DNA from: an uncultured Alphaproteobacteria bacterium
GTDB lineage: Bacteria > Pseudomonadota > Alphaproteobacteria > Rs-D84 > CACZYB01
Assembly (NCBI GenBank): GCA_934246625.1
Contig: CAKQHZ010000001.1
Span: 450,001-482,000 of the forward strand
Length of the DNA: 32,000 bases
Direction of reading: 5' to 3'
This document shows, piece by piece, positions 1-32,000 of this stretch. Both the position numbers and the translations under genes were made by a program. The notes beneath the pieces are model-generated. The model saw only the letters and a list, made by a program, of their open reading frames with translations. It did no database searches and had not been told where the DNA came from. Every line of letters starts with the position of its first letter. The first letter of the stretch is position 1.

Positions 1-638
1 ACAGTTGCAGTTGTGTCGGTTTTGTCTTGATATGCTTGATTTACTTCAAAATTTGATAATGGTGTTTCAGCAGCCCAAGAATATGGAAGAATACGGAAAT
101 CTTCGTAAAGAAGTCCCTTTTCATATAGGGTTTTAAATGCCCACATAATACTTTCTGAATATTCCTTGTCCATAGTTTTATATGCGTTTTCCATATCAAC
201 CCAACGGCCAAGGCGGTTTATGATACCTTTCCAATCATTTGCATAAGTTAAAACATCAATACGGCATTTGTCAGTAAATTTATCAACACCATATTCTTCT
301 ATGGCTTTTTTACCAGAAATACCAAGTTCCTTTTCCGTTTTAAGTTCAGGAGGTAGTCCATGACAATCCCAACCCCAACGGCGGTTGACCTTTTTGCCCT
401 TCATTGTTTGATAACGAGCAACGGTATCCTTTGTAAAACTTTGTAAAACATGACCATAGTGAGGAAGTCCATTTGCAAATGGAGGACCATCATAGAATAC
501 AAATTCGTTCTTTTCATCACGTTCGTCAACAGAGCGTTCGAAAATCTTTTCCTTATTCCAAAAGGCAAGAATCTTTTCCTCTATTTCAGGAAAATTGGGT
601 TTTGTTGTGGTTTCTGGATAAATATTTTTACTTGACAT
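1..638 (-). CDS. ileS: Isoleucyl-tRNA synthetase, N-terminal fragment (continues beyond the window edge); eukaryote-like type-2 signature
   Basis: Hand translation of the minus strand from the ATG (complement of 636-638) gives MSSKNIYPETTTKPNFPEIEEKILAFWNKEKIFERSVDERDEKNEFVFYDGPPFANGLPHYGHVLQSFTKDTVARYQTMKGKKVNRRWGWDCHGLPPE... It carries the class I HIGH motif (HYGH) and the WGWDCHGLP block. It is missing from the ORF track because no stop codon lies inside the window. Confidence 0.9.
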   Translation of the reverse strand, partial: MSSKNIYPETTTKPNFPEIEEKILAFWNKEKIFERSVDERDEKNEFVFYDGPPFANGLPHYGHVLQSFTKDTVARYQTMKGKKVNRRWGWDCHGLPPELKTEKELGISGKKAIEEYGVDKFTDKCRIDVLTYANDWKGIINRLGRWVDMENAYKTMDKEYSESIMWAFKTLYEKGLLYEDFRILPYSWAAETPLSNFEVNQAYQDKTDTTAT

Positions 639-700
639 AATTGTTTCCTTTGTTTAAAATGTGTCCGTTTTAATATTTATTATAATAGTAGGATTTAAAA

Positions 701-1477
701 ATGAATTCAATAGAAAAAGATAGTTATTTGCGAGAAAAGTTTGCAGGAAAGCCAGTTTCTGAAGTTGAATATTGTGATGAAGAAAAAAATAAACTTGTTA
801 TTTTTGATTTTGACGAAACTTTGGTTCAAAGTAAAGATATGTTTTTTAATGCGAATAAAAGAGCGATGGAAATTTTAAACCTTCCACATAATGACTATAT
901 CGTTTCAAATATATTTATTCTTGTAAATAGTGAATATTTAGGTTGGGGAAAGGATTTGAAGGAACAAGGTGAAATTTATGAAAATTTATATGCTCCTTTG
1001 GTGACAAAACTTTCTAATACCGAAGAATTTTTAAATCAAGTTAAGTTTTATAATGTTATGCATTCTGTTATCAAAGAATTGGCAAAATTGAATATTGCTT
1101 TGGCGGTTGCTTCTTCTCGTGATTTATATTCTATACTTTCCGTTTTAAAGCGTGAAGGTGTAAAAGGTTATTTTGATATTATTGAAGCAACTGAGGGTGG
1201 TAAAAATTTCCGTGATAAGCCTGATACTCATATTGTTCAATATATTTCTCAGGAAGTTGGAGTTCCTCTTGAAAAGGCTGTGATGGTTGGTGATTCAAAA
1301 TGTGATATTGAAATGGGAAAATCCGCTGGTATGAAAACAATAGGTGTTGGATTTGGTGCGTTTACAAGTTTGGAAAAAATGAAATCTTGTAGACCTAATG
1401 TTTTGCTTAGTCGTAAGGAAGAATTGAAAGATATTCCTGTTCATATAAAATATTTGTTAAATCAAAAATCAAAATAA
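701..1477 (+). CDS. HAD-superfamily hydrolase (phosphoglycolate phosphatase-like)
   Basis: 258-aa ORF. HAD motif I is DFDETL (IFDFDETLVQS), motif II is VASSR, and motif IV is GDSKCDIEMG. An AGGA sits about 9 nt upstream of the ATG. Confidence 0.8.
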   Translation: MNSIEKDSYLREKFAGKPVSEVEYCDEEKNKLVIFDFDETLVQSKDMFFNANKRAMEILNLPHNDYIVSNIFILVNSEYLGWGKDLKEQGEIYENLYAPLVTKLSNTEEFLNQVKFYNVMHSVIKELAKLNIALAVASSRDLYSILSVLKREGVKGYFDIIEATEGGKNFRDKPDTHIVQYISQEVGVPLEKAVMVGDSKCDIEMGKSAGMKTIGVGFGAFTSLEKMKSCRPNVLLSRKEELKDIPVHIKYLLNQKSK

Positions 1478-1553
1478 TATTTCATAAAGTTAGTGATATT
1501 TTTTAATTTGATTATATAATAGTCATATAAAATCAATTTAGAGGTCTTTTATT

Positions 1554-3395
1554 ATGAAGTATGATGTTGTTGTGGTTGGTGCTGGACACGCAGGAATTGA
1601 GGCTGGTTCCGCATCTGCTAGATTAGGTCTTAAAACGGCTCTTGTAAGTTTTTCAAAAAATAATATTGGAGAAATGAGTTGCAATCCATCTATTGGTGGA
1701 CTTGGTAAAGGTCATTTGGTAAGAGAAATTGATGCTCTTGATGGTGTTATGGCAAGGGCGATTGATTTTGCAGGGACTCAATTTAGAGTTTTAAATGCTT
1801 CAAAGGGGGCTGCGGTTCAAGGTCCACGTGCACAAGCAGATAGAGAGCTTTATAAAAAGGCCGTTAATTCAATTTTGGCTGAATATAAAACTTTGGATAT
1901 TATAGAAGACGAAGTTATAGAAATTCTTTTTGATGATGATTTTAAAAATGTTAAGGGTGTTGTTTTAAAGTCCGCTGGTGTAATAGAATGTAAATCAGTT
2001 GTCCTTACAACTGGAACTTTCCTTAATGGTATTATGCATACTGGGGAAGAAAAAACAAAGGGTGGAAGAATTGGTGAAAAAGCGTCCTATGGAATTACAG
2101 AATCGCTTAAAAAAGCCGGCTTTTCTATTTTACGACTTAAAACTGGAACCCCAGCAAGACTTTCAATGAAGACTATTGATTATAGTGAACTTGAGTGTCA
2201 AACAAGTGATGAAGTGCCTGAACCTTTTTCATATATGACAGATAAGATTACACAAGAATTGATACCTTGTTATATAACCTATACAAATCTTAAAACACAT
2301 AAAATTATTACAGATAATAAAGATAGGACTCCTCTTTATAATGGGCAAATTAAATCTATTGGTCCAAGATATTGTCCAAGTATTGAAGATAAGGTTGTTC
2401 GTTTTGCTCATCACGAATCTCATCATGTGTTTTTGGAGCAAGAAGGTTATGGTTCAGATGTGATTTATCCAAATGGAATTTCAACATCATTGCCAAAAGA
2501 TGTGCAAGATGAGTTTATTCATTCTATTAAAGGGTTAGAGCATGTGAAAATTCTTCGCTATGGTTATGCGATTGAATATGATGCAATAGATGCTCGTGAG
2601 TTAAAAGCTACACTTGGTTCTAAACGCATAAAAGGACTTTATTTTGCAGGTCAGATAAATGGAACAAGTGGTTATGAAGAAGCCGCAAGTCAGGGTATTC
2701 TTGCTGGTATCAATGCGGGATTGTTTGCAAAGGGTGAAGATGAAGTTGTTCTTGATAGGGCTCAAGCATACATTGGTGTGTTGGTTGATGATATTACAAC
2801 TTTGGGTGTTGATGAACCATACAGAATGTTCACTTCTCGTTCAGAATATAGGTTAAGTATTAGGGCGGATAATGCCGACCAAAGATTGACACCTCTTGGT
2901 ATCAAAATTGGGGTGGTTGGTGATAAAAGAACCGGCTTTTTCAATGAAAAAATGAAAAAAATGGACGAGTTTAAAAAGTTTTTAAAATCTCATAAACTTA
3001 ATCTTAAAATGCTTAAAAGTGTTGGAATAGATGTTGTTGGTATTGCTGGAAACAATTTGTATGATGCTTTGCGTTATGCAGAAATTGATATGAAAGTTTT
3101 AAAGCAACTTTATCCTGAAATTTCAAATTTTGATGAAAAAATTGTTAATCAAATTGAAATAGAAGGTAAATATCAAGGCTATTTAAAACGTCAACAAAAG
3201 GATATTGAAGCATATAAAAAAGACCAAAGTTTGAAAATTCCATCAAATATTGATTATGACAAAGTTGGTGGACTTACCTTAGAAGTTAGGGCAAAGTTGA
3301 AAAAGGCAAATCCTGAAACTTTGGCTTCGGCTTCTCGAATCCCTGGGATTACTCCTGCGGCTTTGACTTCTTTGTTAAAATATGTGAAAAAATAG
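1554..3395 (+). CDS. mnmG: tRNA uridine 5-carboxymethylaminomethyl modification enzyme MnmG (GidA)
   Basis: 613 aa. N-terminal FAD fold VVVGAGHAGIEA, plus the blocks GPRYCPSIEDK and FAGQINGTSGYEEAA. Length is typical for the family. Confidence 0.97.
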   Translation: MKYDVVVVGAGHAGIEAGSASARLGLKTALVSFSKNNIGEMSCNPSIGGLGKGHLVREIDALDGVMARAIDFAGTQFRVLNASKGAAVQGPRAQADRELYKKAVNSILAEYKTLDIIEDEVIEILFDDDFKNVKGVVLKSAGVIECKSVVLTTGTFLNGIMHTGEEKTKGGRIGEKASYGITESLKKAGFSILRLKTGTPARLSMKTIDYSELECQTSDEVPEPFSYMTDKITQELIPCYITYTNLKTHKIITDNKDRTPLYNGQIKSIGPRYCPSIEDKVVRFAHHESHHVFLEQEGYGSDVIYPNGISTSLPKDVQDEFIHSIKGLEHVKILRYGYAIEYDAIDARELKATLGSKRIKGLYFAGQINGTSGYEEAASQGILAGINAGLFAKGEDEVVLDRAQAYIGVLVDDITTLGVDEPYRMFTSRSEYRLSIRADNADQRLTPLGIKIGVVGDKRTGFFNEKMKKMDEFKKFLKSHKLNLKMLKSVGIDVVGIAGNNLYDALRYAEIDMKVLKQLYPEISNFDEKIVNQIEIEGKYQGYLKRQQKDIEAYKKDQSLKIPSNIDYDKVGGLTLEVRAKLKKANPETLASASRIPGITPAALTSLLKYVKK

Positions 3396-3411
3396 TTTAA
3401 AAGGGGATAAA

Positions 3412-4449
3412 ATGAAACCATGTAATTGTTGCTGTTTCCCATTTGAAAGAATTATGTTAGAAGGTGATGGGGAGGTAAGTTTTTGTTGCCAAAGCAATAA
3501 TTACAAGTATGTTTTAGGAAATATTTTTTCAGATTCCTTTGAGGATTTATGGTATGGTGAAAAGGCTATAAATTTTAGAAAATCGATTCTTGACGGGTCG
3601 TATAGATATTGCAATTTAGATGTTTGTGGTGATTTTTGTCCTTGGAATTGTTTTGATGCGAATGGTAAAGATAAAGAAAAATTATTGTATCCACCATATC
3701 CAAAATATGTAAATATAAGTTATGTGTCTTCTTGTAATGTAAGATGTATGACTTGTCGAGATAAACTTTGTTTGGAACGACCTGAAGATACTGAGCAATT
3801 TGATAAAATTACAGATAAAGTTATTGATTTGTGTTGCAATGCTAAAACGGTTTATCTTGATGGTTCAGGTGAGCTTTTTACAAGTAATCATTTAAAGAAA
3901 ATGGTTCATAAGTTGGTTGATAAATATCCGAATTTAAAATTTCATATACATACTAATGGTTTGCTTTGTGATGAACAGCATATTAAAGAATTTGGTTTAG
4001 AAGGTAGGATTTTATCACTTAATATTTCTATACACTCAGCAACAAAGAAAACTTATGAAACTATAGTCAGAGGAGGGCATTGGGAACAACTTATTCAAAA
4101 TTTAGAGTATATAAAAAGTTTGAATATTAAAGAAGTTTATTTCATTTTTGTTTTACATTCTCTTAATTATAAAGAAATGCCAGCTTTTGCAAAAATGGCA
4201 AAAAAGTATAATGCAAAAGCAAAGTTTTGGAGATTTAGAAATTGGGAAACATCTCAGATGTGTAGAGAAATTGATAGATATTCATGTTGGGAAAGTTGGC
4301 ATCCTGATTATAAGAATTTTATAAAGATTTTAAGCAAACTTAAACGTGTAGGGAATTATATACTTGCAGAACCTTTTTTACGAAAACTTCAAGCTGGCGC
4401 AAAGGATTCCTTTGTTGATAAAATTGTTAATTTTTTTAATAAAAAATAG
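3412..4449 (+). CDS. Radical SAM protein with an N-terminal SPASM/twitch-like cysteine cluster
   Basis: 345 aa. CX3CX2C is present at SSCNVRCMTCRD, with the downstream blocks GSGELF, HTNG and ISIHS. The N-terminal 80 aa (CNCCCFPFERIMLEGDGEVSFCC...LGNIF...LWYG...FRKS...YCNLDVCGDFC) resemble a SPASM auxiliary-cluster domain. RBS is AAGGGGA. Confidence 0.8.
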   Translation: MKPCNCCCFPFERIMLEGDGEVSFCCQSNNYKYVLGNIFSDSFEDLWYGEKAINFRKSILDGSYRYCNLDVCGDFCPWNCFDANGKDKEKLLYPPYPKYVNISYVSSCNVRCMTCRDKLCLERPEDTEQFDKITDKVIDLCCNAKTVYLDGSGELFTSNHLKKMVHKLVDKYPNLKFHIHTNGLLCDEQHIKEFGLEGRILSLNISIHSATKKTYETIVRGGHWEQLIQNLEYIKSLNIKEVYFIFVLHSLNYKEMPAFAKMAKKYNAKAKFWRFRNWETSQMCREIDRYSCWESWHPDYKNFIKILSKLKRVGNYILAEPFLRKLQAGAKDSFVDKIVNFFNKK

Positions 4450-6309
4450 TTAGTTTGTTGTTATAATATAGCTCATTATTGCTTTGAAAATTTTGGCTGG
4501 AATTGTTCCGCCATAGCTTGAGTTTGTCATTGCGGTGTTGTTGTCGTTTCCTATCCATACACCTGTTATATATTTTGGTGAATATCCAATAAACCATGCG
4601 TCGCGGTTGTTTTGGCTTGTTCCTGTTTTACCACAAATATATTCGCCCTTTATATTTGCATTGGAACCTGTGCCACCTTCGATTACTCGCCTTAACATAT
4701 AATTCATATTTTCGACTTGGGCTTCGGATAAAAGTTTTCCTACACCACTTCCTTTGCGTTCATAAATGATATTGCCATCGGCGTCAGTTATTGTTGTAAT
4801 TGCATGAGGAATTACGCCATAACCCTTATTTGCAAATGTCGCAAATGCAGATGTTAGGTCAAGTAGTGTTGTTTCAGAGGTGCCAAGGATTATTGAATAA
4901 TCGTTGTTTATTTTATCAATAAGTCCAAGTTTTCGTGCGGTAGCAATTATATTTTTTAAACCAACTTCCTTTGCAATAGCAACAGGGACTGTGTTAACTG
5001 ATTTTTCAAGTGCATCAGCCATTGAAATTTCGCCTATGTATTTATCATCATGATTTCTTGGGGTCCAATTTTCAATCGTTGTTGGTGTGTCGTTAAATAT
5101 ATCGTTTGGTTTGAAACCCTTTTCAAGTGCGGTTAGATAAACAAATGGTTTGAATATTGAACCTGGTTGGCGTTTCATTTGATTAGTGCGATTAAATTGA
5201 CTTTCGGTGTAATTTTTACCTCCTACCATTGCAAGAATATCTCCGTTTATATCAATTACAATACTTGCGATTTGAGAAAAGTTATACTTCTTTCCGTCTT
5301 TTTCAATATAGGTTTTAGTTATGTTTTCAGCAGTTTTTTGTATAGAGTTATCAAGGGTTGTATAGATTATAATATCCTTTGAAATATCACTTATTAAAGA
5401 GTGCATTTCATTTAAAACATAATCTGTAAAATATCTTATTTGATTATAGTTGTTTGTAGGATTTTCGTATTTATAATTTAATGCTTCCTTGTATTGTTGT
5501 TCGTTTATATAGCCTTGGTCATACATAAGAGCAAGCACAGTTTTTGCACGTTTTAAAGATGCTTCTGGATTATTTATTGGATTTAGTCTTGTTGGGGCTT
5601 TTAACATTCCAGCAAGAATTGCAGATTCAGCAATATTTATATCGTAAATTGATTTGTTGAATAATATTTCGGCGGCATTGGCGATGCCATATTTTCCTCC
5701 GACAAGAGAAATTCGGTTTAAGTATAAAGAGAGGATTTGATTTTTTGTAAATTTGTTTTCAAGCCAAAGAGTTATCATAACTTCCTGTATCTTACGGCTT
5801 ATGGAACGCTTACTTGAAAGGAAAACATTTTTTGCAAGTTGTTGGGTGATGGTGCTTCCACCTTGGGCGGAGCGATTTCTTATGATGTTATTGACTAAGG
5901 CACGGAAAAGACCTCTTATATCCACACCAAAGTGAGAATAAAAACGGCGGTCTTCCACAGCAAGAACGGCTTGCCATATATGTGGTGGTAATGTTTCAAC
6001 ATCAACAGTTTCCCCGTATATATCATTTATTGCAAAAATTTTTTCATCATTTCGGTCTGCAATTATTATGCTTGGTTTCCTTGTTTGATTGGTTATGTGT
6101 TCTATGTTTGGAAGTGTTAGTGCAAGGTATAGTAATATAATTGATAAAAAAATTCCTGCCCATATTCCAAAGTATATGAAGTAATAAAAAAATTTACCCC
6201 AAAGACCATTTTGGTATTTGTATCCCTTTATTCTTCCGTGATATGCGGGACCACAGTGATATGATTTGGCACCACTTGAAAGGCTATATCTAAATTTGTT
6301 TATCTTCAT
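4450..6309 (-). CDS. mrcA: Class A penicillin-binding protein (bifunctional transglycosylase/transpeptidase)
   Basis: 619 aa with an N-terminal TM anchor. GT51 motifs EDRRFYSHFGVD and GGSTITQQL are present. Transpeptidase motifs are SIFK (SxxK), SVN (SxN) and KTGTS (KTG). Confidence 0.93.
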   Translation of the reverse strand: MKINKFRYSLSSGAKSYHCGPAYHGRIKGYKYQNGLWGKFFYYFIYFGIWAGIFLSIILLYLALTLPNIEHITNQTRKPSIIIADRNDEKIFAINDIYGETVDVETLPPHIWQAVLAVEDRRFYSHFGVDIRGLFRALVNNIIRNRSAQGGSTITQQLAKNVFLSSKRSISRKIQEVMITLWLENKFTKNQILSLYLNRISLVGGKYGIANAAEILFNKSIYDINIAESAILAGMLKAPTRLNPINNPEASLKRAKTVLALMYDQGYINEQQYKEALNYKYENPTNNYNQIRYFTDYVLNEMHSLISDISKDIIIYTTLDNSIQKTAENITKTYIEKDGKKYNFSQIASIVIDINGDILAMVGGKNYTESQFNRTNQMKRQPGSIFKPFVYLTALEKGFKPNDIFNDTPTTIENWTPRNHDDKYIGEISMADALEKSVNTVPVAIAKEVGLKNIIATARKLGLIDKINNDYSIILGTSETTLLDLTSAFATFANKGYGVIPHAITTITDADGNIIYERKGSGVGKLLSEAQVENMNYMLRRVIEGGTGSNANIKGEYICGKTGTSQNNRDAWFIGYSPKYITGVWIGNDNNTAMTNSSYGGTIPAKIFKAIMSYIITTN

Positions 6310-7177
6310 ATTTTATTTTGTTTTGTATTAAAAATGCTTTGATAGTGTTATTCATTAACATTGCTATTGTCATAGGTCCTACACCTCCAGGAATTGGTGT
6401 TATGTAGGAGGCAATTTTTGATACGGATTTGAAATCTATATCTCCTGTTAGTTTTTTTGTTTTTTCGTTTCGAATCATTGCAACATCAACGATGCAAGCC
6501 TTTGGCTTTATATAACTTGCGGTTATTTGATTTGCTTTTGTTCCCATAGCAGATATTAAAATATCGGCGGTTTTTGTTATTTCCTTTAGGTGTTTTGTGT
6601 GGCTGTGGCAAATTGTTATAGTTGCATTTTTTGCAAGCATAAGTTCAGCCATTGGTTTGCCAACGATATTTGAACGACCAAGGATTACAACATTTTTACC
6701 ATCAATTTTTATTTTATAGTTTTCAAGGAGCTTTAATATTCCAAGTGGAGTGCAAGGAATAAAATTTGAATTGTGGGTTGTGGAAAGTAGCCCTTTGTTT
6801 ATAATATTAAAGCCATCAACATCTTTTTCAGGTGCGATTGCATTTATAACAGTAAATTCGTTTATATGTGATGGAAGTGGTAATTGAACAAGTATGCCAT
6901 TTACCTTTTTATCCTTGTTTAATTTAGTGATAGTTTTTAAAAGTTCGGTTTCTGATGTATTGTTTGGTAAATGGATTGATAAGGAATTTATTCCAATTTC
7001 ATCACAGCGTTTTTGTTTATTTTTTACATAAATAAGAGATGCAGGATTATCTCCTACCAAAATAACGGCAAGGGTTGGAACCTTTTTGTATTTGGATTTA
7101 AGGTTGGTTATGGTTTCCTTGAATAATTCAATGTATTTAGATGCGGTCTTTTTCCCGTCCAATAATTTTGCAGTCAT
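6290..7177 (-). CDS. folD: Bifunctional methylenetetrahydrofolate dehydrogenase/cyclohydrolase
   Basis: 295 aa. Starts MTAKLLDGKK and contains VILVGDNPASLIYVKNK, VQLPLP and PVPGGVGPMT-like (TPIPGGVGPMTIAML) blocks. It overlaps the PBP start by 20 nt. Confidence 0.95.
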   Translation of the reverse strand: MTAKLLDGKKTASKYIELFKETITNLKSKYKKVPTLAVILVGDNPASLIYVKNKQKRCDEIGINSLSIHLPNNTSETELLKTITKLNKDKKVNGILVQLPLPSHINEFTVINAIAPEKDVDGFNIINKGLLSTTHNSNFIPCTPLGILKLLENYKIKIDGKNVVILGRSNIVGKPMAELMLAKNATITICHSHTKHLKEITKTADILISAMGTKANQITASYIKPKACIVDVAMIRNEKTKKLTGDIDFKSVSKIASYITPIPGGVGPMTIAMLMNNTIKAFLIQNKIKYEDKQI

Positions 7178-7299
7178 TTCTTTCTCCTTTTCTTCTATTA
7201 TAACAAAAAATCTGGGATTTAAAAGTTTTTTATACTTGAAAAGGTGATTTTCAGTTGTTATCTATATATTATATAATAACTTTATAAAGGAATTTGGAA

Positions 7300-7977
7300 A
7301 TGACAGATAAAAAATGGAAAAATAAGCATTATGAAAATACAGATGTTAAAAAAGAATCTGAGTGTGGTTGTAAGTGTGGTGAAAAATGTAATTGTGAAAA
7401 GGATAAATGTGCATCTGGAAATTGTGAATGTGGAAAGGATTGTAAGTGCCATCATGAACATCATTGCAATGATTGTGGTGAAGGTGTTGAATGTCCAGAT
7501 AATGGTTGTGAAAAGGAATTTGATAAAATTGAAAATTTAAAGGCTGAAGTTGCTTCTTGGCAAGAAAAGTATATAAGGACTTTGGCTGATTGTGAAAATG
7601 CAAAACGTCGTGCCGATATTGATGCAAAAAATATGATTGATTATAAAATCGCAAAATTTGCAAAGGATATGTTGCCTTTGGCTGATAATATTGCTTTGGC
7701 TTTGGCTTCTATTGAAGGAAAAGTTGATAGTAGTGTTATTGAAGGTTTGAAATCTATACAATCTGGTTTTATTAGCGCATTAGAAAAAAATAATATTTGC
7801 AAAATTAAAACTGTGGGTGAAAAACTTAATCCTCAGGAACATTGTGTTGTTATGCAAGTTGATGACCCAAATGTAGAAGAAGGTGTTGTTGCACGTGAGC
7901 TTCAAGCTGGTTATAAGTTGGGTGATAAGGTTATTAGAGAAGCAATGGTCGCAACTTCAAATGGAAAAAAGAACTAA
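7300..7977 (+). CDS. grpE: Nucleotide exchange factor GrpE with a roughly 70-aa Cys/His-rich (metallothionein-like) N-terminal extension
   Basis: The GrpE core is recognisable (LKAEVASWQEKYIRTLADCENAKRRADID...FAKDMLPLADNIALAL...GYKLGDKVIREAMV). I chose the ATG at 7300, which is 9 nt after AAAGG; the track start at 7294 is a TTG. The N-terminus reads ECGCKCGEKCNCEKDKCASGNCECGKDCKCHHEHHCNDCGEGVECPDNGC. Confidence 0.9.
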   Translation: MTDKKWKNKHYENTDVKKESECGCKCGEKCNCEKDKCASGNCECGKDCKCHHEHHCNDCGEGVECPDNGCEKEFDKIENLKAEVASWQEKYIRTLADCENAKRRADIDAKNMIDYKIAKFAKDMLPLADNIALALASIEGKVDSSVIEGLKSIQSGFISALEKNNICKIKTVGEKLNPQEHCVVMQVDDPNVEEGVVARELQAGYKLGDKVIREAMVATSNGKKN

Positions 7978-8332
7978 TTATTCTTTGGGTATAGAGGCAG
8001 AAGATAGAGCAAAATCGATTCTTCAAGATAAAGGTTTTGAGATATTGACTTCTCGGTATCAGGTGGGATATGGGCTTGATGCAGGAGAAGTTGATATAAT
8101 TGCAGTTGATAAGTCAAAAAAATTATTATTGTTTGTTGAAGTGAAAAAGCGAAAAACTTTGGAGCTTGCAGGAAATTCAATATTTCAATCACAAATGGAT
8201 AGAATTTATAATTCAGCAGAGGTTTTTTTATCAAAAGAACCGGCTTTTTGTGATTTTGATTGTCGATTTGATGCAGTGTTATTTGATGATAAATTTAATT
8301 ATGAATATTTAGAAAATGCATGGGGATTTTAA
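7961..8332 (+). CDS. yraN: YraN-family (UPF0102) endonuclease-like protein
   Basis: MEKRTNYSLGIEAEDRAKSILQDKGFEILTSRYQ...GEVDIIAVDKSKKLLLFVEVKKRK matches the YraN pattern (GxxAE...G...R...GE.D.I......vFVEVK.R). The internal ATG at 7961 is preferred over the track start at 7883, which lies inside grpE. Confidence 0.8.
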   Translation: MEKRTNYSLGIEAEDRAKSILQDKGFEILTSRYQVGYGLDAGEVDIIAVDKSKKLLLFVEVKKRKTLELAGNSIFQSQMDRIYNSAEVFLSKEPAFCDFDCRFDAVLFDDKFNYEYLENAWGF

Positions 8333-8338
8333 AACTTC

Positions 8339-8367
8339 TTGATTTTTAATTTAGTTTAATGTATAAA
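8339..8367 (+). promoter_or_regulatory. Putative sigma70-type promoter for tRNA-Leu
   Basis: TTGATT (8339-8344), 17-nt spacer, TATAAA (8362-8367), with TG one nt upstream of the -10. It ends 12 nt before the tRNA 5' end. Confidence 0.45.
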
Positions 8368-8379
8368 TATTCTTACTTT

Positions 8380-8464
8380 GGGAATGTGGCGGAATTGGTA
8401 GACGCGGCGGACTCAAAATCCGCTGGGGCGACCCTTGAGAGTTCGATTCTCTCCATTCCTACCA
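8380..8464 (+). tRNA. tRNA-Leu, anticodon CAA, with encoded CCA
   Basis: Hand-folded cloverleaf. Acceptor is GGGAATG/CATTCCT (first pair G-U). D arm is GCGGAATTGGTAGACGC. Anticodon stem is GCGGA/TCCGC with loop CTCAAAA (CAA at 8414-8416). There is a long variable arm, a T arm GAGAG-TTCGATT-CTCTC, discriminator A and CCA. Confidence 0.93.
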
Positions 8465-8588
8465 AACTTTTAAAGTAAAGGCGATTGCCAAACAAGGATA
8501 CAAACTTACAATTCTAAAACTCCTCACTATCGCTGTTCGTCGTTAAGAATTATTCGTGTTTGTGTTCTCTGATTCCTGCTAAATTTAG

Positions 8589-8617
8589 AATCAGCATTTT
8601 TCGGTGCTGATTTTTTT
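8589..8617 (+). terminator. Intrinsic terminator about 125 nt downstream of tRNA-Leu
   Basis: Stem AATCAGCA/TGCTGATT, loop TTTTTCGG, followed by a T run (8611-8617). Confidence 0.6.
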
Positions 8618-8710
8618 ATGAAAATTTTCTTGTTTATTTTGAAATAATATTATAAAATGGAATTAGTTTTTATAGAAATGTGAAAACTTGGGATTAATGA
8701 GGAGAAAACT

Positions 8711-9019
8711 ATGATGAAAAAATTTCTATTATTTTTTTCTATTTTATTTTGTGTATTTTTCAAAGTGAATTCTTCCGTTTATGCAACTGTAAGCAGCAAT
8801 TCTCTTGAAAAAATTCTATTTCAATATTGTGTTCCAAAAGAAGGAAATTGTGATGTAAAAGCCACATATAAAAACGGTAAATGTATTTGTCCTGGTGATA
8901 AATTATATATGGACAGAGAATGTTTTAAACCTGTTTGTCCTTCTGGAACTTATATCTATTATAGTAACGACACAGATTCTTGTGGTGCGGGAAATTACAG
9001 AACAAAAGTCAGAAATTAA
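8711..9019 (+). CDS. Small secreted cysteine-rich protein, type 1 (QYCVP..GNCD.KATY family)
   Basis: 102 aa. GAGGAG RBS sits 6 nt upstream. Signal peptide MMKKFLLFFSILFCVFFKVNSSVYA. The mature part has 7 Cys. It is a paralogue of 28694-29110. Confidence 0.8.
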   Translation: MMKKFLLFFSILFCVFFKVNSSVYATVSSNSLEKILFQYCVPKEGNCDVKATYKNGKCICPGDKLYMDRECFKPVCPSGTYIYYSNDTDSCGAGNYRTKVRN

Positions 9020-9113
9020 GTTTATGGGAGAACTACTTTCATAATTTTTGTCTGTTCTCTCTCCATTTAAAAATTTGTCTTTTATATAATAATCAAACAA
9101 AAAGGAGAAGACT

Positions 9114-10190
9114 ATGAACAATAAAAAATATATAATATCGGTAATAGGTGTGTTATCTTTTGTTGGAATTGCACACGCTGCTATTTTTCAATGCAGAACT
9201 TGTGAAGAGGGGACTTATGGTGATGGAACATCTGTAAGTTGCACAAAATGTCCGACTGGGGCAGTTTGTCCTGAGGGAACTGGAGCACCAATTTATTTAT
9301 CAAATTATAAAGATAAGTTATTATCTGTATGTGGTGAGATAGGTAAGGAAATTGCAATAGATACAGGTTTTTCTTCCAGTAATTTTGTTTCAGAAATGAT
9401 TGATAAACAAAAAGTAAAAATAAATTATAGTGGAGATATAATTAAAAAGGGAGAAAGTGGTTATAATTATGCAAGGGCATATTATGAAGTTAGTTGTTAT
9501 GATCTTGATGGTTATTATGCAAGTAGTGGATATAAAGCTATTACAGATTTTATTCAAAGCAAAATATGTAATGATGAATCAGAAGTAAAAAGTCATTTAG
9601 AACCTATGAGTTCATCATCAACTTTAACACCTGGAATATATAGGATTGATGTAGCTGGTGCCGGTGGTGGCGGTGCAGGTGGAAATGCTTGTGGATGGTG
9701 TTATGGAGCTGGTGGAGGTTATGGAGGTAATGGTGATTTGCAGACTAGATATATATATTTAGTTGATAATCAGCCTTATAATTATGTTGTTGGTGCTGGT
9801 GGTGGTAATGGTTGTGGTTCTGGTTGTAATCATCGTGGAGTAAATGGTAAGAAAGGTGGAACATCATCCTTTACTTTGTTAGGAAATGTTTTTGAGGCAT
9901 TAGGTGGAGATGGTGGAGAATCTGCACATAGTGGTTGTGATGTGTCTAATGGTAAAAATGGTGCTGCTGCTGGTAATGGTTTAGGTGGTGTTGGTGGTGA
10001 GAATAGATATGGTAACAAATGTGCTTATGATGGAAATACTGGTTGGGTAAAGATTTATCAAATTGGTATGAGAAAAACCGGTTGTCCTTCTTTAAGACCA
10101 TCTACTTCTTCTGGTGGATGTTCTTCAGGTGGTTATTTTGGCGGTTGCTCTACAGGTGGTTATTTTGGTGGTTGCTCAGGAGGATACTGA
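9114..10190 (+). CDS. Secreted protein: N-terminal cysteine-rich module (type 2) plus a glycine-rich domain and a C-terminal GGYFGGCS repeat
   Basis: 358 aa. AAGGAG RBS and signal peptide ...VGIAHA. The Cys module is FQCRTCEEGTYGDGTSVSCTKCPTGAVCPEG. The glycine-rich core is IYRIDVAGAGGGGAGG...YGAGGGYGGNG...YNYVVGAGGGNG...GKKGGTSSF...ALGGDGGES. Confidence 0.85.
   Translation: MNNKKYIISVIGVLSFVGIAHAAIFQCRTCEEGTYGDGTSVSCTKCPTGAVCPEGTGAPIYLSNYKDKLLSVCGEIGKEIAIDTGFSSSNFVSEMIDKQKVKINYSGDIIKKGESGYNYARAYYEVSCYDLDGYYASSGYKAITDFIQSKICNDESEVKSHLEPMSSSSTLTPGIYRIDVAGAGGGGAGGNACGWCYGAGGGYGGNGDLQTRYIYLVDNQPYNYVVGAGGGNGCGSGCNHRGVNGKKGGTSSFTLLGNVFEALGGDGGESAHSGCDVSNGKNGAAAGNGLGGVGGENRYGNKCAYDGNTGWVKIYQIGMRKTGCPSLRPSTSSGGCSSGGYFGGCSTGGYFGGCSGGY
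10113..10187 (+). repeat. 27-nt tandem repeat (2.8 copies) encoding GGCS(S/T)GGYF
   Basis: Units at 10113-10139, 10140-10166 and 10167-10187 (partial). They have the form ggYggWtgYtcWWca ggtggttatttt. Confidence 0.8.
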
Positions 10191-10207
10191 TAATATATTA
10201 ATAAATT

Positions 10208-10234
10208 TTCCCCTCTTTGTAGGGGAATTTTTTT
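10208..10234 (+). terminator. Intrinsic terminator of the 8711-10190 cassette
   Basis: Stem TTCCCCT/AGGGGAA, loop CTTTGT, then TTTTTTT. Confidence 0.75.
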
Positions 10235-10391
10235 AAGAAGAAAAACCAATTTATAGATTTTGCTTTGCTTTTGCCTAATCTTTTGTTATTATATTTCATG
10301 CAGGGAATAGTTTTTATATTATTTATTTTTTCCTTTGCTGTTCCTTGTTTCGGGAGGGGAAATTTAAGACCATGAACAATTTCAATTCCTG

Positions 10392-10423
10392 AAAAAAAGG
10401 AGGGCTTTAAAACCCTCCTTTTT
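10392..10423 (-). terminator. Intrinsic (bidirectional) terminator downstream of infB
   Basis: Stem GGAGGG/CCCTCC with loop CTTTAAAA. An A7 run precedes it on the plus strand (a T run for the minus transcript) and a T5 run follows it. Confidence 0.75.
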
Positions 10424-10446
10424 CTTTTATCTTTTTTATTTTATGA

Positions 10447-12966
10447 TTAAAGAGTTGCTTTTACCTCTTCTACTTCATAACATTCAAGTCTGTCGCCAAC
10501 TTGGATATCATTAAAGTTTTCAAATGAAATACCGCATTCCATTCCTGAACGAACTTCCTTTACATCATCTTTCATACGTTTAAGTTGTGCAAGTTTGCCT
10601 TCGAAAATAACGATGTTATCGCGAAGCATACGAACACCACAACCTTTCTTTACTATACCTTCGGTTACCTTACATCCAGCAGCCTTTGCCTTACCAGCAT
10701 TGAATACTTGTAATACATCGGCATATCCAATAAAGGTTTCCTTTACTACAGGGGCAAGAAGTCCAGACATAAGAACCTTTACATCATCAATAATGTTATA
10801 AATAATTGAGTAGTATCTTATATCTACTTCGTCGTGATGAGCTTGTTCCTTTGCATTGGCATTTGCACGAACATTGAAAGCAATGATTACAGAGCCAGTT
10901 GTTTTTGCAAGTGTAATATCGGATTCGTTAATACCACCAACACCAGAGTGCATAACCTTTACTTGGACCTTTTCTGATGGAATCTTTATCAAAGATTCGG
11001 CAATCGCTTCGGCTGAACCTTGGGTGTCGGCCTTGATTATAACAGGAAGTGTTTCGGCACGACCTTCTTTGATGTTTTGGAAAAGTTCTTGCCAGTTTGA
11101 TTTTTTTGCAATCATTTGGCGTTCTTTTTCTTTTCTTTTTCTGTATTCTGATACTTCGCGAGCTTTGGCTTCGGATTCAACAACAACAAAGTCATCGCCA
11201 GCAACTGGAGTTCCTTCGAATCCAAGAACGACTACTGGTTGAGAAGGTCTTGCTTCTTGAACCTTTTTACCATATTCGTCAAGGAGTTCACGAACCTTTC
11301 CAGTTGATGAACCAGATACGAAAATATCACCCTTTTTAAGGATACCTTTTTGAACAAGGATTGTTGCAACGGAACCTTTACCCTTTTCCATTTTGGCTTC
11401 AATAACGGCACCCTTTACTAATCCGTTAACGTCAGCCTTTAATTCAAGCATATCTGCTTGTAAAAGGATAAGTTCTTCCAGTTTATCAAGGTTGATTTTT
11501 TGTTTTGCTGAAATTTCAACGTCAAGAACATCACCACCCATTTTTTCAACAACTACACCTTGTTGAAGAAGGTCCATACGAACCTTTTCTGGATTTGCAT
11601 CTGGTAAATCGATTTTGTTAATTGCGACAATCATTGGAACGTTTGCTGCCTTTGCATGATTGATAGCTTCAATGGTTTGAGGCATTATTCCATCGTTTGC
11701 AGCAACAACAAGAATTACTATATCTGTGATATTAACACCACGAGCACGCATAGCTGAAAAGGCTTCGTGTCCTGGGGTATCAATGAAAGTAATTTTTCGA
11801 CCGGATTTTGATTTGATTTGGTATGCACCAATGTGTTGTGTAATACCACCAGCTTCACCACTTACAACATCAGTTTTACGGAAAGCATCAAGAAGTGATG
11901 TTTTACCATGGTCAACGTGTCCCATAACTGTTACAACAGGTGGGCGAGATTCAAATTTTTCATTTGCTGTATTTTCAACAAGAATTTCCTTTTCAATATC
12001 GGAATCAGATACACGTTTTACAGTATGACCAAATTCCATAACAATCAATTCAGCAGTGTCGGCATCAATAATTTGATTGATTGTTGCCATAATGCCAAGT
12101 TTCATCATTGTTTTGATAACATCACTGCTTTTTTCAGCCATACGGATAGCCAAATCCTTTACAGAAATTGTTTCAGGAAGTATTACTTCGTGATAAGTTT
12201 TAACTGTTTCCTTTGGTTCTTGGCGTTCCATAAATTTACGATATTGTTTTTCCTTTTGTCTTTTGATTGAGGCAAAAGAACGGCGTTTTTGATATGTGCC
12301 AACGGCTTCCATTGCAGAAGTAAGAGAATTTGATGGAGCTTCTGAAGCATCGTCTTCTTCATCAAAATCCAAATCACTGCTTGAAACGATGATATTTGAA
12401 AAGTTTATTTTTCTGTTGTCATAAGATGATTTATTCTTTTTTGATTTTTTATCATCATCAGAAGATTTATTTTTTTTACCTTTGGTTTTATAGGATTCTT
12501 CTTCCTCTTCATCATCTTCTTCTGCATAAACATCTTTGTTCTTTTTATATTTTTTTTGTTCAGAAGGTTGTTCTTCGGTTTTTATATCTGTTGAAGATGG
12601 TTTTTCTTCTGAAATAATAGTTTGAGTTTTGGTTTCAGCTTCAATTTCTTCCTCAACCTTTTTATTTAATTCTTCTTGGGCCTTTCTTTCTTGTTCGATT
12701 AGGGCAAGACGTTCACGTTCAGCCTTTGCAAGGAGTTCTTGTTCCTCCTTTGCAGATTCTTCGATACGTTTTGCATTTGCAAGAATATTTTTAAGTTTAT
12801 CGGCCTTTTTAGAATCGATTTCAGGTTGTTCAGTTGAAGGAGAAGAGGTATTTTCATTGCTTGAAAAAACACGTCTTTTCTTTATAACTTCAACCTCGAT
12901 TCCATTTGAACGAGATGTAGATGAAGGAACTTTTGTTCCAAGTTTTAATGTTAATTTTCCAGCCAT
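10447..12966 (-). CDS. infB: Translation initiation factor IF-2
   Basis: 839 aa. GTPase motifs [14 protein letters not shown] and NKID are present. The N-terminal region is low-complexity, acidic and basic. Confidence 0.97.
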
Positions 12967-12993
12967 TTAATACCTCTTTATATTTTTATTGTT

Positions 12994-14544
12994 TTATTTT
13001 CCTTCTTTTTCAAACCAATGTGAACGAGCAGACATAATAATTTTTTCTGCTTCTTTTTCTGTTATGTTATCTTTGCCTAAGATTTCAACAAGTTCATCTG
13101 ATGCAAGGTCAGCTAAATCGTCAAGAGTTTTAACACCATTGTTTCCAAGAGTTAAAACCATATCTGAGGTAAGACCTTCGAATGAAGCAAGTTTGTCTTC
13201 GATACCAATTTCTTTTGATTCTTTTGTAAATGTTGCTTTTTCTTTTTCCAAGAATTCTTTTGCACGAGATTGAAGTTCACGAGCCAAATCTTCATCGAAA
13301 CCTTCGATTGATTTTAATTCTTCAATATTTACAAAAGCAATTTCTTCAATAGTTGTGAAGCCTTCTGCAACAAGTAAGTGTGCAATAACATCATCAATGT
13401 CAAGAGCAGAAATAAATCTTTCTGTTCTTTGTTTTACGTCCTTTTGACGTTTTTCTGATGATTGATCTTCACTCATTACATCAATGCCCCAACCAAGAAG
13501 TTGTGATGCAAGACGAACATTTTGACCATGACGACCAATTGCAAGAGAAAGTTGATCATCTTCAACAATAGCATCAATTTTCTTTGCTTCTTCATCAACA
13601 ATAACTTTTGATACTTTTGCAGGTGATAATGCATCAACAGCAAGTGTTGCAATATTTGTTGTCCATTCGATAACATCGATTTTTTCACCAGCAAGTTCGT
13701 TCACGATATTTTGAATACGACTTCCTTTCATACCAACACAAGCACCAACTGCATCAATAGAGCTGTCGCTTGCAAATACAGCAACTTTTGCACGAGAACC
13801 TGGGTCACGAGCAACAGATTTTACTTCGATTGTGCCTTCGTAAACTTCTGGAATTTCAGCTTCGAAAAGTTTAGCAAGGAATAGTGGGTGTGAACGTGTA
13901 AGTAAAACTTGGGCAGAAGAATTATCTCTTTTTACTTCTAAAACCAAAGCACGGATTCTGTCGCCAACATGTAAGTTTTCGCGTGGAATAGTTTCGTTTC
14001 TTCTTATCAATGCTTCGGCTTTGCCATTGATGTCAACATAAACACTTCCGTATTCAACACGTTTAACTGTTCCGTTAACAATAGTTGATACTTTGTCAGC
14101 AAATTCGTTATATTCTTTTTCCTTTTCTGCTGATTTGATTTTTTGTAAAACAATTTGACGAACAGATTGGAAATTTGCACGTCCAAAATCAACAGGAAGT
14201 AGTTCTTCGTCGATATGAGAGCCAACTTCTAATGTAGAATTGATTTTTTTTGCATCTGATAAACGAATCATTGTGTTTGAGTCAAAATCAACTTCTTCGC
14301 CTAAATCATCAGTAATTTTATCATCTGGAACAACAGTAATTCTTTTTAAGATAGTAATAGTTCCATCACGGCGGTTGATGTTTGCAACTATATCATAATC
14401 ATAGCCATATTTGTTTTTTGCAACCTTTTCAACAGCAGCTTCAAGTGCAGAAAAAACAATTTCTGAGTCGATGTTTTTTTCGCTACTTACACTTGCTGCG
14501 ATTGCAACTAGTTCAGGGCGTGGTAAAGATAATTTTGAAGTCAT
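12994..14544 (-). CDS. nusA: Transcription termination/antitermination factor NusA
   Basis: 516 aa. It has S1 and KH regions (VGACVGMKGSRIQNIVNEL, AIGRHGQNVRLASQL) and C-terminal HhH repeats. It lies in a rimP-nusA-infB arrangement. Confidence 0.97.
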   Translation of the reverse strand: MTSKLSLPRPELVAIAASVSSEKNIDSEIVFSALEAAVEKVAKNKYGYDYDIVANINRRDGTITILKRITVVPDDKITDDLGEEVDFDSNTMIRLSDAKKINSTLEVGSHIDEELLPVDFGRANFQSVRQIVLQKIKSAEKEKEYNEFADKVSTIVNGTVKRVEYGSVYVDINGKAEALIRRNETIPRENLHVGDRIRALVLEVKRDNSSAQVLLTRSHPLFLAKLFEAEIPEVYEGTIEVKSVARDPGSRAKVAVFASDSSIDAVGACVGMKGSRIQNIVNELAGEKIDVIEWTTNIATLAVDALSPAKVSKVIVDEEAKKIDAIVEDDQLSLAIGRHGQNVRLASQLLGWGIDVMSEDQSSEKRQKDVKQRTERFISALDIDDVIAHLLVAEGFTTIEEIAFVNIEELKSIEGFDEDLARELQSRAKEFLEKEKATFTKESKEIGIEDKLASFEGLTSDMVLTLGNNGVKTLDDLADLASDELVEILGKDNITEKEAEKIIMSARSHWFEKEGK

Positions 14545-14561
14545 TTTACTTTCCTTTCTTA

Positions 14562-15080
14562 TTACTTATTTTTGTTATTCTTTTTGTTGTTTTTTAAAAT
14601 TTCTTTTATCATTTCATCAGTGATGAGTAATTTTGCCTTTGCAATATTATCAAATTCAAATTCGATAGTTTGGTTTTTATCATCTAAAAATGTATCAAGA
14701 GAGATTGTTTGATTTTTAAGAGAGGCAATTTTACCCTTAAATCTTTTTCTTTCATCTTCAAGGTTGCGAGGCATTTTTAATTCAACCTTTATATCGCGAC
14801 CAATGAATTTTTCAAAATCAGCAAGTTTTGTAAGTGGGCGGTCCATACCAGCAGAGCCAACTTCCAACATATATTTTTCGTTGATTAAATCTTCTACATC
14901 AAGGGTTGCAGAAAATGCACGTGATGCTTCTTCGCATTCGTCGATAGTAGGAGATGAACCATCTTTTTTTTCAAGCAAAATTTGAAGATTCTTCTTTGCA
15001 TAGTTGACTTGGACAATATCCATATCGTAATCATTTGCAATAGGTGTAAGAATTTCTTCGATTTTTTCAGTTAATAACAT
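14562..15080 (-). CDS. rimP: Ribosome maturation factor RimP
   Basis: 172 aa. Contains the LEVGSAGMDRPL block and lies directly upstream of nusA. Confidence 0.9.
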   Translation of the reverse strand: MLLTEKIEEILTPIANDYDMDIVQVNYAKKNLQILLEKKDGSSPTIDECEEASRAFSATLDVEDLINEKYMLEVGSAGMDRPLTKLADFEKFIGRDIKVELKMPRNLEDERKRFKGKIASLKNQTISLDTFLDDKNQTIEFEFDNIAKAKLLITDEMIKEILKNNKKNNKNK

Positions 15081-15153
15081 TTTTACCTCTTGATATTAAA
15101 AAAAGCGGGGCTTTTAAGCTCCCACTCTTTGATTTTCTTAAGAATGTGATTAC

Positions 15154-15181
15154 ATTATAATACTTTTCTTTACAATTTCAA
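15154..15181 (-). promoter_or_regulatory. Putative promoter of rimP-nusA-infB
   Basis: On the minus strand: TTGAAA (15181-15176), 16-nt spacer, TATAAT (15159-15154). Confidence 0.45.
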
Positions 15182-15197
15182 GAAAAAAATGTATAAT
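15169..15197 (+). promoter_or_regulatory. Putative promoter of clpP
   Basis: TTTACA (15169-15174), 17-nt spacer, TATAAT (15192-15197), with an extended -10 TG. It is back-to-back with the rimP promoter. Confidence 0.55.
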
Positions 15198-15230
15198 ATT
15201 GCCTATATTTATTAACTTAAGGAGAACGTT

Positions 15231-15836
15231 ATGAACGAAATGATGGATTTGGTTCCTATGGTTGTGGAACAAACAGGTAGAGGTGAAAGAAGTTATGATA
15301 TTTTTTCACGTCTTTTGAAGGAAAGAATTATCTTTTTGAATGGTGAAGTAAATGATGCAAGTGCAAGTTTGATTGTTGCACAACTTTTGTTTTTGGAATC
15401 GGAAAATCCTGATAAAGATATTTTTATGTATATAAATTCTCCTGGTGGAGTAATTACTTCTGGTATGGCAATTTATGATACTATGCAATATATTAAACCT
15501 GATGTTGCAACTCTTTGCATTGGTCAAGCATGCTCTATGGGTTCATTTTTGCTTGCGGGTGGAGCAAAGGGAAAAAGATATGCTCTTCCAAATGCAAGAA
15601 TTATGATACATCAACCTTTGGGTGGTTTTCAGGGGCAAGCAACAGATATTGAAATTCATGCAAAAGAAATTCTTAATATCAGAAAAAGAATGAATAGCCT
15701 TTATTCTTTCCATACAGGTAAGGATATTTGCGAAGTGGAAAAGGCTGTGGAACGTGATAATTTTATGAGTGCCGAAGATGCAAAGAATTTTGGTCTTATC
15801 GATTTTGTTGTTAAAAACAGAGGTGATATTAAGTAA
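15231..15836 (+). CDS. clpP: ATP-dependent Clp protease proteolytic subunit
   Basis: 201 aa. Contains [26 protein letters not shown], the catalytic Ser context [11 protein letters not shown], and IMIHQPLGG. Confidence 0.97.
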
Positions 15837-15868
15837 AATTGTCTAGATTTTTCATAATATATAAATTA

Positions 15869-15896
15869 TTGACTATAAATTTAAAGAATGTATAAT
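15869..15896 (+). promoter_or_regulatory. Putative promoter of the OMP gene
   Basis: TTGACT (15869-15874), 16-nt spacer, TATAAT (15891-15896), with an extended -10 TG. Confidence 0.5.
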
Positions 15897-15900
15897 TTTA

Positions 15901-15930
15901 ACAGGTAGTTTTTCCTAAGGAACTGCCTGT
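15901..15930 (+). promoter_or_regulatory. 10-bp hairpin at the predicted 5' end of the OMP mRNA
   Basis: ACAGGTAGTT-tttcctaagg-AACTGCCTGT (one G-U pair). It starts about 5 nt after the -10 and ends 22 nt before the ATG. Confidence 0.4.
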
Positions 15931-15952
15931 TAATTTAAAAAAGGAGAAAAAT

Positions 15953-16555
15953 ATGAATACAAAAATTATTTCAACAGGTTTAATCCTATCTTCACTTATA
16001 CTTATGGCTCCTAAAGCAGATGCTTACTATATCGGTGCTTCTGTTGGTTCTTCAAAAACAAAAGTTAGTGTGGAAGATAAAATTAATATGCAAAGTAAAA
16101 CTGCTTTTACAGTTTCTACTGGTATGGAAATTCCTCTACCTCTTATTCCAATAAGAGCTGAAGTTGAATATTTACAACTTAATTCTGATAAAGATGGAGC
16201 AGATTTGAAAACTTATGGAGTTGGTGCAAATGCTTATGTTGGATTGCCACTTCTTCCTATTATTAAACCTTATGTTGGTATGGGATTGGGTTATTTAAAA
16301 CAAGATCTAAAAATGCCTGCTGATTTTGATGATGATGATATTTATGAATCAAAAGTTAAGACAAAATCAGATTGGACAGTTGTTCCACAATATATGATTG
16401 GTCTTGATGTATCACTTCCTATTATCCCAGTTGCTGGTGGTGTTGAATATAGATATATCGATTCTAAATTCAAAGGATTTAATGATACAGAAGAAAATTT
16501 TAATGCAAAATCAAAAATCCATACTTTCTTAATGAAAGCAAGAATTAAATTCTAA
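15953..16555 (+). CDS. Small outer-membrane beta-barrel protein (OmpA-like TM / OMP_b-brl type)
   Basis: 200 aa. Signal peptide ...APKADA, alternating amphipathic strands, aromatic-rich strand ends and a C-terminal Phe (ARIKF). Confidence 0.85.
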   Translation: MNTKIISTGLILSSLILMAPKADAYYIGASVGSSKTKVSVEDKINMQSKTAFTVSTGMEIPLPLIPIRAEVEYLQLNSDKDGADLKTYGVGANAYVGLPLLPIIKPYVGMGLGYLKQDLKMPADFDDDDIYESKVKTKSDWTVVPQYMIGLDVSLPIIPVAGGVEYRYIDSKFKGFNDTEENFNAKSKIHTFLMKARIKF

Positions 16556-16579
16556 GATTTAATTTTTGGAAAATTAAAA

Positions 16580-16610
16580 CTGTCATATTTTTAGTATGGC
16601 AGTTTTTTTT
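16580..16610 (+). terminator. Intrinsic terminator of the OMP gene
   Basis: Stem CTGTCATA/TATGGCAG (one G-U pair), followed by T8. Confidence 0.75.
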
Positions 16611-16611
16611 A

Positions 16612-16640
16612 TTGCCTTTTTGTTTCAAAAATGATAAATT
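16612..16640 (+). promoter_or_regulatory. Putative promoter driving leader copy A
   Basis: TTGCCT (16612-16617), 17-nt spacer, TAAATT (16635-16640), with TG at 16632-16633. Its position just after a terminator mirrors copy B. Confidence 0.35.
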
Positions 16641-16689
16641 TTTTTTAGATGTAATGAATAATTACATTTAGTATCAAGTGTATAGTGAT

Positions 16690-16900
16690 ACGGAGCTTTG
16701 AACGGCTTTTTTACTTACAAGGGTATGAATTTTGTGTGATACCGTTTGGTATCTTTTTTTATACCCAAAGCCCCAACCTTTGTTGGTTGGGGAGCTGTGG
16801 TTATACAACAGGAATATAGTCTTTGCTATAGTCTAAAAGCCTCAGAGTCATTGTAAGTATGATTGTTCAACTGCCCGACCACTATCTTTGATATGTGGGT
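16690..16900 (+). promoter_or_regulatory. Candidate structured 5' leader RNA, copy A (homologous to 28455-28657)
   Basis: Outer stem GGGTAT (16721-16726)/ATACCC (16761-16766) encloses hairpin GATACC-gttt-GGTATC (16738-16753). Next comes hairpin CCCCAACC-tttgtt-GGTTGGGG (16771-16792). The conserved block TATGATT...CCCG.CCA... (16858-16899) ends in hairpin CCAC-TATC-ttt-GATA-t-GTGG, followed by a U-rich tract. Confidence 0.5.
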
Positions 16901-16924
16901 TTATTTTATTAAAGGGAGAAAAAT

Positions 16925-17491
16925 ATGAAAATCATGAACAAAAAATTACTTTTATTATATATGTCTTTATATCCTTGTATAACAAATGCAAATGTATATA
17001 TGTGTTTGCGATGTCCTGTTGGAACTTATGGTGATGGAAAATCATCATATTGTTCACCTTGTCCAAAAATAGATGGAGCACATTATTTGGAAGATTCAAA
17101 GAATTGTGAATGGGAGTGTGATGAAGGTAAAGTTGTTGTTGCAAAATATGCGAATGGTGGAGGTTGTTGCACTGAACCAGCTAAACCAAAATGTCCTTCT
17201 GTTAAAGTTTATGTTTTCGGTAACTGTTCAGGTTCGGGTTCTCATGGAGGATCTTGTCAACTTCAATATTCAAAAACTTTGGAATGTGGAGAAAGTTTTC
17301 AAAATGATGGGAGTGCGACAAATACACCAAATGGACAATATGATTGTATAACGATGGCTTGTAGAAGCGGAGGTTTTGTTAAAAATATTAATGGAGAAAT
17401 GTGGTGTTATAAAGACTCCTATGATATGAAAAAAAATAAAAATGGACGTCATTATGATAGGTCAGGTGATGCTAAATGTCTAAAAGAGTAA
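16925..17491 (+). CDS. Secreted cysteine-rich protein, type 2 (solitary copy)
   Basis: 188 aa. GGGAGA RBS and a hydrophobic N-terminus. The module YMCLRCPVGTYGDGKSSYCSPCPK aligns with the N-termini of 9114-10190 and 29218-29871. The C-terminal YDRSGDAKCL matches YDRSGFFNCL in 29218-29871. Confidence 0.8.
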   Translation: MKIMNKKLLLLYMSLYPCITNANVYMCLRCPVGTYGDGKSSYCSPCPKIDGAHYLEDSKNCEWECDEGKVVVAKYANGGGCCTEPAKPKCPSVKVYVFGNCSGSGSHGGSCQLQYSKTLECGESFQNDGSATNTPNGQYDCITMACRSGGFVKNINGEMWCYKDSYDMKKNKNGRHYDRSGDAKCLKE

Positions 17492-17497
17492 AAAAAG

Positions 17498-17522
17498 TCC
17501 CTAGTTTTGGCTAGGGATTTTT
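17498..17522 (+). terminator. Intrinsic terminator
   Basis: Stem TCCCTAG/CTAGGGA, loop TTTTGG, then TTTTT. Confidence 0.75.
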
Positions 17523-17680
17523 AATTATCTTTTGTTTGAAAGATGGTGGTTTAATATTTCAATTTATTTTTAAATTAAGTAAATAATTATCCATCAAGAT
17601 TGCGTCTTTCTTTGCTTTTTTTAGTTGATAAATTTTTGCTAATATAGATGCTTTGATTTTATTGTGTTAATAGATTTTAT

Positions 17681-17711
17681 AAAAAAATTCCCCTTATAAA
17701 AACAAGGGGAA
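17681..17711 (-). terminator. Intrinsic terminator downstream of rubrerythrin
   Basis: Stem TTCCCCTT/AAGGGGAA. The A7 run on the plus strand supplies the T run for the minus transcript. Confidence 0.7.
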
Positions 17712-17730
17712 AATTTTGTAAGATTTTGTT

Positions 17731-18315
17731 TTATCTCCAGCTATCACGCTTTCTTGCAAAATATGCTTGAGGGTGATTGCATGCAGGACAAACTTCAGGA
17801 GCAGAATTTCCAATGTGAAGATATCCACAATTTAAGCATTCCCAAATGATTCTTTCGGATTTTTTGAAAATTGTATCTTCTTTTAATTCCTTTACCATAG
17901 AAAGGAATCTTTCTTCGTGGTGTTTTTCTGCTACACCAATTGCACCCATAATTTTTGCGATTTCTTCAAAACCTTCTTCACGAGCAATTTTTGCAAAGGT
18001 AGGATACATTTCTGTGTATTCTTCCTTTTCTCCATTTGCAGCAGCAACAAGGTTTTCGGCTGTATCACCAATTACACCAGCAGGGAAACTTGCATCAACA
18101 TTTATTGATGACATACCGCCTTCTAAAAGTTTAAAAAGACGTTTTGCATGTTCCTTTTCTTGGTCGGCTGTTTCCTCAAATAATTTTGAAATTTGAACGT
18201 AGCCTTCCTTTTTTGCAACAGAGGCAAAGAATGTATATCGGTTTCTTGCTTGGGATTCTCCAGCAAATGCTGTTAATATATTTTTTTCTGTTTGTGTCCC
18301 TTTTAAGCTAGGCAT
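17731..18315 (-). CDS. rbr: Rubrerythrin
   Basis: 194 aa. It has a diiron ferritin-like domain (EKNILTAFAGESQARNRY...EKEHAKR...E..H) and a C-terminal rubredoxin-like CLNCGY...CPACNHP. Confidence 0.93.
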   Translation of the reverse strand: MPSLKGTQTEKNILTAFAGESQARNRYTFFASVAKKEGYVQISKLFEETADQEKEHAKRLFKLLEGGMSSINVDASFPAGVIGDTAENLVAAANGEKEEYTEMYPTFAKIAREEGFEEIAKIMGAIGVAEKHHEERFLSMVKELKEDTIFKKSERIIWECLNCGYLHIGNSAPEVCPACNHPQAYFARKRDSWR

Positions 18316-18331
18316 TTTTTATATCCTTTCA

Positions 18332-18628
18332 TTATTTATGAGATTTCACTTTTTCCAATTCTTTGGTTATTTGTTTTTCTGTATCTGCGAATGCATTATT
18401 AAAAGCAGTATATGCGTCATCAGCTTCGGCTTTTGCAAAGAAATCAGCAAGTTTTAATTCCAATTTTACAGATGCTTGAACCTTTTTATGTGGGGCATCA
18501 GTAAATGTAATATTTGCAGATATTAAGTTTTGATTATACTTTTCGATTTTTTTTGAAATAGTTGATTTAACATGTTCTGTTAAAGATTCTCCTATATCAA
18601 AATTTTGTCCTATAACTTGAATAGTCAT
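18332..18628 (-). CDS. hpf: Ribosome hibernation promoting factor / RaiA family (short form)
   Basis: 98 aa. MTIQVIGQNFDIGESLTEHVKSTISKKIEKY... is typical of the sigma54-modulation/RaiA fold. GGAGG RBS. Confidence 0.9.
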   Translation of the reverse strand: MTIQVIGQNFDIGESLTEHVKSTISKKIEKYNQNLISANITFTDAPHKKVQASVKLELKLADFFAKAEADDAYTAFNNAFADTEKQITKELEKVKSHK

Positions 18629-18661
18629 TTGAAACCTCCTTGGTTAGTTGAACATACTTTA

Positions 18662-18690
18662 TATATAGCTTTTTTTTAGGAGTTTTTCAA
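18662..18690 (-). promoter_or_regulatory. Putative promoter of hpf-rbr
   Basis: On the minus strand: TTGAAA (18690-18685), 17-nt spacer, TATATA (18667-18662). Confidence 0.45.
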
Positions 18691-18702
18691 TATAAATAAT
18701 TT

Positions 18703-18731
18703 TTGATTTTTATCTATTTTTATGTTATTAT
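18703..18731 (+). promoter_or_regulatory. Putative promoter of the 18755-21415 gene pair
   Basis: TTGATT (18703-18708), 17-nt spacer, TATTAT (18726-18731), with an extended -10 TG. It overlaps the track's upstream ATG at 18722, which is therefore rejected. Confidence 0.45.
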
Positions 18732-18754
18732 TGAAAATAAAGGAAAGAATGGGA

Positions 18755-20077
18755 ATGAAAAAAATTTTATGTTTTTTGATGGTTTTTACTTTTGCCGTTG
18801 AGGGCTTTTCTGCTCCACGAAAGAAGGCTGGCTCTTCTAAACGTGTAGCAACAGCAGGTAAGATAAGGACTGCTTCTTCAACCACAATAACGGCCACAAA
18901 TTCAACAGAGGAAGATTCTTTTGAATCTTGTATGGATAATATTTGTAAATCAGAACTTTATGAAGATAAGGGTAGATGTAGATGTTCATCTCAACTTGGA
19001 AGAATTGAAAAGGTTCTTCGTGATATTGAAAAAATCCAAAACCAAGCAGATGAAGATAATAAGTTGATGGAAACTTTGATGAATGTTTCAAATACTGCAA
19101 ATGTAGATGATACTGTTGGAAGTGTTTATGATAATATTAACAGTATTGAAAAAAAGGCAAAAACTATTTCTGCAAGGGCTGTGGATAAAGATTTACTTGT
19201 GATGGAAGGATTGCCTTTGTATGAAGTAGGATTAAAGAAATGTAAGGGCTTTTTGGATACACTTTCATCAAAAGATAAGGATAAAAAGAAAGAAGAATAT
19301 ACAAAACTTATTGAAGGAGATTGTTCTGCTTATACAACTATTTTAAAAGAAAAGGCAGATAGTGCACAAAATCTTTTGGTGCAAGCACAAAAAAATCGCG
19401 AAAAGTTTGATGAACAGGAATATAAAAAGCGTAATCAACTTGATACTAATGCTTGTTATGTAGAATATGAAGCATGTGCAAAAACCGAATGTGGCACAAA
19501 CTTTAAGTATTGTAAGGATAGTGCAAAACAAGCGACCGTCCTTAAAAAGTGTCAAGCTGTGAATTATGGTAAATGTGAAGATAATAAAACAACGGTTATT
19601 GCCGATGTAAAAAAGTATATTGCAAAGGAGCTTGAAAAGGTAAGATTAGTTGATAATTGTAAGGCTGCAATGGGTCATCTTCAAAATGGAAAATGTTTGT
19701 TTAAGGTTATGTATATTGCAGATAAATGTTCAAGTGGTAGTGGTTGTGGATCTTCTCAAGTTGTATGGGCGACACCACGTCAAAAATTCAAATGTGATGA
19801 TACACGCGGTAGTTTTAAAGAGCTTATTGCTGGATGTTATGAAAGTTGTTATATTATTGGACCAAATGATGAAAAGATTTATAAGGGAACAAACCATAGT
19901 GATAATATGGGTGGTCAAATTGTTGGTGCAATATTTTCTTTGGGTATAAGTGTTGCACATACACTTCCTGGATGTGTAGAAAAAAAGAATATTGATACTT
20001 TCTATACTCCTGCGGCTCCTGATGGTTGGGGCGAAGATGGTTATCCAACGAATCCAGAATATAAGGGAATTTTATAA
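18755..20077 (+). CDS. Large secreted cysteine-rich protein of unknown function (paralogue A)
   Basis: Start is at MKKILCF (18755; 18749 is also possible) after AGGAAAG. Signal peptide ...AVEGFSA is followed by the basic tract PRKKAGSSKRVATAGK. The protein has many Cys and a coiled-coil-like central region. Confidence 0.8.
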   Translation: MKKILCFLMVFTFAVEGFSAPRKKAGSSKRVATAGKIRTASSTTITATNSTEEDSFESCMDNICKSELYEDKGRCRCSSQLGRIEKVLRDIEKIQNQADEDNKLMETLMNVSNTANVDDTVGSVYDNINSIEKKAKTISARAVDKDLLVMEGLPLYEVGLKKCKGFLDTLSSKDKDKKKEEYTKLIEGDCSAYTTILKEKADSAQNLLVQAQKNREKFDEQEYKKRNQLDTNACYVEYEACAKTECGTNFKYCKDSAKQATVLKKCQAVNYGKCEDNKTTVIADVKKYIAKELEKVRLVDNCKAAMGHLQNGKCLFKVMYIADKCSSGSGCGSSQVVWATPRQKFKCDDTRGSFKELIAGCYESCYIIGPNDEKIYKGTNHSDNMGGQIVGAIFSLGISVAHTLPGCVEKKNIDTFYTPAAPDGWGEDGYPTNPEYKGIL

Positions 20078-21415
20078 ATGAAAAAATTTTTAGTATTTGT
20101 TGTTTCTTTTGTGGTTGTATTAGGTAGTTTTTTTGATGTGGCTTTTTCTCAAAGAGCAAGGAGAAGACAAGCATCATCAAGAAAAACAAAACGTGCTGGG
20201 AATATTAAAAGGGCGGCAACTTCTGGTGGAAGTGGGGCAAAATCTTCTGGAAATACAAAAAAGGCAACTGGTTCAAAATCAAAAAGTAAAAGTTCCTCTT
20301 CTTCAAAAAGTGGGTCTTCCTCCTCCTCTTCATCATCATCATCTTCTTCTGATGAAGGGTTGTCAGCTGAACTTAAATGTCTTCAACAAAATCTTTCTTC
20401 TCTTTTAGGAGATAAATGTAAGTTTGTTGTGGATTCTGATATAACTTCTGCTTTGGAAGGAGAAGATTTATATTGTGTTTATAATTATAAGGATAGTGGT
20501 AAAACCTCAAGTGTTTATAATTATTATTTGAATGCTTATTATGGTGTTTCAGAAACATCTGTAAAGTCAGATACTTCCATCGTTAATGTGAAAAATAGTT
20601 CTAAAAATGCACTTAAGTATTATCAATATTTGATTGATGAAATTGCAAATGGAACATTAAAGGAAAGTAAAATTCTTGATAGTGTTACTGAAAAGGTTTT
20701 GGAAAATTCAAATGTTGCAAATGATGTGCAAGGTGTTATTGAAAAAAAAAGTGTTGAAACTGTGCCATTATCAATGAGTATTGTTTCTTCGGATTTGGAA
20801 AATTGCACAAAGGCGACGAAGGCAATTTTAAAAGAGTGTGGTGCGATTGGTAATCAAACAGTTAAAAAGAAAATTTCTGAAAGTTGCACCGCTTATAATG
20901 CAGTATTGTTAAAACTTGCTGGTAATAAAAAGACAGAAGCTCTTGGTTTCGAGGGTGAAATTATAAATGCATTGAAGGAACGTGCAAATGCAGACTTTTA
21001 TGATTATAAAGAGCTTGTTGAACAACAGGCTGAAAAGTTGAAACTTGATGAACAATATGCAGAAACACAAAAGAAAACAAAGCTTTTGACACTTAAGAAT
21101 AAGCGTGATGATACTGCAAGTAAATTGGTTGAATTGCGAAATAGGATAAAAGGACTTAATTCGGATGATTCTGCAAAGGAAACATTTGAAAGTCAGGCAA
21201 ATACTTATGCAAGCTCACTTTGTCTTTTGGATCAACAAATTTCAAGTTTGGATAGCACTTATAAACCATCTGATAATTTAGCAAAGTGTTCAGATGATGA
21301 TAAAAAAAATGATAGTGATAAAAAAGATGTAGATAAAAATAAAACATCAGAAAGCGGAAATACTTCTTCTGGTTCAAATGATACCGCTGGTAAAGCTAAT
21401 ATGGATGCAAAATAA
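20078..21415 (+). CDS. Large secreted Ser/Lys-rich coiled-coil protein of unknown function (paralogue B)
   Basis: 445 aa. The ATG directly abuts the upstream TAA. Signal peptide ...DVAFS is followed by the basic tract QRARRRQASSRKTKRAGNIKRAATSG. It shares blocks with the upstream gene (CSAYTTIL vs CTAYNAVL). Confidence 0.8.
   Translation: MKKFLVFVVSFVVVLGSFFDVAFSQRARRRQASSRKTKRAGNIKRAATSGGSGAKSSGNTKKATGSKSKSKSSSSSKSGSSSSSSSSSSSSDEGLSAELKCLQQNLSSLLGDKCKFVVDSDITSALEGEDLYCVYNYKDSGKTSSVYNYYLNAYYGVSETSVKSDTSIVNVKNSSKNALKYYQYLIDEIANGTLKESKILDSVTEKVLENSNVANDVQGVIEKKSVETVPLSMSIVSSDLENCTKATKAILKECGAIGNQTVKKKISESCTAYNAVLLKLAGNKKTEALGFEGEIINALKERANADFYDYKELVEQQAEKLKLDEQYAETQKKTKLLTLKNKRDDTASKLVELRNRIKGLNSDDSAKETFESQANTYASSLCLLDQQISSLDSTYKPSDNLAKCSDDDKKNDSDKKDVDKNKTSESGNTSSGSNDTAGKANMDAK
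20315..20350 (+). repeat. Run of 12 consecutive Ser codons (TCN)
   Basis: tct tcc tcc tcc tct tca tca tca tca tct tct tct, in frame within 20078-21415. Confidence 0.9.
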
Positions 21416-21445
21416 TTAAATAATGTAAAATCAAATATTAAAAAA

Positions 21446-21467
21446 GGAGCAAAGTAATTTTTGCTCC
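21446..21467. terminator. Bidirectional hairpin between convergent genes (secreted protein B and rpmJ)
   Basis: Stem GGAGCAA/TTGCTCC, flanked by an A run upstream and a T-rich tract downstream. Confidence 0.6.
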
Positions 21468-21496
21468 CTTTGAATTTTATTTAAATCAGCGAAGAT

Positions 21497-21619
21497 TTAT
21501 TGTTTTGCCTTGAATCTTGGATTCTTTTTATCAATAGCATAAACACGTTTTCCGCGACGAACTAATTGGATAGTGTTACTTCTTTTTTTTGCTGATTTTA
21601 ATGAACTTAAAACTTTCAT
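21497..21619 (-). CDS. rpmJ: 50S ribosomal protein L36 (non-zinc type)
   Basis: Not in the ORF track (40 aa). Hand translation gives [48 protein letters not shown] sits upstream. It resembles the Cys-less L36 of alphaproteobacteria. Confidence 0.9.
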
Positions 21620-21734
21620 TTTTACCTCACATAATTTAATTGTTTATGTATCATATATAAAGAGTCGTAATTTGTCAAGTAAATTTATTATTTTAAAGGA
21701 AATTAGTCTTTTATATATTTAATTATAAATATTA

Positions 21735-21763
21735 TTGATTATCAAAAAAAAAATTTGTATTAT
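21735..21763 (+). promoter_or_regulatory. Putative promoter of rseP-bamA-skp
   Basis: TTGATT (21735-21740), 17-nt spacer, TATTAT (21758-21763), with an extended -10 TG. Confidence 0.45.
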
Positions 21764-21792
21764 TTCAAATTATATGAATTTAAGGAGTTATT

Positions 21793-22869
21793 ATGTTTAT
21801 GGGGATTGTTGCTTTTATTATATTGATTCCAATAGTGGTTTTCGTTCACGAGTTCGGACATTTTCTTTTCGCACGAATCAATGGCGTTAAGGTCGAGTCT
21901 TTTTCAATAGGTTTTGGTATGAAACTTTTTGGTTGGCGTGATTCTTTTGGCACAGAATGGAAGGTTTGTTTGGTTCCGCTGGGTGGATATGTGAAAATGT
22001 TGGGACAATCCGATACTCCTGAAACTTCTGAACAAAAGCAAGCAAATAGAAAAAAACTTTCAAAAAAGGAAAAGTCCGAAAGTTTTGAATTTAAAAAGCG
22101 TTATCAAAAGGCATCTATTGTTTTTGCAGGTCCGTTGTTTAATTTTATTTTGGGTATTTTGGTTTTCTTTTGTCTTTTCTTTTTTATTGGAATGGCAAAG
22201 TATTCACCCGTTATACATAGTGTTGTAAAGGAATCTCCTGCGGTGAAAGCTGGGCTTAAAAGTGGTGATAAATTGATTAGTCTTGGCAGTAATAAAATCG
22301 AAATTGCATCTGATGTGTCAAAATTTATGAAGGAGGCAACTGGTAAGCCTATGCCAATAGTTGTTGAACGAGATGGTAAAGTTTTAAAATTTTCTATTAC
22401 ACCAAAAAAAAGTGATGGAAAGTTTTTATTGGGAATTGTTTATGCTCCAAAATTTGAAAATTATACAAAGGTTGGATTTATTGATGCCGTTAAAAATTCA
22501 TATAATCAAACCTCAACTATTGTTGTGGAAACTGTGAAATCATTGGGTGAAATGATTATTGGAAAACGTTCATCAAAGGATTTGGGTGGTATGATTTCTA
22601 TTGCTCAGATTTCAGGTTCTGCTTTTGAAAATGGATTTTATTCATTTATGTATTTGATGGCATTTATTTCTATTAGTTTGGGGCTTTTTAATTTGTTCCC
22701 TATACCTGTGCTTGATGGAGGATATTTATTTATTTATATAATAGAAGGAATCATAAGACGAGATTTACCAGAAAAATTAAAAGAAATAATGTTTTTAATT
22801 GGTTTTTGGTTTATTATATTCCTTCTTTTGCTTTCTAATTATAACGATATTGTAAGGTTGCTAAAGTAA
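21793..22869 (+). CDS. rseP: RIP zinc metalloprotease RseP (site-2 protease)
   Basis: 358 aa. Contains HEFGHFLFAR (HExxH), a PDZ-like middle region, and the C-terminal FNLFPIPVLDGG motif. Confidence 0.93.
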   Translation: MFMGIVAFIILIPIVVFVHEFGHFLFARINGVKVESFSIGFGMKLFGWRDSFGTEWKVCLVPLGGYVKMLGQSDTPETSEQKQANRKKLSKKEKSESFEFKKRYQKASIVFAGPLFNFILGILVFFCLFFFIGMAKYSPVIHSVVKESPAVKAGLKSGDKLISLGSNKIEIASDVSKFMKEATGKPMPIVVERDGKVLKFSITPKKSDGKFLLGIVYAPKFENYTKVGFIDAVKNSYNQTSTIVVETVKSLGEMIIGKRSSKDLGGMISIAQISGSAFENGFYSFMYLMAFISISLGLFNLFPIPVLDGGYLFIYIIEGIIRRDLPEKLKEIMFLIGFWFIIFLLLLSNYNDIVRLLK

Positions 22870-25142
22870 TGAAGAAGTTTGTAAGTTTTGTTTTGGGATT
22901 TATGTGTGTCGGCCTTTCTTCTGTAAAGGCTGGTGTATTAAAGGATATTAAAGTTGTTGGTAATGAGAGAATTCATTCTGATATGATAAAAAATTTCTTA
23001 TCAATAAAAATTGGTGATGAAGTTAATGAAAAGGTTTTAAATAAAAACCTTAATATCCTTTATAGATCAGGGTTTTTTAATAATATTAAAATTGATGAAA
23101 ATGATGGTGTCCTTGTAATAAAGGTTTCTGAAAATCCTGTTATAAATAGTGTGGCATTAGAAGGTAATTCATCAGTAAAAGATGACGATTTGAAAAAAGG
23201 TTTGCAAACAAGAAGTAGGGCTATATTTTCTCCAGCAACAATAAAGCAAGATGTTGAAAATATAAAAACTATGTATAAAAGGTTGGGCTATTTTAAGGCT
23301 TCTGTTGATGCAAAGGTGATTAAAAAAAATGACAATAGATATGATGTTGTTTTTGAAATAAATGAAGGTGATAAAGCATTTATTAAAAAAATTGAAATAA
23401 ATGGAAATGAAAGTTTTTCTTCCTCTCAATTACAAGATGTGATTATGAGTAAGGAATATGCTTGGTGGAAATTTATGGAAATGTTTGATACCTATGATGA
23501 AGACAGAATTTTATATGATACCGAGCTTCTTCGAAATTATTATGTATCCCAAGGATTTTTGGATTTTGAAGTTGTTTCCTATACATCAAAAATGGATTTG
23601 AGTGAGAAAAATTTCTTTGTTAAATTTAATTTAAAAGAAGGTAAGCGTTATAAAGTTGGTAATGTTTCAATTAACTCCCAGATACCAGATTTGAATATTG
23701 AAAAATTGCAAAAGAAAATTATTCTTCCAACTGGGATTTGGTATGATGAAAATTTGGCAAAAAAATCTGTGTCTGCTTTGGCTTCACAAATGGGTGAAGA
23801 TGGATTTGCATTTGTGGATATTGAAATTATCAGAAAACCAAATAAGGAAACTGGGGTTGTCGATGTTATTTTTGATATTCAAAATTCGTCAAAGGCTTTT
23901 ATAAATAAAATTGAAATAAAAAATAATACACGAACCTATGAAAATGTGATAAGACGAAATCTTGCATTTGATGAACAAGATATTTTTAATTCCAATAAGT
24001 TAAAACAATCAGAACAAAATTTGATGGGACTTGGCTATTTTGATAATGTGAAATTTGTTCCAAAGCCAGTTGCTGGGACTCCTGATAAAGTTAATGTTGA
24101 TGTTAATGTTCAGGAAAAATCAACTGGTGAACTTTCTTTGGGTGCAGGTTGGTCAAGTATCAATAAGGGATTCTTTGAATTTGGCATAAAGGAAACTAAC
24201 TTTATGGGAAAGGGGCAAACTTTGGGCTTTACCTCTACATTTTCAGGAAGACAAAATAATTTTAGTTTATCATTTGTTGAACCTTATTTATTTGATAGGG
24301 ATTTGATGGGTGGTGTTGATGCTTACTATAATCAATATAAATACTCTTCTACTTATGGTTATGATATTAATGGTATTGGATTGGCTCTTAAACTTGGGTG
24401 GAGTTATACTGATAAACTTTATCACAGATTAAGATTTTCAGCAAAAAATGAAAAAATGACCAACATTGCCGACAATTTGCCAAATGATTTGCGTGTTGGT
24501 ATTGGTGAATATAATGTATTTAAGGTTGGTCAAACTTTGACCTTTAAGGACCAATTTGTTGATTATGTAAATGATACCAAAAATGGTTATGTAATTTCAT
24601 TGTCAAATGAGTATGCTGGTTTTGGTGGCGATAAGTATTTCATTAAAAATGATTTGTCATTTAAGCAATCATTTTCTTTTTGGGATAATGAGTGGATGTT
24701 CGGTATTTTGGTTGATGCTGGAAAAATACATTCTTTGAACGAAAAGGTTTTAAGTCGAAGCGATAGATATCTTTTGGGTGGTGATAGTTTGAGAGGTTTT
24801 GAGTATGGTGGTATTGGTGCAAGAAATAAATTAAATCCAACCTATGCTTATGGTGGTGATTGGGTTGTAAATGGAACTTTCCAACTTAACTTCCCTATTG
24901 GTATTCCAAAGAAATATAAAATTTCAGGATATGTTTTCTATGATTGGGGAAAACTTGGAAGCCCAGATTTGAAAAATGACGAATATATTATGTATAGTGG
25001 AAAGATAAGAACTTCTGCTGGATATGGAATTTTATGGAATTCTCCAATCGGAGCAATCAATCTTTCTTGGTCTAAAGCCTTAGAATATGAAGATTATGAT
25101 GAACTTCAAAGATTTAGATTTTCTATTGGAAGTTCGTTTTAA
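22869..25142 (+). CDS. bamA: Outer membrane protein assembly factor BamA
   Basis: 757 aa with a signal peptide. POTRA-like repeats (IKVVGNERI..., INSVALEGN..., IKKIEINGN...) precede a C-terminal barrel that ends in F. The start overlaps the rseP stop (TAATG). Confidence 0.95.
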   Translation: MKKFVSFVLGFMCVGLSSVKAGVLKDIKVVGNERIHSDMIKNFLSIKIGDEVNEKVLNKNLNILYRSGFFNNIKIDENDGVLVIKVSENPVINSVALEGNSSVKDDDLKKGLQTRSRAIFSPATIKQDVENIKTMYKRLGYFKASVDAKVIKKNDNRYDVVFEINEGDKAFIKKIEINGNESFSSSQLQDVIMSKEYAWWKFMEMFDTYDEDRILYDTELLRNYYVSQGFLDFEVVSYTSKMDLSEKNFFVKFNLKEGKRYKVGNVSINSQIPDLNIEKLQKKIILPTGIWYDENLAKKSVSALASQMGEDGFAFVDIEIIRKPNKETGVVDVIFDIQNSSKAFINKIEIKNNTRTYENVIRRNLAFDEQDIFNSNKLKQSEQNLMGLGYFDNVKFVPKPVAGTPDKVNVDVNVQEKSTGELSLGAGWSSINKGFFEFGIKETNFMGKGQTLGFTSTFSGRQNNFSLSFVEPYLFDRDLMGGVDAYYNQYKYSSTYGYDINGIGLALKLGWSYTDKLYHRLRFSAKNEKMTNIADNLPNDLRVGIGEYNVFKVGQTLTFKDQFVDYVNDTKNGYVISLSNEYAGFGGDKYFIKNDLSFKQSFSFWDNEWMFGILVDAGKIHSLNEKVLSRSDRYLLGGDSLRGFEYGGIGARNKLNPTYAYGGDWVVNGTFQLNFPIGIPKKYKISGYVFYDWGKLGSPDLKNDEYIMYSGKIRTSAGYGILWNSPIGAINLSWSKALEYEDYDELQRFRFSIGSSF

Positions 25143-25206
25143 TACCTATTGCAACTTTGTTTGAATGCTTTATAATATAAATATATTTAGAAATAAGGAG
25201 ATAAAA

Positions 25207-25833
25207 ATGAAAAAAAATATAATTGTAAATTTGGTTTTGGGTTTTGGTCTTTTGTTTGCAAGCGAATCTTTTGCTTCTGGATTTGGTGTTGTTGATATGA
25301 ATAAAATTACTATGCAATCAAAGGTTATGAAATCTCTTAATGGTCAAAAAGATGAAAAGTTAAAATCTATACAAACTGTGGTTGATGCAAAGCGTAAGGA
25401 TTTTGAAAAACGTGAAGCAGATTTAAAATCAAAGGCAAAGGATTTTGAAAAACGTGAAGCTGCTTTGAAAACAAAGGCTTCTATGCTTAGCGATGATGCA
25501 AAAAAGGAATTTATGGGTGAAGTTGCCACTTTCCAAAAAGATGTGGCTGAATATGAAAAACTTTATAACCAATTCCAACGTGATGTTGTTGAGTATGATA
25601 AATCTACTGCTTTGAAAGTGAATGCTGTGGAAAAAGCATATATGGACGCAGTTTTGAAAGTTCAAAAAGACTATCTTGATGGTATTATTAAAAAAATTGG
25701 TAAAAATAAAGGATTAGATTTAGTGTTTAATTCTCAAGCTGCTATTGTTGTTAATAATGATATGGATATTACAGATGTTGTTATTGACGAGCTTAACAAT
25801 CAAGTTGTGGAAATAGAACTTAAAACAAAATAA
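25207..25833 (+). CDS. skp: Periplasmic chaperone Skp (OmpH family)
   Basis: Start at MKKNIIV after AAGGAG. It has a signal peptide, coiled-coil K/E-rich composition, and sits after bamA. Confidence 0.88.
   Translation: MKKNIIVNLVLGFGLLFASESFASGFGVVDMNKITMQSKVMKSLNGQKDEKLKSIQTVVDAKRKDFEKREADLKSKAKDFEKREAALKTKASMLSDDAKKEFMGEVATFQKDVAEYEKLYNQFQRDVVEYDKSTALKVNAVEKAYMDAVLKVQKDYLDGIIKKIGKNKGLDLVFNSQAAIVVNNDMDITDVVIDELNNQVVEIELKTK
25396..25479 (+). repeat. In-frame 42-nt tandem duplication inside skp
   Basis: Units 25396-25437 and 25438-25479 differ at 5 of 42 positions. They encode KDFEKREADLKSKA / KDFEKREAALKTKA. Confidence 0.85.
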
Positions 25834-25846
25834 TTGTATTAAATAC

Positions 25847-25875
25847 TTGAGTCCCCTTTGAAAATTTGTTATAAT
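25847..25875 (+). promoter_or_regulatory. Putative promoter of the lipoprotein gene, embedded in the skp terminator-like hairpin
   Basis: TTGAGT (25847-25852), 17-nt spacer, TATAAT (25870-25875), with an extended -10 TG. The flanking arms TCCCCTTT (25852-25859) and AAAGGGGA (25891-25898) can pair, and T6 follows. Confidence 0.4.
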
Positions 25876-25904
25876 TTTGTTATGAATTTAAAAGGGGATT
25901 TTTT

Positions 25905-26741
25905 ATGCAAAAATTTTTTAAAAAAGTTTCTTTGATTTTTGTTTTGGGATTGGTTAGTGCTTGTTCATCTAATGTAAAACAAGATAATGTTGCTCCTCGT
26001 GTGGTGGCGGAACTTCCTGTGTTTGAATATAAGGAAACTGAAGTTATTAGCAATGATAATGACAATATAGAGCAAACAAAACAAGAAAAGTATTTTTCAA
26101 CAAAATCTGAATATGATGGAAAAATGCTTTATAAAGAAGTGGAAAAACAAGTCAAAAAAGTTGAACTAAAAAAGAAGGTGATTAAGCCTGTGTATGATAC
26201 AGAAAATCATCCTATTAGTTTAGATAAAAATCAAGTAAAGCAAGTTATTAAACAAATTTCTTCTAGTCCTGATTTTGTTGATGGTGTTGAATATAAGGAT
26301 AAAAATGTAAAGGCTTTGATGGAAAATTATCAAAATATCCTTAAAACTTCTTATAGTTGTTGTGTTGTAAATATTGCAGAAGAATTAAAGCATCGTGGAG
26401 TTTCCAAAGAAAGTATTGTTCAATTTTTAAAATTTGATGCTGAGGAATTTGCTTTGCAAAATATGTGTATTGTTGTTGATGATAGTGATATTAACGATGT
26501 TTATGGAAATAAACTTTTGACAGAGGTTGTTGCAAAATCAAAAAATAGTTGTATTTGTAATAATGCTGAATTTTTAAAACGAAATATTGATAATTTTTAT
26601 AAAATTTATAATATGAAACCTGAGTTATATAATGAAGTTTTAGTCTATAGATTTAAGGATAAAAAGGGTCGTATTGTTGAGCATGATATAAATGAAACAG
26701 TCCTTAATATTTCAACAATTTTGAACAGTTGTGTAAAGTAG
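25905..26741 (+). CDS. Lipoprotein of unknown function
   Basis: 278 aa. The lipobox-like LVSAC comes after a hydrophobic signal. AGGGGA RBS. Conserved-looking Cys pairs are present (SYSCCV, SCICNN). Confidence 0.75.
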   Translation: MQKFFKKVSLIFVLGLVSACSSNVKQDNVAPRVVAELPVFEYKETEVISNDNDNIEQTKQEKYFSTKSEYDGKMLYKEVEKQVKKVELKKKVIKPVYDTENHPISLDKNQVKQVIKQISSSPDFVDGVEYKDKNVKALMENYQNILKTSYSCCVVNIAEELKHRGVSKESIVQFLKFDAEEFALQNMCIVVDDSDINDVYGNKLLTEVVAKSKNSCICNNAEFLKRNIDNFYKIYNMKPELYNEVLVYRFKDKKGRIVEHDINETVLNISTILNSCVK

Positions 26742-26749
26742 GGGGCATT

Positions 26750-27814
26750 ATGGAAAATAGATTTTTTGATGTTGTAAATTCTATGGCCTTGGGTCAAATT
26801 GCAACTTTGTTAGATGTAAAATTATCAGATGAGTCAAAGAAAGATTTGGAAATTACTAATCTTGGCTCTCTTGAAAAAGCAGATGAGCATAGTATTATTT
26901 ACCTTGCTTTGGGTAATGCAACATCTGAACTTCTTAATAAATCTTCTGAATATAAAGAAAAATTGAAAAGTGTAAAGGCTGGGGCTTGCTTTATTTCAGA
27001 AGCTAATGTCGGTTTATTGCCTTCATCTATTGTGCCAGTTATTACAGATGACCCAAAGGGTGCATTTATCAAACTTACAAACCTTTTTTATAAGGATAAG
27101 TCTTTGCAATTTAAGGGTATTTCAAAAAATGCAGTGATTGGTGAAAATGTAAAATTTGCGGATAAAAATTCTGTGCATATTGGGGATTTTGCCGTTATTG
27201 AAGATGATGTTGAAATTGGTGAAAATTGCTATATCGCAAGTGGTGCCAAAATCAAAGTTGGTGTTGTTATGGGAAATAATTGTGTTGTTAAAGAAAATGC
27301 AGTGATTTCACATACAATGATGGGTAATAATGTTAAAATTGGTGAAGGTTCTTGTATCGGTGGCGATGGCTTTGGCTGGCATAGTGGAGCTTTCGGTCAT
27401 ATTTGGGTGCCTCAACTTGGTCGTGTTATTTTGGAAGATAATGTTGAAGTTGGTATAAACTCTTCTATTGATAGAGGTGCTTTGGACGATACAGTTATTG
27501 GCAAGGGAACAAAAATTGATAATGTGATACAAATAGGTCATAATTGTAAAATTGGAAAGAATTGTATCTTGGCAGCGATGAGTGGTGTTGCAGGTTCAAC
27601 AATAGTTGAAGATTGGGTTTTGATTGGTGCGGCGGCTGGTGTTTCTGGACATCTTAAAATAGGTGCAGGAAGCCAAATTGGTGCTGGTGCTGGTGTTATT
27701 CAAAGTCTTCCTCCTAAATCAGTGGTAAGTGGTTATCCTGCACAACCTGTTGCGGACTTTTTAAAACAAACTGCGATGTTAAGACGATTTGTTAAAAAAA
27801 GGAAAATGGATTAG
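26750..27814 (+). CDS. lpxD: UDP-3-O-acylglucosamine N-acyltransferase
   Basis: Start at MENRFFD after GGGGG. Hexapeptide (LbH) repeats run throughout, and it lies directly upstream of fabZ. Confidence 0.93.
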   Translation: MENRFFDVVNSMALGQIATLLDVKLSDESKKDLEITNLGSLEKADEHSIIYLALGNATSELLNKSSEYKEKLKSVKAGACFISEANVGLLPSSIVPVITDDPKGAFIKLTNLFYKDKSLQFKGISKNAVIGENVKFADKNSVHIGDFAVIEDDVEIGENCYIASGAKIKVGVVMGNNCVVKENAVISHTMMGNNVKIGEGSCIGGDGFGWHSGAFGHIWVPQLGRVILEDNVEVGINSSIDRGALDDTVIGKGTKIDNVIQIGHNCKIGKNCILAAMSGVAGSTIVEDWVLIGAAAGVSGHLKIGAGSQIGAGAGVIQSLPPKSVVSGYPAQPVADFLKQTAMLRRFVKKRKMD

Positions 27815-27887
27815 TCAAAAAAGTTCTTGCCTTTTGTTCTTTAAAGTAATATTTTAATAACGTATAAATTTTAGGAAAGAAATTACT

Positions 27888-28343
27888 ATGGAAAAAAATG
27901 TATTATATATTGATGATATAAAAAAGATATTGCCACACAGATATCCTTTTTTGCTTGTTGATAGAGTTATTGATATTGTGCCTGGACAATCTGGAACAGG
28001 TATTAAAAATGTAACAGTTAATGAAGAATTTTTTAATGGACATTTTCCTTCTTCTCCTGTGATGCCTGGGGTTTTAATGTTGGAAGCAATGGCTCAAACA
28101 GCGGTGCTTGTTGGTGCAACAGATGAAACTGAGGAATTAAAGGGACAAATCGTATTTTTAACAGGAATTGATGATGCAAAATTTAAAAATAGAGTTATTC
28201 CTGGTGATCAACTTCATATCAAAGTTGAAAAATGTTCACAAAGAGGTGCTTTTGAAAAATGGAAAGCTGCAATCTATGTTGATGACAAACTTTGTGTATC
28301 TGCAACTTTGAGTGCTATGAAATCAGGTAAAACAAAGGTTTAA
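27888..28343 (+). CDS. fabZ: 3-hydroxyacyl-ACP dehydratase FabZ
   Basis: 151 aa. Contains ILPHRYPFLLVDRV, FFNGHFP..PVMPGVL and EAMAQ. Confidence 0.96.
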   Translation: MEKNVLYIDDIKKILPHRYPFLLVDRVIDIVPGQSGTGIKNVTVNEEFFNGHFPSSPVMPGVLMLEAMAQTAVLVGATDETEELKGQIVFLTGIDDAKFKNRVIPGDQLHIKVEKCSQRGAFEKWKAAIYVDDKLCVSATLSAMKSGKTKV

Positions 28344-28371
28344 ATTTTTATTATTTCAGTTATTAAAGAAG

Positions 28372-28398
28372 GGTGTTAATTTTTTAACACCTTTTTTT
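28372..28398 (+). terminator. Intrinsic terminator of fabZ
   Basis: Stem GGTGTTAA/TTAACACC, loop TTTT, then T7. Confidence 0.8.
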
Positions 28399-28399
28399 G

Positions 28400-28428
28400 T
28401 TGCTTAAATCTTTATTATGTAATATCAT
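28400..28428 (+). promoter_or_regulatory. Putative promoter driving leader copy B
   Basis: TTGCTT (28400-28405), 17-nt spacer, TATCAT (28423-28428). It sits just after a terminator, like the copy A promoter. Confidence 0.3.
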
Positions 28429-28454
28429 AAAATTAGATTTGGATTTATCCAAGT

Positions 28455-28657
28455 TTAGCGTCCATAGGTGGACGTGGGACTGTCGTAAGTTCTTTATATA
28501 CTGCCGTATGTTATTTTACATACGATCTTTGTCCCCACCTTTAGTGGGGAGTCTTTGGTGTATGTCCAGAGGATATTTTTATATTCTTAAAGACCAAGGA
28601 AATCATCTTGCAGTATATATGATTTACGAACTCCCCGCCATTTATGTGATAAATGGG
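28455..28657 (+). promoter_or_regulatory. Candidate structured 5' leader RNA, copy B (homologous to 16690-16900)
   Basis: Hairpin CGTCCA-tagg-TGGACG (28459-28474). Outer stem GGGAC (28476-28480)/GTCCC (28531-28535) encloses CGTATGT-tatttt-ACATACG (28505-28524). Then hairpin CCCCAC-cttta-GTGGGG (28533-28549). The conserved block at 28618-28657 ends in the perfect hairpin CCATTTAT-gtg-ATAAATGG. Confidence 0.5.
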
Positions 28658-28693
28658 AAAAATTTTGTGATACACAAAAAAGGGGAAGAAACC

Positions 28694-29110
28694 ATGAAAA
28701 ACTTATCTAAAGTACTTTGTATTTGTGCGGGGGCTATCTCGGCAAATCCTATTAACCTTCAGGCTAAAACTTTGCTTGAAACCTTGACTCAATACTGTGT
28801 TCCGACGGTTGGCAACTGCGACAAAAAGGCTACCTACAATACCTCTGGCAACTATTGCGATTGTGCCAACATCAACAAATTCTATAACTCTTCGAATCGT
28901 TCTTGCGAGAACTGTATCCTCGGCTCTTTCGCAACCTCAGACTATAAAACTTGTGAGCCTATTCATTGCCCTGACGGCTATGTTGCGACTTTGATTTCCA
29001 AAGGGGCGTGTCCAGATGGCTATACTTTGCAACAAATCAATGTGGCTTCGGGTTGTGGCGAGGGTTATGCGTTGAAGAAGTATAATCCGGCGACGAAGAG
29101 TTTTAATTAA
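28694..29110 (+). CDS. Small secreted cysteine-rich protein, type 1 (QYCVP..GNCD.KATY family), higher-GC copy
   Basis: ATG at 28694 after AGGGGAAG. Signal peptide MKNLSKVLCICAGAISANPINLQA. LTQYCVPTVGNCDKKATYNTSGNYCDC aligns with LFQYCVPKEGNCDVKATYKNGKCIC of 8711-9019. Confidence 0.8.
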   Translation: MKNLSKVLCICAGAISANPINLQAKTLLETLTQYCVPTVGNCDKKATYNTSGNYCDCANINKFYNSSNRSCENCILGSFATSDYKTCEPIHCPDGYVATLISKGACPDGYTLQQINVASGCGEGYALKKYNPATKSFN

Positions 29111-29217
29111 AGATATGGGCGGGAGTTTTTTATCATAGTCTTGCTTCCGCCCTCCCAGATTGGCACTTTTGAAGAGGGGGAGGTGTCAAGGAAGAAACAC
29201 CCTCGAAGGAGAAAAAA

Positions 29218-29871
29218 ATGAAAACCATGAAGAAAAAGAAATTAGCGGTGATAGGGATAGCGGGAATGCTCTCTGCAACACCTGCCTCCGCTCAAACATT
29301 TTATCAATGTATGCCTGTAAAGTGTAAAGCAGGAGAGTATGTAAGTGGAAGTAGTTGTGAGCGTTGCACTGGAGGTTATCGTTGTCCAGGAGATAATAAA
29401 AGGTATGCGTGCACAGGCGAATGGGAATATGCAACACCAGGAAGTTCATACTGCTCTACCTTTGGCCCAAGTGATGTTCGTATTTGGGTTGGTGGTGGCT
29501 GTGCTGATAGAGATAGAAACGATCAAGCTCTAATGTCTAAGTTAGTGCCAATTACATCTTTTTCTACAAAGAAGGAAAATGGTCAAACAAAATATATTAC
29601 AAACTTTAGTATTCTATCAGACAGAAACAAATATGATAGATCAGGTTTCTTTAATTGTTTAGATAATAATTTTAAAAAAAAATATACTTCACAAGAACAA
29701 TGGTGTAAATATGCAAGTATTACTCTTTTAACAACTCCAAATGCTGGTGGTTCATCAGACTTTACCGTAAAACAATATAGTAAAGTATATGGAACGTTAG
29801 AGTTTCGATCTAGTTTTGAGTGTTTAAGATTAGGTCCAGGCGGTGGTTGTGCAAATAAATGTAATAATTAA
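29218..29871 (+). CDS. Secreted cysteine-rich protein, type 2; compositionally chimeric
   Basis: 217 aa. GGAG RBS and signal peptide ...SATPASA. The module YQCMPVKCKAGEYVSGSSCERCTGGYRCPGD aligns with the other type-2 N-termini. G+C drops sharply near 29520. Confidence 0.8.
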   Translation: MKTMKKKKLAVIGIAGMLSATPASAQTFYQCMPVKCKAGEYVSGSSCERCTGGYRCPGDNKRYACTGEWEYATPGSSYCSTFGPSDVRIWVGGGCADRDRNDQALMSKLVPITSFSTKKENGQTKYITNFSILSDRNKYDRSGFFNCLDNNFKKKYTSQEQWCKYASITLLTTPNAGGSSDFTVKQYSKVYGTLEFRSSFECLRLGPGGGCANKCNN

Positions 29872-29877
29872 AAAAAA

Positions 29878-29899
29878 GCCCTCAAATGAGGGCCTTTTT
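29878..29899. terminator. Bidirectional terminator between convergent genes
   Basis: Stem GCCCTC-aaat-GAGGGC, flanked by A8 upstream and CTTTTT downstream. Confidence 0.65.
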
Positions 29900-29910
29900 A
29901 ATTTTGAGGT

Positions 29911-30315
29911 TTATTCCCAACCTGATGTATCGCTTAGACCACCGTATGTTTGTTGGATATTGTTTTTACCTTCTGGGTCAGCCATATATGATACGATAAA
30001 GCCAGCAACTCCAAGAAGAACAAGTGCAACGATTAACATAAATAATTTTTTCCAGTCAATGTCTCCTTTTTCGATAGCATTCCATGCATATCCTAAAAAT
30101 GCAACAGCAGCAACAACGAATAATGCATTTCTTGTATATGCGAATAGTTGGCTTCCACGTTGTAAGAATCTTTCAAAAGGACCAGTTTTTCCGGTTGTTA
30201 CAATCTCACTTCCAGTTTGTGCAAGAACATCAACAGGAACCATAAACATAAATGCAACTAAAATACCAAGACATACAAGTGTAGATTTTTTAGTTAAAAA
30301 TTTGAATATTGACAT
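29911..30315 (-). CDS. Small membrane protein with VirB2/TrbC-pilin-like architecture (assignment tentative)
   Basis: 134 aa. AGGAG RBS. A long signal-like N-terminus ends VDVLA|QTGSE. A hydrophilic stretch is followed by two hydrophobic helices separated by a short charged loop (FVVAAVAFLGYAWNAIEKGDIDWKKLFMLIVALVLLGVAGFIVSYM). Confidence 0.7.
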   Translation of the reverse strand: MSIFKFLTKKSTLVCLGILVAFMFMVPVDVLAQTGSEIVTTGKTGPFERFLQRGSQLFAYTRNALFVVAAVAFLGYAWNAIEKGDIDWKKLFMLIVALVLLGVAGFIVSYMADPEGKNNIQQTYGGLSDTSGWE

Positions 30316-30348
30316 TATTTTTTCTCCTATCCGTTAATATCTTAGACA

Positions 30349-30377
30349 ATTATATCAAAATTTGTATGGTAAAGCAA
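30349..30377 (-). promoter_or_regulatory. Putative promoter of the VirB2-like gene
   Basis: On the minus strand: TTGCTT (30377-30372), 17-nt spacer, TATAAT (30354-30349), with an extended -10 TG. Confidence 0.5.
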
Positions 30378-30382
30378 GTTTT

Positions 30383-30997
30383 TTATTTTGATGTGATGGT
30401 CTTTGGTTTTGCATAATGAGGCTTTATATATAATGCCTCTATCTCACCTTGGATAAAGGTTTTTGGGTCAAATGTTTTATCAAAATATTTTAAAATTTTA
30501 GGGGCATTGATTTTTGCAGTTATTATATTATCACCATTTAAAAAGTCAGAAATGATTGTTTGGTTTAAATCTATTTCCTCCTTTTTTATAAGTTTATGTG
30601 GAATAGTTTCCAAACCATTTTTATCAAGTTGGGTAAAGTAGCAATCATTCCCGCCTGCATTAAGGGCAATATTGTATTGTGGTAAGTTTTTATCATTAAG
30701 GCTGTGATATAATGCTTCGAAATTATTGATACATATCACAGGAGTGTTTGTTGCGATTAAAAAACCCTTTATTACAGAAAGTCCAAGGCGGATTCCAGTA
30801 AATGATCCAGGTCCCACATTTACAACAATAAAATCCAAATCAGAAATTTTTGTGCCGTTAAGAGTTGATGAAATTGCATCAATTATTTCTTCGGATTGGC
30901 TTTTTTTTCCATCAGAAATAAAATCGACTATTTTATCATTATTTTTAAAACAAATTTCAAGTAATTGATTTGATGTGTTTATGTAAAGGGATTTCAT
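30383..30997 (-). CDS. tsaB: tRNA threonylcarbamoyladenosine biosynthesis protein TsaB (YeaZ)
   Basis: Start at MKSLYINTS (ATG at 30997; the track start at 31015 is a TTG). The block VNVGPGSFTGIRLGLSVIKG is diagnostic. Confidence 0.9.
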   Translation of the reverse strand: MKSLYINTSNQLLEICFKNNDKIVDFISDGKKSQSEEIIDAISSTLNGTKISDLDFIVVNVGPGSFTGIRLGLSVIKGFLIATNTPVICINNFEALYHSLNDKNLPQYNIALNAGGNDCYFTQLDKNGLETIPHKLIKKEEIDLNQTIISDFLNGDNIITAKINAPKILKYFDKTFDPKTFIQGEIEALYIKPHYAKPKTITSK

Positions 30998-31066
30998 TAT
31001 TTTAATTGACCTCAATATTTTTTCTTATATAATAACAAAGAGGGAATAAAATTACAAGAGGGAAAG

Positions 31067-32000
31067 ATGTTAGAAAAATTCTTAAAACAAGAAACTTCAA
31101 AAGATATCTATACATTGCCGATTGGCAGTAAGGAAGTTGTTTCCTTTGCCACAACAATTTTTGAATTTGCATCTGATGCGATGTTAATCCTTGATGCAGT
31201 AGGTAAAATTGTATCAGTTAATACAGCCCTTTGTAATTTGATTGGTGATGAAAAGGAAAATATCGTTGGAAAAATTCCAGAATTTTTATTTGGAGGACAA
31301 AGCGATATTTCATCATATAAAAATTTTATTCGTGATTTGGTGATAAATGGTTATTGGTCTGGGCAAGTTTTTGCACGAAATAAATTCGGTGCGGTTGTGC
31401 CAATGGAACTTCATTTTTCAGCAATTTATAATGATGTAGGTGAAGCAAATCATTATGTGGGTATTTGTTCTTCTATTTATTCATATATTTCAAAAATGAA
31501 TGAGTTGCCTTTTGATCCGAATATTGACCCACTTACAAAAACATATAATTCAAATTCTTTTTTACACAGGCTTGAACATAATATACATAAGGTGGAAAAG
31601 GATATGTCCGTTCTTTCATTACTTTATATTGATATTGATAAGTTTAAGGAGCTTGATAAAAATCATAATTATTTGACTGGGGATACTGTGCTTAAAAACC
31701 TTGGTCAATTGCTTATGGATACACTTGAAAAAAGTGATACTGTTGCAAGATTAAAGGCAGATATTTTTTGTGTAATAATCCTTGATATTTATACTCAAGA
31801 AAGTATTGAGGAAATGGCAGAAAAGATTTTCAAAAAGATAACGGCACCTTATGCTTTGCACGAAAATATAGAAAAGGTTTCTATTAGTATGGGGGTTGCG
31901 ACTTTTCCAATAAGTGGTGATAATCCTCAAGATTTGATTGCAGCGGCTGCGGAGGCATCTCAACGTGCCAAAGCCGAAGGGGGTAATCAAATTTGTTATC
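31067..32000 (+). CDS. PAS domain / degenerate GGDEF domain protein (3' end beyond the window)
   Basis: ATG at 31067 after GAGGGAAAG, open to the window end. The PAS-like region is FEFASDAMLILDAVGKIVSVNTALCNLIG. The GGDEF fold is present (DPLTKTYNSNSFL, LYIDIDKFKELD, SISMGVATF, AKAEGGNQ), but the signature reads ARLKADIF instead of RxGGDEF. Confidence 0.85.
   Translation, partial: MLEKFLKQETSKDIYTLPIGSKEVVSFATTIFEFASDAMLILDAVGKIVSVNTALCNLIGDEKENIVGKIPEFLFGGQSDISSYKNFIRDLVINGYWSGQVFARNKFGAVVPMELHFSAIYNDVGEANHYVGICSSIYSYISKMNELPFDPNIDPLTKTYNSNSFLHRLEHNIHKVEKDMSVLSLLYIDIDKFKELDKNHNYLTGDTVLKNLGQLLMDTLEKSDTVARLKADIFCVIILDIYTQESIEEMAEKIFKKITAPYALHENIEKVSISMGVATFPISGDNPQDLIAAAAEASQRAKAEGGNQICY

Follow-up and report, generated by a model that had tools for sequence, protein, structure and literature searches.

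The cysteine repeats classified as Ephrin_rec_like (GCC2_GCC3, PF07699) are held to be a eukaryotic invention and rare in bacteria (PMC6993872), and polyglycine "brush" domains are presented in two papers as host-binding elements of phages and as the ligand-binding region of ALK (PMC13243795, PMC13243192). Bacteria also possess families that combine a constant N-terminus with a variable C-terminus, among them polymorphic toxins and variable surface proteins. The locus described here, a pair of genes on the forward (+) strand of a window of 32,000 nt (the whole stretch of DNA analysed), resembles each of these in some respects and departs from each in others.

In the first cassette (copy 1), the type-1a gene (8711-9019, +) encodes a predicted exported small cysteine-rich protein of 102 aa, with a signal peptide at about residues 1-25, the conserved box LxQYCVPxEGNCxxKATY, seven conserved cysteines and CPSGTY...C in its C-terminal half; searches of Pfam, NCBIfam, PHROG and PADLOC gave no match for this protein. 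The 94-nt spacer that follows (9020-9113, +), 96% identical in locus L004, harbors an imperfect hairpin with no terminator-like site; hence, type-1a and type-2a are probably co-transcribed, and terminator scans placed such sites after type-2 genes only. The type-2a gene (9114-10190, +; 358 aa) can be divided into a signal peptide (9114-9179, residues 1-22), a single ephrin-receptor/TNFR-like Cys unit, AIFQCRTCEEGTYGDGTSVSCTKCPTGAVCPEG (9180-9284, residues 23-57), a family-specific middle region with no assigned fold (9285-9608, residues 58-165), a Gly_rich_2 polyglycine domain (9609-10073, residues 166-320) and a Gly/Cys/Tyr tail that opens with GGCSSGGYFGGCS (10074-10187, residues 321-358). 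A terminator-like hairpin with a T-run, located by terminator scan at 10208-10227 (+), closes the cassette, and the next gene, infB, is convergent.

The second cassette (copy 2) consists of type-1b (28694-29110, +; 138 aa, its true ATG lying inside a longer TTG ORF), which has the conserved box TQYCVPTVGNCDKKATY as in type-1a plus an inserted Cys unit, and of type-2b (29218-29871, +; 217 aa), in which a constant part, near-identical in many relatives and made up of signal peptide and Cys stalk (residues ~1-87), precedes a variable C-terminal head. The intergenic gap is 107 nt here and 94 nt in copy 1, and a bidirectional terminator-like hairpin (29878-29893) separates type-2b from a convergent virB2 pilin gene (Pfam TrbC match, E 3.4e-7). 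A solitary family member, type-2c (16925-17491, +; 188 aa), with no type-1 gene upstream, encodes a signal peptide, then NVYMCLRCPVGTYGDGKSSYCSPCP and then a Cys-rich region with no assigned fold, and is missing from the omp-downstream position in locus L008. Each of the five cassette-family genes is preceded by an AGGAG-like ribosome-binding site. As the sequence-only reading had claimed, all five proteins carry Sec signal peptides, judged by eye and hydropathy, each having an n-region rich in K ahead of a hydrophobic core and a cleavage site that resembles AxA (AHA/A, ASA/Q, TNA/N, VYA/T and LQA/K, the slash marking cleavage). NCBIfam and PADLOC searches of the cassette proteins gave zero matches, and PDB sequence searches with them returned nothing significant. 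The window neighbours of the cassettes are housekeeping genes; further cysteine-rich exported proteins with no assigned function are encoded at 18722-21415.

The description of this arrangement as a duplicated two-gene cassette is accurate with regard to the genes, their motifs and the repeated gene order, but not as a duplication of whole genes, since similarity is N-terminal only, the C-terminal domains are unrelated and copy 2 has a foreign GC3. Mature type-1a and type-1b score 84 against 31±6 in composition-preserving shuffles (0/2000 reach it), over a similarity that BLASTP and hhalign limit to 33-45 residues (hhalign E 1.8e-7). For the first 35 mature residues of the type-2 proteins, the scores are 78 against 22±5 for 2a and 2c (0/5000 shuffles), 53 against 25±5.5 for 2a and 2b (1/5000) and 39 against 23±5 for 2b and 2c (43/5000). 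The type-2 similarity is limited to ~31-56 residues (BLASTP, hhalign), the other 150-300 residues being mutually unrelated, and no homology between type-1 and type-2 proteins was detected by hhalign (probability 18%). The notion that the cassettes resemble each other by chance, through cysteine-rich composition and signal peptides, can point to the shortness of the similarity, to the marginal result for full-length mature 2a and 2b, which barely beat shuffles (95/2000), and to the 62% hhalign probability for the same pair. Nevertheless, in the a-c and a-b comparisons the N-terminal modules outscore 4999-5000 of the 5000 shuffles and the type-1 box outscores all 2000, bridging proteins exist (P0030 combines a 2b-like N-terminus with a 2a-like body) and the pairing recurs across many loci. 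Similarity above that expected from Cys-rich composition, as originally proposed, is thus upheld for the N-terminal modules and for type-1, and the chance reading, to which we attach a negligible probability, appears largely refuted already. Copy 1 has native codon usage, whereas the constant part of copy 2 has a GC3 of 0.47 against ~0.19, a composition foreign to this genome (type-1b, GC3 0.47). Hence, the two copies are best described as distant, modular paralogues and not as products of a recent duplication.

The adjacency of type-1 and type-2 genes is kept in related genomes, where such pairs have been traced to at least four genomic contexts and to a minimum of five related MAG lineages from the gut. 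A type-1 gene followed by a type-2 gene is found at tRNA-Leu/infB, fabZ/virB2, fabZ/TraT, in a glycosyltransferase context, at dsbA/rpsD and beside a phage-tail-like gene; one cassette adjoins a DsbA gene and one copy-2 cassette an Mtd_N/tail-protein gene. Type-1a orthologues with 53-89% identity are present in L004, L005, L008 (two copies) and L011 and among P0020-23, and the type-1b protein has counterparts with 95-99% identity in L012, L016 and L017. The proposal of a paralogous, exported Cys-rich family with no assigned function therefore finds support in the form of type-1/type-2 pairs. Exact ClpP and FabZ sequences occur on 86 and 134 contigs, respectively (up to 715 kb), which places the organism in many gut metagenomes, and a human-gut sample from the Hadza yielded a related cassette.

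The type-1 box and the type-2 Cys motifs are present as first noted, and a search of all six translated frames of the window for the strict pattern C-x2-C-x2-G-x-[YF] gives only three occurrences, each within a cassette-family gene. The mature type-2 N-terminus invariably opens with [ILVF]-[YF]-[QM]-C-x2-C-x2-G-x-Y. Type-2a and type-2c have one Cys unit each and type-2b a variant unit (C-x4-C), while type-2 relatives present from 1 to ~6 rungs. The C-x2-C-x2-G-x-Y-x4-6-C-x2-C spacing is common to the Ephrin_rec_like and TNFR-like repeats (PF23091, PF00020, NCD3G), a likeness already noted in the sequence-only reading and borne out by Pfam for orthologues, but not for the window proteins. None of type-2a, 2b, 2c and the two type-1 proteins matches PF07699 (gathering cut-off 23.1 bits) at E<=1, and the nearest Cys-repeat match in Pfam is a sub-threshold one to NCD3G. 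The type-2a orthologues P0005 (51.5 bits) and P0006 (72.6 bits) exceed the cut-off, as do further orthologues or relatives (P0007, 26.1; P0033, 49.4; P0061, 41.5 bits) and the type-2b relative P0196 (26.3 bits), with P0185, another type-2b relative, exactly at 23.1; P0005 also passes PF23091 TNFR_ELAPOR1_6th (34.3 against a cut-off of 33.2). Orthologues with 3-6 tandem units thus score well over the Pfam cut-off, whereas the window proteins, with one unit, remain below it. In alignment, their unit corresponds to the first one in the multi-repeat orthologues, export being predicted from signal peptides alone. Judged from these profiles, the ephrin-receptor-like/TNFR-like assignment holds at family level and not for the window proteins, and the type-2 N-terminal motif is most simply read as the opening rung of a disulfide stalk of ephrin-receptor/TNFR-like type. 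In contrast to the eukaryotic repeats, for which this is not described, the type-2 unit lies directly after the signal-peptide cleavage site and has the [ILVF][YF][QM]C start.

The sequence-only reading did not mention the Gly_rich_2 domain, the largest recognisable domain of type-2a. With 22.5 bits (E 1.3e-4), the window protein falls just short of the PF21722 cut-off of 24.3 bits, which allele P0003 (24.8), P0006 (29.8), P0007 (32.4) and P0025 (34.0 bits) exceed; no paper mentioning this family was found in a literature search. Structure prediction was informative for type-2a, whose AF2 model reaches a pLDDT of ~80 over residues 160-317 and is poor beyond them (mean pLDDT 54.7), but not for type-2b (pLDDT 36.7 from a 16-sequence alignment). 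In Foldseek, the type-2a glycine-rich domain matches the Bxb1 tail tip (9d93_Q, PDB 9D93; E 4.5e-6) and ALK/LTK (7lir, 7nx0, 7nx1 and 7lrz; E 4e-4 to 1e-2, probability 0.9-1.0), with low TM-scores (0.2-0.5; ~0.2 for ALK/LTK), and BFVD contains 190 viral matches at E<=1e-3, mostly glycine-rich-domain or minor tail proteins. The predicted fold is a beta-sandwich bearing strands rich in glycine, like that of phage tail proteins with solved structures, in a model from which PGII helices are not readable. In sequence family, with scores at the cut-off or just under it, and in predicted fold, the C-terminal ~155 residues of type-2a agree with phage brush/glycine-rich domains (PF21722; Bxb1 tail-tip chains, PDB 9D93; actinophage minor tail proteins). 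No other part of the protein varies as much, which is what a receptor-binding surface would lead one to expect. S16 gp38 is related in principle to the polyglycine-rich domains of phages. Unlike its phage counterparts, the type-2a domain is encoded on a cellular chromosome amid housekeeping genes, with no virion context, in a protein that has a Sec signal peptide, a fused cysteine-repeat stalk and a small exported partner. The likeness to the glycine-rich (TNF-like/GlyR) ligand-binding domain of ALK/LTK is at fold level only; both proteins combine the domain with Cys-rich modules, and both are extracellular, which for type-2a is a prediction. However, PF12810, the ALK/LTK glycine-rich domain, has no match at E<=1, ALK and LTK chains are absent from the PDB sequence-search results, phage proteins match better and type-2a has neither kinase nor membrane anchor.

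Strain-level hypervariability, a constant-leader/variable-head architecture and a structured RNA leader are further aspects absent from the sequence-only reading. Between strains that agree at 98-100% in the flanking genes, the identity of the cassette proteins drops to 76-95%, and BamA, Skp and LpxD are 99-100% identical between strains whose cassette proteins differ by 15-40%. The flanking genes have a dS of 0.02-0.05 and a dN/dS of 0.05-0.08; between strains, type-2a reaches a dN of 0.18 and a dS of 0.44, its glycine-rich domain 0.38 and 1.02 (59% amino-acid identity) and type-2b 0.096 and 0.16. For type-1a, dN/dS is 0.31 against a near-identical strain, and cassette values as a whole stay below 1 (0.3-0.6); the divergence reflects the age of the alleles together with recombination, and not demonstrated positive selection. 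By these comparisons the cassettes appear as the most variable genes of the organism in the regions compared, and so sharp a difference between otherwise near-identical strains makes them look like fast-evolving surface-recognition proteins. DGR-type mutagenesis was discarded as a source of this variation, because there is no reverse transcriptase among the window ORFs and the divergence presents indels and saturated dS over ~155 codons.

Variation also follows a modular pattern. Three alleles of the glycine-rich domain, ~60% identical, are attached to N-terminal parts with 88-96% identity. The idea that the L011-lineage domain was swapped cleanly into allele P0002 is borne out only in part: in this domain P0002 is 62% identical to L011, against 41% for the window allele, but the two have similar N-terminal identity to L011; the pattern is more suggestive of shared allele classes than of proven transfer. 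Of the 50 type-2b relatives, many share 77-86% identity across the first ~56 residues but are unrelated from there on, and one carries Gly_rich_2. DNA identity of type-2b with L014 and L016 ends at window positions 29478 and 29348, respectively, that is, at breakpoints within the gene, and type-1b is 99% identical in L017 despite the different head of its partner. No recognisable fold was found for the type-2b and type-2c heads. As in constant-N/variable-C families, near-identical 5' regions, signal peptides and stalks are joined to unrelated C-terminal domains, in several copies per genome and with strong divergence between strains. The cassettes differ from those families in the exported partner gene upstream and in having no recognisable toxin/immunity pair; neither an archive of silent cassettes nor an invertible element is in view.

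A covarying 5' leader of ~170 nt precedes both copy 2 (type-1b; 28521-28700, +) and type-2c (16760-16931, +, running into the start codon), the same motif being recognised by covariance model R1 with 158 and 166 bits, respectively. Its alignment contains 93.8% standard pairs, with 21 of the 38 pairs changing on both sides, and Rfam has no family at gathering score or E<=5 over either interval; copy 1 in the window has no such leader. In the type-2c leader, a 5' CCUUU pairs with the Shine-Dalgarno AAAGG, and this predicted masking of the ribosome-binding site by helix 1 makes an RNA-switch hypothesis concrete. The leader is a candidate new cis-regulatory motif.

In light of these results, we estimate at about 50% the probability that the cassettes are small operons, members of a family that is lineage-specific and diversifies fast in uncultured, low-GC Alphaproteobacteria of the gut, and that their products are polymorphic exported candidate binding proteins. 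Both proteins would be exported by Sec, and then oxidised in the periplasm; a Sec signal alone brings a protein only to the periplasm of a diderm. The type-2 proteins would be extracellular or surface-exposed binding proteins, of adhesin or receptor-binding type, in which an exchangeable head comes after the stalk; this head would touch a variable external target, such as the surface of a host or partner cell, and would diversify through the exchange of old alleles. In copy 1 the head is the glycine-rich domain, of the kind that phages put at tail tips or fibres and that ALK/LTK use for ligand binding. The small type-1 protein would be co-transcribed and co-exported with type-2 and, being nearly constant while the head of its partner swaps, most likely serves the constant stalk and not the head, as an anchor, adaptor or folding partner, a role suggested by co-variation only. 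In copy 2 and the solitary gene at 16925, translation may be gated by pairing of the leader with the ribosome-binding site. It is tempting, but doubtful, to go further and postulate an undescribed two-component surface-recognition system, with Cys-stalk proteins bearing interchangeable heads (one of them an ALK/phage-type polyglycine domain), a small disulfide-rich partner docked on the constant stalk, a new RNA leader responsive to a ligand or signal, and a constant module mobile between sites and lineages; in a stronger version, the ephrin-receptor-like and ALK-like ectodomains would engage host receptors.

The constant leader, the variable C-terminus and the several paralogues per genome equally recall polymorphic toxins, and a toxin or bacteriocin-like system would cast the N-terminus as a trafficking module, the C-terminus as a toxin and type-1 as an immunity or export partner. 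We deem this unlikely, because no toxin domain was detected in Pfam, NCBIfam or PADLOC, the variable end is followed not by an immunity gene but by a terminator and a convergent housekeeping gene, and type-1 lies upstream, is itself exported and shows no co-variation with the head, while the one recognised head is a binding domain and not an enzyme. Similarly improbable is a phage-related nature, be it as domesticated receptor-binding proteins, as tailocin-like parts or as decoys at the surface by which phages are intercepted. Phage tail proteins do provide the best matches to the glycine-rich domain, the sole PHROGs match is a weak minor-tail one to orthologue P0006, and the Mtd_N/tail-protein neighbour of one copy-2 cassette also fits; yet Sec signal peptides, present on the cassette proteins, are not a feature of phage virion proteins, the window neighbours are housekeeping genes, type-2a has no tblastn match in GenBank phages, IMG/VR scans with the type-1 and type-2b alignments revealed no relatives and PADLOC has no match.

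Less probable still are effectors that mimic a eukaryotic host from which they derive, with ephrin-receptor-like and ALK-like modules and a ligand-like small partner acting on host receptors. The supposedly eukaryotic nature of Ephrin_rec_like, rare in bacteria (PMC6993872), the fold likeness to the ALK/LTK ligand-binding domain, the gut association of the organism, including the Hadza human sample, and the proximity of T4SS pilin and TraT genes are in agreement with this idea; the better match of phage/bacterial Gly_rich_2 than of ALK, the lack of any PF12810 match, the native codon usage of copy 1, the failure to recover a eukaryotic homologue and the unrelatedness of type-1 to any known ligand family are not. 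We assign a comparably low likelihood to Cys-rich proteins that reside in the envelope (periplasmic or outer-membrane-associated) in a structural, redox or metal-binding capacity, with no external target. Such a role accords with many cysteines, a Sec signal and no obvious signal for outer-membrane translocation, and with the additional cysteine-rich exported proteins at 18722-21415, but exchangeable heads and a divergence of 15-40% would be unexpected for housekeeping envelope proteins in strains where BamA, Skp and LpxD are 99-100% identical.

If the cassettes do encode polymorphic exported binding proteins, they would be candidate host- or partner-contact proteins of a gut organism with no cultured representative; as the most variable genes in the compared regions, they are the best candidates for mediating its environmental contacts. 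The presence of distinct cassette alleles in strains with almost identical core genes makes them possible typing markers. Type-2a unites, in an unusual fusion, a Cys repeat considered eukaryotic and a glycine-rich domain otherwise known from phage tails and ALK/LTK, and it may provide a cellular example, predicted to be exported, from which to learn what polyglycine domains bind.

The five open reading frames of the cassette family are all present in the window, each with a good ribosome-binding site: type-1a (8711-9019) with type-2a (9114-10190), type-1b (28694-29110) with type-2b (29218-29871), and the solitary type-2c (16925-17491). Type-1b starts at the ATG 28694, as the sequence-only reading had taken it, and its orthologues begin there as well; the Sec-type signals proposed for all five proteins agree with our own reading of their sequences, in which each is predicted to have a Lys-rich n-region, then a hydrophobic core and a cleavage site of the AxA type. 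That reading had also described a duplicated two-gene cassette. Gene order and N-terminal modules do recur, but whole genes do not, and the similarity between copies is real but short: BLASTP aligns type-1a with type-1b over 45 residues (40% identity, E 8e-9), type-2a with type-2c over 45 residues (E 2e-7) and type-2a with type-2b over 56 residues (E 1e-4), while hhalign pairs the type-1 orthologue profile with type-1b over 33 columns (E 1.8e-7) and the type-2a profile with that of type-2b over 31 columns (E 7.5e-5). Composition-preserving shuffles score far below both the type-1 box and the N-terminal modules, as the proposed relationship would predict, and the comparison of full-length mature type-2a with type-2b is only marginal against such shuffles (95/2000). 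Across the six frames of the window the strict motif C-x2-C-x2-G-x-[YF] is found three times, always inside genes of the cassette family. No relatedness was detectable between type-1 and type-2 proteins.

The type-1 family is very narrow, and the adjacency of its members to type-2 genes extends to related genomes. A type-1 gene with a type-2a orthologue after it lies upstream of infB in the window species and L004, as well as in L005, L008 and L011, loci of three more divergent lineages whose infB and nusA are 87-91% identical to those of the window. Further pairs have fabZ on one side and, on the other, virB2 (window and L012) or a TraT region (L017); one is preceded by a glycosyltransferase gene (L018), one is flanked by dsbA and rpsD (L019, the type-2 protein of which carries Gly_rich_2) and one adjoins a phage-tail-like Mtd_N gene (L016). 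Type-2 genes alone are followed by terminator-like hairpins, an arrangement consistent with two-gene operons. In L008 the stretch upstream of infB holds two type-1 and two type-2 genes, and a 97-aa ORF (7873-8166), coding for an extra exported helical Cys protein, stands between the first type-1 gene and its type-2 gene; also between the two type-1 genes is a 281-aa type-2 protein (8141-8986) made up almost wholly of Cys repeats, without a glycine-rich domain. The Mtd_N gene of L016 (136-1266, minus strand), on a 3.4-kb metagenomic contig, is divergent from the type-1b/type-2b cassette, and its 376-aa product has an N-terminal domain of the Mtd_N / phage tail kind.

Homologues of type-2a form just seven clusters in a collection of 5.8 billion proteins. 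Two of them, P0005 and P0006 (35-41% identical to type-2a), contain several tandem Cys units where the window protein has one, and exceed the Pfam cut-off for Ephrin_rec_like (51.5 and 72.6 bits; cut-off 23.1), P0005 doing so for TNFR_ELAPOR1_6th as well. The suggested likeness to ephrin-receptor/TNFR-type repeats thus holds for these orthologues, but the Cys stalk of the window type-2a itself reaches only a sub-threshold NCD3G match in Pfam. Beyond the stalk lie a middle region (residues 58-165), the glycine-rich domain and a Gly/Cys/Tyr tail. The C-terminal half scores 22.5 bits against Gly_rich_2 (cut-off 24.3), a cut-off exceeded by the type-2a allele P0003 and by the relatives P0006, P0007 and P0025. 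Taken as a whole, the AF2 model is poor (mean pLDDT 54.7), but pLDDT reaches about 80 across residues 160-317. These residues match the tail tip of mycobacteriophage Bxb1 (9d93 chain Q, E 4.5e-6), followed by several structures of the ALK/LTK glycine-rich domain (E 4e-4 to 1e-2). The same residues match 190 predicted viral structures, mostly actinophage "glycine-rich domain-containing" or minor tail proteins, together with giant-virus proteins. Polyglycine-rich "brush" domains are presumed antireceptors of siphophage tails (PMC13243795), and Bxb1 gp33/gp29, S16 gp38 and the ALK/LTK domain have been grouped as glycine-rich PPII bundles (PMC13243192). Among 1.84 billion representatives, a full HMM search returned 286 proteins (E<=1e-3); the glycine-rich domain accounts for nearly all of these matches, and a few of the proteins share no more than the signal-peptide and Cys module.

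Among the 50 type-2b relatives found, many show 77-86% identity in the first ~56 residues and none beyond, and at least four head types are represented. At the DNA level, identity to L016 and L014 breaks off within the type-2b gene (window positions 29348 and 29478, respectively), and the module 28694-29478 recurs in these other contexts with 90-92% identity. GC3 is 0.47 in type-1b and 0.31 in the 5' third of type-2b, against 0.12-0.26 in the rest of the window, and returns to a native 0.145 further 3' in type-2b. By this measure the constant module appears imported, and 28694-29478 has the appearance of a horizontally spreading unit. The type-1b of L017 retains 99% identity next to a partner with a different head, an argument for type-1 acting together with the constant part of type-2. 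The homologue P0030, in which a 2b-like N-terminus (48%, 69 residues, E 2e-15) is joined to a 2a-like body, links the two type-2 lineages.

L004 and L012, from near-identical strains of the window organism, served for comparison of divergence. Their flanking proteins are 98-100% identical to those of the window (dS 0.02-0.05, dN/dS 0.05-0.08), whereas the cassette proteins are far more diverged: amino acid identity is 87% for type-1a (dN 0.075, dS 0.245), 76% for type-2a (dN 0.18, dS 0.44), 95% for type-1b (dN 0.038, dS 0.069) and 85% for type-2b (dN 0.096, dS 0.163), falling to 59% in the type-2a glycine-rich domain alone (dN 0.38, dS 1.02). Three alleles of this domain, about 60% identical to one another, are joined to N-terminal parts sharing 88-96% identity. 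The 10- to 40-fold rise in synonymous divergence of the cassette points to old alleles moved by recombination and not simply to fast amino acid change.

The long untranslated regions 5' of type-2c and type-1b share blocks that define a leader RNA of ~170 nt (window 16760-16931 and 28521-28700, plus strand), present also in L012 (6282-6462), L016 (1762-1935), L017 (5303-5483 and, on the minus strand, 11846-11996) and L019 (5084-5257), and in the more divergent L005 (5148-5314), L008 (9149-9315) and L011 (5840-6007). RNAalifold predicts 38 pairs from four sequences, 12 with compensatory changes. The covariance model finds the element before family genes outside its building set, with 61 bits before a 143-aa type-2-like gene of L017/L018 and E about 1e-7 before the type-1a orthologues of L005, L008 and L011; it gives no match before the window type-1a gene (8711). 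In an alignment of nine instances fitted to the model, 93.8% of cells are standard pairs, against 44-54% with partners slid, 21 of the 38 pairs change on both sides, and none of 500 shuffles reaches these values. In predicted helix 1 a 5' CCUUU pairs with the Shine-Dalgarno AAAGG, and a GGGGAG segment is predicted to pair alternatively, locally or with a distal CUCCCC. The leader, which matches no Rfam family, is a candidate new cis-regulatory motif and a candidate translational control element that may act by masking the ribosome-binding site.

The window (GC about 32%) carries ordinary diderm housekeeping genes (mnmG, class A PBP, folD, grpE, infB-nusA-rimP, clpP, rseP-bamA-skp-lpxD-fabZ, tsaB) and a rubrerythrin gene. 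Proteins identical to its own are encoded on numerous metagenomic contigs, with lengths that reach 648-715 kb, and a Hadza human-gut assembly is the source of one related cassette; the organism is treated here as an alphaproteobacterium that is gut-associated and uncultured. Convergent with type-2b is an orphan TrbC/VirB2 pilin gene (29911-30315, minus strand; Pfam E 3.4e-7), the window holding no other T4SS genes; the equivalent position in L017 is occupied by a different gene set that includes TraT. Two adjacent genes encode signal-peptide proteins of 451 aa (18722-20077; 20 Cys) and 445 aa (20078-21415; a long Ser/Lys-rich low-complexity stretch), without matches in Pfam, NCBIfam or PHROG. 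At its N-terminus GrpE (7294-7977, plus strand) is extended by ~70 residues, an unusual feature; the extension is rich in Cys, His, Glu and Lys (CGCKCGEKCNCEKDKCASGNCECGKDCKCHHEHHC...) and resembles a metal-binding tail. A radical SAM/SPASM gene (3412-4449, plus strand) between mnmG and the PBP gene is missing at this position in L004, which makes it a strain-variable insertion. Directly 3' of tRNA-Leu(CAA), a noncoding stretch (8469-8636) is 88-94% identical in L004, L005 and L011, better conserved than the neighboring type-1 gene; the 3' end of the tRNA recurs in its 3' part, and the stretch finishes in a hairpin and T-run. L008 lacks its ~125-nt insert, and Rfam gives nothing at E<=1; an att-like remnant left by integration at the tRNA is one possibility, a small RNA another.

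The cassette proteins have no annotation past "hypothetical". Their domains are those of known Pfam families and the constant-N/variable-C design has precedents, so that the cassette is not a new kind of system. The new features are a glycine-rich head of phage/ALK type combined with an ephrin-receptor/TNFR-like stalk that directly follows the signal peptide, a dedicated family of small exported partners, the mobile constant module and the covarying leader RNA. Less probable readings of the cassette are a toxin and its immunity partner, proteins derived from or directed at phages, effectors that mimic eukaryotic proteins, and housekeeping proteins of the envelope; each falls short in at least one expectation that could be examined here. 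The domain content at family level, the conserved pairing, the modular heads and the strain-level divergence are demonstrated by the comparisons made here. The cassette proteins would be exported by Sec and then oxidized in the periplasm, with which the dsbA gene adjoining the L019 cassette is consistent, and would be exposed at the surface or extracellular; the role of type-1 may be directed at the stalk, and the head would bind an external, variable target.

Follow-up and report, generated by a model that had tools for sequence, protein, structure and literature searches.

Upstream region of the cysteine-rich gene

In the window, by which we mean the whole 32,000-nt stretch of DNA that was analysed, the stop codon of an OMP_b-brl gene (16555) and the ATG of a gene for a secreted cysteine-rich protein (16925) are separated by 369 nt. 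The initial annotation gave a gap of about 315 nt (16612-16924), which corresponds to the portion 3' of the upstream gene's terminator and not to the whole gap. This terminator lies outside the element described here and sets its 5' boundary. The G+C content is about 0.40 within the element and about 0.20 in the flanks. The region 16650-16924 is the leader of a transcription unit and consists of a promoter region, a hairpin (P0) and a core of about 190 nt (16691-16882). The features are as follows.

16576-16611, plus strand: intrinsic terminator of the upstream OMP_b-brl gene, a 14-pair stem (16576-16606) and then a T run (terminator scan)
16650-16666, plus strand: perfect inverted repeat TGTAAT-N5-ATTACA
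16671-16691, plus strand: P0, promoter-proximal hairpin GTATCA-agtgtatag-TGATAC, adjoining the core
16693-16708, plus strand: hairpin a:b (GAGC / GCTT; covariance-model alignment), whose loop L1, TTTGAAC (16697-16703), pairs with S2
16713-16720, plus strand: S1, ACTTACAA, pairing with loop L6, TTGTAAGT (16851-16858), as pseudoknot 2
16721-16766, plus strand: P2, GGGTAT..ATACCC around GATACC-gttt-GGTATC, an enlarged form of the family hairpin
16771-16778, plus strand: segment c, C-rich strand CCCCAACC, complementary to GGTTGGGG
16785-16794, plus strand: 5' strand of the closing helix, GGTT + GGGGAG, pairing with 16871-16880 at 9 of 10 positions
16795-16845, plus strand: P4 (CTGTGGT / CCTCAG), enclosing the conserved junction TATACAACA, P5 (16811-16834) and AAAAG
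16847-16863, plus strand: P6 hairpin (TCAT / ATGA) with loop L6
16864-16870, plus strand: S2, TGTTCAA, pairing with L1 as pseudoknot 1 (GTTCAA:TTGAAC in this copy)
16871-16880, plus strand: 3' strand of the closing helix, CTGCCC + GACC, whose final CC (16879-16880) forms the first two bases of the terminator stem
16879-16910, plus strand: terminator-like hairpin CCACTATC-ttt-GATATGTGG (stem-loop 16879-16898) and then GTTTATTTTATT, about 20 nt 5' of the ribosome-binding site (RBS)
16914-16927, plus strand: RBS GGGAGA (at 16914) and ATG of the cysteine-rich secreted protein gene (188 aa, 16925-17491)

The inverted repeat at 16650-16666 is overlapped by the -10-like TGTAATGA, which aligns with the TAATAT -10 boxes of the second copy in the window (copy B) and of a related genome (L009). 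The promoter scan reported no consensus sigma-70 site on the plus strand around this repeat. For the copy at 16691-16882 (copy A), the -10-like box is a tentative promoter candidate, assigned without confidence. Sigma-70-type -35 and -10 boxes stand just 5' of P0 in many members of the family, and in copy B, in L009 and in most relatives a P0-equivalent hairpin of other sequence immediately precedes the core. At the other end of copy A, the T tract ends at 16910 and the RBS begins at 16914, which leaves no space between them for a separate promoter. This leader position supports the earlier placement of the element in the 5' leader of the downstream gene.

The surroundings of copy A (clpP-OMP genes on one side, rubrerythrin on the other) are chromosome-like in appearance. 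In L009, a different gene lies 106 nt past the OMP gene and the element is absent at that site; therefore, the copy A leader and its gene may be an insertion. Eight syntenic loci (L001-L008) were retrieved via seven protein homologues. All of them are from the same species and about 99% identical across the locus, and the leader differs among them at a few positions only. They added no covariation for copy A and were discarded as a covariation source.

Two diverged copies in the window

The covariance model used for the search (R1) was seeded with 33 metagenomic relatives, neither window copy being included. R1 matched the window exactly twice, at 28475-28642 (56.8 bits, E 7e-11) and at 16691-16882 (31 bits, E 3e-5), and the third-ranked match had an E value of 1. 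Copy A was aligned over the full length of the model. The earlier view that a structured element occurs twice in the window is thus borne out, with A and B as diverged copies. A comparison of the region with the rest of the window by blastn and blastn-short did not find the second copy; the similarity of the two copies is structural and was detected by nhmmer and the covariance model only. Two other stretches considered as copy B, 8462-8710 (after a tRNA) and 21416-21792, do not contain the element. The features of copy B are as follows.

28397-28425, plus strand: promoter TTGTTG-N17-TAATAT, upstream of the core
28433-28458: extra 5' hairpin of copy B
28460-28473: P0 of copy B
28475-28642, plus strand: core of copy B

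Copy B precedes a cysteine-rich gene of the 'YCVP' type (ATG at 28694), and its fold has a z score of -6.6. The GAAAAATTTTG noted earlier 3' of the copy B hairpin is present at 28657-28667. The element accounts for the long gaps before two cysteine-rich genes of the window. R1 found no copy at the other two (8711-9019 and 9114-10190).

A two-domain pseudoknotted fold

As an RNA, the region 16690-16912 folds with a z score of -5.6, and none of 200 shuffled sequences was as stable. The initial annotation had named covariation analysis as a check on the element and a lack of structural conservation in homologues, together with uniform read-through, as evidence against it. Across 47 sequences, the pseudoknotted structure was 87.9% paired, compared with 72.4% in shuffles, and contained 404 double-change (compensatory) cells against 139.5; this number was not equalled in any of 500 shuffles. 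Slid controls were at most 52% paired. The helices outside the model (a:b, P6, the closing helix and a P2-loop pseudoknot) were 87.8% paired and held 127 double-change cells, compared with 54 in shuffles. The structure is therefore conserved in homologues, with abundant compensatory changes, and the refuting test set out in the initial annotation does not go against the element.

The predicted fold supported in this way comprises six helices and three pseudoknots. The core is a compact two-domain RNA. In the 3' domain, a 10-bp closing helix surrounds P4/P5 and P6. The 5' domain (hairpin a:b and P2) is docked on the 3' domain by two hypervariable pseudoknot helices, L1:S2 and S1:L6. L1:S2 is complementary throughout the family despite its variability. 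S1:L6 has eight Watson-Crick pairs in copy A, and 7 of 7 pairs are changed on both sides in the family. Helix a:b is supported across the family by variants such as GGAG/CUUC and GAAC/GUUC, and P2 covaries as well. The closing helix is 94.5% paired, with GGGGAG invariant and compensatory changes in the outer four pairs. In P4, 8 of 8 pairs show changes on both sides. Although P6 is not part of the covariance model, it is 82-90% paired, with both-side changes at 4/4 pairs. The junction nucleotides GYGUAUGUYCAGAG / CUUAAAG are invariant in the family. Copy A carries the core variant CAACAGG..CTAAAAG instead of ATGTYCAGAG..CTTAAAG, and shares it with the rhizobial plasmid members L072, L074, L075 and L078, in which the P5 pairs are changed on both sides. 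P5 has an invariant G-U closing pair, and further G-U pairs are common elsewhere in the fold.

The earlier description as nested, separate hairpins was right about a structured element but incomplete, as the supported fold is pseudoknotted. The nested stems at 16721-16766 are present and constitute P2, and the 3' block at 16858-16899 is also present. The G+C-rich hairpin at 16771-16792 (CCCCAACC..GGTTGGGG) is present as letters, but its pairing lacks covariation support and amounts at most to an alternative; the 3' arm, GGTTGGGGAG, is instead matched with CTGCCCGACC in the closing helix. The c:d pairing was 70.8% paired, no better than shuffles or slid controls. The minimum-free-energy structure, a long closing rod with the CCCCAACC/GGTTGGGG hairpin, was rejected as the native fold, since helices a:e and c:d do no better than the controls and the competing a:b, P6 and d:e covary; we consider the rod an artefact of nested-only folding. 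A resemblance to the hammerhead (CUGAUGAG in some P2 loops) was dismissed, there being no stem II and no Rfam match.

Distribution of the family and its downstream genes

R1 found 66 copies in the fetched loci, and the family matches 234 alphaproteobacterial plasmid records. These records come from Agrobacterium, Rhizobium, Bradyrhizobium and other genera, and the same branch is also present in soil, water and gut metagenomes. Most relatives are carried by plasmids or phages. Both window copies are chromosomal in appearance and lie 5' of secreted cysteine-rich protein genes. Tandem arrays of the element occur in L040, L048, L063 and L081. In Rhizobium etli p42d, Chelativorans, Shinella and Ketogulonicigenium, annotated genes begin on the same strand 28-64 nt 3' of the element. 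The genes following the relatives include XRE-type HTH regulators, traM, a DUF2285 gene, a MarR regulator, a large serine recombinase, a PD-(D/E)XK protein, small membrane proteins and phage antirepressors. Since the family precedes many unrelated genes, mostly on plasmids and phages, the element is not a regulator specific to cysteine-rich genes. The initial proposal that it tracks this gene family is unsupported on the same ground, and also because two of the four cysteine-rich genes in the window have no copy.

The initial annotation also proposed a shared regulatory input and named redox, metal and cysteine conditions for testing it; an input of that kind would make the element a small-molecule or ion riboswitch with a ligand that reports redox, metal or cysteine status. 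The RNA is large, has invariant junction nucleotides and three pseudoknots, and forms an aptamer-like structure backed by covariation; the terminator overlaps the closing helix in the manner of an ON-type riboswitch. With ON-type transcriptional riboswitches it shares a covarying pseudoknotted RNA in the 5' leader and a closing helix whose 3' strand runs into the 5' arm of the hairpin or terminator that follows. It differs from them in having neither a known ligand nor a coherent gene set, in its hypervariable tertiary helices, and in its spread mainly by mobile elements. Mobile-element regulators, toxins and antirepressors dominate the gene associations, which show no transporter or metabolic theme; the absence of the element from half of the window's four cysteine-rich genes also argues against such a sensor. 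Moreover, hypervariable docking helices suit nucleic-acid recognition better than a fixed ligand pocket. We found no support for a redox, metal or cysteine input, the downstream genes being mutually unrelated and too diverse for inferring one coherent signal, and we consider a riboswitch of this kind distinctly improbable.

Another reading is a function at the DNA level, with the RNA fold as a by-product: a miniature inverted-repeat mobile element, an invertible promoter or, in view of the association with plasmids, an Frpo-type single-stranded-DNA promoter. The minus strand also folds well (z = -4.9), and many relatives reside on conjugative plasmids beside toprim/primase-like and DEAD-box helicase genes, which may mark the part of the plasmid transferred first to the recipient. 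However, folding favours the plus strand over the minus strand by 12 kcal/mol, the pseudoknots covary, and G-U pairs are frequent and, at P5, invariant. In addition, ordinary double-stranded sigma-70 promoters lie upstream, no conserved -35 and -10 boxes are found within the stem, and the 32 kb contain two diverged copies only. The Frpo-like promoter was rejected on account of the ordinary upstream promoters and the frequent G-U pairs. Any DNA-level reading is already disfavoured, and we give it hardly any weight.

Relationship to sRNA-Xcc1

sRNA-Xcc1 is an 88-nt RNA of Xanthomonas campestris, found in integron cassettes, transposons, plasmids and phages. The 3' domain of the element is homologous to the Rfam family sRNA-Xcc1 (RF02221), and the 5' domain (a:b and P2) is missing from the Rfam model. 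RF02221 scored 22.8-35.1 bits against the 3' domain of relatives (the best being 35.1, 32.6, 31.3, 30.4 and 29.8), below its gathering threshold of 53. It gave no match on copy A at E <= 10 and none over the whole window at the gathering threshold; an Rfam scan of 20 type-I relatives returned nothing at E <= 0.1. The link came to light only when plasmid-type members were scanned, and in small searches.

The plasmid-type member L074 aligns with RF02221 helix for helix. The aligned parts are the GGYCGGGG..CCCCGRYC closing helix, the inner stem, the AUACAA..hairpin..GAA core, the second hairpin and the U-rich linker. Copy A has the Xcc1-type architecture of a G+C-rich closing helix (GgCcGGggGG / CccCCgGcC), an AUACAA-type inner stem-loop and a second hairpin: GGTTGGGGAG and CTGCCCGACC pair at 9/10 positions, P4/P5 carries TATACAACA, and P6 spans 16847-16863. 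A likeness to the Xcc1 consensus AUACAAUACCC is also evident in the core of copy A, UAUACAACAGG. Both RNAs stand directly 5' of a same-strand gene. sRNA-Xcc1 is reported upstream of symE (bioRxiv 10.1101/2025.06.18.660453) and of an ORF6N-domain gene (bioRxiv 10.1101/2025.06.18.660453, 10.1101/2020.03.17.996009), and its neighbours also include BRO-N and Ant genes. There are two differences. First, L6 and S2, which the Rfam model leaves unpaired, are engaged here in covarying pseudoknots. Second, the window copies appear chromosomal and precede genes for secreted cysteine-rich proteins.

This kinship bears on whether the element is a gene in its own right for a trans-acting small RNA, with a separate promoter and terminator and an incidental position before the cysteine-rich gene, which would be expressed only by read-through. 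Rfam lists sRNA-Xcc1 among small RNA genes, and Chen et al. 2011, as cited in PMC12189769, call it trans-acting in their title. Work on its function consists of expression analyses and predicted targets (PMC2996969, PMC12189769). Hairpins of terminator type, with T tracts, follow copy A, L012, L009(-), L063, L023 and L067, and tandem arrays are found in Xylella (PMC12189769) as in the four loci named above. On the other hand, wherever annotation or a clear ORF exists, a same-strand gene follows within tens of nucleotides, and copy A leaves the downstream gene no room for a promoter of its own. The window was scanned for bipartite L6 + S2 targets; apart from the 5' domain of the element itself, it gave weak matches of the sort expected in A+T-rich sequence and no convincing trans target for copy A or copy B. 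We regard an independent trans-acting RNA as quite unlikely.

Comparison with c4 antisense RNA

c4 RNA of phage P1 is reported to block icd/ant translation in work by Citron and Schuster (1990/1992) and Hartmann (1995). The likeness to c4 RNAs (P1/P7; RF01695, c4-a1b1 RF03163; IsrK and the N15 CA RNAs) consists in a leader-encoded structured RNA with two short recognition segments and complementary words upstream in the same transcript, where a1 and b1 correspond to L1 and S1. Copy A has both words (L1:S2 as TTGAAC:GTTCAA and S1:L6 as ACTTACAA:TTGTAAGT), and these pairings show the strongest covariation of the family. A tRNA-like helix with NCCA on its 3' side would make a suitable RNase P substrate. 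Compared with c4, the present fold is larger and has a third pseudoknot, and the two share no similarity in sequence or by covariance model. The Rfam c4, IsrK and c4-a1b1 models gave no match on the element in any scan; the sole c4-a1b1 match lay elsewhere in L077 and was insignificant (E 0.69).

A trans-acting c4 RNA represses Ant synthesis (PMC8546580). By analogy, the element might repress the gene that follows it by an antisense mechanism. Release of the 3' domain from the leader, perhaps through an RNase P cut at the tRNA-like closing helix, would let L6 and S2 pair with repeats of the S1 and L1 words in the translation-initiation region, and translation would be blocked. All five phage relatives from gamma-proteobacteria (L079-L083) repeat the L1 and S1 words at the Shine-Dalgarno sequence or start codon of the antirepressor gene, as c4 does with a2 and b2. 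The L6 + S2 complementarity there is 1.46-2.00 of 2, and at least 98% of 52 background regions score lower. Furthermore, the two pairing helices are hypervariable, as specificity determinants would be; ACCA or ACCT stands 3' of the closing helix in 34 of 64 members; and the 88-nt sRNA-Xcc1, mapped in Xanthomonas campestris only, has its 5' end at the closing helix (PMC2996969).

A search for such words at the element's own RBS, made in three ways, was positive for the phage members and negative for the alphaproteobacterial ones, both window copies included, where no a2/b2 words were detectable. Among 52 members of this type, the own translation-initiation regions were not enriched in complementarity relative to those of other members (Wilcoxon p = 0.33-0.53), and over 160 nt downstream p was 0.077. 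In copy A, S2 scores 0.71 and L6 0.38, and 29% of unrelated regions are equally good. A TGAAC-N7-TACTT at 16935-16951 mirrors the TGAAC-N8-TACTT of the 5' domain, but this 5+5-nt match is post hoc and lies in A+T-rich sequence; the closing helix of copy A is followed by ACTA and not ACCA. Taken as the mechanism of copy A, c4-like repression of the downstream gene appears unlikely to us.

Terminator-like end and a possible switch

As RNA, the terminator-like hairpin of copy A reads CCACUAUC-uuu-GAUAUGUGG and then GUUUAUUUUAUU. It has 8 pairs, one bulge, 3 G-C pairs and a stability of -5.3 kcal/mol, and the stem is followed by a tail of 7 T in 9 nt. The consensus terminator scan did not report the hairpin at 16879-16898. 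Thus, the terminator or attenuator proposed earlier is right as to the hairpin and the T tract about 20 nt before the RBS, but the hairpin is weak and was missed by the scan. The terminal hairpin of copy A could be an attenuator.

In most of the 62 relatives examined, the hairpin begins 0-2 nt past CCCC, so that GRYC is common to the hairpin and the closing helix. The two overlap by 2 nt in copy A and by 3-4 nt in most relatives. T-rich tails after the hairpin are found in about 12 of the 62 members. In many G+C-rich relatives, the hairpin has no T tract; therefore, termination may not be the general read-out of the family.

From the overlap in copy A, we infer a regulatory role and the direction of a switch. 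The element would act in cis on the cysteine-rich gene, after transcription start, as a fold-or-terminate leader: the final bases of the closing helix's 3' strand also belong to the 5' arm of an intrinsic terminator, which is weak. Complete formation of the closing helix would block the terminator, and transcription would read through into the gene. When the 3' strand is free, transcription would terminate and give an RNA of about 230 nt. One route to the free strand would be the holding of GGTTGGGG by the C-rich segment c, an alternative pairing that could release the 3' strand, although it has no covariation support. The balance might be shifted by a ligand or a protein, by an RNA acting in trans, or by processing of the RNase P type at the tRNA-like helix. 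We rate the chances of this cis-acting leader as about even.

Several observations weigh against a fold-or-terminate leader. The overlap in copy A is 2 nt only and the terminator is weak; the syntenic loci contribute no covariation for copy A; many G+C-rich relatives lack the T tract; the diversity of the downstream genes yields no coherent signal; the c:d pairing needed for the 'off' state does not covary; and the phage relatives appear to be antisense RNAs and not structural switches.

A broader proposal joins the cis-acting leader to the likeness with c4. The alphaproteobacterial branch, including both window copies, would be a new class of cis-acting RNA sensor derived from a c4-like antisense scaffold. 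The 5' domain would permanently occupy both antisense segments and so form a triple-pseudoknot receptor, read out by the closing helix against the terminator or RBS hairpin. Such a receptor might respond to a metabolite or second messenger, to a factor of the tRNA or RNase P type, or to a plasmid- or phage-encoded protein. We advance this sensor class tentatively, as a possibility with the greater probability against it.

Significance of the element

The family is widespread yet half-described, its 3' half being known as sRNA-Xcc1 and its 5' domain being absent from Rfam. The catalogued sRNA-Xcc1 covers the 3' half only; the complete RNA is larger, has two domains and is pseudoknotted, and it is here extended to a branch beyond detection by the Rfam model. 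For this window, the idea of a dedicated regulator of the cysteine-rich family is removed. In the phage members, antirepressor control of the c4 type through repeated words at the RBS offers a testable mechanism for a family in which sRNA-Xcc1 has so far had predicted targets only. On rhizobial plasmids, the element precedes traM, DUF2285 and HTH genes, and therefore may be an overlooked layer of conjugation control; our literature search on an alphaproteobacterial leader 5' of traM or DUF2285 genes found nothing relevant. If the sensor class is real, one structured RNA would govern both the regulators of rhizobial conjugative plasmids (traM, DUF2285, XRE and MarR genes) and the hypervariable secreted cysteine-rich proteins of a gut alphaproteobacterium.

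The copy A leader

The gap between the stop codon of the OMP_b-brl gene (16555) and the ATG (16925) of the gene for a 188-aa cysteine-rich secreted protein is 369 nt. All of the features that the initial annotation named for this leader, copy A (nested stems, GC-rich arms, end hairpin and RBS), were found in the sequence, together with a terminator of the upstream gene.

Features of the copy A locus
16576-16606: the upstream gene's own terminator, within the first 55 nt of the gap
16721-16766: nested stems
16771-16792: CCCCAACC..GGTTGGGG, annotated as a GC-rich hairpin
16879-16898: hairpin CCACTATC-ttt-GATATGTGG, then GTTTATTTTATT
16914: RBS GGGAGA

The G+C content was ~0.40 across 16700-16850 compared with ~0.20 on both flanks. 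The RNA of 16690-16912 folded at -72.1 kcal/mol on the plus strand (z = -5.6), and the minus strand of this region folded at -59.7 kcal/mol. A perfect inverted repeat, TGTAAT-N5-ATTACA (16650-16666), lies directly 5' of hairpin P0 and shares bases with the -10-like TGTAATGA. The repeat resembles an operator at which a dimeric protein would bind DNA.

Collection of related elements

BLAST detected no second copy within the window. A search with nhmmer located one at ~28440-28670, the site of the annotated GAAAAATTTTG, and also a third copy, from L009, a related genome. Copy B, as the former is called, and the L009 copy share the same folded architecture (z = -6.6 and -5.2). Searching by protein homology to the cysteine-rich gene reached only loci of the same species, ~99% identical over the locus; their leaders differed at few positions, and the covariation signal was absent among them. 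Five related genomes (L009-L013), two of which are labelled Alphaproteobacteria in the source records, were reached through the OMP gene and added copies in L011 and L012, and L009 proved to have another, divergent one. One metagenome scan with a pattern made from the conserved blocks, GGGG-N12-ATGTYCAGAG-N(6-30)-CTTAAAG-N(25-55)-CCCG, yielded 56 loci that spanned A+T-rich to G+C-rich composition. A blastn search of plasmids showed that cultured Alphaproteobacteria also carry the element (Novosphingobium, Chelativorans, Shinella, Rhizobium, Paracoccus and Ketogulonicigenium). With the Ketogulonicigenium variant as the query, 234 plasmid records matched, including 79 from Agrobacterium, 67 from Rhizobium and 19 from Bradyrhizobium; 185 of the 234 were conjugative.

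Two copies lie back to back in L009, in opposite orientation (11510-11660, minus strand; 11831-12000, plus strand). One is 5' of an XRE-type HTH gene and has a strong terminator at its end; the other is 5' of a 'YCVP' cysteine-rich gene, which is syntenic with copy B. Tandem or clustered copies on a single contig occurred in L040, L048, L063 and L081 (609-768 and 1115-1305), recalling the five tandem copies of the RNA sRNA-Xcc1 in a Xylella genomic island (PMC12189769). In the plasmid-type members L070-L074, a further conserved hairpin, GCGGGGGCGUACCGC with loop GGGCGUA, separates core and downstream gene, ~25 nt after the core. LuxR and AHL-synthase quorum-sensing genes adjoin the element in L070 and L071. 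In L077 and L078 (Agrobacterium pAt and Afipia pOC167), it sits within a conserved conjugative-plasmid backbone, whose opposite strand carries DUF3991/toprim, DUF1419, DUF3085 and large DEAD/DEAH-box helicase genes upstream of the element; Afipia pOC167 also has an AHL-synthase gene ~2 kb downstream.

The element folds with pseudoknots

From 5' to 3', the segments are P0; a, L1, b; S1; P2; c; d; the P4 5' strand; a junction; P5; CUUAAAG; the P4 3' strand; P6 with loop L6; S2; and e. Segments d (GGGGAG) and e (CUCCCCG) are invariant, and the junction between the P4 5' strand and P5 is GYGUAUGUYCAGAG. Minimum-free-energy folding gave a long closing 'rod' and RNAalifold another nested fold, a disagreement that we settled by looking over the alignments. 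The pseudoknotted model comprises helices a:b, P2, the closing helix d:e extended by GGYC:GRYC, P4, P5 and P6, and pseudoknots L1:S2 and S1:L6. Over 47 sequences it was 87.9% paired compared with 72.4% in column shuffles, and slid controls were at most 52% paired. The number of cells changed on both sides was 404 compared with 139.5 for shuffles, and not one of the 500 shuffles came up to 404. A third pseudoknot joins the P2 loop to 4 nt downstream, with compensatory changes at all four pairs.

The covariance model R1 was built from 33 G+C-rich metagenomic sequences with only L1:S2, S1:L6, P2, P4 and P5 modelled. On its 66-sequence alignment, the helices absent from it (a:b, P6, d:e and the P2-loop pseudoknot) were 87.8% paired, with 127 double-change cells compared with 54 in shuffles. 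The helices peculiar to the rod, a:e and c:d, did not outperform the controls, whether shuffled or slid (75.4% vs. 74.8%). Given that these stayed at control level while the omitted helices still covaried, we rejected the rod as an artefact of squeezing true pseudoknot helices into a nested structure. The conserved structured leader with a terminator-like end proposed in the initial annotation was upheld and its stems are present; its GC-rich hairpin, c:d, stayed at control level and can be no more than an alternative pairing.

The seed of R1 contained neither window copy. With filters off, R1 found exactly two sites over the 32-kb window, both full-length matches: copy B (28475-28642; 56.8 bits, E 7e-11) and copy A (16691-16882; 31 bits, E 3e-5). 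Both nhmmer and R1 bear out the second copy claimed for the window. Copy A is more divergent than copy B. Its P2 is an enlarged, nested double hairpin, and its junction reads UAUACAACAGGAA..UCUAAAAG in place of UAUGUYCAGAG..CUUAAAG. This 'CAACAGG' variant is also found in the rhizobial plasmid members L072, L074, L075 and L078, with base pairs at the P5 foot altered on both sides. We hold with high confidence that family membership and fold are secure.

Relationship to sRNA-Xcc1

No Rfam family reached threshold on any element member scanned. Sub-threshold matches to RF02221 (sRNA-Xcc1; 87 model positions, gathering threshold 53 bits) recurred in plasmid-type members (35.1, 32.6, 31.3 and 29.8 bits) and in type-I members (30.4, 24.5 and 22.8 bits), every match spanning the 3' domain from d to e. 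In the alignment, the closing helix, inner stem, AUACAA core, second hairpin and U-rich linker each have their counterpart in sRNA-Xcc1. This 88-nt RNA was mapped in Xanthomonas campestris (PMC2996969) and lies upstream of symE on the same strand in integron cassettes (bioRxiv 10.1101/2025.06.18.660453) and upstream of an ORF6N-domain gene in APSE phages (bioRxiv 10.1101/2020.03.17.996009); evidence for its function consists solely of expression data and predicted targets.

E. coli prophages carry the same RNA, as do Stx, Aaphi23 and Pasteurella phages; the gene that follows it is of the BRO-N, AntA/AntB or Ant type. These loci carry the complete two-domain architecture (sigma-70 promoter, a:b, L1:S2, S1:L6 and closing helix), which indicates that the Rfam family covers only half of the RNA. 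A second covariance model from all 66 members, R2, detected two of the five phage members full length (L082, 26.4 bits, E 2e-4; L081, 20.5 bits, E 0.004).

Phage members resemble c4 RNA

In all five phage and prophage members (L079-L083; E. coli prophages and Stx2a, Aaphi23 and Pasteurella phages), the L1 and S1 words appear again where translation of the antirepressor gene starts, at its Shine-Dalgarno sequence or start codon. L080 has ACTAGAACTTCAAAG upstream and ACTAAAACTTCAAAGGAGG at the RBS; in L082, ACAAACAG is repeated as ACAAACAGGAG. The L6+S2 complementarity of these five to their own translation-initiation regions scored 1.46-2.00 of 2, exceeding at least 98% of 52 background regions. 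The phage members thus share the logic of the P1/P7 c4 RNA. According to what Citron & Schuster and Hartmann et al. reportedly described, c4 has a1 and b1 upstream, a' and b' in the RNA and a2 and b2 at the icd RBS, and the RNA is said to be processed by RNase P. c4 represses Ant synthesis in trans (PMC8546580).

ACCA or ACCT stands directly 3' of the 10-bp closing helix in 34 of the 64 members of alignment A6. This tRNA-acceptor-like signal suggests RNase P processing and could account for the 5' end mapped in Xanthomonas.

Genes downstream of the element

In the annotation, the element was taken to follow the family of cysteine-rich genes. This was not supported: two of the four such genes in the window lack a copy, and the partners are unrelated. 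XRE HTH genes follow the L009 minus-strand copy and the L012 element, traM follows L071, a DUF2285 gene L074, and HTH and MarR regulators L076 and L077; other downstream genes encode a large serine recombinase, a PD-(D/E)XK protein, small membrane proteins and antirepressors. With members preceding unrelated genes, the suggested redox, metal or cysteine sensing found no support. The two cysteine-rich secreted protein genes without a leader element are at 8711-9019 and 9114-10190, both downstream of a tRNA gene with a long variable arm (8380-8461). The second has Gly-rich repeats and matches Gly_rich_2 weakly.

In L009, the OMP gene is followed by another gene and no element, so leader and gene look like an inserted module. 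Among the conspecific strains (L001-L008), the cysteine-rich gene (16925-17491) is hypervariable (67-97% amino-acid identity), with a 120-nt segment (17050-17170) duplicated in L001-L004; the flanking genes and leader are ~99% identical.

A proposed fold-or-terminate leader in copy A

Among 52 alphaproteobacterial-type members, L6/S2 complementarity to a member's own initiation region showed no excess over that to other members' regions (p = 0.33-0.53), and a repeat search over 160 nt gave p = 0.077. The only such match in copy A is TGAAC-N7-TACTT at 16935-16951. On these sequence comparisons, the window copies do not follow the c4 scheme.

A hairpin that starts 0-2 nt after CCCC is conserved in most of 62 members; its GRYC also belongs to the closing helix, in the 3' strand. 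T-rich tails follow the hairpin in ~12 of the 62. The copy A end hairpin, annotated as a terminator, has 7 T in the next 9 nt and shares CC (16879-16880) with the closing helix. Since a further promoter would not fit ahead of the RBS, we prefer a cis-acting fold-or-terminate leader. A fully formed closing helix would block the terminator and allow read-through; an open one, possibly with GGTTGGGG held by CCCCAACC, would lead to termination. Overlap and leader position are shown here; the attenuator, with its direction and trigger, is our reasoned inference. The combined statement, that copy A is a family member with this fold and an attenuator, stands at about an even chance.

RNAs of this kind are already known, namely sRNA-Xcc1 and, functionally, the c4-like leader RNAs. 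Within the scope of Rfam 15 and the searchable literature, the new elements are the 5' domain, the three pseudoknots, the RBS repeats in phage members, a large alphaproteobacterial branch missed by the Rfam model and, in a gut alphaproteobacterium, the association with cysteine-rich proteins that are secreted.

Follow-up and report, generated by a model that had tools for sequence, protein, structure and literature searches.

A new family of covarying 5' leader RNAs with a putative four-segment switch in uncultured gut and rumen Alphaproteobacteria

The stretch of DNA analysed here (the window, 32,000 nucleotides from an uncultured Alphaproteobacteria bacterium) carries, upstream of the gene for a 138-aa cysteine-rich secreted protein, a leader (copy B, 28434..28693, + strand) that comparative sequence analysis identifies as belonging to a new family of structured 5' leader RNAs, about 250 nt long and working by a known principle. 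The family is reasonably likely to combine a covarying fold with a four-segment on/off switch of the downstream gene, and we infer the switching, its direction and the transcript ends from sequence and modelling. A second leader (copy A, 16647..16924, + strand) stands upstream of the gene for a 188-aa cysteine-rich protein. An earlier note on this DNA had described a conserved, structured, non-coding 5' leader of a class not known to its author and had proposed it as a candidate cis-regulatory RNA; the homologues, the covariation and the absence from Rfam bear out this core claim. The length of about 260 nt given there was also right, with a predicted 5' end near 28434 and the ATG at 28694. 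All coordinates below refer to the + strand of the window.

All sequence blocks quoted in the earlier note were found in place, including the hairpin CCCCAC-CTTTA-GTGGGG of copy B (28533-28549) and its counterpart CCCCAACC..GGTTGGGG of copy A (16771-16792), the TATGATT..AACT.CCCG..TGGG blocks, and the terminal hairpins CCATTTAT/ATAAATGG and CCACTATC/GATA.GTGG. The sequences GGGAC/GTCCC, GTATGT at both of its positions, TTGCTT (28400) and TTGCCT (16612) are present as well. Local alignment of copy A with copy B returned a score of 28, which was equalled by 40 of 500 dinucleotide shuffles, and scores of 30-31 occur elsewhere in the window; a repeat search of the window did not connect the two copies, and their pairwise similarity alone is not beyond chance. 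Their collinearity, on which the earlier note was built, nonetheless represents true homology, as a profile derived from related copies matches only these two sites of the window (nhmmer E 3.4e-57 for copy A and 5.5e-56 for copy B, 28409-28716). The covariance model of the family, R1, which comprises 201 positions, located copy A at 16688-16881 with 146.9 bits and copy B at 28472-28641 with 121.6 bits. The next-best match in this search, run with filters off, reached only 8.7 bits, and the window has exactly two copies; the third operon in the window with genes of this type (8711-10190) showed no such leader in the covariance-model search.

The related copies were collected by several routes. 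An exact protein look-up showed that the identical 138-aa protein that follows copy B is encoded in at least five chromosomal contexts in closely related gut metagenome genomes, namely after genes for RNase E/G, MltA, DsbA, an Mtd_N-domain protein and FabZ, four of these contexts being held by a single Hadza gut sample. The coding block is near-identical between these loci from the ribosome-binding site to about 29320, whereas the leaders have diverged; on alignment, the upstream regions prove homologous, though diverged, to one another and to the two window copies, and compensatory changes are evident. The Mtd_N-domain gene beside one locus prompted the idea of a DGR, and a DGR link is unnecessary to explain the leader. 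A degenerate pattern built from the conserved blocks matched 19 places in 185,579 GTDB species-representative genomes, several of which hold 3-5 leader copies each; a slightly broader pattern added 10 places on metagenome contigs, and the leader pattern scan of viral contigs gave no match. Pattern scans and nhmmer together yielded about 40 copies beyond the two of the window, and the homologue search and covariation check proposed in the earlier note thus returned about 40 strongly covarying homologues. Both the nhmmer profile and R1 recovered 48-49 copies from 303 kb of collected sequence, and 28 non-redundant members were left after dropping copies at least 95% identical.

All named genomes with a match are gut or rumen MAGs of uncultured Alphaproteobacteria or Rhodospirillales, the remaining copies lying on unclassified metagenome contigs. 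To judge by the records of the homologous loci, the family has so far turned up only in uncultured Alphaproteobacteria of gut and rumen, most of them AT-rich. Within the lineage from which the window comes, at least six diverged leader copies occur across closely related genomes in unrelated neighbourhoods.

Comparison with known RNA classes was carried out with the 4227 covariance models of Rfam 15. Over the whole window, at gathering thresholds, only a tRNA was reported. With both leaders searched at E<=10 and lax filters, only terminator-like chance matches appeared, on the upstream terminators and outside the element, the best of them scoring 20.7 bits against thresholds of 44-70. The Rfam comparison proposed in the earlier note therefore matched neither copy to any family. 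The c-di-GMP-I and c-di-GMP-II models (RF01051 and RF01786) did not match either leader at E<=10, nor did the T-box model RF00230, and the alignment contains no T-box sequence. A literature search likewise found no description of such a leader motif.

The 5' end of the RNA is marked by a TAnnnT box resembling a -10 element, which ends 6-7 nt ahead of the first hairpin in 33 of 33 members. Because this box lies at a fixed distance before the first hairpin, the copy B RNA would start at about 28434, and its 5' end probably falls near 28434-28436. We infer the copy B promoter (28400..28428) from the conserved -10 only; it would consist of TTGCTT at 28400-28405, a 17-nt spacer and TATCAT at 28423-28428. 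The -35 boxes that the earlier note had pointed out in both copies do lie exactly 17 nt from the conserved -10; they are, however, weak (3 of 6 positions) and fail the consensus scan, a sigma-70 search in which no + strand site passed, the copy B promoter included.

Three consecutive hairpins open the predicted RNA. P1 (AGAUUUGG/CCAAGUUU, 28435..28456) stands at the extreme 5' end, and 7 of its 8 pairs change on both sides among the 28 members; P2 (GCGUCCA/UGGACGU, 28458..28475) shows two-sided changes in 6 of 7 pairs with 89.7% of cells paired; P3 (GGGACU/AGUUCU with the loop GUCGUA, 28476..28493) has 91.4% of cells paired and two-sided changes in 2 of 5 pairs in the covariance-model alignment. 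Taken together in a structure-blind MAFFT alignment, P1-P3 had 86.7% of cells paired, against 73.4% for shuffled alignments and 35-45% for slid controls, and 15 of 20 pairs changed on both sides.

Downstream of P3 begins a long-range helix that stands out from all the others. Strand a, just after P3, is perfectly complementary over 8-16 bp to the stretch a' between the conserved flanks AUCAU and UGAUU in all 28 members, and the a/a' sequences are unrelated between members. They read UAUAUACUGC (28495..28504) and GCAGUAUAUA (28610-28619) in copy B, and UACUUACAA (16712-20) and UUGUAAGUA (16851-59) in copy A. The score of each strand with its own partner averaged 21.0 as compared with 13.5+-0.5 for permuted partners, a value that none of 5000 permutations reached, and in the covariance-model alignment two-sided changes affect all 6 modelled pairs. 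By these comparative data, a:a' closes a junction that carries P4, P5 and a two-tiered P6.

Of the helices within this junction, P4 (CGUAUGU/ACAUACG, 28505..28524 in copy B; 16721-66 in copy A) is kept in position as a hairpin, with neither its sequence nor its length (20-110 nt) conserved. P5 (28533..28551) pairs segment 1, CCCCAC (28533-28538), with segment 2, GUGGGG (28544-28549), and is completed by the AG at 28550-28551 that closes the conserved, Shine-Dalgarno-like GGGGAG of segment 2. Its core CCCC..GGGG occurs in 28 of 28 members and its extensions covary, as in CCCCAACC/GGUUGGGG, CCCCAC/GUGGGG, CCCCGAAUCC/GGGUUUGGGG, CCCCGAU/AUCGGGG and UCCCAACC/GGUUGGGA. P6 (28552..28600) is made of an outer stem (28552-59 : 28593-600), where changes are two-sided at all 8 pairs, and an inner hairpin (28569-88), in which the same holds for all 5 variable pairs; between the two tiers lies a conserved asymmetric internal loop, GUAUGUCCA versus AAAG. 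The flanks AUCAU (28602-28606) and UGAUU (28620-28624), both conserved, may pair with each other as P7, for which 94.3% of cells are paired; the changes in P7 are one-sided, of the G-U type only, and two-sided covariation is absent.

The 3' part of the leader continues with a spacer of constant length (28625-28630) ending in AA, the next C opening segment 3, CUCCCCGC (28631..28638), which would act as the alternative partner of segment 2 and as an anti-Shine-Dalgarno. The terminal hairpin CCAUUUAU/AUAAAUGG (28638-28656) and a second small hairpin, UUUUGUG/CACAAAA (28663-28679), both have compensatory variants in homologues, and the Shine-Dalgarno sequence GGGGA (28682-28686) and the start codon ATG at 28694 of the 138-aa cysteine-rich secreted protein (28682..28696 together) complete the region. 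The corresponding elements of copy A are segment 1 at 16771-78, segment 2 at 16785-94, segment 3 at 16871-80, the terminal hairpin at 16879-98 and the Shine-Dalgarno sequence at 16913-18.

When P3, a:a', P5 and P6 were evaluated jointly in the covariance-model alignment of 39 distinct copies, 88.2% of cells were paired (70.3% after shuffling), 25 of 34 pairs were two-sided and 266 cells were doubly changed (97 after shuffling), and no measure was reached in any of 500 shuffles. The set made of helix 2:3 (segment 2 with segment 3), P6 and P7 had 90.6% of cells paired in the MAFFT alignment, compared with 78.3% shuffled. Compensatory changes, which the earlier note had described between the two copies, support P1-P3, a variable P4, P5, the two-tiered P6 and a:a' across the family. 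Two of the pairings it had drawn do not survive the wider alignment. The outer stem GGGAC..GTCCC lacks family support, since pairing of the P3 5' strand with the segment 1 region gave p=0.26 for own versus permuted complementarity; GGGAC is part of hairpin P3, and the CCCC of GTCCCC is part of P5. The mutually exclusive pairing of GTATGT and ACATAC is a coincidence that is not conserved in the family, as the second GTATGT belongs to the conserved P6 internal loop and the P4 sequence is not conserved. The long-range helix a:a', the alternative helix GGGGAG/CUCCCC and the anti-Shine-Dalgarno logic, on the other hand, had been missed.

Since the element is multi-copy, it might be asked whether it is a feature of the DNA, be it a dispersed repeat, a miniature mobile element or a promoter segment that can invert between the repeats a and a'. 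The at least six copies in related genomes with unrelated neighbourhoods (four loci of the copy B type in one sample), the near-identity of the adjacent coding block between loci and the arrangement of a and a' as inverted repeats about 105-150 bp apart would fit this explanation. The leader copies are, however, mutually only 40-50% identical and still have their stems paired, and a and a' differ at every locus, so that no site-specific recombinase could recognise them. Moreover, across the modelled pairs G-U exceeded A-C by 169 to 35 and by 89 to 12, a 5-7 fold excess that makes sense only for RNA of this strand, and the pairing is therefore that of the RNA of the gene strand and not of the DNA. 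A mobile-element origin, which the earlier note had named as a possible refutation, was checked for and left no signature: neither target-site duplications nor transposase genes were seen, and there were no viral matches. We thus regard a DNA feature as very improbable and consider the element as a leader RNA in what follows.

An explanation at the protein level can be set aside with even greater assurance. In the window, the reading frame stays open over the 306 nt that precede the ATG, which would allow a 237-aa ORF extending from 28397, and GGGGAG lies 10 nt ahead of the AUG within GUAUGU (28562), from which a leader peptide might start. The extension, whose translation the earlier note had given as an outcome that would speak against an RNA, proved to be open in this window only, by virtue of an A-run 1 nt shorter; at the orthologous locus (L009), as in all other copies, the frame closes 21-57 nt ahead of the ATG. 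Insertions and deletions among homologues are not multiples of three, the AUG is missing throughout the copy A subtype, which has AUACAA, and the peptide lengths vary (4, 15 and 31 codons). With frames closed elsewhere and the AUG lost in one subtype, both the ORF extension and the leader peptide are effectively refuted, and the probability left to a coding explanation is next to negligible. The leader alignment as a whole contains no conserved frame or start codon of the kind expected for a leader-peptide attenuator.

The conserved segments of the leader RNA suggest how it might act on the downstream gene. Four segments can be distinguished in the proposed mechanism: segment 1, CCCC(A/G)..; segment 2, ..UGGGGAG, which resembles a ribosome-binding site; segment 3, CUCCCCG..; and segment 4, which would correspond to the true ribosome-binding site, rich in G, or to the 3' arm of a terminator. 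Segment 2 is nearly invariant and can pair with segment 1, forming P5, or with segment 3, forming helix 2:3 of 7-11 bp, the latter being favoured by RNAalifold. In helix 2:3, 91.1% of cells are paired, with two-sided changes at 4 of 10 pairs, one example being GGGAAG/CUUCCC in L003/L004; that only a minority covaries is due to the high sequence conservation of the helix, which also contains a G-G mismatch in 8 of 28 members. Changes of segment 2 are offset in both of its partners in L003/L004 (UCCCAACC / GGUUGGGAAG / CUUCCC) and in L024b (CCCCGAU / GAUCGGGG / CCCCGAGC). Since helix 2:3 crosses a:a', the two would either form a pseudoknot or be mutually exclusive, in which case 2:3 would be accompanied by the weakly supported P7.

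Segment 3 is in turn complementary to the G-rich ribosome-binding site in nearly all members. The pairing of CUCCCC or CUGCCC with the ribosome-binding site (GGGGA, GGGGG or GGGAG) occurs in 11 of 12 local minimum-free-energy folds, those of both window copies among them, and the full-length minimum-free-energy fold of copy B also has its Shine-Dalgarno sequence paired to segment 3. Predicted folds, including those of the two window copies, thus agree with a translational leader that sequesters the Shine-Dalgarno sequence. In GC-rich members, a strong intrinsic terminator (AACCGCC-UGAAA-GGCGGUU, then U7) takes its first 4 nt from segment 3 and lies about 20 nt ahead of the pilin ribosome-binding site, which leaves no room for a further promoter; with a terminator this close, the pilin gene would be expressible only by read-through. 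A hairpin with a U-rich tail is found in 13 of 28 members, and about 7 of these are convincing (e.g. L015, L024a, L036, L016, L004). The terminal region of copy B has no U-tract and thus no terminator, and the terminator of copy A is weak, so the expression platform is not uniform across the family.

On this basis, pairing of segments 1 and 2 in P5 would leave segment 3 free to sequester the ribosome-binding site or to complete the terminator, turning the gene off, while pairing of segments 2 and 3 would leave the ribosome-binding site free and break the terminator, turning it on. Segment 2 would thereby serve as a decoy ribosome-binding site that competes for the anti-Shine-Dalgarno. The off state (1:2) would be the first to form in transcription and, when computed with a and a' held out, was 6.1+-4.0 kcal/mol more stable than 2:3. 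As the off state is expected earlier and is more stable in the model, expression would most likely need an effector that stabilises 2:3 and turns the gene on. If that effector is a small molecule or second messenger, the leader would be a riboswitch; an RNA-binding protein is the alternative, and the gene context gives no clue pointing to a metabolite.

The genes downstream of the leaders are largely of two kinds. Most leaders precede a gene whose product, a small secreted protein rich in cysteine, has 102-145 aa and a conserved (Y)CVP motif; next comes the gene for a second cysteine-rich protein with CxxCPxGxY-type repeats, and copy A lies directly upstream of a protein of the latter type (188 aa). 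In the GC-rich clade the leader precedes a monocistronic gene for a type IVb major pilin (Bundlin E 1.4e-9, PilS E 3.2e-9), and single leaders precede genes for a GT92 glycosyltransferase, a secreted protein of unknown function and an EcoRI-like methylase.

This arrangement bears on whether the element acts in cis at all. An independent gene for a trans-acting small RNA that ends at the terminal hairpin or terminator and merely happens to lie upstream of these genes would account for the conserved -10 box, for the good intrinsic terminator that ends several members and for L019, where two terminators and a convergent gene take the place of a gene to be regulated in cis. In about 27 of the 28 non-redundant members, however, the next gene runs the same way as the leader and lies within 20-120 nt of it (up to 365 nt in one sub-clade), and the interval neither shows a further promoter nor has space for one; many members including copy B are devoid of a terminator, and segment 3 is complementary to the ribosome-binding site downstream. 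A free-standing small RNA is therefore distinctly unlikely.

The nature of the same genes also raises the question of whether the leader switches anything. A constitutive 5' untranslated region could stabilise the mRNA or enhance its translation, its fold protecting the messages of highly expressed exported proteins, and P1 at the predicted extreme 5' end, downstream genes of the abundant structural or secreted kind and a so far hypothetical effector are all compatible with this; the sister operon also manages without a leader. For such a role, three alternately complementary conserved segments would be needless, as would the anti-Shine-Dalgarno pairing with the ribosome-binding site and a terminator directly before the pilin gene, and changes of segment 2 would not have to be offset in both alternative partners. 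We accordingly hold a purely stabilising leader to be unlikely and favour the four-segment switch. A long structured 5' untranslated region with a 5'-terminal hairpin acts as a stabiliser in the ompA mRNA, which encodes an abundant envelope protein. The leader shares with stabilisers of this type a hairpin at the (here predicted) transcript start and genes for abundant exported proteins downstream, but is far more complex and conserved, and its alternative pairings involve the ribosome-binding site.

In its putative logic, the leader is closest to the classical four-segment attenuators. As in attenuators of the trp type, four consecutive segments are alternately complementary, with 2:3 as the antiterminator or anti-sequestor and 3:4 as the terminator or sequestor of the ribosome-binding site. 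Unlike them, the leader has no conserved leader peptide, about 85 nt, including the conserved folded domain P6, separate its segments 2 and 3, and it adds a large conserved 5' domain and the a:a' helix; control by ribosome stalling is therefore unlikely.

Two features common to riboswitches in general are found in the leader: a conserved structured domain, with covarying P1-P6 and a:a' and conserved junction and loop nucleotides, and a platform that is exclusive with part of the putative aptamer, segment 2 being able to pair with 1 or 3, and 3 with 2 or with the terminator or Shine-Dalgarno sequence. The aptamers of the SAM-I and cobalamin riboswitches combine a junction and a pseudoknot with a closing helix of free sequence and conserved internal loops. 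Like them, the leader has a closing helix of free sequence (a:a'), here around a junction of several helices whose internal loops are conserved; its junction and 3' tail may be linked by a pseudoknot, and its platform varies by member. It differs from them in its conserved nucleotides and helix topology, and no Rfam model matches it.

In putative function, the closest known systems are the c-di-GMP riboswitches of Clostridioides difficile, where c-di-GMP-I and c-di-GMP-II riboswitches precede a type IV pilin operon and adhesin genes (PMC11477304). Like the leader, they are structured, occur in several copies in front of genes for pilins and for secreted or adhesin-type proteins, and work by way of a terminator or ribosome-binding-site platform; they are also plausible on-switches for surface structures, a role predicted here for the leader. 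The leader, however, matches neither RF01051 nor RF01786 nor any other Rfam model, is larger, and has three 5' hairpins, a junction with a hypervariable helix and the CCCC/GGGGAG/CUCCCC/Shine-Dalgarno cascade. To name c-di-GMP as its ligand would be a guess from gene context only. More broadly, we put forward as a tentative possibility that the family is a new riboswitch class, with a four-way-junction aptamer, a hypervariable closing helix and a pseudoknot to the 3' tail, which would sense a signalling molecule (e.g. a cyclic (di)nucleotide or a host or gut cue) and coordinately turn on type IVb pilin or cysteine-rich secreted proteins.

Large covarying leader RNAs with a readable on/off platform have in the past been a source of new riboswitch classes and signalling molecules, and the present leader offers a compact and testable example, a putative switch of four segments whose conserved GGGGAG would compete, as a decoy ribosome-binding site, for the anti-Shine-Dalgarno. 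The clade of gut Alphaproteobacteria in which it occurs has no cultured representatives among the genomes found and, to our knowledge, almost no regulation has been described in it. The putative targets, the type IVb pilin and the cysteine-rich secreted family, itself multi-copy and partly hypervariable, are the genes likeliest to shape the cell surface and host contact. As at least six diverged copies occur in the lineage, whatever the leader senses would coordinate a regulon.

Genes of the kind that follow the leader also occur in the window without it. A third operon of the same gene type lies at 8711-10190. It encodes a 102-aa YCVP protein and a 358-aa cysteine- and glycine-rich protein, and between their genes lies another conserved intergenic element (motif 2). 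Searching with the covariance model of the leader family, filters off, detected no family leader 5' of this operon and therefore the leader is not obligatory for these genes. Motif 2 has the form AUGG-stem-loop-stem-UCCC and is located either in the spacer between the first and second genes or in that between the leader and the first gene. It was found at window positions 29114-29156 and 9022-9066 and in the homologous leader-bearing loci L025-L030, L033, L035 and L040. A strict hairpin search returned 12 distinct instances, and one more was read by eye at 9022-9066. The stem showed covariation, with the pairs GGGCGGG/CCGCCC, GGGGAAAG/CUUUCCCC, GGACAGAG/CUCUGUCC, GGGAGGAAG/CUUCCUCCC and GGGGUUGAAG/CUUCAACCUC. 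The motif also begins with AUG, and some copies have the potential to code for a short peptide that terminates in ..PP.KRG. Motif 2 is a candidate both for an RNA motif and for a mini-ORF.

In leaders of the copy-A subtype, P4, the fourth leader hairpin, has an inner hairpin with 7-9 consecutive U on its 3' side, an arrangement that a terminator scan flagged. In copy A this element (16738-16760) reads GAUACCGUUUGGUAUC followed by U7, and it occupies the same position in L001, L002, L017, L027, L033, L035 and other loci. It could be a genuine point of early termination, giving rise to a short P1-P4 transcript about 110 nt long, or else the U-run may do no more than form the 3' side of the outer P4 stem.

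Copy B differs from its relatives just 5' of the ATG of the 138-aa cysteine-rich secreted protein. In the window, the run of A separating the ribosome-binding site from this start codon (28687-28693) is GAAGAAACC, whereas every other copy, including the orthologous locus from another sample, carries the form that is one base longer, GAAGAAAACC. The 237-aa ORF extension from 28397 exists because of this missing base, which also cuts the spacing between the Shine-Dalgarno sequence and the ATG by 1 nt. The difference could reflect variation between strains or, alternatively, an error in sequencing the homopolymer.

Several homologous loci showed unusual arrangements. An orphan leader in L019 (1491-1788, minus strand) has no downstream gene and is followed by two terminators and a convergent gene, while L021 carries a degenerate copy (534-686, plus strand; 57 bits) head-to-head with a good one. 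L024 and L034 each contain two divergently oriented leaders about 2 kb apart, one preceding a pilin and the other an EcoRI-like methylase. One leader-bearing locus (L006/L007) adjoins a divergent gene for an Mtd_N-domain protein (1234-2364, minus strand); the domain takes its name from the major tropism determinant, which in diversity-generating retroelements is the variable protein.

A block roughly 640 bp long, present at window positions 28680-29320 and in loci L001-L010, showed 96-100% identity across at least five unrelated chromosomal contexts, all from closely related gut metagenome genomes and four of them from one sample. It runs from the ribosome-binding site through the 138-aa gene and the intergenic spacer into the signal-peptide portion of the second gene, and its G+C content is higher (0.42-0.46 versus about 0.31). 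The leaders 5' of the block share merely 40-50% identity with one another, and the second-gene bodies 3' of it diverge in both sequence and length (198-249 aa). The block looks like the product of gene conversion or cassette exchange within a multi-locus family whose 5' part is constant and whose 3' part varies.

Follow-up and report, generated by a model that had tools for sequence, protein, structure and literature searches.

The stretch of DNA analysed here (the window, 32,000 nt from an AT-rich, uncultured gut alphaproteobacterium) contains, 3′ of fabZ, two genes termed A and B and a structured leader RNA upstream of them. The neighbours of this module are fabZ, a virB2-like gene and a TsaD-family (PF00814) gene. 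The features of the module and of two related loci of the window are as follows.

8711–10190, plus strand: module of an A-like gene (8711–9019) and a B-like gene (9114–10190), divergent, with GC3 values of 0.17 and 0.12.
16641–16915, plus strand: second, divergent copy of the leader, 5′ of a lone B-like gene (16925–17491); 43.7 bits, E ~5e-9.
28372–28397, no strand assigned: terminator-like palindrome of fabZ, GGTGTTAA..TTAACACC, followed by a T-run (sequence and terminator scan).
28420–28425, plus strand: conserved -10-like box TAATAT, TATAAT in relatives (alignment column block).
28429–28673, plus strand: structured 5′ leader RNA of ~245 nt with a multi-helix junction (fold, covariation, covariance model).
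28677–29255, plus strand: multi-copy head of ~0.6 kb (blastn, alignment), continuing to ~29315 with small in-frame indels.
28682–28688, plus strand: Shine-Dalgarno sequence of gene A, GGGGAAG (sequence, alignments).
28694–29110, plus strand: gene A (A*), 138 aa, secreted, Cys-rich, with signal peptide ..NLQA|K; GC3 0.47.
29117–29152, plus strand: intercistronic hairpin consisting of GGGCGGGAG, an 18-nt loop with UCAUAGUCUU, and CUUCCGCCC, followed by UCCC (fold).
29218–29292, plus strand: gene B signal peptide, MKTMKKKKLAVIGIAG..ASA|Q, constant in all head-bearing modules; GC3 0.43.
29293–29478, plus strand: gene B N-terminal Cys/Gly-rich domain, semi-conserved, with high G+C from its amino-acid content.
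29479–29871, plus strand: gene B C-terminal domain, Asn/Lys-rich, specific to the fabZ site and hypervariable, including the stop codon (alignments).
29872–29899, no strand assigned: terminator-like hairpin, shared with a convergent TrbC/VirB2-like pilin gene (29911–30315, minus strand) (terminator scan).

The palindrome 3′ of fabZ marks the end of the lpxD-fabZ unit. The -10-like box follows a weak -35 element, TTGTTG, at a spacing of 17 nt; it was not listed by the consensus promoter scan and represents the putative promoter of the module. The whole module would comprise a promoter, the ~245-nt leader, gene A, a hairpin-bearing spacer and gene B.

The leader has an MFE of −95.4 versus −63.5 ± 4.8 kcal/mol (z = −6.7). 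RNAalifold, applied to a MAFFT alignment of seven sequences, gave 51 pairs, 21 of them compensatory; 92.3% of leader cells were paired, compared with 74.2% in shuffles, and both sides had changed in 36 of the 51 pairs. The covariance model matched leaders in six species and at paralogous sites with scores of 193–252 bits. The leader is present upstream of most A-B modules tested, and the model found none at the modules of the fetched loci L099 and L103 nor upstream of position 8711 of the window. The element at 28429–28673 is a conserved, covariation-supported and previously undescribed cis structure in the 5′ UTR. A longer ORF from 28397 is spurious, because it crosses this RNA.

Several single-stranded blocks of the leader are invariant (GUAUGUYCAGAG, CUUAAAG, GUCAUC and AACUCCCCG). 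The invariant UCCCC is complementary to the Shine-Dalgarno sequence of gene A (GGGGA), with which it may pair, and the leader probably gates expression of the module, with sequestration of this candidate anti-Shine-Dalgarno element. As in the riboswitch-like leaders of Rfam, the structure lies in a 5′ UTR and combines a multi-helix junction, strong covariation and invariant unpaired nucleotides with a candidate anti-Shine-Dalgarno element. It differs from them in having no match in Rfam 15 (4227 models), even at E up to 5, and in being so far confined to the A-B gene family. When the window was scanned against Rfam at gathering thresholds, and 28330–29260 by E-value, only one tRNA and one chance match were returned.

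Gene A is a member of a lineage-restricted orphan family. The exact protein was found on 19 contigs, and the family forms only 76 clusters among 1.84 billion representatives. Gene A has no Pfam, NCBIfam or PADLOC match; proteins A and B together gave no match in searches of PADLOC, NCBIfam and PDB sequences, and no toxin or defence domain was detected in either. Protein A has no relative among the GTDB representative genomes, where the family is absent or unassembled, and a scan of JGI metagenomes with the A-family profile yielded two short contigs only. The literature search found no description of the A/B family. With alignments of 7 sequences for A and 18 for B, AlphaFold gave models with mean pLDDT values of 34.7 and 34.8, respectively, which were unusable.

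The nearest relatives of protein A are paralogues of its own species, among which A* is nested. Its closest homologue outside the species is P0132 from a sister species (GCA_964530355), with 55% amino-acid identity; nothing closer outside the species was found among 5.8 billion proteins. P0132 sits mid-contig and may be single-copy. Its GC3 is 0.54, compared with 0.26–0.41 in neighbouring genes, and exceeds the GC3 of its own genome by ~0.19. All differences between exact-protein copies of A are synonymous, including 13 in L095, and protein A is under strict purifying selection. When A* was compared with a native paralogue at identical amino acids, 28 positions carried GC in A* and AT in the paralogue, versus 5 in the reverse direction (unpolarised counts).

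The spacer between the genes is 107 nt long with a G+C of 47.7%, versus 16–35% in other intergenic regions. The architecture of its hairpin recurs in modules of normal G+C, where the stems differ and are still complementary (six spacers, read by eye); complementarity was read directly, because MAFFT misaligned the stems for RNAalifold. The hairpin sequence is species-specific, yet it is common to the paralogous modules of the sister species.

Gene B is a mosaic. Its product consists of a constant signal peptide, a Cys-rich N-terminal domain and a variable C-terminal domain. The first ~87 codons match the B gene at the dsbA site (L003/L004) with ~90% DNA identity, and the tail has a DNA match only in the fabZ-site copies of other strains. 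The first-pass annotation had proposed a recombining segment with its right edge inside gene B, and this part of the proposal is supported. Its remark that the C-terminal half looks native is right for composition, but this half is the part that is hypervariable between strains: tails are 81–90% identical between strains, versus 99.5% for the flanks, with dN/dS values of 0.77–1.87 and variable loops that cluster in the alignment. In the corresponding N-terminal region, several members of the B family match PF07699 (Ephrin_rec_like) above the cut-off of 23.1 bits (L102 B, 27.5; L006 B, 25.1; the L001 gene 17496, 33.2), and gene B of the window itself has no match to this domain. No silent donor cassettes for the tail were present in 1.17 Mb of fetched loci. 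A diversity-generating retroelement was considered and rejected, since substitutions in the tail hit all four bases and all codon positions and the fetched DNA holds no template copy; no reverse-transcriptase domain was found among the precomputed Pfam matches for called genes of the fetched loci.

The peak 500-nt window of the tract reaches a G+C of 0.456 (45.6%). It exceeds the maximum of the background, which consisted of 2673 windows from ~150 kb of the same species (mean 0.316, sd 0.038, maximum 0.418), and the elevation is beyond chance. The GC3 of gene A, 0.47, likewise stands out against 0.085–0.29 for other ORFs (139 scanned, ~150 kb). The one exception among the scanned ORFs is probably a spurious antisense ORF with a GC3 of 0.44. 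The module at 8711–10190, with its host-typical composition, serves as an internal control. The G+C counts of 60-nt blocks on which the first-pass annotation relied were recomputed identically for 28741–29100 (38, 50, 38, 48, 43 and 53%), for 29221–29520 (42, 42, 43, 50 and 47%), for 29521–29700 (32, 25 and 18%) and for infB (37%); only the block 26101–26160 contains 27%, not 25%.

The extent of the anomaly turned out to be narrower than the proposed 28440–29520. The codon anomaly begins only at ~28720, and 28440–28693 (G+C 37.8%) is the structured RNA leader. Atypical codon use is limited to ~28720–29280, a span that covers gene A, the spacer behind it and the start of gene B (~30 codons). 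The excess had been attributed to codon choice rather than amino-acid content. This is correct for gene A, where an observed G+C of 0.435 compares with 0.337 expected from amino acids and host codon use (excess 0.098, z = 9.1), and weakly so for codons 1–30 of gene B (z = 2.7), but not beyond ~29280, where observed and expected values agree (z between −2 and +1.7). The supporting example, the peptide block QYCVP..GNCD encoded differently at ~28790–28822 and ~8822–8854, shows the codon differences as originally quoted. The boundary placed at 29520 is a boundary of amino-acid composition and domains, and the codon-usage boundary lies near 29260–29320. The fall in G+C at 29520 is predicted by amino acids alone (expected values of 0.49, 0.30 and 0.24 across the boundary), with G+C at codon positions 1 and 2 dropping from 0.53 to 0.36, because gene B shifts there from its Gly/Cys-rich N-domain to the Asn/Lys-rich hypervariable domain.

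The ribosome-binding site of gene A, gene A itself, the spacer and the first 13–30 codons of gene B make up the head. Five or more chromosomal sites carry near-identical versions of it, as do different strains, and the sequence downstream of it differs by site and by strain; gene B begins at the same offset at every head site and varies in length. The species has seven or more known module sites. The exact protein A occurs in assembly ERZ4559405 at four different sites on contigs of equal coverage, while other assemblies have it at the fabZ site; ERZ4559405 is the only assembly in which more than one head was seen per genome. Seven head copies differ by four synonymous SNPs and a 1-nt indel. 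The four SNPs set all four sites of ERZ4559405 apart from the window, L004 and L005 and are strain-specific rather than site-specific, even though L001/L005 and L003/L004 are pairs of orthologous sites. A copy identity of 100% may be overstated, because de Bruijn assembly of short reads can merge repeats that are nearly identical. The contigs of L088, L096, L097 and L107 break inside the head. Short-read assemblies break at the head repeat, and related assembled genomes end right after fabZ.

Strains of the species whose flanks are 99.2–99.8% identical have different heads or tails at one site. L101 and L003 are 99.4% and 99.8% identical in their flanks and ~77% identical in the module; in L101, a gene A of native composition (GC3 0.21) precedes a spacer and a B start of the head type. 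L102 is 99.2% identical to L002 up to the module and unrelated beyond it. Mosaic structure was seen in P0001 and P0002; P0006 is an A/B chimera. The ends of the head tract vary, on the left at −19, −81 and about −130 and on the right from 29255 to 29478. None of the fetched modules has a recombinase gene next to it; the only integrase-family gene seen lies in L103, ~1.7 kb upstream and behind two other genes. A site-specific inversion or shufflon system was rejected on this ground and because a separate leader and ribosome-binding site precede most copies.

We consider the tract to be the constant head of a dispersed secreted-protein family that is homogenised by gene conversion, with a probability of about 0.7. 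Gene conversion between paralogous modules, together with allelic exchange between strains, would keep the heads alike, and the same homologous recombination would yield mosaics and occasional rearrangements. Since the replacement of the dsbA-site module brings in a unique gene B, exchange between strains must contribute in addition to intragenomic conversion. The modules would encode a diversifying set of secreted or surface proteins.

The codon-level G+C excess follows the homogenised pieces in every module examined (observed-minus-expected profiles of 10 modules) and is co-extensive with the multi-copy head, including synonymous positions. A persistent force would sustain the G+C of the head against the AT pressure of the genome, and the raised GC3 of P0132 in the sister species supports this. 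An association between recombination and G+C has been reported in bacteria. A GC-biased outcome of recombination is ranked first as the force in question, tentatively and at somewhat less than even odds. GC-biased gene conversion is known, for example, from mammalian X-chromosome palindromes (PMC8981503). The head resembles such cases in that its G+C excess matches the conversion-homogenised tract and affects synonymous positions; it differs in that the bias is here a candidate cause, whose effect (GC3 +0.26) would be unusually large for a bacterium.

Selection on synonymous sites or on the mRNA of gene A (translation, stability, avoidance of AU-rich cleavage) is ranked second and is rather unlikely; the identity of the copies would then have a separate cause. 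C-ending codons are enriched both in A* (C3 0.26 versus 0.09 in the host) and in the sister-species homologue (0.30 versus 0.13), as such selection would have it, and the purifying selection on protein A points the same way. If P0132 is indeed single-copy, this would favour selection over conversion bias. However, the usually highly expressed genes that were examined lack the bias, with GC3 values from 0.16 to 0.22 (rpsD 0.16, rpmJ 0.17, the porin gene 0.17; infB, nusA and a ClpP-like gene 0.17–0.22). Unlike in classical translational selection, NCG and G-ending codons are also up: A* uses GCG, CCG, TCG and ACG at 18–42%, compared with 2–6% in the host. The excess also runs into codons 1–30 of gene B, even where gene A is native (L101), and the RNA of the head (28677–29260) folds no better than its shuffled versions (z = −0.05). 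Two candidates were rejected on this evidence: a highly expressed, translationally selected gene, as the codon preference of A* is not shared by rpsD, rpmJ or the porin gene and its NCG codons are up, and a need for G+C in RNA structure, the spacer alone giving z = −1.6 against shuffled controls.

A further explanation traces A* to a GC-richer relative within the clade, in which it originated or from which it was imported; it would then have spread among the resident modules by gene conversion and would now be losing its G+C. The clade does span ~28–40% G+C in the fetched loci, conspecific strains carry either A* or native gene A at one site, rare head variants are mostly GC-to-AT, and the P0001 variant contains an AT-rich block. 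The direction of the rare variants fits any GC-rich sequence that is out of equilibrium and is not specific to biased conversion. Against this origin, no fetched relative has a genome-wide GC3 of 0.47, and the search of 5.8 billion proteins gave nothing closer than P0132. P0132 is itself elevated over its own genome, so the elevation looks like a property of the subfamily and not of a donor genome. We regard such a decaying allele as unlikely, and less probable than selection.

The recent arrival of foreign DNA 3′ of fabZ, displacing lpxA, was the interpretation of the first-pass annotation; it is very improbable. The atypical composition of the tract and the lack of lpxA 3′ of fabZ in the window speak for it. 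However, a leader with A-like and B-like genes lies 3′ of fabZ in five related species (L007, L009, L010, L015 and L017, the last inverted), where its composition is host-like, and the module is, to judge from this distribution, old at the fabZ site. The nesting of protein A among paralogues of its own species likewise speaks against a foreign source, and the high GC3 of P0132 argues against recent import. Nor is any fabZ-lpxA synteny broken. lpxA directly follows fabZ in distant proteobacterial loci and in no fetched locus of the clade; it is apart from fabZ also in clade loci without a module (L011, L012 and L016), and in this species it lies elsewhere, in L001/L005. The head gave no blastn match in phage and plasmid collections, no credible flanking direct repeats or target-site duplications surround the tract, no mobility genes were found there, and the only tRNA of the window is at 8380, away from the tract. 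A horizontally acquired genomic island was consequently rejected: its composition is atypical, but the site is shared by relatives, there is no mobility signature and no donor-like homologue.

That there is no real anomaly, only proteins rich in Gly, Cys, Ala and Pro or a metagenomic mis-assembly or chimera, can be practically dismissed: amino acids do explain all of 29280–29520 and the later fall, so the reading holds for the N-domain of gene B, but it is excluded for gene A by the excess over amino-acid expectation, and the arrangement recurs at consistent sites in 10 or more independent assemblies, with the window 100% identical to a 540-kb scaffold.

A broader picture joins an unusually clean intragenomic case of recombination-driven G+C enrichment (an island with GC3 0.47, matching the homogenised head, in a genome with 0.21) to a new class of leader RNA, possibly a riboswitch, that would gate hypervariable, eukaryote-like Cys-rich secreted proteins in an uncultured gut symbiont; taken as a whole, it is possible but doubtful. 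In this picture the enrichment appears to follow the degree of sharing, from ~0.45 in sequence identical in all copies through ~0.24 in sequence common to two or three copies to ~0.15 in unique sequence. The so far uncharacterised system, found in gut Alphaproteobacteria, combines a constant secreted partner, a hypervariable Cys-rich protein of the Ephrin_rec_like type and a well-supported new leader RNA. These parts point to a regulated diversity of surface or secreted proteins, whose target may be a host, a protist or a phage. Composition scans used by island callers would flag the tract as foreign even though it is an endogenous recombining repeat, and this distinction matters for calls of horizontal transfer in metagenome-assembled genomes. 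For the debated question of whether recombination raises bacterial G+C, the locus is a natural test case, as it offers paralogous heads, paralogues of native composition within one genome and, at the same site in near-identical strains, alleles with and without conversion.

Several known systems resemble the A-B family in part. Concerted evolution by gene conversion is known in bacterial paralogues such as rRNA operons and tufA/tufB. As there, paralogues of one genome resemble each other more than orthologous sites of different strains do, the tract ends are variable and there are mosaics. In the A-B units, however, homogenisation is limited to the head and the tails diversify, the tract kept alike has a strongly deviating composition, and the family is dispensable and confined to a single lineage.

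The vsp genes of Mycoplasma bovis, vlp of M. hyorhinis and vsa of M. pulmonis form families of variable surface proteins with a conserved 5′ region. Common to them and the A-B modules are many dispersed or clustered paralogues, near-identical upstream regions and signal peptides, divergent mature regions and strain variation. The A-B family differs in using a Sec signal peptide with no lipobox, in having a constant extra gene (A) upstream, and in showing no tandem-repeat variable region, adjacent site-specific recombinase or single expression site; a complete leader accompanies most of the A-B copies tested, and the sequences are not homologous to those of the Mycoplasma families.

Polymorphic toxin and contact-dependent inhibition loci combine a constant N-terminus with a swappable C-terminus. 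The A-B modules share with them a constant secretion-related front, highly variable C-terminal domains and tails reassorted by recombination in the constant part. In contrast, the B proteins are small (about 200–250 aa), Sec-secreted and Cys-rich, and in place of an immunity gene, convergent housekeeping genes follow gene B.

The window comes from a bacterium placed among the uncultured gut Alphaproteobacteria, and its overall G+C content is 32.6%. The sliding profile climbs to 0.40–0.456 at about 28500–29500 and tops out at 0.40 in the rest of the window. The peak 500-nt window (0.456) exceeds the background range (mean 0.316, sd 0.038, maximum 0.418), calculated for 2673 overlapping 500-nt windows from roughly 150 kb of this species' DNA after masking of the module copies. 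The 60-nt block counts of the first-pass annotation were reproduced in all cases but one (27%, not 25%). The tract and its surroundings are organised as follows:

26729-27814: lpxD
27888-28343: fabZ, followed by a terminator-like palindrome
300 nt between the palindrome and gene A: non-coding leader
28429-28673 (+): leader RNA of ~245 nt, present ahead of the majority of the tested modules for Cys-rich secreted proteins
28694-29110: gene A, 138 aa
107 nt between genes A and B: A–B spacer
29218-29871: gene B, 217 aa
beyond gene B: TrbC/VirB2-like pilin gene, convergent

The leader RNA, gene A, the spacer with its hairpin and gene B are referred to as the module, and its shared front part of ~0.6 kb as the head. 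L-numbers denote fetched loci of the same species, its strains, relatives or distant proteobacteria, and P-numbers homologous proteins. A 237-aa ORF from 28397 reads through the leader and was rejected as an artefact. Gene A is called as 138 aa at other loci versus 182 aa on the window's own scaffold (L087 9345-9893, equal to window 28562-29110), where the public call starts within the leader RNA; this start is probably over-extended.

Genes for a protein identical to the 138-aa protein A occur on 19 contigs. Assembly ERZ4559405 carries it at four unrelated sites, with a contig coverage of 52–55×. The module sites, named after a neighbouring gene, are:

downstream of an RNase E/G-family gene ('rne'), ERZ4559405
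downstream of mltA, ERZ4559405
downstream of dsbA, ERZ4559405
downstream of an Mtd_N-domain gene, ERZ4559405
downstream of fabZ, the fifth site of protein A (window, L087, L097 and L105)
beside a glycosyltransferase gene and beside recR, two more sites with mosaic or native-composition module versions

In ERZ4559405, the gene after each protein A copy starts at a constant offset and varies in length (218–245 aa). In the alignment, the shared segment begins at the ribosome-binding site of gene A (28677) and reaches 29255, extends to ~29315 with small in-frame indels and, in the dsbA-site copy, goes on to 29478 at ~90% identity. Seven head copies differ only by one 1-nt indel and four linked synonymous SNPs, the within-genome identity being taken from one short-read assembly in which repeats may have been collapsed. 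These SNPs sort by assembly, not by site: one haplotype is common to all four ERZ4559405 copies, and the second is found in the window, L004 and L005. The head haplotypes thus differ within the pairs L001/L005 and L003/L004, although each pair represents orthologous sites. The codon-level G+C excess follows the shared pieces in 10 of the 10 modules examined; in L101 it is found in the head-type gene B start and not in the native-type gene A. Contigs end inside the head in L088, L096, L097 and L107, and 480–840 bp past fabZ in L007, L008 and L010. Such stops in or just before the module, including those in related species, would be expected if the head is multi-copy there too.

The first-pass annotation ascribed the compositional shift to codon choice and not to amino acids. 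As a check, the codon usage of the window itself served to predict the G+C of each codon from the encoded amino acid. The claim holds for gene A (expected 0.337, observed 0.435, z = 9.1), all other genes having an excess of at most +0.03. It fails for the drop at 29520, which is predicted from the amino acids. Gene B yields z = 2.4 for codons 1–37, 1.7 for codons 38–87 and −1.9 for codons 88–217. Across 29520 the expected G+C by itself falls from 0.49 to 0.30 and 0.24; the supposed edge of a patch inside gene B is therefore an amino-acid boundary between a Gly/Cys/Ala/Pro-rich N-domain and an Asn/Lys-rich C-domain. Among ORFs of at least 100 aa in ~150 kb of the species, A copies have a GC3 of 0.38–0.475 (the minimum being the mosaic L103 copy) and the others 0.085–0.29, apart from one antisense, probably spurious ORF (0.44). 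In gene A, C-ending, NCG and G-ending codons are all enriched (GCG 42% versus 6%, CCG 33% versus 2%), and A-ending codons decrease from 35% to 12%. This pattern rules out the host's high-expression bias as the source; GC3 is 0.16–0.17 in rpsD, rpmJ and a porin gene.

The best out-of-species homologue of protein A, P0132 of the sister genome GCA_964530355, is also GC3-rich (0.54 versus 0.26–0.41 in its neighbours; C3 0.30 versus 0.13), and it seems that some persistent force acts on this subfamily of A. GC-biased conversion among the head copies is the leading explanation of the excess, with a probability of about 0.4. At amino acids shared by the window's GC-rich gene A and a native paralogue, G/C in the former faces A/T in the latter 28 times and the reverse occurs 5 times (unpolarised). 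GC3 seems to follow how widely a stretch is shared, from ~0.43–0.48 in the fully shared head through 0.22–0.25 where two or three copies share to 0.13–0.20 in unique sequence. Both the skew and the grading fit an outcome of biased conversion. Rare head variants, however, are mostly GC-to-AT.

Selection on synonymous sites or the mRNA of gene A comes second and is rather unlikely. Import within the clade followed by spread ranks third, with still lower odds. The nearest relatives of protein A are same-species paralogues (59–69% identity), and the best match outside the species reaches 55%. The recent foreign transfer proposed for 28440-29520 is disfavoured by the absence of mobility features at the tract and of phage, plasmid or GTDB matches to the tract or protein A, by the in-species nearest relatives and by the GC3-rich P0132.

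RNA structure as the driver of head G+C was ruled out (z = −0.05). The G+C of the spacer is explained by its hairpin, which native-composition modules keep with different, complementary stems. In the sister species, two full modules lie one behind the other (L110 3779-7384), both comprising leader, A gene and B gene; GC3 is raised in the first gene A only (0.54 versus 0.34).

All fetched loci were searched with the N-terminus of the species' LpxA-like protein (L001/L005, Hexapep + Acetyltransf_11). Matches directly follow fabZ in distant proteobacterial loci (Massilia, Herbaspirillum and others) and in none of the fetched loci of the gut alphaproteobacterial clade, with or without the module. 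The same leader RNA with an A-like and B-like pair follows fabZ in L007, L009, L010 and L015 and, inverted, in L017, all with host-like composition. The module has thus long occupied this site and lpxA was not displaced by it, contrary to the proposed break in fabZ–lpxA synteny.

Comparison of strains gave evidence of recombination within the modules. At the dsbA site, the flanks of L101 and L003 are 99.4% and 99.8% identical versus ~77% for the alignable part of the module; gene A of L101 is of native composition (212 aa, GC3 0.21) and that of L003 is GC-rich. At the mltA site, the conspecific L102 and L002 share 99.2% identity over the 7.6 kb up to the module and are unrelated past it. Synteny is lost within the module (~8646 and ~10634, with gyrB versus fba next), which is a rearrangement breakpoint, and the repeated heads seem to act as points of chromosomal rearrangement. 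P0002 is a mosaic with a native N-terminus and a head-type C-terminus, and P0001 contains a 13-codon AT-rich block within a GC-rich gene. P0006 (155 aa, from a 10-kb ENA contig) joins the first ~92 residues of protein A to the last ~60 of a fabZ-site protein B; it is a deletion allele or else a chimera created during assembly.

At the fabZ site, the window and L105 have flanks 99.5% identical, and their leader, gene A and gene B start are 98–100% identical, with the exception of the bin 28800-28899 (91%). This bin contains a 21-nt indel, carried by the P0001-like gene A of L105 (145 aa). Across 29400-29870 identity is only 81–90%, and gene B dN/dS is 0.77–1.87 there versus 0.24–0.42 in the first 90 codons. 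The tail changes are grouped in loops between blocks of identical DNA. A diversity-generating retroelement was ruled out, as the changes are not adenine-specific and the fetched DNA contains no second copy of the tail. B proteins diverge strongly at the same site among conspecific strains (e.g., 56% identity at the Mtd_N site), and the family forms at least 50 clusters at 90% identity in public data. A 376-aa protein with an Mtd_N domain, which forms the N-terminus of the tropism determinant of Bordetella phage, is encoded directly upstream of one module (L006 8234-9364, minus strand), and no reverse transcriptase was seen near it.

The leader RNA had been overlooked in the first-pass annotation, although it lies within the tract described there. 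Its further copies are:

window 16641-16915 (+): leader copy upstream of a lone B-like gene, 43.7 bits
L006 9742-9980: leader copy
L110 3474-3758 and 5440-5737: two leader copies
L007–L010 and L015, ~6520-6810: leader copies

The region 28400-28700 folds at −95.4 kcal/mol versus −63.5 ± 4.8 for shuffles (z = −6.7). Long invariant blocks are shared by the fabZ-site leaders of six species and the leader of one paralogous site. In their plain MAFFT alignment, RNAalifold predicted 51 pairs, 21 with compensatory changes; 93.5% of cells are paired versus 84.0% in shuffles and 30–52% with partners slid, and the covariation score is 0.42 versus 0.07–0.14. Changes on both sides occur in 36 of the 51 pairs in a 15-sequence alignment fitted to the model, which hence leans to structure. 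The covariance model matched at full length upstream of most modules tested, with 193–252 bits for the close type and 29–70 bits for a divergent type (rne, mltA and dsbA sites and the sister species); it detected no leader at the modules of L099 and L103 or ahead of window position 8711. No Rfam 15 family matched. The invariant AACUCCCCG is paired with CGGG within the fold and complements the Shine-Dalgarno sequence of gene A (GGGGAAG), and a translational switch would be a reasonable inference from these sequences. The leader is a candidate for a new type of cis-regulatory RNA, in which UCCCC may serve as an anti-Shine-Dalgarno element.

The A–B intercistronic hairpin was located at:

window 29117-29152 and 9020-9113
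L099 4418-4528
L009 7219-7426
L015 7135-7222
L001 17391-17495

Its UCAUAGUCUU-like loop motif and trailing UCCC are conserved, and its stems vary among modules yet remain complementary; in paralogous modules of one species the hairpin is identical.

Protein A, which is subject to strict purifying selection, is a member of an orphan family with 76 clusters in a set of 1.84 billion representatives. In protein B, the signal peptide is constant and followed by a Cys-rich N-domain, and the C-terminal domains are unrelated across sites. Ephrin_rec_like matches the corresponding N-domain region in several family members and does not match the window's own gene B. Glycine-rich C-terminal regions (GxGGGG runs) occur in B members at window 9114-10190 (+), L101 4750-5475 and L099 4529-5359; the first scores just under the Pfam Gly_rich_2 cut-off, and P0054 has a precomputed PF21722 match. 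A glycine-rich domain combined with a Cys-rich N-domain in one protein is unusual for a bacterium. By analogy only, the module may resemble variable surface or secreted protein repertoires, with which it has a conserved 5′ region in common, but whose lipoprotein signals, recombinases and repeats it lacks. Elsewhere in the window, a GrpE-like protein (7294-7977, +) carries a very Cys/His-rich N-terminal extension of ~70 residues (CGCKCGEKCNCEKDKC..CKCHHEHHC), which looks like a metallothionein.
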